DNA of 47,883 nt from Dimargaris cristalligena (GCA_003614675.1 ML002284.1:1-47883); one strand, 5' to 3'; positions 1 through 47,883 are shown, counted from the first letter of the stretch. The notes: generated from the letters alone by a model not told the origin. Numbers and translations: made by a program.

Positions 1-941
1 AAAAATAGTTTGGCCGGGATATGCTATTAGGGATTAAGCAGGCCCGGCCACAACACTGTAATGTACATAATTGGGGTCGGTGTTTGCATTAATGATTTGA
101 TTAAATTTGGGCATTTTCAAGTTTATACAGGCTGTCATTATAAAGGTATTTTCCATTACACCAAAGAATTATTATTCTGTTACCTCTACAATTGCGGATG
201 GGAAGATAACCACCAATTAAAATATCAGTGCAAAAAATAGAGGACGACAGTGGTAAAGGAGCGTCGCTAATGGCAGCGCGGGCACTTCCAACAATAGTAT
301 ACTTAGTTCTGGTAGCCATAGGCAATACTCCCGGAAACAACTAAATGTCTACGCCTAGGACGAATAATGCGGATGAACACACAAGTAATTGATGTGGAGG
401 ATGCTTTATAAATAACAATAAAGGGATATATCGATAAGTCTATGTAAAAAATAAAAGGGGTATAGAATGGACGCTAAATGGCTAAATGGCGACTATAAGA
501 GTTGCCTTGCCTCTATGTGGCCGAGTATACTAATGATAAAGATATCGAACCAGTGCAGACCATGCTAGAAGACGCTATTCGAAGATATACTGGATGGCCG
601 ATAATACTAGAAGGGTATAATGTATATGGTATGTAGAATAGACGAATCAGGTAGTGGGGATAACTGAAGGAAGGTGGTCCTTTCGCAAAGTGGAATTTCC
701 GTACCTTGTTGGCAGAACTAGGTGATGACGGCACCTGGTTCCCAAAGCCCAACTGGCCTTTAATCCCCTTGGTTATAAAGCATGACGATGAGGTTAAGGG
801 AGGTAGGAAGTGTAAGGAGGGTATGCCATTATTGGGACGGTTTCGAGACCCCCCGATGAAGAGTAATATTTCCCTGGCAAAATGTTTTAAATCCAATGGA
901 GCTCTGAAGGAGCCATGGGATAGGATTCCACCCAACTAGGG

Positions 942-1375
942 CTAATTCCATCTGAATGTTAAAGCATCATTGCTCATATTTCTATCCATATGTTTGAGAC
1001 CCATTCCCTTGAACATGGGTAGGAGGCGACGAAAGTCCATAAAGTTCTGGAATGGACCCAGCTCTTCCGGGGGAATCACGAATAAATCCGCCTTGGAGTT
1101 CCTTTGACGGACCTGATCCAGAAGGATTTGGAGTTGCTGGTTAAAATTGCGTTCATCGATGATCAATCTATCCGAGTCTCCCACTTTTAGGCGGAGGAGA
1201 TAGGTGATGCAAACATCGGGATCACATGTATCCTGTATATTAAGGAGGCCAAATGAATCAGGGGGGAAATTGCAGTAGTGCGCGGTACCCCCAGTAATAT
1301 TTTTATATAGCGAGGCATTGTAGGTCCTTGAAAACCTACGTCTTTGTAGGGCATACGTTGTTCGGTCCTTGCCAT
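942..1375 (-). CDS. Hypothetical spliced protein, about 108 aa (exons 1375-1340, 1232-942); further upstream exons possible
   Basis: ATG at 1375 gives MARTEQRMPYKD, then a GTAGGT donor and an ATACAG acceptor, joining in phase 0 to DTCDPDVCITYLLRLKVGDSDRLIIDERNF...TFRWN*. No family recognised. Confidence 0.4.
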
Positions 1376-4300
1376 AGAGGCCCGCTTTGGGTATTCAATT
1401 AAAATTGTGGCAGGAAATAAGAAAATAATCATGTGGCACGTAAGTTTTGGTGCAAATAGCGGAGGTTAGTGGCTCTCGAACTACCTGGCGGCAAAATGTA
1501 CAGTTTGTGGGCCACATCAATGGAAATGATGGTTGGGCATCCGGCAGATATTGATGAGGGCCTCTCACTTACCTGTGTCATTCTCCGGCGCCTGTATGTT
1601 GAAAAAGCTGAGCGGAGATACACTCATTTTGGTCGAGATAGTTGCTTTTTCTGAAAGTGGCCTAAAAAGTTATATTGAAATACAAGTCGAACGGCACAAA
1701 AAAGTAAACGGTGGACCTGTTAAAATAAATTCCTGATCCGAAGGTATGTGGACAATATAAAATAGCTGAAATCACAAAATCTGAGAAGGTAAAAAGTCGG
1801 AATTTCAAAAAAGTAGTGTGGGAGAAAATGGGCTTAGCACAATGTACGCTGGAACATGACTGGTTGGATAAGGATCCCTATTTATATCCGTACACAATGG
1901 CTAGCCAAGAGGTATTTTGGAGTACTTTATTTTGTATTATTATTATTGAATTTCCGATGTAGACTCAAGGGTGTTTTGCAGGTTTCTTCCAATGAATACG
2001 TGTTGTGAATGCCTGGTTGAATGGTAAGATAAAAAGCCCAACACTCGATTTGACCTATTCAGAGATTTCATAACTACAGGGCTTTCATTTATGATAGCGA
2101 AGATCTCCAAAAATATGTATAGAATATTGGGCTTAGTAGATTTTTTACACTGTCATTTAGAAGTCCCTTAGCATCAAACCTGTAGTCGACCACGGTTTAC
2201 TACGTTTGTTAGAATCCCTTCAATTGGAACAGGCGTTCGGTGGCAATAGCATCTCATTTATTGGAGATGCACTTCTCATTCAGCATTGCGATTTATAGGA
2301 AACTCCCGAATAGATACTAATAGGTAAAGGTGGTAGTATTATGTAAGTAAGGCCATTTCCGATGGATTAATTTAGCTATGCACTTAACACAGTGGGATTT
2401 AGTGATACAATGAAGCAGGTCAATGTTGGTTTAGTACGTGTCTTCCAATTCAACGTCAGACAAAGAAATGTGGGCCATTCATTTGAATGTTTCATGGTCT
2501 GGTACACCATTACAGGAAATGGTATCCTTCAAATGGCAAAATATCGACTCCAGTTTGACTAGCCCAAGGATTCAGGGGCTTCCTAGTGGAATAACATGTC
2601 CCCTGGCTTAGGGTATGGCCCAAACAAGCCCTCAAGTCCTATTGTGTCCTAAAAACGGGTACAAATGGGTTACTTTCATAGAGGGATATATGATGCATAT
2701 AAAACTATCAGTCAGCAAGGTGGGGTAGGGTAATATAAAATGGGCTAACAGATAATAAAATATAACTAATCTGGTAAATATGGTATTGGACTATCTAATC
2801 TACCATAATCTGGCTGGCTTAGACATCTGACCATATTAGGCCTTATAACACCATATTAAGGAGGATTAGATGGCCCGACATATACTTATTATTTTAAATT
2901 CAGTTGCACTATCTAGTAAGATGCAAAATAATTATTACAAATTAGCAATAGCCATTAGCATTTATTTGCACTATTTTATTAACTCTGAGTATAGGTTTTT
3001 CTGGGGAGGGAGGAGTGTAACAGTCCAACCTTCTGTATATGGCTGTACTAGTATCTGACCAATCAGGGACTAGTATGCTACTGGCACTAACGTAAGGTTG
3101 TATGAATTTACCTTACTCGGCCCCCGCTCCCCTAGATGTACTGGGGAGGTTCCTTTCTTACTTAATTATCTCCATTATATTTATTACTTATTAAAGACCT
3201 AATCATCGCAACACTAGTTTAATTGGTATTTACAGGACAGCCAATGTGCCCAGTTTAGCTTCAGTTTACGGGTGATTGAATAGATAGGGGAGTTTATATT
3301 TATCTCAGACTTGGGTTTTTAAATGGGCGGGGTCCTAATCTCTGGTCCATATTCTTATACATATGCCCCCCTCTCTGCGTTGAAACTCCACATTCGAGAT
3401 TTTCGGTTATTTATTTTATGACATGCTGGATCCCATGCCTTAGAAATATATAGGTATATCTAAGCTACATATGCCCTATTTTTATCGGCATTGTTATGTA
3501 GTGTGGTTCCTCAGGCCACTTGGTCATTCTCAGAGATCCAACTTGTTCACTCCGGTAGCTATCCCGCAGCACCTCCCTTATTGGCACTCATAGGTGGGAG
3601 TCAGGCTGGCTGCTTAACAAAATAATTGTTGAGTCAAACAAGGTTCGCGGGCGTACCGTAAATTACATTGCTTCCCCCAATTACATTGCATTTATATTTC
3701 TATATAGTAGGGTTAAATATGAACCCTAGGAATTTACTTGCTCAGCTCAATTAATTATTGCCCAACAGTATCCGGAGGGCTATAGCGGGCCTCTGCAGTC
3801 CATCCTCTAATATAGTCATCCACCAACCCCAGCCTATACCAAGTACGAATAGAATGGCATCTCACCTTTATGGAAAAGTCCCATACACTTATGAATCTAG
3901 AGGCGAGGTACAAATATGGCAATTAGTATTGGGTTGCCAACAACAAACATTTGCATATACCATGGTCATCGTTTCTTGAAACATCGTGTATTTAAGGCAA
4001 GAACGCAAATCATTATGTTTGGTACATCACCAATGTAAGCGTCCTGACGTTGAAGGATCACAAATGCCCAGGTGTTCGGAGGCACGCTACTGGCGACATA
4101 GCACTGTGCGACGATGGCCACAGCTCTTATTCAAATAAAACGCTCTATAGTTGGAATTTTACGGAAAGACAATTGGGTATTCAAACCAACGCTAATTCAC
4201 AGCAGAAAAGAAAACAAGGATACACTTGGAACTAGAAGATTGCTCATTCAATGACGCGGTCTTTTTAGAAATATTTCCTGTCCGGGCAACTGGCTCGACC

Positions 4301-6018
4301 GAGGTAATATTCTAAAGAGGCTCTTGGGAAATGAGGGAGCTCGCTTGTAATGCCCCCTCCTTGCCCTCTGATTATCCATTCTCAGACCTCCTCAACCACA
4401 CTGTACAGGCAGCTATTTTGACCAATGCCTTATGCTATAGCAGGGACTGTTGTCCATCCCCCCTCCCTCCCCAATGCCACCGCTTGGACAATGTCACATA
4501 ATTCGCCCACCATCATCCTAGATCTCCTTACTTGGCTCTATAACCTTTCCATACCGACAGGGTTTTTTCAACCCCTTTTAATTGGCCGACACCCTCTATA
4601 GCTGCAATAGATAATGTCTGTGGGGGTAGATTGTCCACTACCATTTGGAAGCAAAGAAGTTTAGGCGGTGTAAGTTATTTGAGGCCACATGAACCTTCTC
4701 ACCAAGCCAGACCAAGGTTTCCTCCAATCCCCTATCGAGCAGATGGTATGTCGCATTGGTCACCTCGGCTAATGGTGGTAGGCCCGGGCGGATTCCGATT
4801 ATCAAATGGTCTCCCAGCGGAGGTTGAGGATGCGAAAAATAACTGAATTTAAAAAGGATTCTCCAACCTGCTACGCCGAGATTTCACACCCGTCTTCTAT
4901 GATTTCCACTGACTAACCCCTTTCTCGGTAGATGGTATATAATCATGGGTCTCTGTGCTGAAGTTGACTAGGGTCCCATTTTCCCAAGTAGAGTTGGGTG
5001 GGCGCGTGGTTTAGTGCATCTTTCTTCTCAGCCCCCCCCCATACCATGGTCAAAAAGACAAGAAGCTGGGAAGCGAAGCACATGGACGCAACTTGGTGCA
5101 GCTGTATAAGGTGTTATATCGCATGTCAGTGGGAAAGAAATGGTAAAATGTCCTTTGGCCAATAGTGCCGCCATTTGTCTCCGCGAAAAGGGGCTGTGTC
5201 ATACGCCCTGACCGAGCCTTTCCCACAGGTAGCCCATTTAATTGTTACAAAAAATACCGATTTAAGAAAGGCGAGCCTATTTATCTCACCCCCGCATGAT
5301 CCAGAAATTTGGTATTCTGAGGAATTGGGAATATCTACCTTTGGCTAGTCGCAAGCAGGCGTGGGCAATTTCAAGGCTATCGAGCCATTCACTAATGGTA
5401 CCACCTTCGGTAATGTAGGGTATAACTAGGAACACTGCTTGGCCAATGGAGTGAGAAAAACGATGTCCAAATCAGCGATAAACAAGCATTCGAGGGGTTA
5501 GTTCAAAGTCCGCGCCAGGGGCCTTCGGGACTTTCGAATCAAGCCATGGAAGGCCTGTACTGGCTGTAAGATGACCCAGAGGCCTATCAACGCCGAGGGT
5601 TGGTCCAGAAAACCAGCTTTTCATACGCCTGTAGCTTCTTGATGTGATGGGAATAACCCACTTAAACCAGTTTTCGCAATCCAATCCATTCGGTTTACAG
5701 GGGGGAGGGGAGGGTAAAGTATGCCTACTACCAGCTACCTGCAACCAATAATCAATTAGCGGAGGGTTGGTGAAGGCACACGTTAGAGGGAATACCAAGA
5801 GGGAATTACTTGACGTTACTTAGGGCCAACCAGGGTTACACCGAGCGACTTTTAAACACGAAACTGGGCAATGTGCCGCAGATAAATAGTCCATCGGCCG
5901 CCCTTCACTGCAACTCATCACCACTATCTACTGCCCACTCTTCAGACAACCCAATCTGACACCCCCACTACTGTCACCCGCCTTCCCTCTCCTGTTTGTA
6001 TATAAATTCACCAGCAAC

Positions 6019-6195
6019 ATGTCGTCCATTCGTTCAATTCTAGTTAGCTTGGCTATCGCTGCCACTGCCGTACAGGCTCTTCCTGTCATCCAGGCTGACC
6101 AACCCCAGCTTGCCCCCCGCCAGCTAACCGGCGGGAGTTATGACGGGATCTATAATGGATGGTTCAGCACCACCCAGCCCGGTCATTATTGGTAA
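6019..6195 (+). CDS. 58-aa secreted prepropeptide MSSIRSILVSLAIAATAVQALPVIQADQPQLAPRQLTGGSYDGIYNGWFSTTQPGHYW (not in ORF track)
   Basis: AACATG start context. Hydrophobic signal peptide ending VQA|LP, pro-segment ending LAPR, C/T-ending codon bias. C-rich leader with GATAAATA at 5881 and an AT-rich 3' region. Confidence 0.8.
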   Translation: MSSIRSILVSLAIAATAVQALPVIQADQPQLAPRQLTGGSYDGIYNGWFSTTQPGHYW

Positions 6196-6729
6196 ACTCG
6201 CCCCTCACTACTCTCCACCGACACCTCTAATACAGCAATGCTGAGACCAGTTAATAATCCGCGCCCTTCTCCCCACCCCACCCCCTTCGTAACACCTCTC
6301 CAAAGGTTCTCAATTAACCATCGAGTAAAAGATTTGGGTTCTATCTACTCTCGGTAGCCCTGGCTTTTACCTTAGCATCGCGGCTGGTTCGGCGGGCTAA
6401 ATTCAGGGGAAGAGGATATCTACAGTGACCTACCATCGAATTACAGTACTGTCCAGGCATAATATATAGTATTTGCTACTTCCAATAATTATAATTTTTG
6501 AATCATTTGGATTCATATCAACGGGCTCCCCAACCTCCCGAGTCACCGTGCTTACTCTATTTATTACAATCATTATGCTAATAAATATAAAGTTTTATCT
6601 GCATTGGATATTATTAACCGATTGGCAGATGGGAATTGGTGAGAATTAGTGACGGTGTACTTCGGATGGCTTGTGCATAGCCCTTTGGTATACCTCAGAA
6701 CCCAATGCCACTAATCTTGTTCTTAAATA

Positions 6730-6866
6730 TGGGAGAGGTTCAATAAGGCTAAAAACGAAAAATCTATTGGATGAGGAAAATACTGCTGGCTGAAAATGAA
6801 TCACCTACCTATTTTCTCGTATACTTATCATTTAACCCCTTATACGGCTGGGGCCCATTCATGTCA
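6730..6866. mobile_element. Degenerate copy of the ~138-bp MITE-like element
   Basis: TGGGAGAGGTTCAATAAGGCT..AAAATCTATTGGATGAGG..CTGGCTGAAAATGAATCACC..TTATAC aligns by eye to the copy at 9499. Confidence 0.7.
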
Positions 6867-8541
6867 TGAATTAGCCCTGTTAGCCAAAGTAGCATGGTTC
6901 ATTAATCAGTATGGTAATATGGAATTCCGGTGAACATATCTATATGCCAGGTAGGGTTACTCGATTGTATAGTTGCTACTTTCCGAGTGGCTTTGGCCGG
7001 ATATCTCATAATCGGGTGTGTGGTACCTATGAGGTCTACGGAGAACGAAACTTCCCTCTAAAATGCATTTCCTGCTTCGACTAATTCTGCTCGAGTTAGT
7101 TGTATCCGTGGAGTATCGTCGCCAACTATCTCCAGTAGGGGAGGGGCTCAAAAGGTGACATGGCCTTGGGGGATGCCTCAATACGGCAGAAATAGGTGAG
7201 TACCATTCGGACCATTGGCCCTTTAACATTGTTGCCGGGTCCTAGGTGTCAGCATCCGCTTAGATTACATGGGCCTGGCCCATGCACAGTTGTATCGTCT
7301 TTTATGAGATTAATAATGAAAACTTATAGAAGTGGATCCCCCCAAATCGATGAATGTTCATCCAGAGAAAACCTACACAGCCAACGAAAATCAGCCAATC
7401 CGAACCCTTTGCATCGATGCGATTAGTAAAGTACGGCCGTGCAACAGACTACCCGAGCGCCCAATCACCTCATCTAGTCTATGGCCAATGGATTCGGAGT
7501 ATGGGAGGGCCGTACATGTGAGTAAGTGGATGCTAAAGCGGAGCAAGAATGAAGGAGGCTCCTCAAATCATCACTGACTTTTTCTCCCTTCCTTCACAGA
7601 TGCCCTTCAACAGAACAGAGCTTATGTTGAACTAACGATCATCGCCCCTGGATCGACGGTATCTCCATCGTGCAGCCAATGCCCACTTTGGGAGCAGACC
7701 CATGTTAATAAGCCTACCTGTGATATCCAAAATACAGTCTCTGCGAAACCGATGTAATCGATCGCAGTGGACCAAGCAACTGGATTGGCTAGTCAAACTC
7801 CCCTGTTCGTCTAATCGCTTTCCCTGCCCCACGGACGACAAAGTGGGGGCCAAGTAGCCTCCTTGAAACCACCGACTGTTCTTCGGATCGCCCAGTTGGA
7901 TGATGGATGGACGAACGGGCGGGCCATTAAAAGGATGTTTAGTCGTTTTTTTTTGGATCTACTTGGGTCACCCGCTGCTATAAATTATCCTAGAGATGAA
8001 CATTAATGCACTTCCCCCCTCTCCCAACGATCTCTCGGGAATTACCCAATACCCAGTGCCGGTTTGACGTTGAAAATAGGATCGATGGTGCCTATTTTCC
8101 AATAGTGTGCCGTCGCTTATTGTAAAAAGTGGAGTTGAAAAGAGGAGTGAAAATCCTAGATGCCGAATTGTAAGTAATGGCGAGGCCTAAAATATCCCAT
8201 ACATTTGAACATGCGATAAAGGAAGAAGGGTACGAATGGGCTGGACGCGAACAATGCCACCTCTGTATAATTTCGAATATATAAACCCCGCTTTTCCGCC
8301 GGGTTCCTCCCCTTATTATTGCCAAGCCCTATTTAAATCCCATTCTAAACCATATCCCCTACTTATTATATTTCCATCTCCAATTACATAGCCAAGCAAC
8401 AGCTATTCTATATATTAGTTCACCTCACCAATCAACCCCCCACGCCTCGCTTTGACCCCCACTACCCATTAATAGGGACTATTTCTTTTTTGCACACACA
8501 CATACACCCTCATTCGGCCACCCGTTCCGTCGCTCGACATT

Positions 8542-9189
8542 ATGCAGCTGCGTGTATCCCCCATTTTTGTCATGGCCATCGTCGGCACGGCAGCTATTCT
8601 GCCCGCTGGGTTGGCTGTACAATCTGTGCCCGTAGCCCACTCCCCACCCGGTAACCTCACCAAGCGTGAACCAGCGGACGCGGCCTACCTTCCCCGGGTG
8701 GTCCGTTCCGCCGAACCCCCGGTTCCTATAGAACGCCGTGAACCCTGTCTCCTCGAACGCCGCCGTCCCCTTCGCCGTCGTCTGGTATCGAAGGCTACAG
8801 TCGACCAACAGGCGAAGCGGGATCTGATCAAGCGCCACTGCCACCATCCCCGGCACGATACCACGTCGGGAAGTTCAACCAGCACTTCGTCTAGTGGTAG
8901 CAACACCGACAATGGGGAAACCACTGAGGAGGAGGATCTAAACGAGACTGAAAAAGTCACGAGCGGGGGATCCGGTAGTATCAATGGCGAAATGCAAACA
9001 CAGGAATCCACCAATTCCAATGAGGTCACCAGTGGAGGTTTTGGCAATACGACGACCGTCGATACTAGCTTACAACTTCAATCAGTTGATACGAAAATGA
9101 TCCTTAGTAACGGCATGGTGTTAATCAATTCATCTGGGTTTTTCGCTAAGGGGACAAAAGAATTCACCACCGAAGACGGCGCCGACTAA
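8542..9189 (+). CDS. Secreted 215-aa precursor with multiple Kex2-type dibasic sites, a His patch and a Ser/Thr/acidic region
   Basis: N-terminal hydrophobic signal; LTKR|EP, IERR|EP, AKR|D, LIKR|HCHHPRH. Intronless; CTATTTAAA TATA-like element near 8329. Confidence 0.8.
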   Translation: MQLRVSPIFVMAIVGTAAILPAGLAVQSVPVAHSPPGNLTKREPADAAYLPRVVRSAEPPVPIERREPCLLERRRPLRRRLVSKATVDQQAKRDLIKRHCHHPRHDTTSGSSTSTSSSGSNTDNGETTEEEDLNETEKVTSGGSGSINGEMQTQESTNSNEVTSGGFGNTTTVDTSLQLQSVDTKMILSNGMVLINSSGFFAKGTKEFTTEDGAD

Positions 9190-9498
9190 ACTTCAACCTA
9201 CTGCATTTGGGGTTTCAAACTCTTAGGCAAATTAAGCCCGATCACCCACTCCAGTCCGACCGTTATATATTCCTACTACCATTTTACCTTGTTAAATTTT
9301 ATTTCCTGCTTATACACAGATTCGGGTGGTCGCTGTTTTACCCATTTTACCTATTATACTACCGGTCGCTGCCATTTACTTACCTAGTCGACTCACCAAT
9401 CTATAATGATCCATCTATAAATACTTATAATATACATTAAAAATATTTACCCGTCAAACCGCATCCCACTTTTTCATTTCCATCCACTAAACGGCATA

Positions 9499-9636
9499 TG
9501 GGAGTAGTTCAACAAGGTTGTATAACGAAAAATCCATTTGATAAGGCAAATACTACTGGTTGAAAATAAACATCCCACCGATTTTCCCATACACATATTG
9601 GTTAAAACCTTATACAACCAAGCTGAACTTCACTCA
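9499..9636. mobile_element. 138-bp MITE-like element with imperfect terminal inverted repeats
   Basis: Left end TGGGAGTAGTTCAACAAGGTTGTATAA, right end TTATACAACCAAGCTGAACTTCACTCA. 137/138 identical to 45337-45474. Flanked as CA-TA-[element]-TA-TG. Confidence 0.85.
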
Positions 9637-11629
9637 TATGTATGTAACGTATATTTGAGATCCAAATGTGTGGTTGTACTGTGGACTATTCATTTGGTTT
9701 AAGCTTAAAAGTGGGTTTTGAAGAACTGGATATGGTGGGTGCGCATGAATAACCTTGGTGAGTAGCTATGGGTCATTTGGATCAGCTAGGATACTACAAC
9801 CTGGTTGGGTTAGCTAGCACCTATCTGCTAAATGTATCAACCTCTAGGGCTGAAAATAGGGAGCGCCGAATTGGGCACGGGGTCGAGTAGATCAGCTGCG
9901 CAAATGCCCGGGCGGAGTATATTACATGGCCCTTCACTGGGGACATACCGTTAACCAATGAATTGGTAGGTATAAAGCACTGCTGTGTATGAAGCAGTCT
10001 GCCGAGTAATGGGCACTAAGATTAGCTCGCTAAAGCCACATTGCGAGCCGGATTGCTTGGCGAACGGCCTTCACCGTTGCAGGCTATTTGTACCAGAATC
10101 CATGTTACCAATTCGGCTATCCCAGTTATTATGCCCTTGTTAAAAGAGCAGACTTGTTGGGGGAAACTGCGTGGCATTTGACGTATTGAAAAGCCAAGCG
10201 TTTTTGAACTTAACCTACCACCAGTGTGGGTCGGAGGAGAGGAGAAGGGGAGGGGGAAGTGGGCCCAACCTGCCAAAAACACGCCTGGAGACTATGGTTG
10301 TAGTATAATTAGGCGAGTGTATTGGTAAGGCTCGACTACCTCTCGAGATAATCTCAATGTAGGTAGTTGGGCGAGACCTTTCGAAGGATTGCCGAGATTG
10401 ACCATCGCAGCGCTTTGTAAAAAAAGGCCTACGTAGACCATTATCCGGTTCCATACAGAAAGAATCCCTAATATTGCTTCCAAAATTAGGGAGGGCAGAT
10501 AGATGAATGTAGTTTTAACCATATTTTACTATCCAGGGCTATATATGTATGTATATTTATATTAAGATTTACCAACCCCTCTCGGGGATTAAATTACCAG
10601 TCACCTGCCTACATGCGAATAGGACGGAAATGCACGCGAGCGCATTCGGCGGACCAGTGGATACGCTGCCCAAGGCTAGGCAACGCCACTACTAATCTAA
10701 TTCACGCATGCATAAAATAGAATCGAGGACCGTTTAGTAAAGCCCGATAAACCATAACAGCGGCACACATACTAACCGAGCGAATAAACCGTCTACAATG
10801 GCGATGATTATCGGATCTGCTCAAAATAGTAGTAGCAATTCGATACCCAACCCATGCTCTGTGACTAAAGGAAAAAAACTCCGGAGAATAGCCTCACTTC
10901 CAACAACCCTTCGTTTATGGAGGCACGGGTGGAAGATTCAAGTGGGAGGTCATCCTGGTCGAGTGGGTAATTGTACACTTTAACCCAACATAGCCATAAT
11001 GAAAAGGCCGGAGATTGTCGGCTGAAGAGGTTCAATGATCGGTAGATCCTGTCAACCCCCCCCCCAATTATGCGTAAAGGGTCCCTCATTGGAGAGAGAG
11101 AGTCCCGCTGGACCCATTCAATTGGGCTGTAAAATAGAGAAATGCGGGGGGGCTGGGACTCAAGAGGATCGTAGATAGTGAGGTCATGCAGGATAAAGAG
11201 GCTGAATGGATAAAGGCAATTGCATGTCACTGGCAGTTAAAATGACTCGGCTGGATATCAGTCCAATGCACAGACAGACACTTTAGGTCGGGAAGTAGTA
11301 GCTAAATCGAATGGCTGGACCTCGCGGAACTTGGACTGGCCGACAAGGTTGACTATCGAGGTGCGTCCACGGGCCATTGCGGGGGCTATAGCCATGGCCA
11401 CCTGCGACACTATTTAAACCTCCCCCCTCCCGCTTACCGCCTGATATGCCATATAAACTGGTTCAATTGGCCCATTCCCCAAACCTCGGCTCACTAACAA
11501 CCCCATCACCACCTACCATCATCCTCGGCCACCCTCTACTCTGTGACCCACTTAGTCCAACGGACCCATTCTACACCACTTATTTTGGCATTAACCATAC
11601 CATTTGATTACATTACCCCCCCCCATAAA

Positions 11630-12178
11630 ATGCGGTGGACTGTCCTTTATACGGCTACCTTGTTAGCTACTGTTGCCCATTCCTCTACAGGGTCACCCAG
11701 CGCCTCCATACCCTTTAATACCAAGCCATCTGCCCCCGGGGTCCCACCACCATCAGAGCCGCTCTCCCGTTCCCCGAGTCTGCACCACCGCCGGTCACCC
11801 CAACTCAGTCGGGAAATGGCCCATCCCCCTTCCAACCCGGTCTCCACCTCGCTACGTAAACGGACTTTAACGCAACCCGCTAACAAGTGGCACTGGAAGG
11901 AGCGCACTGAAAATGATAATAATCACTACTACTACTACTACCACGACCATGCCCATGACCACGAGGACGACGGCGACGACGACAGTGGCACTAGTGAACT
12001 TATCGACCAAGCTACCATTGACCTTCACGCGAACATCACATTAGCAGAAGACGCCCTTGTTCTCCAAGAAACCACGGAGATAGAAGACAAACTTTCTTCC
12101 CTTAAAATATTTTTTGTACGATTTAATACACTGTTTGGCTGGAAAAAGGGGGGGCACGGTGTATTCACGACCGATTAA
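11630..12178 (+). CDS. Secreted 182-aa precursor with dibasic sites and a Tyr/His/Asp-rich tract
   Basis: Likely start AAAATG at 11630 (MRWTVLYTATLLATVAHS signal). LHHRR|S, LRKR|T, HYYYYYHDHAHDHEDDGDDD. CTATTTAAA near 11410. Confidence 0.8.
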   Translation: MRWTVLYTATLLATVAHSSTGSPSASIPFNTKPSAPGVPPPSEPLSRSPSLHHRRSPQLSREMAHPPSNPVSTSLRKRTLTQPANKWHWKERTENDNNHYYYYYHDHAHDHEDDGDDDSGTSELIDQATIDLHANITLAEDALVLQETTEIEDKLSSLKIFFVRFNTLFGWKKGGHGVFTTD

Positions 12179-12728
12179 AAACCTATGGGTTGGAGTGGTC
12201 TTCTTCACGCAGTTCCCCCTTTTTATTTATACGCACTTTACAACACCCCCATCCGGTCCATAATATAGTACATTTCTCCTCATATGGCAAATGGCATTAA
12301 ATAAAACTGGTTGGTTTCATCGAAATAGAGTTTGGAGTGCGCTAAATAAAATCCGTATATTGAATAGGCCGGCTACATGGTGCTGAGGATACAGAAGGGG
12401 GCCCCACCGTAGATACTACAGCCACAGTTGGCCAAGTAGGGTTTCCCGATATACCTGTGAATAAACCCAGTTGGACAGGTGTGGCAGAATAGCACTAATT
12501 TAGTTTAATTTAATTTGTTTATTTGCTTCCGAGTATTTGTACATACAATAAGACACCTGCATTATAATAAATACCATATGGAAAACCATTTCAACTGAAA
12601 GCTGGTATGCCAAAGGCAATAGGGTCTAATAATATAGTCCTGCGCCACCCGGTGCTTTGAGTGAGCGAAGGGTAATTTCAATAGAAAAAAAAATCTACTA
12701 TGGAGAGATGTTAGGTTCGAAAGTGCCC

Positions 12729-13743
12729 TCATAGACCCACTGCCCGCCCACATGACTCGTCCAACGCAGGGTCAGTCACGACATTCAAAAAATCATTTAA
12801 AATAAACGCCGTCAGTCCCCAAATACGCGGCTCGATATCCGGGGGGGTTCTAAACTCGGGTATTTTGTATTTGGATTTGCGAAAGGGCACCATGGTCCGG
12901 CAGTCGGGGTCGAGCAGTTCCGCCACGGATAAGCCGAATACTTTGGACAGCTCGGCCCGATTATATTTCAGTGTACCGGGGTCCAGTGGAGCCCCGCCGT
13001 CAATGACGCCAATGTAGGGGTGAACGCGAATGGTGCCGTCCACGTTGGGCACCGCGTGGGTTCCGCCTAGGATGGCAATGCGGTCGGGGTCAATGTGGAT
13101 CTCTTCAAAGGTTTCGCGTAGACTGGTGTATTCGGGGCTAGGGTCGGTGGGATCACGCATGCCACCGGGAAAACTACCACCGGTACAGAAAACAATTGGC
13201 CAATAAATATGAAAAATACCATATAGATATATATATATATATTTGATTGAACAGAGGTTAGTAGACTGAGTGAGTGGACATAGGGAATCCAGAAGGAAGC
13301 GACCGGCCCCCTCGATGGGGACTTGGTATATACATACTATGAGACTCAGCCGAAAAACAAAGCTAGGATTCGGAAATACACCTGAGGACAACATACCTTA
13401 TCTCTCCCTGGTGGGTACTCAGAGACATACTCCGCACGGTAAATAAAACAGAGGGTTGTCCGCCAATGGTACACAAGGGCAACAGAACCGCGGCCTCCCG
13501 GGTAGCGCGGCGGGCATGGAAAGTATAAGCCGAGGGTTGTTGGGCCCTAGCTTGGAGACGGGCTCGAATACAATCCCGAGTGACACTTTGGGACAAGTCG
13601 AAGGGGGCCGCTAACGGGGACGGGGACGGCGAAGGAGGGGCGGAAGCGGGCTGTCCAGCCGCACAAGTCGAGCTCCACACCTTCGACGGGCCCCGTCGGA
13701 GGCCGGCGTACGGCGGCACGAGATTTCGGGACACCCGCCACAT
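12729..13743 (-). CDS. Nudix hydrolase, CoA-pyrophosphatase (PCD1/NUDT7/NUDT8-like); exons 13743-13397, 13173-12729; about 263 aa
   Basis: AAVLLPL..VLFTVRS..LSTHQGEI|SFPGG, Nudix box GG..D..D.....LRETFEEI, C-terminal IWGLTAFIL. GTATGT..TAG intron in phase. Arg-rich N-terminus resembles a mitochondrial presequence. Confidence 0.92.
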
Positions 13744-14788
13744 GTGGAAGCGAAAGAGACTAGGTGAGTGAGGGGGTATAGATAGATGGTTTAGCACTGG
13801 CGAATGGCCCAAGGGGAAGACTAACTGACTAGGGCGCGGCTGCCAAACTGGAAATAAGTTAAGCGGCACAGGAAACAGGGCAACGAATTATAGATATTAA
13901 AAAAACTGTCCGTAAAAATGGGTGGTAGAGGGACAGGCTAAAAGAGAGTAGGCAAGGAAGGAGGGTCCTTGCGAGGGAGTGCAATATAGTAGAGGCGGTA
14001 TTTCAAAAGAACACCACCTCCTTCTCTGAATTAATCATACACGACCAATGCTCTCCTCCTCCACACTGAATGGATAATATAATACAACCGAGCATAGCGA
14101 GATGGTGACTCCTTTAGTTGATTGGTGGTGTCTATGACCTATCAAGAGGGGAAGTTATGGTTTAGCGTCTCTTCTTCCCCCCTTATTCAAGCTTCCCTTT
14201 TTGAGATTTGTATGGGGCACCACACAGTCTGCCACAGTTAATTTAATTACTTTAAAACCCCCGGGTCGAAAGCGGATGAATATAAACTAGCCCAAAGGTA
14301 TAAAACAAGTCTTGCCAGAAACGGTCGCCAACCCGTGGAATATGGAAAGGCCAGCCCAGTTTCAAAAGAGGCTAAACGACCAATAAATCAGTAAATATTG
14401 ACTAGTCATAGAACAGCCACATGTGGGATAATCGTCCATGACGAATGGGGGCAACCCGGTATTTTCCGAAGGGGGCTGAACCAACCTGTCGCCAAAGAAG
14501 GTGTTAGTTTAGTAAGAGATAAAGAAACAACCACTACTTCCTCACTAATTACTGTAACCATCTGGCACCATCACTCCTCAGGAGAGACAATTTCGAAAGT
14601 AGAGAACACGTGATCGATTCCGGGCTGGGGTCATTTTCATTGGATAATGTACAATAGATGAGTAAATAAATAGAGCAGAGTAGTAGTAAGTAGGGGATTT
14701 ATAATTAGGATCAACCAGATTACGCCATTTCAACAACCATTCCCCACAGAAACACGGCCTCCAGTAAATAACTCTCAGGGCAGCATTG

Positions 14789-14817
14789 CCACACACACAC
14801 ACACACACACACACACA
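14789..14817. repeat. (CA)n microsatellite
   Basis: Direct reading. Confidence 0.9.
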
Positions 14818-15238
14818 ATTTAGCAAAACCAACTTTGGGATTAAGTTTTCCATATTACAAGATTAGTGGGGAGAGAAAAGGTTTTATTTACTCACAGCAG
14901 ACTGGCACCAATCCAACTTGGCGAGTTAACGCACAACACAAGATAAGCTCATTTTTAAATAATAAAGGGTATGAAGAGGAGGGGGAACAGGGTTGGTCAT
15001 GAGAAAAGGGTGCTCATCATAAATAAAGCGAATTGTCATTAACGAAGGAATGATAAATACAAAAGGAGTAGTGAGAGTGAGAGTAAGAAGGCATGATTTT
15101 ATGAGCAAACTAGCCCACCCATGCTATGTATATAGCCCCTCTCACAGCTAAACTAAGATAGTTACCATTCCACCACTTCAGGCAACCCGCGGCGTTTTGG
15201 AGCCCTGGACTTAATAATAATCCCAAAGAGTGAGGAAA

Positions 15239-16171
15239 TTAGTTCTTGGTGATTCCGAGGACGGCCTGGATTTCGTCGTAGAGAACCAGGACGAGGGCAC
15301 CACCGGTACCACGGATGATGTTGGAGAAACCACCGTGGAAGAAGGCCTTGGGGCCCTCAGCCTTGAGCAGCTTGACGAAGCAGTCGACGGCGGAAGTGTA
15401 CAGGATCTCGGAACGGCCAGCCTGCATCATCATGCGACGACGGACAGTGTCCATGGGGTAGGAGATCATACCGGCAATAACGGTAACGGTCTGGGCGACC
15501 AACCAAGACTGCCAGATGGCGGGCTTCTTGGACTTGTCGGGGAAGAGCATGCTCTTGGCGGTATCGAAACCACCAAAGTAGGCGGCACGGTAGACGATGA
15601 TACCGGCGACGGACACGCCGAAGCCCTGGTAGAGACCCTTCAGACCGTCGGCCTTGTAGATGGTGGAGATGCAGTGGCCGAGACCGGTGAACTGACGGTT
15701 GGCGCCGGAACCGATATCGACGGCCATACGGGTACGGGCGAAATCGAGGGGGTAGACGAACATGAGGGAAGTGGCACCAGCGGCACCACCGGAGGCCAGG
15801 TTACCGGCGAAGAACTTCCAGAAGTCGGTCTTGGAGTCGTAACGCTGGAAGATGGCCTTGTACTTGTCCTTGAAGGCGAAGTTGAGGGCCTGGGTGGGGA
15901 AGTAACGGATCACGTTGGACAAGTTACCGCGCCACAGGGAACCGATGCCCTGCTCGGCGGGGATACGACGGAAGGCATCCATGATACCCTTGTACTGCTT
16001 GTCCTTGGCGATCTGGGTGGAAGAGGCCTGGACCTGGAGCAGAAGCTTGACACGCTCAATGGGGGCAACGACGGTCTTGGACACACCGGCGGAGATACCA
16101 CCAGCGGCCAGATCCTTGGCGAAGGACACGACGGCGTCGGAAGTGGCGGAAGACTTGGTGTTGGCAGACAT
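15239..16171 (-). CDS. AAC: Mitochondrial ADP/ATP carrier (adenine nucleotide translocase), 310 aa, no coding introns
   Basis: [42 protein letters not shown] and the RRRMMM signature. Start MSANTKSS at 16171; strong codon bias. Confidence 0.98.
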
Positions 16172-18129
16172 GATGAAAAGGGAGTCTAAGGCGGGAGAAA
16201 TAAAACCTAAAGGAAGAGAAAACCAACCGAGGAACAAAAGAAAAGAGACAAGCGAGGGATGGTGGGAGGACCCGGTGGTCTAATATACCACGGGCTGAAA
16301 AAAAGGATGGGGAGGGGCGCGCATATACACTCCTTCATTCTGTAGGGTATTGTTGGGGCACGATTGGGTTGGGGAGCGCATACACCCACCCAGTCTACTA
16401 GTGGATAGATAGATAGATAGATAGAGAGATACTGGGAAAAAAAGGCAGTTGATAATAATGCGCTGCCACTACTATATACCACCCCATCCACTGAAAAAAT
16501 TTTCAGCCAGTGGTGAAGAGCGGATGGGGCGTTTCTTCTAACCCTCTGGTCCAACTAACTGAGTTCCCCCATGCGTGGTGTGGCCGCTGACTGGTGGATC
16601 CCCCCTTCATACTAAACCCACTACTATTACTGAACCGCTTCGGGTACACCCCACACCACCACACACACACACTGTATGTAGAAAGAGGAACAGCCAGCGG
16701 ATCAGACAGAGAGAGTGAGAGTGGGAGCAGATTCCCGCGTTCCAATTTGCCGCCACTGCCTTTCCTGGTGGTGCACGGAATTCATCGGAACCGCCAGCGA
16801 ATAGTGACCATATTTTATATACTACAGCGGGTGGTGTATGGCTCAGCTCAACTTAGTTGGCCGTGTCCCAAAGGGAGAGTGGTTAACTCCCCCCGTTGCA
16901 CAGGTACCACGATATGGGGATACTCCTTGGCCATTGGGCGGCATCATATCGCGGTTAATTGAAAGTCGGAAATATGCCCCCCTGAAGGGGACAAATAAGG
17001 AGGTGCTCTAGCCAGTCGAACTGCTAATAACCATCCCGGTACTATAAAGCAATTCCCCCAATGACTGTACCGCCGGGCTAAGGAAAACAGCCCAACTAAC
17101 TCCCTATCGCCATCACGTGCCACTCCCCTCCCCCAATAATCGGATGGGGCCGATGGAAGATAAACCATACTAAGTAGTATAGTGCACATAAATCGGCAAT
17201 ATCCCTTCCCTCCTCCTCCGCCTCCATTTACAAACCAATAAATGGGCCACACATGGGCAGATTAGTATATAATATAATACCCTCCCCAAGTAAACACGTA
17301 AATATAAATAAATAAATGGAATGGGTATTGTTTTGCATGGAAATGACAAGGCCACTACTACCTCGCCCAGGCAGCCGTCACGGTGTTTTCTACACCCGAG
17401 GGGAGGAAAACGGTATGCACACACGGCCAGGGGGCATTACGGATATCTAATACTTTATTAATTGTTGGGAACGATAGGACAGTTAATAAAGTAATTAAGT
17501 GCGTGGTGGATTCCGCCATGTCTCGTGTTGGCTAAAGTCAGTCGGCGGGAAAAAGGGGCCTGCCACAACTCACATTCCCCCGCACTGTTGAATGCTGTAC
17601 ATCTCTATCCATACGGGAGACCAATGGCAGACCCTTGCGTGGGGCTGTCGTATTTTCTTGACCCCCCCTAAACCAATATCCATAAATAATCGCAATCAAT
17701 GGCCCTGCAAAGCCTCTCGTTGGACAGTGGCGGCTGATGCCATTCATTGTCCTTGGCCGAGGATTGTCACGCTGAATTGCTGTCAATTGGTGATGTACCA
17801 CCACCACTCCAGGGCGATTCGAGGGGAGGGGGAGTTAAATAGTTTTTAAAAAATAAAATGAAAATATCATTTTACTGATGGTCTGGCTCGAGGCTGCGTT
17901 CGACGCTCAACTAACAACAAACTACACGACCGACTCCACGAACTCTTCCCAACTTATCGAGCGTCTGTTTAGGATCACGGTAGACCGATATAGTTCAGCC
18001 CCTTAGATAGCAATGCTTGGGGTTAATCCGATCGAGCATCCCGGTGATTGGCGCCAGTTGGTCGCATGTTGCGCATTAAAGGAGCCACGGAGGAGCGAGC
18101 CAATTTGCCGAACCCATCCGTCCTAGATT

Positions 18130-18197
18130 ATAGTAGTAGTAGTAGTAGTAACATCACGGGATATCACTGCTACTACTACTACTACTACTACTACTAT
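18130..18197. repeat. Inverted microsatellite pair (TAG)n...(CTA)n
   Basis: ATAGTAGTAGTAGTAGTAGTA at 18130-18150 is the reverse complement of the TACTAC..TAT tract ending at 18197. Confidence 0.9.
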
Positions 18198-18807
18198 TAT
18201 AGATAGTAGCGGCTTGGAGTGTATGCAGGTAAAAGAAGAAGGCCTTCTCTATTGCACACGCTTCGCTTACCTACAGAGCCACTGTACCTTCGGTTTTGTC
18301 CCCGTTGTACATACACTACCCAGACCCTTCTCTCTCTTTTTCTCTTCTCCCATTCCACTCTATATTATTCGTTTTCCGCCTCTTTGCCTTTATTCCAGCG
18401 CATTGCCAACCATTTCGTCTTCATTTCCACCTTAAAACCCCCACATGTATCTCAGCCATTGAACCAGCCTCAGCATTTAGACGGACTTCCAGTGTAGCAG
18501 GAGGATTTCCCCTCTCTAATTAACCATCTCCCACGTCTCTAATTATAGAGTGATAAAACTGTAGTTTGCTCAGTTCTCTTTGTTATACATTCATACACCC
18601 ACCCATACTTTACGCCCTCAATTCCACCAAGGCTTTATAGTATCACGTCCGTCTCCTTTACCTCCCCGACCTCAGGCACCTGGGTGCCATTCCAAAGGGC
18701 TGTCCGTATACCCATGATCCCCACTCGTGTTTTTTACACTCCGACTTGATCACCTCTTCTTTCCAGTTACACTCACCCCTCCCTCCAGCGTTTTTTTGAT
18801 TTCGAAC

Positions 18808-20954
18808 ATGTCTGATGTAGGTACTCTTTAACCGTTGGAGTTGACCCTATTGTGCCCCATGTTAGCATTCCTCTGTGCCCCCGTCCAACTATTTCGGCCC
18901 AATTTGAATAGACTCCCACAGGACAAGGTCTGTGCAACCCTTATTCCCCCCCGTTTAGCTTCTAATCCCCCTTCACGCTCCTTGCCATTCCCATGTTGGT
19001 CTTTTCCCTGCCCTAGTTTGCCAAATTGATGCGTCTGGCCGACGAGCACACCAATCGGGTGCAATCGAATATACAGCAGCGGTCGAAACGGCCCGCTCCG
19101 CCTACCCAGCGTGTCCCACCAACTGGTACTCCTCGTGGCCTCCCCAATCGCTCTCGACCACTTCCCGACCTTGCGGAAGCTACTCGCATTGCTGAAGAAG
19201 CCACCCGCGAATTCCAACAAATCCGAAATGCCCCCCGACCCAAGCCCAAACCGAGTGCTGCCTCAGCGTCCCAAAGAGAGCGAGCGGCCCCTTCGTCTCG
19301 GGCCGCTCCCCGGAATGGTTCGACCGAACCCCGGATACCTGCCTCTTCAGCCGCTCGTCGACCGGGAGCGTCGTCCACTTCTTCACCTGCTCCATCCAAT
19401 CTGGTTCCGGCGCGCCGACCTGCCGCTGAGTCACTGGCCCGAAACACCGCTGCAGTTAAAATGTCCTACAGCGAACTTTTGAAGCACGCCTCGGACAAGC
19501 TTGGCCCAGCTGCCCAACACAAACCGGCGCATGCCCCGATACCCATTCGTGATAAGGTAATTTCGAATCCCATCCCTCCCCTCCCACCCGTCATTGCAAC
19601 ACTGTACAGCGATCGGGGGCCATCATAAGTTGGACTCCACCGGTTGGCTAAAACTATTCATAGTTCCAAGTTTTCCCAGCCTGGTGATGATTACCCCCCT
19701 CCTCCATCATTCATATTCTAATCCTTTCCATTTGTTGATATTTCTATTATATTCACCCAGCCCAAACTTAGCAATGGATCCTTGAGTAAACCAACCCGCC
19801 CCGGGGAACCCGCGTCTTCAGCGAGAAAATCCAACTTATTTATGCCGCCTAAAGTATCTAGCCAACGGCCCCGACCAGCCCCAGTGGATGCTCGGCGGTC
19901 CACCCTCCCCGCCTCGACCCGTCCCGTTGCCTCAGCTACTGTCCCGTCATCATATTCAACCGCCCCTGGTCGCCCCCTGGCCCGGATGGCCCCTCCCGCG
20001 CGAACCATGCCCACCGATTTGATTCCCCTGAGTAAGGCTAAGCGCGACCGGCGGTCCATTGAGGAGGTCCAGTCGGACCTAAAGCGCCGTCGCACCGCCG
20101 CCGCCCCTGACCGGCCCCTCTCACCCCCACCCAATCGCCGCCCCACTCCCTCTCCGATCCAGCGCCGACCCGCTCCCCTCCGCGATGCTCCACCCTCGGC
20201 CATTGGTGCTACCCTCCCCCGCCCCCATGCCAAGTACGCCGGTAAGAAACCCCCTTCCTCCGGTTCCTCGGTGGCCTCTAAAACCGTGCCCCAGAAGCGA
20301 CCTCCGACCGCTACAGCCGCTTCCCGGAGCTACCGGGCCGATGCCGATGACTGGGATCGCCCACGGTCAGGCACCAATGGTGTCAAACGGCCCTACCCCG
20401 ACCAGCCATCATCGCGGCGACCCCCCCACTCACCCGTTGCATTATCCCGTGCCGCCACCACGGCTCGGCCTCGGCCCACCGTGTCCCAAAAGAAACCCCC
20501 GAGTTCGGCCGTTTCCCGCGCTCCGGCCCAGTACGGGGGTAAACGCCCTCCTACCAGTGCCCGTCCCGCGCCTAGTCGGGCGCCCCCACCGCGCCTTTCC
20601 TATCCCGGCCAGCGGCGTCCCCAGGGCCGGGGGGAGGTTGGTCCCGCCCACGCCTACCGGGATGATGAGGAAGAGTACGAGAGTGATCTCGATAGCTTCA
20701 TCGTGGACGACGAGGACGAGGGTAATGATGTCGGCAGCGTCCTCAAGGATGTTTTCGGTTACGATCGTAGTCGTTACCAGAATTACCCGGATGACGACGA
20801 TATCGATAATATGGAGGCTGATGCCCGGTCGGTGCGCCTGGAGGAGGCCCGAAGTGCCCGACTCGCTCGCCAGGAAGATCAGGAGGAAGAGGAGCGGGAG
20901 CGGTTGCAAACCGAGGCTAAACGCCGGCGCAAAACGTCTCAACGGGATGCATAA
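18808..20954 (+). CDS. SPT2: SPT2 chromatin protein / histone chaperone; exons 18808-18816, 19017-19556, 19761-20954; about 580 aa
   Basis: MSD|FAKLMRLA N-terminus; long Pro/Arg/Ser disordered middle; C-terminal SDLDSFIVDD..FGYDRSRY..DDDDIDNMEA..EEARSARLARQEDQEEE. Canonical splice sites in frame. Confidence 0.88.
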
Positions 20955-21721
20955 AATTCTCCGCGAGCTGGACCGCTACCCTCCTCTGAATTCATGGTTT
21001 GTCTGGATATGTAGGAGGGGGGAGAGTGTGCCTCTGTTGTCAATTGGGCATAATACTTAATATTGCTCCTGAGTTTTATTGATCTCCTTTTTTGAGTTTT
21101 TTTTTCTATAGTGCGCTTATTATTAATTGGGGGATATTGGCCCAATTTTTAGATTTGCCCGACCACCACCACCTTTAAGATTTCTGCTCAGCATGCTTAG
21201 CCGCCGTTTTTGTACTAACGTGTGCGGTGATATCACCAACGGTCTTTTACATTCCTCTTTGATTAGTGTATGTTCCGCTTTTTGCCTATAGATGGGCCCC
21301 TATTTGGTTTTATTTTATTTTATTTCTTGATATTATTAAACGCCAAGTCCTTTTTACTTTGGGCTTATATATGAAATGTACTTTATACCGATTTTCCTTT
21401 CATTTTGATGCAAATAAAGCCAACCCCCGTCACCGATTGCCTCATTAATAGGTCTGCTTATTAATGTGTATAATTGGGGTGGATACGACAAACACCTTCT
21501 TCCCTTATGCGCGGGAGGCATTCCTTGGTTTCATACTGTTAGACATCCCATAGGCATGACATACTCCATGCAACCTCCGAGAGTTTGTTCTGCCTAATGC
21601 TTCTTATTTATTGACCCCAGCGACTTCCCATTGGGCTTCCTAGCTTATTTACTTTCACTCTATAGTCCACCCCCCTCTCTTTATTTGACCCCCCCTTCAT
21701 TGCTCAACTAACGCTTTACTC

Positions 21722-23422
21722 ATGTGGGTTTTTGGCTACGGCAGTCTCATTTGGAAAGTCGACTTTCCCATCGAAACCAGGTAAGGCGCTCCCGATTTGG
21801 TGTTCGCAGTAGCAACTAGTCCCTTCTTAATATTCGCTTGACTGCATTGGCCTCCCGGGAATGAATGTACTCTGGCCTGGCCTATACCATATGTGTTTAC
21901 TGGTCTAACCCCTACTTGCCACTTGCTTTGGTGCATGGCTCAATTTTTTACTATTAAACGTTATTTTACCACTCTTTTCGATTAGTCGGCCCGGCTATAT
22001 TAAAGGCTTCGTCCGGCGGTTTTGGCAGGTAAGTGGGATTCACCGTATTACCTAGCCCAGATAAATGAATAATCAGGTGCAGTGCGGCACAGGTCTTGGG
22101 CTAGAATAGTGGAGTGTCCCAAATGATAGCTTGGATTGTTTCTGTAGTCCCCCTCTACCCCGCCCCTCTTTACTTTGTACTTAATCAACTTATTTGGTAT
22201 TGTTTCTAATGACCACCCTCCTCCCAAATGTTTAGGGAAGTCATGACCACCGGGGAACTGAGGAAAACCCAGGGCGTGTGGTAACCCTGATTCCAACCGA
22301 GGAGTTAGCCCAGTTTGAGGACAACGTAGGTTATTCGATAGCTAATTTTATTTAGTAAATATATACTACTTTAATTATGATCGTAGTTGATACTAGCTCT
22401 TTCCTTGCCACATATCTGTCGAATGTATTTATCGAACATTGGGAGATATGGGTTATTCATGCTGGTACCACCGAGTTTAACCACGTTTTCTGTTATTTAA
22501 ACAATTGTTACTCTGCCTTATATATATATGTATACATTAGCACATGGAAACGATCGCCTGGGGAATGGCCTACAAGGTTGAAGAGTCCAAAGTGGCTGAA
22601 GTTGTCAAACACCTCGACCACCGGGAAAAGGTAATTCCTAAGATAAAGAGGATACTTAACTTCGTGTGTGTGTTATTTACCCTAGACCAGTGGATTTTCA
22701 GCTCTAATCAATATAATCTTAATCGCAACCCCTTAATCTATTTGGATGTCATATTTGGGCCTTCTTGGGATTACATATTATCTTGCCCAATATTCCTCTA
22801 CTAGAACGGCTATTCGGTCCACCATGTACACGTTTATCATCCTGATTCCGAAACCCCCGTCGTGGAAGATGTAAGTGCTGACTAACCTCGGATTCTCCCA
22901 TTGCTTCTTGCGTAATGCCTGAACATACACTTATATATTAATTACTGCTGCTTTTAACCCTTACTTTATTTTATACCAATCTTCCGCACTATAACCCATT
23001 GATTCCTGTGGTAGGCTGTGGTGTATATTGGTACCCCCGACAATGAGGCATTCTTAGGGCCGGCTTCCTTAGATGCCATCTCCCATCAGATTGCCAAGTC
23101 CGTAGGTAGGTTAGATATCTCTGCTCACCGCTAATTTAGCGGGGGTATTTAAATTATTGACACCAGAGGTCGACTGAGCTACGGGTTATGTTCGTTTTGT
23201 GGGGTAGTCATCTACTTTCTCGATTAATTCAAGTTTCCTATTTCTTGTTTGAATCGCGCTATACTACATCTAGGCCCAAGTGGACCAAACATCGACTATC
23301 TTCTCAACTTGTGCCATGCCCTGAGAGCAATTAGCCCCGATGCCTTTGACTCGCATTTATTTGCCCTGGAGAAGAGAGTCCTCGAAATCAAGGCGGAGCA
23401 GGCTAAACAGGTCGAGTATTAA
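21722..23422 (+). CDS. GCG1: ChaC-family glutathione-specific gamma-glutamylcyclotransferase; 7 exons (21722-21780, 21986-22028, 22236-22325, 22541-22630, 22805-22870, 23015-23105, 23274-23422)
   Basis: [82 protein letters not shown]. All introns GT-AG and in phase. Confidence 0.95.
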
Positions 23423-23957
23423 GCACCATGACCTTAAATTCCTGCCCTTTCTTTTTTTTTTTGAGCCATTGCCCCTTATCTCCAATGTTTGAGTCCTAGA
23501 TTTTGGTTTTACTGTAAACAGGTTAATGACCATGGTACCCACTTTGTTATTATAATCCGTTTATAAATTTACCAATGCTATATTCTACTAAGGAATAAGG
23601 TCAGTCTATTAGTAGGGAATACGTACAGTTAGTTAGTTATGCGGCGTATCTGTGGTAGAAATCTACGCCTTCAAAACAGACCCGGTTATTCTGATACATA
23701 TAGTAGCTACTAGGGTAATAGCGAATACCAATACTTAATGCGAAATGATGGAAACCATTCTAATACCACCCACCCACAAAAACACCCCAACTATCTGAAA
23801 CGCTGACGGTAGTTTTCTTCCAACCTAATCTTTAGCACACAACTATTATACAGCCTTTCTCCTTCTCCCCATCGGTTGCATCGCCACAATAATAACCACC
23901 TCATTTTAGGGATTTCTTGTATACGCATTCGGCCAAAGCGAACTTAATTCCACCGAC

Positions 23958-25157
23958 ATGTCCACTAGCAATGAGGTATATTCCCCCTTTCTGTAATTGA
24001 CGACCGCATTGTACAGACACGGCCCGCCGAGTCGATGCCAAAATCGCGTCTCATGCTGTGCGGCCCATTAGTAGAATGATCACCTTCGAGACACCTACCC
24101 TAGTCCGAATATGCCTCATGTCAGCCCCGTTGGAGAATATATTCCTGACCGACTGCGATTACCCTATGGTTCAGATTCCAACAACCATATGTAGCCTATT
24201 TATCTGCTAAAAGCTACAACTATACACTAATATTCACTCCCGACTATGTATTATATATATATATCTCATCATTATCCTTGCTTTCAATAGGCATCAACAC
24301 CGGTCCCGCTTCTCGAGAAGACCCTCACGGATATGACCGAGGCAACCGAACCCAACCCCGCCCTAGACGAGGTGAAGAAACCCGATAATGTTGATCAGGA
24401 CGACGATGAAAAAGAGGCCGAGGACGCCAAAGGAAAATTCGAACCACTGCAGCGGGTCAAGATTACGGAACACAGTAAAGAGGACTTATTGTATGTATAA
24501 CACCTTACATACTCTCTTTTAGTTATATATCACTCCTCCCTTCCCCCAAGACAGCGCCATACTATACCAACGGTGTCTAATTTTATATGTTTTTTTGTTG
24601 CTTGGTCGTATTTTCCGTCCACTTTATTATCTCATATTTCTTCACTTGACAGAGTCTTGCTGGAAAACTTCTCACCGATTCAACAGGAGCGCTACGAAGC
24701 TTACCGCCGGTCGGCACTGAACAAATCGGTCGTTAAACGGCTTATCAGCAATATCCTAAACCAAACCGCTTCGTCGGAACTGGCCTTTGTCGTGGCCGGT
24801 TTCGGCAAGGTCTTCATTGGCGAGATTGTTGAAAAAGGTACGTTGATTATATTACGTTGCCTTGGCCGGCTAATAAAGCCATTGGGAGGTGCATCTACCC
24901 TATATACATATCACTTCGGGTACTCCCTGCGAATGTTTATTGAACCCGGATTATAAAAACTAACCCCTATTCGGTCAAAATATTTTTACTTATACCCTTC
25001 CCTCCAATTCTTATATTTTCCAGCCCGGGATATTCAAGAGCAGTGGGGTGACGAGGGCGCACTCAGTCCGGCCCATTTGCGCGAAGCCTACCGGCGCTAC
25101 CAAAACGAAACAGGGCTAGTTCCCTCAACGATCTACCGTAAACGCAAGTTCAATTAG
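23958..25157 (+). CDS. TAF11: TFIID subunit TAF11 (histone fold); exons 23958-23975, 24291-24490, 24653-24837, 25024-25157
   Basis: LLENFSPIQQERYEAYRRSALNKSVVKRL..VAGFGKVFIGEIVEKAR..WGDEGALSPAHLREAYRRY. The first micro-exon is less certain. Confidence 0.92.
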
Positions 25158-26511
25158 TCGATCGGCGATGTTGCCACGTGAATGTATTATAACCCGCCTT
25201 GCCGCAGCTGTTTATTTATTCAATATTATTAAAGAAATATGGTTTCTTATTCATTAAATACAATGGTATATACCTCTATAATCTGCCTACCCTAATGCAT
25301 TGAGTAAACTGGTGGCTTGTTGATTATGAAACCCAAATTCGACGCATCAGCCAGTCGAAAGTTAATAGTGACAATAGGAGAGGTGCCAACCATGTAAGCT
25401 GTTGTAGTCACGTGCCTGTTTAGCGAATCATGAATTTGGCTGTAGTTCCGCCCACCTAGACTGCACCCTGCCACATTTGATATGGGGAGGACCATCACAC
25501 ATTTTACTACCACTCTATTATGGTGGTGGTTGGGACACGCATACCATAATATACCATACCAAGAAAGAACCACCCACCACCACCTGTTGTGCTTAGTATG
25601 GGGGGCCATCATAGTAAAGCATAACAAGCCCCAGGCCAAATTTTTCGCCAGCCCAAGGATAGAAAACTTATGAAGCCGCAGGACCACATACCCACGGCGC
25701 AGGCCCAATGAAGTTGGGGGTGGCGAGGTAGGTAGACGGGGATATAATCTAGGTATAGGACGATGCAGCCTAGTCTCTCCCTCTCTCTCTCTCTCCTTTT
25801 CCGCTTTGACATCCACCATCGATATCTTTGCGTAAGCTTATCGGTCTCTTGCGAGTTAAATTCTTTAAGTACCAAAGATCCCCCCCGTTCCTCCTCCCCG
25901 CACTACCGCACCCAACGTAAGTGTCACGACCGGTTCTACCTCGAGTTTTTACACAGGCGCATGCGTAGTGGGGATCGATTCACCACCATCAGCGAGTATC
26001 CATCCATCCATCCATCCGATGGAGTAGTCGAAGATTCGGGTGGTTTCGAAGAGACCGGCCGACCCCTTTACTCTACTCCCGCCCACACCGACCACAGTTT
26101 TCCTTGGATCGATGTAGTAGATGTGGTGCGCCCGGATTATTTTTTTGGATGGATGGATACTTGGCGGTGACGTTGCCCTCCCCATGTTGTTTCACTCTTC
26201 AGGTGCGGTTGTCACCTTAACGAACGGGCGGTGTATCGATTGTCCATATATAGGAATATACCATCTCCGTTTCTTGTATTGGCAACCATTGCGAGTATAC
26301 TCGTGTGGTCGTGTCCCATTCGATTCGGTGGAGGAGATCTCCCATTTGGACTTTCGAGGAGTTGGAATACGGGTCATCTTAGATAGCTCCCGGATAACCC
26401 TCATGCCACTTCGACCAACCAAGCTCACTCTTGCTAACCTTTCAACTATGCCGCCGATATTCTCCTACTCTACCCCCGATGTACAATATATATATATATC
26501 CAGTTCTCAAA

Positions 26512-26844
26512 ATGCGTCACCTTGCTGCTTACCTGCTCCTGAACCTGGCCGGCAACACCAGCCCCAGCGAATCCGACATCGCCTCTGTCCTGTCTTCCGT
26601 GGGCATTGATGTCGACAGCGAGCGCGTCGCTCAGCTTCTCGCCGAATTGGCCGGCAAGAACGTCGACGAATTGATCGAAGAGGGCAAGGCCAAGCTGGCT
26701 TCCGTCCCCACTGGTGGCGCCGTCGCTGCCGGTTCCGGTGCCGCTGCTGCCGGTGGTGCCGCCACCGAGGCCGCCGCCGAAGAGAAGAAGGAAGAAGAGG
26801 CCGAAGAGTCCGACGACGATATGGGTTTCGGTCTGTTCGATTAA
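26512..26844 (+). CDS. RPP2: 60S acidic ribosomal protein P2, 110 aa; probable 5'UTR intron about 25917-26503
   Basis: [19 protein letters not shown]..., Ala/Gly hinge, C-terminal [19 protein letters not shown] at 25917, GCTAAC branch point near 26433, CAG at 26501-26503. Confidence 0.98.
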
Positions 26845-27901
26845 ACATCGATCACCACTATCCCGACCATTACCTCCGCCTCCATTATCATCAATACCAG
26901 TTAGGGTCTATCATGAGTGAGGGCCATGTTTATGCGTTGCACATACCCCCTTATTTTATGTACGCGTATTCTTTCGGATTGTTTCCGCATCCCTCCCCTC
27001 CCTTGCAAACTCAACCGACTTGATGGATACATCGCGTCCCTCCCACCCACCTTCCCCCGCCTGTCTTCCAATTAAAATATCTTCACTTAATTCCAACGCA
27101 ATGCTTTGCGATGGTGATGTTGAGAGTGGGCCGAATCTGATGTTAGCAGGTTAAGATCAGGGTTGCTAATGTCGATGCATTAATGGCCGAATGCTTCTTT
27201 GAATTAGGTTTAGTTAGGCAAAACTACCAACTGTATAGTGGACAATGTATATTTTATTTGATATAAGATTATATCCATCTTGTTGGTTATTTCGAGCAGT
27301 AGTTCAAAATCCAGTCTGTTGCCTATCCAGGAAATCCCAATGGATGTCACAACAAACCCATTTGCTACACCCTGTGGGAAGTGACCCCCTCCACCCCCCT
27401 TTAATATTTTGAAATGGTATATCCTCGAGTAGTTTGCAATCACTGAGATTATTAGGGCTGGATTCCGTGTGAAATTATAGTGATTGTGATTACACATAGT
27501 TCCCTGATTCGTGAAGGCCTGAAATACAGTATTGTTCGGTATTAATTTACTAGTGACGTTGTCCCGAAGGACATATGATATATTTTTAGCCATTCTATAC
27601 GGACAGTTACCAAAAGGATTTATAATATAACTTAATGGGTCTGATTTTCCTACTTTACAGCAGGGCATGGTGGGAGTGGGAGGTTCACTTACCAAAGGTC
27701 GTTTATTCCTTGACATAGATTAACTGATCGGTGCTTCCATGCTCCACGGGCAGATAATATCAAGCTGGTCAAACATCTGGTCTATTTAAATATATTAGCC
27801 CATCAGATCCCACCCATTCTTACTCTCTACAGGTCACCCCACTTCCCTCAAAATATCTCTAAAAATAAAACACACGACTGTTTATTGGTGATCCTTTCAA
27901 T

Positions 27902-28784
27902 TTATAAAATAGTCTTTTTGGCCGCAGGTAATAGCCGTATATCAATCCGAATGGTAGAGTTTTGTCGAACAGACGTGAAATATTCGTCGTCATCGTCGTC
28001 ATTGTCGCCATCATCAGCCTCAACTTCCATAGCGACATTTGGGTCCTCGCCGGAGCCGGTGGTTTCGAGTGGTTTTTGACAGTCATCGAAGAGAGTGGCG
28101 GTGCCAGTATAACATTGGAGCGTCACCTGGTCGAACAGTTCGGTCTTAATAGCTAATGCTACGCGTAGGGCCTGGGGAATAGCGGCACCAAGTCCGTGGA
28201 CGCTGACGAGATCGTGAGTTTTACTAAACGATGGTAACACGGTAATGTCATTTGTGAACGTATATATATATATATATATATATATGTTATCAGTAGAGGT
28301 TTACAGGAACGGTTATTAGTCAAAAGGAGAAGGAGAATATAGGGTGTAGTTGTTGTTCCCAGGGGATTGGACCAAGAAGCCACTTCTAGCCTGTGGAGTA
28401 GCCCACTTGGATAGCTCGAGTTGTTCCGTTGGGCATATGTACTTACAGTCGATGAGTCAGCAATTGGACACCCCGCTTAACAAGGGGTACGATGGAGCGG
28501 CGACTTTTGGACCCGGTTACGTAAATCTCGTGGGGCTGCAGGGCCGCCCGAATGGGAGCGCGCTTATGGAGGAGAATGCCCTTTTTTGATTGAGCCTTCG
28601 GCTTGGTGGTGGTGGTCTTCTGGGCTACCTGAGTGGCGGCGCGCTTAGAGGGTTCATTGGTTTTCGCTTGGGCCTTCCGCTTGGTGGCGGTGGCGGTGGT
28701 GGTATTCTGGTCCGATTGGGCTGCCGGAACGGGTGGGGCCTGCTTAGGGAGTTTAGGAGTTACATTCGATTGATCCTTCGACAT
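27902..28784 (-). CDS. POP7: RNase P/MRP subunit Pop7/Rpp20 (Alba fold); exons 28784-28447, 28223-27902; about 219 aa
   Basis: HKRAP..HEIYVT..LVKRGVQLL | VSVHGLGAAIPQALRVAL..YTGTATLFDD..RQNSTIRIDI. Phase-2 intron fits. Confidence 0.8.
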
Positions 28785-29499
28785 GGTAGAATAACTATAA
28801 CGACTTAACAGAGGTAAATATTAGAAAATAATAATAAAACAACACCAAATTCAACGAAGAGCGTGGGGGAATGCTGAACTTGAATTGGTGTCAAGTATTA
28901 AAAAAATCATAGAGCTTGGTGGCAGGATCTTTTGGAGAACGGCAAAAAAATGGTTTGGGGGGCGGGGTGGTAACACCACATATTTACACTGGTGATTAGA
29001 TATCCCAACGAACCAAATTAAGAAGATATTCTCCAGTCTAGAAAAGCACACTCTTTAATAAGCCAAGCTTCGACAAGAGACCCGGGCATACGGTTGGTGC
29101 CCTAGTAGTTACTTACAGCCGGGTAAAATGACCTCACTCTTTAAGGACTACTCACCTACACTGCTGGAATCCCCCTAATTGACTGGTTTGGCAAGTATAG
29201 TTTATATAGATATAGATAGATGTATGTAAAATAAAACAATGAATTGGTGACTAGTTGGTGCGAGTGATATTCCCCGGACAAATACGCCCTACGGAAACAA
29301 TTAATAACAATTCGAATTCGGAGTAGGCACTCGACACTCTAAGTCAAAAAAGCGATAAAAAAGCAGTGGTGTTGGTAAGATCCAAGTTGGAGAAAGGGTG
29401 GGTGTGCTATTGTCGGGGGGAATACTGCTTATCCCTGAGAAGCATGGGTGGTGTGCCCGCCGGTGACTGGGACTGTATAATACCAGGGTGATTGTTTCT

Positions 29500-30187
29500 T
29501 TACCGGTCTTCGGCCCACTCGTTCTCCTTCTTAATCTGCTCCTCCTCCTCGGGGGTGAAATCGTTGGGAATGTTGAATCTGCTGCGGATTTCGTCGGGGG
29601 TTTTGCCCTTAATCATATTGGCCACGGTTTTGCAGCCCAAGTTGAGCAGGGGCTTGATATCCAGGTAGTTGGCGGCCATGATAATTTCATAGAGCATTTC
29701 CATGCCCACGTCAATGAACTTTAGATCCCAGGGGTCGATGTCAGTGCTGCGCAGGGGACCGTCCATTTCATCGTCGCTGTCCTCGTCATCCTCGGGGTCG
29801 TCGTTGGCGTGCTTGGTGCAGTATTCGATAATCTAGTAGAGGTGGATATAGGGAGAATAACAAAGCGCGTGGGTGGGAAAGTGTGAAAGAGGCAGCGGTT
29901 AGTTGGTGCTAGACAGAGAAGGTTGGCGAGGCGGGGATGAGAAATGGGGACTCGGCCAATCCACGGTTATATGCGGTATATGCAGTGGGGGTGTTTCCTT
30001 GAATGGGCAGGGTATTTTTTAGCAATACCTTTTCCAGGACCGGGCTTTGGACGTTTTTAACGGGTATCGGTTCGGTCTCGTTGGGGGCGGTCTCTAGCAT
30101 CGAGCTAATGAGGGCCGACTTGCTGGCCACGTTCCGGGGCACTTGGAACAGTTTCTCGTCGCCGGACTTAAGGGTAACGGTTTCCAT
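29500..30187 (-). CDS. SKP1: SCF ubiquitin ligase subunit Skp1; exons 30187-30029, 29832-29500; 163 aa
   Basis: [84 protein letters not shown]. Confidence 0.98.
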
Positions 30188-31123
30188 GGCGGAATAAAAG
30201 ATAGGGTTAGTACCGAGGGGGACTTTAATGGGTAGAGAGAGAGAAAGAGAGTAGGCTAGTGCGAGAATGCTGGAGGAGATTAAACAGCCGGAAAGGAAAA
30301 GAGAGAAGAGTGAGAGGCGGAGTGTACTGGGGAAACCTAGGAAAACGGCAGCCAGGGGACGAGGTTATAAAGCCAGCGGGAAAGAGAGGTGTCGATTTGG
30401 CTCAGCCCACTTAACTTCAGTAGACGAGGGGTTCGTTGTACTTGGGCGGTTTAAACACTCCCATAGCGAAGGTGATTGAAAAATGAGGGCATCGTCATAG
30501 ACTCTGCTATGCTTATTGATGGGATGGCCTCCTCCTCCCACCTCCACAGCCTCGCGTCGAGATGGGTCACGTGTATGCAATTGATCAGCACTGCCTTCCA
30601 AGTACCACTCACACTATACTACTCACATCCATCATCCATCATCTCTTCCCTTACTTTACTTTGTGGACTTCGTTAACAACCTGCTGCCATCTCCTTAGGA
30701 TGCGACAGACCAAGGCGACTTTATCTGCCAATACTTGCTTTTCCGAAGCAGGATTCGGAAATGGCCGGATTCCATGCCAGCCACCTATTCTCAAGTGCAC
30801 TTGTTCGATGGCAGTCTTTCAGCACCATCTCCCCAAATAAGCTTATTTATATTCCCCAATTCCGTGGAAGAGCCCAGTCTCACGGAGCGTATACACCTGC
30901 AAGTTTACTCCTTGAGCGAACCGGCCTAAATTACAGACTCTTGTTCGGAAACTTCCTGTAGAATGGCAGGTGTAATAATGCGTTTAGATCATGTAATACA
31001 ATGATACCCCCTTTTATTATAACATGTTTAACTAGTTTCAGCTTCTATATCAGCAGGAATTAAAGCGCGTTGGTTCATCGGGGGGCAGTGGGAGAGTCCC
31101 AATTTCCGAAACGATCAAATCAA

Positions 31124-31784
31124 TTAGCGCGCCTCGAACTGGACCACTGTACAGGCGGTAAGGTAAAACCAATCCAGCAAAGGGAGTTGTTATTATGGAA
31201 ACAGCAGAAACAATGCGGAACTATTAGTACGTGTAATAAGATACCGAGTTCCACGCATCGGGGCGAGGGGGTTGGCCTCAGCTGTAGTAGCCTAATTTAG
31301 ATACTGGAAAGGGGGAGAGGTGCATGCAAGCAATCTAATGATAAATACATAGTGAGGGTACGAGAACTTACTGCGGTCGGTACGCTGCTTGTATAGCACT
31401 CGGTGACCACACTCGCGGCAACGGATAGGTTCCCGGGGCTTAATTTCGTTTTTGGCGCCGCAATCTAGGGTTCAGGAGAACCGTTCGAATAGGGGCAAAG
31501 TAAATGCATTTCATAATAGGCGGGGTTTTTATTTGGTTTAGTTTCTTGGATTAGACAGGGGGCCATTGCATTGGGGTAGGTGGTTAGGCCGTTTGGGGGG
31601 AGCAGCTGGACTATCCCCAAACAGCCAGCTGGCCGTTGATTCAAGAGCATATACTACTGAGGAGAGTTGTTAACAATGGCTGTCCGTTTAGGGGGGAGCA
31701 CTTACCAGCACAGAGGTAGGTCATGTTCTGGGGAGGAGGCGGGGGAATGTTCAGAGGTTGGTTCGGGAAGCCGGACTGCTGCAT
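31124..31784 (-). CDS. RPB12: RNA polymerase I/II/III shared subunit RPB12/RPC10; exons 31784-31706, 31464-31372, 31146-31124; 64 aa (not in ORF track)
   Basis: Spliced product [64 protein letters not shown] with zinc ribbon and FEAR end. GCCACCATG start. Confidence 0.96.
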
Positions 31785-32426
31785 GGTGGCGGTTTGGGAG
31801 GACTCGAAAGGACTAAGGCGTCAAAGGAGAAGAAGTGGCTCGGAAGCAATGGAAGTACTCGGTAAGAAAACACGCAAATTGACAATAACAATGGAGAGAG
31901 GTCCAGGTTGAAAGGATAATGCATTCACCCCAGCTGTTGTCCAAATTCACGCCAAAGACACACGGGCTGCTTTGTCCAAGGCCAGTAAAAAAAATTGGAC
32001 TTAATCCAGCCTTTTCAAAGCAGCTTGGTAAAAAAAACGGATCCAATTTCCCCCATATTTTCCCACCAGGGTCCCCTTATTTCTCCTCTTTTCTCCGAAT
32101 AACTTCAATAAACGCCTCAGAATAATCATCCTGGGCGTTGCTTGAGTCTTGGGAACCGTTGAGTTCATAGTACATGGGACGTCTTTGGGGGAGGGTGGCC
32201 TGGCGATGAAACGCAGTGGGGCAAATTTGCTTACACCTAGGCTTGACTAACCGAACACTACCCACCACCACCGCACTGAGTAACACCCTTAGAGCATAGC
32301 TAGCCTAACTAACTATTCAAAACATTCCCCGTTTTCGAAGTACCCCGCGCTTCCTTTGGTTTCCTATTCTCGGTCCACTCCTCAACCCGCATTACACCCC
32401 CTCCTCTTTCTTCCGCGATTACTGCC

Positions 32427-33704
32427 ATGCCCCTCGTTATACTAGCAGGCATTCCCTGCTCGGGCAAAACCCGGCGTGCTGAAGAGCTCCGCGTTTATTT
32501 CCAGAAACGGCTGGCCGACATTCCCGGCCCCGAACGGAAAATACACATTCTCAACGACCAGTCGTTGGGCATTGCCAAAAGTGCCTACGATGGTAAGTGC
32601 CTCGACTCAATGAGTATTCTTTAACTGGAGTTCCAGCGAATAAACGACACCCCCGCCCCTGTCCAGCTCCCGTTTGCGCCAGGCCAGCTTGGTCCCTTCG
32701 CGAGAGGGCCACGACTTACCGAGTGAGGGAGGGGCTATCCACGTCTCAAACCACCACATATCACTTTCGCGCCTACTCGCGCTGTCTTGCCCAACTAACC
32801 CATCTACAGGCTAACTGCCTCAAATTCTATATCTTTATCATCCGTTACATTATCATGGTTATTGCCTGGCCTCAGCCTCGACCCAAGAAAAACTCGCGCG
32901 GGGTCAGTTAATGTCCGCGGTGGAGCGGCTGGTCAATCGGGACGACATTGTCATTGCGGATGGGCTCAATTACATCAAAGGGTTCCGGTACCAAATGTAC
33001 TGCGTGGCCCGGGCTTCCCGAACCCCGCACTGCGTGATTCACGTCGCCGCCCCCGCCGCAATCGCCTCCGAGTGGAACGCCGCCCGACCCGACGGGTACG
33101 AGTCGGCCATGTTCGATAACTTGGTCAGTCGGTTCGAAGAGCCCGAAGGCCGTAACCGCTGGGACGCCCCCTTATTTACCGTGCTCTACTCGGACGAAAG
33201 TGCCCCGCTCGACTCCATTTGGGGGGCCCTCTTCGATCGGAAGGCCCCGCCACCGCATCTGGCCACCGCTGTGGTAAGGGTGCTGTATTGCTATCCGCGT
33301 CCAATGATGGGCTCTATCAAAGCCCATTTAAACCTCCTAGTTTTTTGAACCGTATCATATTTTTCGTAAATCTGACCCTCTGTTTTACCAAATTATTTTT
33401 TAACCCATGTACTATCCCGCTCACATAGAAACCGGTCACGGAGACCAACTACTTGTACGAGTTAGATAAAGTAACCCAGGACGTCCTCAATGCCTTCCTT
33501 GAAGCCCAGAAAGAACAACTGGTCGATCAGATTATGGTTCCCCACGCCGAATCGGTCCGTCTGCATCTCCCCAGCCGGACCGTTAGTCTGGCTGAATTAC
33601 GCCGCGTTCGTCGGCAGTTTATCAACATTAACCGTATGCATGTGCTTCTAGGGTCTGACCGTATTGCGGAGCAGTTCGCTGAGTACTTGATGACCGCTCT
33701 TTAA
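32427..33704 (+). CDS. KTI12: KTI12, Elongator-associated P-loop protein; exons 32427-32592, 32876-33273, 33429-33704; about 279 aa
   Basis: MPLVILAGIPCSGKTRRA, IVIADGLNYIKGFRYQMYC, RFEEPEGRNRWDAPLFT, NYLYELDKVTQDV, LAELRRVRRQFI. Confidence 0.96.
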
Positions 33705-34057
33705 CCCCCCTGCTAGGACATTACGCCGTTAGTATAATTCCTACCGGTATCCCCCGGTTCCTTTTACCATTACTTAATCGAGCCCCATCCCATTTCTGTC
33801 GTCGTGCACAGCGATTACACAGCAAGCGTATGACAACCCCTTCTCACAAATGCAAATGCAAATAATTGTTTTTTTTATTTTATTATTAGTATTGGCATAC
33901 GTATAATCAGTGGCTATGTAGATAAAAAACAGTAAACAGTAAATAACAAATTAAATGATAATATATGAAGGGGTACACGAGTGGTTACTGAATAATCGAA
34001 TACTGAAGTCATGCAAAATCGAGTAAATGGATAGACCAAAAATCCAGACATCTCGAA

Positions 34058-35347
34058 TTAGGCCCAAATCCCGATAATCGACATGGCCATGGCACCTAGA
34101 TACAAGGACCCCATATACAGCCCCTTGCTGCCCCGGGGCAGCGCCTTGAACGATTTCTGGGCAAACTCCTGGGCCATCAGATTCACCAACGCTGTGTAAA
34201 TCAGGATACCGGCTGACACGGCATCCAACGCACCCTGGACGATCAAAGTGACGGGTGACCGGGCCCGATAAACCGATCGGAAGACCACGCCCAGGGCCGT
34301 ACCAATGGGGGTCGTGATGGCGTACGCCAGGGCGTTGGCAATGGGCATCCACCGGGCACTATATTGCAATTCAGCGATCCGGCTACCAAGCGCGATGCCT
34401 TCGAAAAATTGGTGGAAACACAGGGCCGCCAATAGCGAGACAAATTCCGCCCCTTCAGCGGTACCGAGGGCTAGACCCACCAGGACCGAGTGGAGGGCAA
34501 TCCCTACTTCGAGAAGGTAGGTGCTGATCCGGCGGGCCGCGGCCCCTTCTTCGGCGAAAAGAGTCGTGTGGGCATGACAGTGTCCATGTTCGTGGTCGTG
34601 CCCATGACCATGACCAAGGTTCGTACTTTCGCTGTGGGAACAGGGCGGAGCGCGATCCGTGCCCAAGACGGTGGAACAACTGATACTTGTGGAGGACGTT
34701 TCCACGCCCCGCGGCTTCACTTCGTCGTACCGACCGGTGGCGGAGTCCACGGAAATCACACACGCTCCCGGCGTCGGCAAATGACTAGTCGACGTCGGTG
34801 GGGTGGGGGCGCACGGCACATCAGCCAGCGCGGCCCCGGTCGAGTCGGGGATATTCTGGGTAGCCACGAATTCCACCAAGTGGAAAATCAAGGCGGCTAA
34901 CATGGCGAATAGCCCTGCGAAGGCCGCGTACGATCGGAACAGCGGCGGCAGACACGGGTCCGTTAAACTGAAAATGGCCCCGGGAAACATGTGGATGAAC
35001 CCGGTGGCCAAAATCACGCCGGTACCGAAATGTTTGCCCATCTCCAGGAGACGGGGGGCCAGTAGGGGGCCGCGGGGTTGGAAGCGGGCCGAAAGGACGG
35101 GGGTGAGACTGCCGAGGGCGCTGATGATGAACATGATGAAAATGGATGCGATGCCCATGCTGACGCTGTAGGATGATTTGCCGTGGCTCCCACTGGGACT
35201 TTGACACTCGTCATGGTGTTGGTGATCGTGCTCGTCGTTGTGGTTATGTTCTTGGTGGCCATGACCGTGGCCGCCCGGTCCGTGGGCCAGTGCTGGGCCC
35301 ATAAGCGCCACCACGGTGATCAATACAATTAAACTGCGGCTTGACAT
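34058..35347 (-). CDS. ZIP-family zinc/iron permease (Zrt-like), 429 aa, with signal peptide and His-rich N-terminus
   Basis: KHFGTGVILATGFIHM, His-rich loop GHGHGHDHEHGHCHAH, LLEVGIALHSVLVG, FHQFFEGIALG, SAGILIYTALV. TATA (CTATATAAAA on - strand) near 35540. Confidence 0.96.
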   Translation of the reverse strand: MSSRSLIVLITVVALMGPALAHGPGGHGHGHQEHNHNDEHDHQHHDECQSPSGSHGKSSYSVSMGIASIFIMFIISALGSLTPVLSARFQPRGPLLAPRLLEMGKHFGTGVILATGFIHMFPGAIFSLTDPCLPPLFRSYAAFAGLFAMLAALIFHLVEFVATQNIPDSTGAALADVPCAPTPPTSTSHLPTPGACVISVDSATGRYDEVKPRGVETSSTSISCSTVLGTDRAPPCSHSESTNLGHGHGHDHEHGHCHAHTTLFAEEGAAARRISTYLLEVGIALHSVLVGLALGTAEGAEFVSLLAALCFHQFFEGIALGSRIAELQYSARWMPIANALAYAITTPIGTALGVVFRSVYRARSPVTLIVQGALDAVSAGILIYTALVNLMAQEFAQKSFKALPRGSKGLYMGSLYLGAMAMSIIGIWA

Positions 35348-36620
35348 GGTGGAAAATAGCTAGGATACCAATACTCGATAAAATGACGGTTGGACTAGAT
35401 GCAGGGTCGAAACTAATGAATGGTGGAAAGGAAGGTAGGTCTGCTAAATGGATAACTAGGTGGAGTTTAATAGCAAGCGCCGATGCAACACAGATGAATG
35501 AAGTGGAGAGGTGGGAGGGGTGGATAGGCACATTTTATATAGCAGCACCGTCCAGCGGGGCTCGGAAATTAATGTATATTGGAGTACGCCGATTGTAGTG
35601 CTGGCGCTTATTCAATATGGCTATATTAATCGCCCGTCCTGGTCGCTGTCTCTTGAGACAGAGATTCGGTCAGTATTGAGTGTCCCTTGCGTACCCCACC
35701 TCCCCCAAAGTAAGGCATGCGTTCTTCGGATTCAGCGTTGACCACTTCTTCCCGTACATTATTTTCGTCACGTCGCTCTAAACCAGCATTCCTTGCAGCG
35801 GGGTTTGGCGTGTTCTTCTGAGATTAAATCACAAAGCCCACTTTGACTATAACCCCCCCCTCCTCCTCCCATTTTTTTTTCACTCCATGAAATCAATAAT
35901 AACCCTGGTGGGTGTAACTTCATCAGCCAGTGGCTGTTCAATAGTTGAAAGGAGTGCAGTTACGCAAAAGCACTGCGAAGACCCTCAATCCAAGATTTTT
36001 GAGTGGGGTTTACATTATTTAGCATGGCTAGTTGTTATTAAAAGCAGCCCATATTTTCCAGTCGGGTAGGTACTTGCTCTGTTACCGCCCATGTTGCATT
36101 GCCCGAAACATTCTAATATACGAACGGTAAAATCCAATTTTGTATGGATCGTTAATTATATGGTCATATAATATATCGATCGGTGAATGTACCGGCAGAT
36201 ACGCTAGCGTTTCCGTCTTTTCGGGTGGCTTGGACTGGCGTTTCATAGTGTATCAACTTATCCAGTGGGGCCGGTAGGGTACTCAAGTCGGTGAAAAAGC
36301 GGGCTACCCGTCCAGATGGTCCAGTGTGCAGCGGAAAAGATGTGTTACCGTAGGTTTCTGCCGCGCCACCGCTTTTGTACAGTGAATGTGGGGAGAGCGG
36401 TGTAGACCACTGGCGCACTTCGGTTCAGCCTCCCTTAACATTAGAATAGAAGCGACTTGGCCACGGCGAAGGGAAAATAAAAGAAAGGGAAGGGAAGGAG
36501 AGGAAAGTCAAGGAAAGGGAAGAAGGGTGGAGCGTACTTGTGGAACCAGCTCGAGTGGAGGCTGTTGTTGTCCTTTTAAGTCCACCCACCATTTTTCTCT
36601 CTTCCGATTGCAGAAAAAAA

Positions 36621-36904
36621 AAGCGGCTCAGTCTCGCTGAGACCTTGCCTAGCGAAGCAGGTCGAAGATCACACCGGGCGACTAGTCAAAGCGGTAACAG
36701 CTATTATTAGCGAATCATTCGCGCAAGCGATGGCGACTTTCCCTTTCGGGGACCTGCTGAAGGATTCAGAGCCGGTGAAAACTACGCAGGGTTCGTGGGA
36801 TACGAATGGTTGCGTTTGGTACGTTACACCTTTTCCCATTGAGTCGCGTTTGTTCTCATCCTTCGTTCATAATGGGCTGAGTAGTGGCGAAGAAGGAGCC
36901 GCTT
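36621..36904. ncRNA. Candidate structured non-coding RNA of unknown family
   Basis: 9-bp terminal stem AAGCGGCTC/GAGCCGCTT enclosing several nested stems. T9 run at its 3' end on the - strand. No convincing ORF. Confidence 0.35.
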
Positions 36905-37958
36905 GCTTTTCATTAGGCCCTAGTAATGTGGAACCATCTATACCTTTTCGACTCCCTCGCTTGGGATCACGTACAGTCACCCAAGGTATACCTAGGGGAT
37001 TATTACCCGCTTGGCATGGCATCGGGGGCAGTATATTAGTAAACAGGGGACGTCAGTCAAGAATGGTCAGACGGAATGCGGTAGTGTGGATGGTTGGGAC
37101 CAGGTGCGACATTGGGAGGAAAGGGGGACCTTGGGGGTTATTGGAACGTCTTATGCAAAAATGAAGCCGGCAATAATACATCGAAGCCGCGATACTATAT
37201 TTGAAATACAATGGTACCACACACCCTATGGACCACCTTGATTAATTTAATTGGGCGTTGCCCTTCCCTCGAGGAAGGCCGGCTGAGGCATACACTGCTC
37301 AATCATTTCTATTAATTCTAGGATAATAGGATATACGGACGGCACCAACATCTCGGAGGACTGGTGCGACAATAGGAAAGAGGACCTTGGGGATTATCAA
37401 GCTATCCGGCCCGTTTTCTTGTGGCAAGTGTATATTGGAATGGTGGTGAAGAAAAACAGCACGGTACTATAGATCATAAGTTGGCAATGTTAATCGCGTT
37501 GGGCTTTGTCCCTTTTCTCATGAACTGGGTGGTTGGGGGCATCTGCTGGTTGGAAAATGCCTTTCTAAATACGGGCGGTGGGATCAACGCTGTCCTAGAT
37601 TTAGGCAATAATGCCGTTTACCCCCATCGGCTATTTATCACGGCTAAATTTTGGCATGATACCGCCAAGAAAAACCCCATACAATGAGGGTTAATTTAGC
37701 TGATTGATGTGGTTGACAGAAGATATCAGGTATAGTTACCATTGTCACAGCCAATATTTAGCGACTTTCTACATAAATGGACCAGCCCACCTAATAAAGG
37801 GTGTTCCCGGCCTTTCCCCTAAATGGTAGGTCAATTTTCATGATTTAATACCTCTCTTAGAGTTAACGGGCGGTCTTAGCGCATGTCCAGCGACTTCTTC
37901 ACGAAGGCCTACTGCTGGCGTTTAAGCTGGGTAGGCTTATTTAAATACATTTATTCAA

Positions 37959-38207
37959 TCACGTTGTTTTAGGGGCTGCTGGGTTAGAATGCCGAATCGT
38001 ATCAGCAAATTCGACTGGGTCACTGACCCGAGTGGTTATCTCCTCTAAGGGTTCCCCGGGACAGCGCTGGAACAGTCGTGTGATGGGTTCACATTCCACA
38101 ATCGGAAGGACCAGGCGGCAGTCATACAGCACAAGCTCAAAGACGTCGCATAGCGGACAAGCAGCAGTCGCTACTGTGGGGTCGCTGGGTTTAGGCACAT
38201 TGGCCAT
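37959..38207 (-). CDS. SOM1: Mitochondrial inner membrane peptidase subunit Som1-like, 82 aa
   Basis: CDVFELVLYDC...VECEPITRLFQRC...EEITT matches the Som1 pattern C..ELV..C...C.P..RLF..C...EVT recalled from yeast Som1. Confidence 0.8.
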   Translation of the reverse strand: MANVPKPSDPTVATAACPLCDVFELVLYDCRLVLPIVECEPITRLFQRCPGEPLEEITTRVSDPVEFADTIRHSNPAAPKTT

Positions 38208-38953
38208 TCTTGCTATATGGGGTGGCGAGAGAGAGAGAGAGAGAGAGTGTGTGTGTGTAGTCCTAGTTTTTGTATATATATGCTAAGTCAAAATGCACTG
38301 TAAATGCGGTTGGACGTTTGGGTAACCGGGTGCCGGCGTCTGTGAAAGTCGGCGGGTTCAAAAGTGGAGTAATAGGTATAGTTTAGTGGGTTCCAATGGA
38401 GGGAGGTCTAGCTAGTCTACTATAGAAGAATCAGGAGGTCGAAGGCAGAAAATAGAATGGGGTTGCATGTAATGAAGTCACCAAGAGTAAGTGGGAGCCA
38501 GTAGAGCTTCTTCTCGCAGTTCGCTGCACGGTGTCCGGATTTTCGCGGACCACCGCTGCCTCCCCATTAGCCTTGGGTCTTGGTCATGTGCCTGTTGATC
38601 GAGTATGGCGAGGCCACTACTATTCAGTGGCGGTAGGTTAATATAGTAGTTGGGTTGAAGTTAGTCTATACTCTCGTTTCTTTATTCCATTCTCTTACGT
38701 TAACCACTGTTTCCCACTGTCATCCCTCTGGTCAATTTCCTCTTTTAGCCCATTCTTCTAAGCCAACCTCCCACCAATTCACCCCGTACCTCTCCACTGT
38801 CCTACTGCTACTGCCACTATCGTTCGGTTATCCTTGTGTGGTCCGGTATATTATACATTCTACTATCCCTGGTTGAATTCCTCTTTTCCCGACTAACTTC
38901 CTGTCGTCAGTTCATCTATCAGCGGTATTTAGCCGCCCCTGCCTCGTACAACC

Positions 38954-40618
38954 ATGGATTCGCTTCCCGTCAACCAACCACTATGCCAAGACTGTGCCGA
39001 AACTATTCTAGAGCGGCTCAATACTGAATTGGAAACCGCAAAGCGCCAAAACGAGTTCTACCAGCAATGCTCCCAGAATATCCGACTCAAGACTCTCTCC
39101 GTGGAGGAGCAAAAGAGCATTAATGCCGAAATTAAGCAGGTACCTTTTAGCTACGCCTCTAACCGCATTGAATACCCCCGGAACCGGGTTCCAGATATGT
39201 GTGTGTGTGGGGGGGGGGTACATGCGGTGGCTAATTCATGGAATCCGGGGTGATAGCACCCTAATTGTTCCGAATTCACCCAACCCCGATTGGATCCCAG
39301 ATTGGTTGGAAACGTGAGATTAATCTCTGACTATTCACTACTATAACTCCTGGTATCTCATGTCCCATAGAAATCCAAAGGGGAAAAGGTATTGCGGGAT
39401 ACAATTGACGACCTACAAAAGCAGTATGAGGCAGTCATGGATGAAATGCGCCAACTCGAAACCGAAGAAGCCGATCTAGGCAAGGAGGAGGACAGGTAGG
39501 TTAGATCCCGCTCTGCAATACTGATGGGAGGAAAACCCGAGTTAGTAGGAGTTGCCAGGGCCAGTTTCAACTAGAAGCTATTCTTTCGAAGGAATGGTGG
39601 CGTAGTAATAGGATTGCACTAATAGCCATGTCTACACTGTGTATTATGTAATCGAGGTATCCCGCTGTCCCTTGGTGAAATCCATTTCGTACCGCTCAGG
39701 TGCTCATTCTTACCCTATTTATTTCATACTCCGCCATTTATATCCTAACCCCCATGACCACCGCCACCCTCTACTGGTCGGTGCACCTCCAGTTTCTGGC
39801 GGCAGGTCAACCAATTCCAAGTCCATTTAGACGATTTCCGCGACGACCGTGAAACGGTCAATTTACAGTATGACCACCTGTCCAACCAGCTGATGAGTCT
39901 GCAGCGGACCAATGTTTACAACGACACCTTTAACATTGTATACGACCGCCCATTGGCCACCATCAATGGGTTGCGTTTGGGAAGACTGTCGTCACATATG
40001 GTAAGTACCCTTTAGTTTTCGATACTTTCATAGGAGCCGTGCCTGGGCGGACTCCGTGGCCGCTATTAGTCCATTTGGTTTAACGACTGTCACTAATCGG
40101 ACGTCTTTATATTACCGATGTTTTTATTTTACTGATGGTATTTACCGTTTGTCGATTAGGTCGAGTGGGCTGAAATCAACGCCGCTTGGGGCCAAACCTT
40201 ATTCCTACTGCACACCGTTGCCCGGAAGCTCAACTTTACCTTCCAGTTTTTCCGGCTTGTACCATTAGGCTCATTCTCGCGCATCGAGAAAACGGAGGGG
40301 GACCATGCCAGTTTCGAACTTTTTGGTTCCGGCGATTTCCATCTCGGGCAACTGCTGCACAACCGGCGGTTCGACCAAGCCATGGTGGCTTTCCTCAACT
40401 GCTTGGCCCAGCTCGAAGATTTTGCACGGCAGCGCGATAGTCAACTCCACCTACCCTACCTCATCCACAAAGACCGGGTCGGTGGCGTCTCTATCAAACT
40501 TCAATTCGGGCAGGAAGAGACGTGGACCAAGGCCCTCAAATGCACCCTAATCAACTGTAAATGGATTTTGGCCTTTGCCGCTTCGTATTCACCGCCGAAT
40601 TCGAATGGTTCAACCTAG
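38954..40618 (+). CDS. ATG6: Autophagy protein Atg6/Vps30/Beclin-1; exons 38954-39139, 39371-39495, 39793-40000, 40160-40618; about 325 aa
   Basis: QPLCQDCAETIL, coiled coil, LQRTNVYNDTFNI..TINGLRLGRL|VEWAEINAAWGQTLFLL, RFDQAMVAFLNCL, EETWTKALKCTLINCKWIL. Confidence 0.96.
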
Positions 40619-41038
40619 TAAATATTTCAAGGCGCGGGTCCAGTCGAACCTTGTCCATGAACCCTCCCGCTCCTCTATGTATTCGTAACCATTTATTAAA
40701 TCCATCAGTGTGTATGTCTTATTGTACTGTTTATCCTCTCCAACTTTAACATTCGCTTTTTTCCCAATGGCATCCTTTGTTATGAATTTGCACATTATAA
40801 ACTATATAATGGTAGTATTTCGTTGCATTACAAAATAATCGCTATGGATACGTAATTTTATATACAAATTTATTGAGAGGCAAAAAAATAGTATCAGTAC
40901 GATTACTCAATGGAATGGGTGAATGGTAAGGCGGTGAAAAGTCTTGGTTATCTATTCAAGTCAAAAATTTCGGTTAGTGTTTCCCCCAATGAAACACCAG
41001 AGAGTGACTCGATTGCAGGCGGTACAAAACCAGGGAGT

Positions 41039-41451
41039 TTAGAATTGGTGGTCCCCGGCGGTGGGGCGCCAGCGCACCGGGTCGGTGACCGAGTAGTAGA
41101 GAACCGAATTACGTGGGAACTGGTACATTCCCGTTGCTGGGTCGAAACAAGGGCCCCGCTTCCGGCGTGCGTTAAGTAACATGTTGTTCCAGTTCGACAC
41201 ATTGTTCATGGCCTCGCTGGCGGCTTCTTGTTCTATACGGAGGGGAAAGAAAGTTCGCGGGTGAACGATGGCATTGTGTGGTGCAAATACATGTATATAT
41301 ATATATATATATTAAATGGCGTTAAGTTCGCGTACCTCGGTGATTCTTGGACTTCATGTAATATTGGTGCCTGTGCGTTTGGGGGATACACGGGCAGGTC
41401 AAGCCTAAAGTGTCACACTTACCAACAGCGGTTTTTCGAGGGAGTTGACAT
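41039..41451 (-). CDS. Small spliced protein, 85 aa; exons 41451-41423, 41370-41336, 41232-41039 (not in ORF track)
   Basis: Two GT-AG introns join in frame to MSTPSKNRCWHQYYMKSKNHREQEAASEAMNNVSNWNNMLLNARRKRGPCFDPATGMYQFPRNSVLYYSVTDPVRWRPTAGDHQF*. Confidence 0.7.
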
Positions 41452-41714
41452 TCTACCAATTCGGAGGGGTCGGAATGGGGCGGTTGGGTGGACATGAGCA
41501 CATGTACGGTACAGAGTAAATGGTTTTAAGGCTGGAAACCAAAAATAAACAATGTTAAGATAATAGAGTAGCAAAAACCCAAGTCAATTGGAGAAAAGTA
41601 TGGACACAAGGTAGCCCATTCAACAGCTTAGAAACCCTAGCGGGGGGTTTTTTGTGGGAACTGTATATCCCATTTAAAATACCATCCCCCCGCCCAAATT
41701 TTATTATTGGCATA

Positions 41715-41849
41715 TAGGGGAGGTTCAACCAAGCTGTATCACAGAAAATCCGGCGGGTGGTGTAAATACTCTTCGCTAAAAATGAATATCCCGCGAAGTT
41801 TACCCTACTTATAGCATTTATAACATACATCCAGTCCAAATCTCGCCCG
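41715..41849. mobile_element. Highly degenerate copy of the MITE-like element
   Basis: TAGGGGAGGTTCAACCAAGCTGTATCACAGAAAATCC..TAAATACT..AAAAATGAAT..TAGCATTTA aligns to the other copies. Preceded by CATA, followed by TA. Confidence 0.6.
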
Positions 41850-41940
41850 TATTTTTATATATTTATAGTATATAAATAAAATATGGTTCACTTCCATTTA
41901 ATAACATCAGCACACTAAGCACCTGCTACTGCATTGGTCG

Positions 41941-43640
41941 TAAAAACAATACCACTATTCACCTTCCTGTATCAGTAACCAGTCAAAGTGAAGTGGAGAA
42001 ATCCAAAAAAAAAAAACATAACTAATGGAGCTTGTAGACCAAGATGAAGGGTAGTGCTCCATTTAATAACTGCGGCTTACTTTTGAAACCATTGTTTAAG
42101 AGTTTTACAAGTCAGAAATGGCTGAATAAACCCACTCATCTGTATTGTACAGTGGCAATAATTAGATTAGGGTACCAATAAATCAGGCAATGCAAGAGAA
42201 AATACCATAGCCCATTTAACATAAAAAAATCAATATTAGTGCTTGAAAACATGAATAAAAAAGGCAGGTCATTGATGTTGGAAATATGAGTTTAATGGTA
42301 AATGTAAGTGCCTTCAGATACAACTAAAATGATTTAAAGAAGAGAGTAAGAACCACAAGGGGCAAAGCTAAATACCCACAGTTGTTTTTATTGAGTTAGA
42401 AATCACAGTAATAATGATTAGGACAAAGTCCTAAGTATGGTATAATATGGTAATGGCTAGAATATAGTCCTGAGTTTAGGATAGGCCAATTAGAGAGAAG
42501 CAGTGGGACAGGGGAAATGAATTTTCAACAATTGAAATAGCTAAGTAAACAAGTGCCAAAGTATTACAGAAGCCTACAGTAGTAGTACTTTGGTAACTAA
42601 TACTGATATATTACTATATTGATGGCCCAAAAATGAAATGTTAGTATTATACAGCCATGCAACCATGGGAACAATAGACTGATAAGAGTAGCTGTATAAT
42701 CAAGAATGTAGTAGATAAGAAAATCTGGGACTACTGATAGTTTCTTGAACCAACACAATAGTCTTTGTCTAAAAACACGGAGTTCTCCCTGGTACAATAC
42801 TATGGAAGGGGTATGTGAAGCCTTCTGGTTATAGATTCAATGTGGCTGATTCTTGGCAAGGATTTCAAGTGGTATTCATCACTGCCATCAGTATAAATGA
42901 AATTATCAAGACAATGTGGTTTACTAATTCATGGACAAGGGATGTAAAACATGGATAATGTCCCATAAAGGACAGGCCACAGTCTCCAAAAGATTTGTGG
43001 ACTTACCAGGAATTAGACTCCTTTTTGAAAACTTCACAATTTCAATCATGATAGTTAACAAAGGGCATGGTAAAGATACAAGCCTCTTTTGGGCCTATTC
43101 AGTTTATCCATTACGAATTCACCTATTGTTCTCCTGCCCTTTTTTTGCTAAGCAAAGCTGCCCTAGCCCATTTAGACTGCACAGTTGCCATTTCCAACAT
43201 TGCACCACTAATGATTTTTTTCAAAATAAAAGCATGTATAAAAGATATTGGTTTTCCCTAAATTTATCAATCAGTTGTTTTATACCCTAACACTTTAATA
43301 CAATGTCAGTGTTAAAGACAGTCTTCCTATTGATTATTCCTTGTGGCCCCATAGGCAACCAGGGGCTGTGCTCTGCAGTATTACAGACATCTAACACATC
43401 TACTCCCACCCACCAAAAAAAGGGGCATAAGTCCCCCAAGAGACCTTGGAGGGATTTTTCTTTCTTCACCAGAATAGCCCCTTGTCTCCCCCAAGAGGGC
43501 GGCACCCCCCCTCCCCCATCCAACCCAGAGTGAAATAACAGGAATCACTTGTGATGGTGGAGGGTTTCTATTCTTTGGAATATATGTAGTATGTTATTAA
43601 TATTATATGTATTTTGATTAATAGCTTTTTCTAATGAGGA
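41941..43640. other. AT-rich, CpG-depleted tract, probably a decayed repeat/transposon or pseudogene
   Basis: Only about 4 CG dinucleotides counted by eye in 1.7 kb; no intact recognisable ORF. Confidence 0.5.
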
Positions 43641-44799
43641 ACTTCCGCCCTTTTATATAGATGCAGTTTCATCTAGTGTAAGGTTCCTTATTTGTCCAGT
43701 TTAAACCAATGAATTTTATGTGGTATTGGAAAGCAAAGATTAGTTGTCAAGTTTACACCAGTTGTCCAAGCAACAGACAAAGTCTTGGTGGCCGGGTTTG
43801 TCAATTAATTCATGGTGGCGGAAATTAGCTTGGTTATATTCACTAGTAATTTTGTCTCTTGAATAGATGTCGGCACCTGGTTCTGGTCAAATTTAAAATG
43901 AGTTTAGGGCCACCATTGGTCTCATTTTTCCTTATCCGCTTCAATAATATCTCTACGAACCAATGTTGATTGAAATCACAATCCACAGGCGATTGTAAAC
44001 AACTTAAATTATTTTCAACTAGCTCAAAACAATGGGCTTTTCTCTTTTACTAATAAAATTCAGTTCATTGCATCTACATTTCGACTCTTATATTGACTGG
44101 ATATCGAGCACACACCTAATTTACTGGATATCAGTATACATATATTCGCACTTTTATCGCATTTTTTTATTTTGAGATCGAATATGGCGACACGGAACAG
44201 AACCTGCTGTAAGGAATTCTAATCAGTTCGGTTGGGTAGGCCTAAGAAAATAAGGTGCTACTATTGATATTTTCAGACGGGACACAAGTGGTCCAAAAAG
44301 CAAATTAATTACATGCTTTTATGAGGTAAAGTCCCAGTATATTTGTTATACCGACTATATCCATGATATGGCCATGGGGTTGGGTCGTGTTCAACTTAAA
44401 CCCATTGAATAGCTACTCCCAGGCAAGAAACTGCCGCCACTGGGGTCATTTAGTATGACAAAGCCACCACGATATAATCCAATATCAATCAATCAATTAT
44501 TTAGTCCAGTAGCATAGCACCCGAATTAGCATTACTCTCGGCAATAATCTACTTGCTCCGGTCGAATCAAAGCCCGGGTTTATTAGTAGGGCCTCAGGTG
44601 GTAATGGTTAGTGATTTAGGGACAACTATCAAAGTACTGGGCAGTTGGGAATGGTGTAAAGTCCCTTACTTCCGGTTATCCCATCTGATATTCAATATCT
44701 CTGATCAATTACCTATCTTGGACCACTCATTAGGTGTCTCGAAATTTAGATCACTACCCTGCATGGACAGTCTTTCCATTACCCGGGACTATATACAAA

Positions 44800-44937
44800 T
44801 GGGTGAGATTCAACTAGGTTGTATAATGAAGAATCCGTCGGGTTAGGCAAATGCCACTGGTTGAAAATAAATCTCTCACCTGTTTTCCCATACACATAGC
44901 ATTTAAAATTTTATACAACTAGGTCGCATTTAACCCA
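44800..44937. mobile_element. MITE-like element copy (first of a tandem pair), 138 bp
   Basis: TGGGTGAGATTCAACTAGGTTGTATAA...TTATACAACTAGGTCGCATTTAACCCA; left junction CA-AA-TG. Confidence 0.8.
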
Positions 44938-44939
44938 TA

Positions 44940-45079
44940 TATAAAGGGTTCAGCCAGGCTGTAAAACGAGAAATATCCATTAGATGGGGCAAATGTTACC
45001 GGTCAAAAATGAATCACCTACTCATTTTCCTATACACATAACATGTAAAACGTTATACAGTTGACCCGCATTTCACTCA
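44940..45079. mobile_element. MITE-like element copy (second of the tandem pair, separated by TA)
   Basis: GGTTCAGCCAGGCTGTAAAACGAGAAATATCCATTAGATGGGGCAAAT...TTATACAGTTGACCCGCATTTCACTCA. Confidence 0.75.
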
Positions 45080-45336
45080 TATTCTATCCAATAGGTAGTA
45101 TACTATCGCGTTATTAATGTATTCATCCGACAGTTTGGACATTACGATGTTCATTATTTCTATAAGCCTACGATTAAACTCGATTTTGATCATAGTGGTC
45201 CTGTTCTATCTAACCCCGTTCCACGCTTTCTTAACTGCTATTATAAAGGTATATTACTTTGGTATTTTTTTTAAACGGCGAAATATTCCCTAGTCCCACG
45301 GCCCTTAATGGTTGTCTTCCCCCCAGATTATTCACT

Positions 45337-45474
45337 TGGGAGTAGTTCAACAAGGCTGTATAACGAAAAATCCATTTGATAAGGCAAATACTACTGGTTG
45401 AAAATAAACATCCCACCGATTTTCCCATACACATATTGGTTAAAACCTTATACAACCAAGCTGAACTTCACTCA
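45337..45474. mobile_element. 138-bp MITE-like element, near-identical to 9499-9636
   Basis: One substitution relative to the 9499 copy. Flanked as CA-CT-[element]-CT-TG. Confidence 0.85.
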
Positions 45475-46548
45475 CTTGGATAATGGGCCACTTTGGCCGT
45501 GGGGTTTGACGCCCTTGCAAACACCTGCATCACAGGTTCCTACAGTATACTCCAGCGATATGGCCGGGCCAAGTTATCTCCGATTTCTATTGTGATTAGG
45601 GATGCCACGTATTAATTCCCACCAGTTGGATGTATGGAAATTACCAAGGAAATGAAGTGCCTCCAAGGGACAAATAGCCCTAGTATTCGTACTCCTATGC
45701 GGTAGCCTTGAACCAATCTGCTCAGCTAGTTATATTATGCTTGGCGGGGCCCCTAGCCACACTGCCTCTGCTACTGGAATGGTCACTACAATTGGTCGTC
45801 TAAAGATAGGGGGTAGAACAAATAGCCGAGATTTTGCCAAGACTTTGAAACTTAAGACTGAGGCAAGCGGACCCCACCCCCTAATACATCTTTTCCGTAA
45901 TTTTCATTGGGGCCGTAGGTTGGTTTAAAATTATCTCCGATTGTTCACAATACGATAGTCATGGAAAATACCCTATTAATTTGGGCTAGCCATTACATCT
46001 TCCATGACAATCACGGTGGTTGGTTTGCCCGATAGGTCAGGGACGCCAAGAGTGCAAATCTGAATCTCCCGCACCGGCCCCGCTTGGTAATATTTTACCC
46101 CCAAAATGCATTTTTTTGGAAATAGTAATATGATCCCTACACAAGTATGCCCAGAGGGCCAAGGTGGCCAATTATATTTGGAATGCCCTATGATTTTCGA
46201 CGCCTCTTTGAAGCGCGGTATATTATAGACCCAGCCACTAATGAATAGAGATGGGTACTTGGGAATAATCCATGGTTTACTCACCTCTTTTTCGGTTATG
46301 GAATAGTTCCTTCCCTGTTCCATTTATTTAGGCACGGGTGTAATGATAGGTGGGAAGGAACCGCTCGAGCAGTAGAACTCTCCGTTAACTATGTCTGGCT
46401 AAAAGAAATCAACCATAGTCCACATAGGTATCGGCATTATGAATATCAGGTCCACCAGAGTTCGGAAAAAGATGGATGCGCCAGTCTACCATGAAGTTAT
46501 CAATGCCCATCATTAAATCCCCCCCCCCCCCCCCCCCATCAGCTCCAC

Positions 46549-46556
46549 TATAAATA
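46549..46556 (+). promoter_or_regulatory. TATA box of the small secreted protein gene
   Basis: TATAAATA about 165 bp upstream of the ATG at 46716, preceded by a poly-C run and followed by a pyrimidine-rich leader. Confidence 0.6.
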
Positions 46557-46715
46557 CCGGTCGTTTTGGCGCCCTAATTAAACCACCATTCTCAGCTTCT
46601 TCACTTCCAACATTAAACTCTACCCTTTACCACTACCGTAGCCCAACCAACCAATTTGCCAACCGCAATCCCGATTCCGCCCCAACCCCTTCCCACCCCC
46701 TTGTACAAGTTCAAA

Positions 46716-46964
46716 ATGCGTTTCACCTCCTCCGCCGTCACCGTCTGCCTTTTGGGTCTCGTGGCTTTGTCCTTTGCCAATGCCAGTAACCCCGGATCTG
46801 GACCCGATGCCCATACCCCCGGCCATGGCTCTGATATCGGTAACCGCCCCTCCGGTAAAAGCAACACTTCTCCCCACTCTCCTGGCCAAGGCAAGAATAA
46901 GCCTGCTTCAGACCGCAAGGCCGATCCCTCCTCCAAAGACCCTAATGGCCCCAATCGTCATTAA
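46716..46964 (+). CDS. Small secreted Gly/Pro/Ser/Asn-rich protein, 82 aa
   Basis: TCAAAATG start; signal peptide MRFTSSAVTVCLLGLVALSFANA; hydrophilic low-complexity mature part; C-ending codon bias. Confidence 0.85.
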   Translation: MRFTSSAVTVCLLGLVALSFANASNPGSGPDAHTPGHGSDIGNRPSGKSNTSPHSPGQGKNKPASDRKADPSSKDPNGPNRH

Positions 46965-47883
46965 TTTTACCCAGGGTTCTTGTATTCTGACCATCTTTCC
47001 TCCTAGTGGTGCGTCTTACGTTGCCCCAATAGGTTTTAAGCCGTAAATTGTCTGTTTGATGCTAGATACGCTCGCCACAAACCTCCCTATTTTCAAATGG
47101 GAGAGGTATAGTATGCTTGATTTATTTCGTTGACCCATTTATATCGTAATTGAAAACAATTTCACAATGCGATAGTGCTTATCACAATTCAATACTCTTT
47201 AAATGGTTGGAAACCATATCATCGCTGAAATTACCCTGGTAAGCCTAAAGATTCCCTTGACCATTCACAAGTGTTGTATATTGGAAAATAAAATTATCTA
47301 CAGCTATATTGTTTCAAGGGATCAGATTTAATGTACAATGTCCACGTAAATGCAGTCACATACCCATAATTAGCGCCCTATTACACCGATGGGGTGCTGC
47401 TTAATTTTATCTCATGAGTGACAATTTTTTCAAAAATTCTGATACAGTGTACCTATTCGGTCCTAAACCATGCGTATTCTACTATGTCTCGGAGCTACCT
47501 AATTGTAATACCCTAACGGCAAATGAAGTGGGCTACCAAGCAGAAGTCAGAAGCTCTTGTGTAAGACATGGGGAGGCAAAAGGTCAATTCCCTATGCCTA
47601 TACATTCTCTCTCTATACTCAAAGATTGTATTCGACCTTGTTGGAGGTTTATGGACTAGGTTTGTTGAAACATATGTCCCGACGGGTCTAGTATTAGCTC
47701 TTGTTTCTGATCAAGTATGTTGGCTTATGTTTTTATTAACCATCCTCTAGTTTTAACCACCTAAAATGTTCCCTGTTGTTGTGGCCGGGCCTGCTTAATC
47801 TCTAATAGCATATGCCGCGCAAACTATTTTTAGTTTAGAAAAGATGAAGAACATCACCGAAGGTCAGTCTTCATCTTTTCCCA

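Follow-up and report, generated by a model that had tools for sequence, protein, structure and literature searches.

According to a survey of 132 zygomycete genomes (PMC9391592), these genomes encode 47,494 small secreted proteins (SSPs), 26% of which fall outside any orthologous group; the same survey reports that Pfam has no match for two thirds of these groups and that, on average, SSPs account for 46% of a surveyed secretome. With an orphan share of this size, a gene of the kind discussed below is to be expected. Peptides processed by Kex2 are best known from the Dikarya, a group to which Dimargaris cristalligena, a mycoparasite belonging to the Kickxellomycotina (PMC6784888, PMC9866270), does not belong. 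Other assemblies of Dimargaritales come from species of Dimargaris, Dispira and Tieghemiomyces named in PMC9866270. As described in PMC8528282, the extended Kex2 motif, 'LxxR', has Leu at P4, Pro among the residues tolerated at P2, and Arg at P1, and the criteria for effectors with a Kex2-processed pro-domain (K2PP effectors) are KR, RR or LxxR after disorder-promoting residues, in the first half of the protein, and a pro-domain that Kex2 can cleave and that the secreted form lacks. Kex2-processed repeat proteins (KEPs), which include the alpha-pheromone precursors of ascomycetes, are characterised in PMC6339444 by several near-identical peptides lying between Kex2 sites.

The present analysis concerns a stretch of 47,883 nucleotides of D. 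cristalligena DNA (GCA_003614675.1 ML002284.1:1-47883), which as a whole is referred to below as the window, and within it an open reading frame (ORF) on the + strand at 6019-6195 that a preliminary description had presented as a small secreted prepropeptide. We judge it probable, from the sequence and from comparison with the other genes of the window, that a transcription unit with this frame is real, and we lean, with a little less assurance, towards the reading that it is a genuine, unannotated, lineage-restricted gene of D. cristalligena whose product would be a pre(pro)peptide of 58 aa, an SSP of effector type.

The ORF and its predicted products

The frame is clean and shorter than 60 aa, as had been claimed, and its translation from the window sequence, MSSIRSILVSLAIAATAVQALPVIQADQPQLAPRQLTGGSYDGIYNGWFSTTQPGHYW (58 codons followed by a TAA stop), is identical to the one described earlier. 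No other ATG lies in frame upstream of 6019 back to 5890. The signal peptide that the preliminary description reported is retained as a prediction: by a crude rule of our own making, which serves as the signal-peptide criterion throughout, the N-terminus qualifies with R5, a hydrophobic run without charge, and small residues at -3 and -1 (V-Q-A, before L), and AlphaFold2, run on the single sequence, models residues 2-18 as a helix and leaves the remainder without a fold and at low confidence (mean pLDDT 61.6). A second hydrophobic stretch is absent from the 58-residue sequence. The cleavage site is placed, putatively, after A20.

Beyond the putative signal-peptide site there is one Arg, in L-A-P-R34. 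As a matter of sequence fit, L31-A-P-R34 conforms to the extended motif of PMC8528282, in agreement with the Kex2-type site proposed earlier; a pattern of four residues with two fixed, LxxR would often arise by chance. Given that the gene is real, a Kex2 cut after LAPR34 is plausible but, in our estimation, less likely than not. The site stands at residue 34 of the 58 of the precursor, in its second half, or at residue 14 of 38 once the signal peptide is removed. The tail beyond it is Cys-free and rich in aromatic residues and Gly, just as had been stated: the C-terminal 24 residues include 6 aromatic ones and 5 Gly, lack Cys, Lys and Arg, and have a pI of 5.1. The computed monoisotopic masses are 4261.066 for the 38-mer (residues 21-58) and 2734.209 for the 24-mer (residues 35-58). 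Being acidic and lacking amphipathicity, the peptide appears unlike a cationic antimicrobial peptide.

If the favoured reading is right, transcription would start downstream of the TATA-like element (5881-5889) and pass through the pyrimidine-rich leader, and translation would be initiated at CAAC-ATG-TC. Residues 1-20 would direct the chain co-translationally into the endoplasmic reticulum and signal peptidase would cut after A20, leaving an acidic, unstructured, Cys-free peptide of 38 residues that is rich in Tyr, Trp, Phe and Gly. A Kex2-type convertase in the Golgi may then cut after L-A-P-R34, freeing the 24-mer, the N-terminal Gln of which could cyclise afterwards; pyroglutamate at this end of the 24-mer is plausible. 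The features on which this scheme is built are collected in Table 1.

Table 1. Features in and around the candidate gene, numbered from the first nucleotide of the window.
Feature	Position	Strand	Basis and remarks
TATA-like GATAAATAG, putative core promoter	5881-5889	+	sequence read; about 130 nt before the ATG
Pyrimidine-rich leader, putative 5' UTR	5900-6018	+	C+T 0.67, C 0.42
Second TATA-like run, TATATAAAT	5999-6007	+	sequence read; 12-20 nt before the ATG
Start context CAAC-ATG-TC	6015-6023	+	compared with genes of the window
Predicted signal peptide MSSIRSILVSLAIAATAVQA, residues 1-20	6019-6078	+	crude rule; AlphaFold2 helix 2-18
Strain difference A>G (GTA>GTG, Val18), synonymous	6072	+	sole strain difference in the ORF (run X5)
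Possible pro-segment LPVIQADQPQLAPR, residues 21-34	6079-6120	+	sequence, with LAPR at its end; fit to Kex2 motif
C-terminal 24 residues, QLTGGSYDGIYNGWFSTTQPGHYW	6121-6192	+	sequence, composition
TAA stop codon	6193-6195	+	sequence; overlapped by GTAAAC, a poor splice donor
Pyrimidine-rich 3' flank, putative 3' UTR	6196-6350	+	C+T 0.66 over 6196-6315
AT-rich tract, putative end of the transcription unit	6440-6620	+	G+C 0.20-0.50, mostly 0.20-0.35 (60-nt windows)
AATAAA within the AT-rich tract	6580-6585	+	sequence read

Flanking sequence, codon usage and strain variation

The pyrimidine-rich block has a sharp onset near 5900, right behind the TATA-like GATAAATAG, and extends to about 6350. 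The C+T fraction of the leader is rare among 119-nt control windows, with 0.8% of 1770 attaining it, and C+T fractions of 0.66-0.76 were measured in the 119 nt that precede five further gene-like ORFs in the window. In the 120 nt past the stop codon, the C+T fraction is 0.61-0.64 for four of these five ORFs and 0.49 for the fifth, the ADP/ATP carrier gene, and the arrangement of a pyrimidine block followed by an AT-rich tract is also seen behind other genes of the window. The second TATA-like run, TATATAAAT, lies at a distance that we take, with fungal promoters in mind, to be too near the ATG for a TATA box serving that ATG; were it used as a TATA box, transcripts would begin within the ORF. 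The start context may be set beside those of the ZIP transporter (CACC-ATG-TC) and the ADP/ATP carrier (CATC-ATG-TC), and among the 702 ATGs of the non-genic zones there are 7 that combine C(-4), A(-3) and C(-1).

Codon usage was modelled on 1809 codons from the known genes of the window. Per codon, the log-likelihood ratio is +0.179 when the ORF is read in its own frame and -0.144 and -0.215 when it is read in the other two, and as high a value was reached by two of the 55 ORFs of 45-100 aa that served as controls from non-genic zones. Synonymous choice alone gives +0.07, a score that 1 of the 55 controls equals and that compares with a mean of -0.36 among them; the training segments themselves score 0.07-0.78 in seven of eight cases and -0.03 in the eighth. 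Within the signal-peptide part the synonymous ratio is negative (-0.073), and the codon signal of the candidate is weak. The G+C content of the ORF is 0.557, versus 0.489 and 0.436 in its flanks. A look-up of RNA runs for the locus returned none. Contigs from two DNA runs contain the stretch, with 16 differences and one indel across 8.9 kb in a second sample of the species; the synonymous SNP at Val18 is compatible with constraint and, being a single SNP, has almost no weight.

Comparison with other ORFs of the window

The window holds 138 ATG-initiated ORFs of at least 50 aa and 98 of at least 58 aa, and 40 first-order Markov simulations of equal length gave means of 81.6 and 51.1, respectively, with 2.05 signal-peptide-like ORFs per simulated window (about 2.5% of simulated ORFs). 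Since the length of the ORF is by itself within the reach of chance, the locus was compared with the build of the real genes of the window. Four features were scored in 137 ORFs of at least 50 aa, one ORF too near the end of the window being left out: a signal peptide, the synonymous codon score, A(-3)/C(-1), and a C+T-rich leader. None of the features was present in 96 ORFs, one in 31, two in 4, three in 5 and all four in 1. The six ORFs with at least three are the ZIP transporter, the ADP/ATP carrier, the annotated ORF that begins at 8542, the ORFs at 46716 and 28443, and the candidate, whereas the 41 ORFs of the control zones comprise 34 with no feature, 7 with one, and none with two or more. 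The candidate has three of the four features and stands at the threshold for the fourth, the codon score, from which it falls short by a rounding error; two of the cut-offs, for codon score and C+T fraction, were chosen after the candidate's values had been seen. The features are not independent, as a C-rich strand lifts both the C+T fraction and the number of C-ending codons.

Of what the preliminary description called a small secreted prepropeptide, the pre-peptide gene stands as the best reading of the locus, to which the start context, the leader, the codon bias and the crude signal-peptide rule all point, and the pro-segment depends on the doubtful Kex2 cut discussed above.

Genomic neighbourhood

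The ORF had been said to sit alone in several kilobases of non-coding DNA, which is roughly right. None of the 88 frames of at least 55 aa in the interval 1-12.6 kb reaches a Pfam cut-off, and no Rfam families or tRNAs were found in the same interval, so that the stretch around the ORF appears to be without recognisable genes. Short high-copy repeats are present at 6754-6845 and 9524-9615. From 12.7 kb onwards there are housekeeping genes, namely NUDIX, the ADP/ATP carrier, SPT2, TAFII28, an acidic ribosomal protein, Rpp20, Skp1, KTI12, the ZIP transporter and Atg6. The Pfam scan of larger ORFs covered 31 of the 44 ORFs of at least 120 aa, the other 13 being left out because they overlap others, and returned housekeeping families or no family.

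The next gene-like ORF (8542-9189, + strand) begins 2.3 kb downstream of the candidate, and 202 of 205 residues (99%) of its product (8542-9186) are identical to 'hypothetical protein H4R33_004943 [Dimargaris cristalligena]'. This match assigns the window to that species or one very near to it, and thereby to a fungus, as the preliminary description had assumed. The product of 8542-9189 is also secreted-looking and has many dibasic sites. Five of the 16 strain differences are located within its 648 nt (Poisson P 0.007), and four of the five are non-synonymous, which suggests a fast-evolving neighbourhood of secreted proteins.

Searches for relatives

No protein relatives of similar or greater length were found by database search, no paralogue of the 58-mer is present within the window, and a Pfam search of the ORF returned no families at E-values up to 10. 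A 12-residue string of the peptide had no mention in a full-text literature search. The exact 58-mer is absent from the annotated proteins of the database, although the match to its neighbour, from another assembly, is present there. A term search of the text of the species' genome paper (PMC6784888) did not find the word 'transcriptome', and a short orphan ORF could therefore easily be overlooked by annotation; for a 58-aa orphan, the annotation gap says little.

Several weak matches were set aside. In 1.84 billion representatives the sole match was to one unit of the repeat in a BspA-type LRR protein from bacteria (E 2.4e-4), and we attribute it to chance or composition. The one locus returned by a metagenome scan, on a high-GC bacterial contig, is off-frame and antisense to real genes and had been seeded by the exact pattern of the scan itself. 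The best score in the ESM Atlas (0.75, a cluster of bacterial lipoproteins) is under any useful level, and the NCBIfam family 'choice_anch_X' was matched at E 0.0084 with 15.8 bits, versus a cut-off of 25. Six weak sub-threshold matches from a Pfam search of 81 small + strand frames (E up to 10), among them one to MF_alpha at 5147-5296 (E 0.2, 12.4 bits versus a cut-off of 19), were all taken as chance.

Alternative explanations

The simplest alternative is that the ORF is an accident of C-rich intergenic DNA, with a frame, a signal-peptide-like start and an LAPR that arose by chance and with no protein made. The abundance of ATG-initiated ORFs of at least 58 aa in the window (98), the two or so signal-peptide-like ORFs expected in a random window, the empty searches for homologues and paralogues together with the absence of the exact 58-mer from annotated proteins, and the modest codon signal are all in keeping with such an accident, and there is a selection effect, the candidate having been picked because it looked best among the ORFs of the window. 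What makes the accident unlikely, in our estimation, is the joint pattern, which fits the real genes of the window and none of the 41 control ORFs: a TATA-like element is present, the leader is matched in 0.8% of control windows, the start context in 1% of non-genic ATGs, the codon bias in one or two of 55 controls and the signal-peptide-like start in about 2.5% of simulated ORFs, and the other two reading frames score negative. The frame could also be the first exon of a longer gene, the TAA being lost with an intron that begins, for example, at the GTAAAC at 6192. A GT does overlap the stop codon, a 44-nt GT..AG intron with CTAAT right before the AG can be drawn at 6192-6235, the pyrimidine-rich block goes on to about 6350, and introns occur in genes of the window. 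Five hexamers that start with GT occur within the final 120 nt of the ORF (GTCATT, GTAAAC, GTTCAG, GTTATG and GTCATC), and none conforms to the splice-donor consensus GTRNGT, whereas the KTI12 intron of the window begins with GTAAGT. Among the longest 25 of 65 hypothetical splices that yield at least 75 aa, all but two require introns of about 500-1250 nt and all enter frames without any family, while the 44-nt intron would exchange the final W for merely six residues. The sequence is contained in no longer protein of the database, and the possibility raised earlier that the frame is spliced into a longer known protein gains nothing from either the enumeration of splices or the database search; a first exon is very unlikely. 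A crude census of intron donors proved uninformative.

Two further alternatives concern the C-terminal part of the ORF. Residues 27-58 could derive from the strand-nucleophile-helix segment of an S28 prolyl endoprotease, as a piece of a pseudogene or as raw material of a new gene. When the ORF was compared with PDB sequences by phmmer, 7wab_A (E 0.084) and 8b57_A, the prolyl endoprotease of Aspergillus niger (E 0.15), aligned without gaps to residues 27/28-58 over GGSY-x-G, both alignments stopping exactly at the last residue of the ORF; 12 of 32 positions are shared with 7wab_A, in the pattern Q-x-AP...GGSY-x-G...W...PG-x-[FY]-W. The GGSYxG motif of S28 enzymes contains the catalytic serine. 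These E-values are at chance level, however, and the two matches amount to one observation because 7wab_A and 8b57_A are homologous. The Pfam family Peptidase_S28, which we take to be PF05577, was unmatched in the ORF at E-values up to 10, and no S28 signal was found in the 81 + strand frames of at least 22 aa between 3.8 and 8.5 kb, indicating that no further piece of an S28 gene is nearby. The strand before GGSY is polar in the ORF (PRQLT) and hydrophobic in both enzymes. Membership of the S28 family would entail a profile match over the alpha/beta-hydrolase domain, and the match spans 32 residues of enzymes of about 485 aa, at E 0.08-0.15. The ORF itself cannot be an enzyme; the resemblance is weak and probably due to chance, and a relic of an S28 gene is very unlikely. 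The remaining alternative, also put forward in the preliminary description, is that the 24-mer is the tailored core of a RiPP or a diffusible mating or signalling pheromone recognised by a receptor. Its layout, with a predicted signal peptide ahead of a possible Kex2 site and a tail rich in aromatic residues, resembles that of the Kex2-dependent fungal peptides designated class 1 in PMC8528282, and the species is unusually rich in secondary metabolism, with 27 NRPS genes reported in PMC6784888. The RiPP core nevertheless went unsupported, as neither the scan of 88 frames within 1-12.6 kb nor that of 31 larger ORFs turned up a tailoring-enzyme domain. Dikaritin-type RiPPs have as neighbours such tailoring enzymes as DUF3328/UstYa, tyrosinase, oxidases and methyltransferase, and have repeated cores flanked by KR, whereas the ORF has a single tail peptide, no KR, and no tailoring neighbours in the scanned frames. 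We know of no peptide pheromone system described for zygomycetes. MF_alpha is unmatched in the ORF, the peptide is present in a single copy without internal repeats, and there is one basic site, an Arg, so that the precursor is not of the KEP or alpha-pheromone type, which by the description in PMC6339444 would carry near-identical peptides between Kex2 sites. A RiPP or pheromone precursor is accordingly most improbable.

Possible role

For the favoured reading, a gene for a small secreted peptide, the likeliest role, judged by analogy, is that of an orphan SSP or effector-type peptide outside the cell, for example at the interface between parasite and host. Cokeromyces is one of the hosts of the fungus. 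A bolder version would make the Kex2-released 24-mer the first ribosomal peptide signal or effector of the Kickxellomycotina, employed in sensing or manipulating a mucoralean host; the 24-mer, Cys-free, rich in Tyr, Trp and Gly and possibly pyroglutamyl, would be secreted by D. cristalligena as a haustorial mycoparasite, and its gene might be of recent birth and owe part of its sequence to a fragment similar to the S28 nucleophile segment. We regard this version as quite improbable.

If real, the gene would provide a biotrophic mycoparasite with one more unannotated short secreted peptide, and would be an example of the frames below 60 aa that are missed by annotation in such genomes; a pyrimidine-rich leader, a CAxC-ATG start, codon bias and a signal peptide may be usable as flags for such frames. 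The peptide is small enough to be synthesised and tried on host fungi. Because orphan SSPs are common among zygomycete genes (PMC9391592), the finding is local rather than general in reach.

Comparison with known secreted-peptide systems

Among the described systems, the KEPs, as presented in PMC6339444, share with the candidate a predicted entry into the secretory pathway, a possible convertase site, and a short product with Trp and a turn-like P-G centre; the candidate differs in having one site and neither repeats, KR/RR pairs, Ste13-type dipeptides nor a match to MF_alpha. With the K2PP effectors SnTox3, ToxA and SIX1/4/6 (PMC8528282) it has in common a predicted signal peptide, a disorder-promoting stretch rich in P, Q, A and D, and an LxxR site in the form of LAPR. 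Those effectors, as described there, are folded proteins of plant-pathogenic Dikarya in which the pro-domain aids folding, whereas the product of the candidate would be an unstructured 24-residue peptide of a zygomycete, and its LAPR stands in the second half of the precursor.

The zygomycete SSPs surveyed in PMC9391592 offer a further comparison. The candidate is far shorter than most annotated ones, Cys-free and unannotated, and its secretion was judged by a crude rule, unlike the predictors used in the survey. By the definition given there it agrees with them in size and domain content, having 58 aa (fewer than 300), no catalytic domain of a digestive enzyme and no Pfam match; the definition further asks for predicted secretion, with an N-terminal signal peptide and no membrane anchor. 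It resembles them in its signal-peptide-like N-terminus, its length far below 300 aa, the lack of any Pfam match or orthologue found, and its source, a biotrophic mycoparasite, and also in having as a neighbour the gene at 8542-9189, likewise an orphan of secreted appearance, which varies rapidly from strain to strain.

Reading frames and an interspersed repeat around the candidate peptide

Five of the 16 strain differences found over 8.9 kb in the second DNA sample, X5, fall within the 215-aa ORF (Poisson P 0.007), and four of these five are non-synonymous (Q2R, A18T, S28P and C100R). The N-terminus of the 215-aa reading resembles a signal peptide with a positively charged start, whereas the annotated protein model begins at M11 and therefore lacks this charged portion. 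Dibasic sites are numerous in the ORF (TKR, ERR, ERRR, LRRR, AKR and IKR), and its tail is rich in Ser, Thr and Gly.

Features discussed in this section, with positions in the window
Feature	Position	Strand	Description
S28-like segment	6097-6192	+	residues 27-58 of the 58-aa ORF 6019-6195
Short interspersed repeat	6754-6845 and 9524-9615; also ~2780-2830 and 1-667		
Orphan ORF	8542-9189	+	215 aa; annotated elsewhere with 205 aa (hypothetical protein, Dimargaris cristalligena; 99% identity)
Orphan ORF	11630-12178	+	182 aa; hydrophobic N-terminus
ORF	28443-28784	-	113 aa; three of four gene-like features
Short ORF	46716-46964	+	82 aa; signal-peptide-like start (MRFTSSAVTVCLLGLVALSFANA...)

The minus-strand ORF, with a synonymous-codon score of 0.23, a TACC-ATG start context and a pyrimidine-rich leader (C+T fraction 0.66 in the 119 nt before the ATG), is probably an additional orphan gene amid housekeeping genes; its sole family match, to 'New_glue' of Pfam, is below threshold (E 0.005, 17 bits versus a cut-off of 31). 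The 82-aa ORF may be a further unannotated small secreted protein; its leader is also pyrimidine-rich (0.66), its synonymous-codon score is positive (0.23), and comparison with Pfam and NCBIfam identified no family. Neither database yielded a family for the 182-aa ORF, which likewise has a pyrimidine-rich leader (0.66); it contains a striking stretch rich in His, Tyr and Asp (HYYYYYHDHAHDHEDDGDDD).

The interspersed repeat, possibly a MITE- or SINE-like element, has two copies in the window, at 6754-6845 and 9524-9615, each 92 nt long and together 77% alike. The bin that holds one of them (9339-10005) has a summed contig depth of 56,852 in X5 and 98,144 in X1, the other DNA run, while the X5 value for single-copy sequence is ~167. 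Hundreds of copies of this element must therefore be present in the genome. Many contig joints and loose ends coincide with its borders.

Weak similarity of the candidate peptide to S28 peptidases

None of the 81 plus-strand frames of 22 aa or more between 3.8 and 8.5 kb contains further S28-like sequence near the segment in the 58-aa ORF, and the resemblance is thus isolated. It is a weak one, to the GGSY-x-G nucleophile segment of prolyl endoproteases of serine peptidase family S28 (7wab_A and 8b57_A; E 0.084 and 0.15, respectively), with 12 of 32 residues shared in an alignment that has no gaps and stops precisely at the last residue of the ORF.
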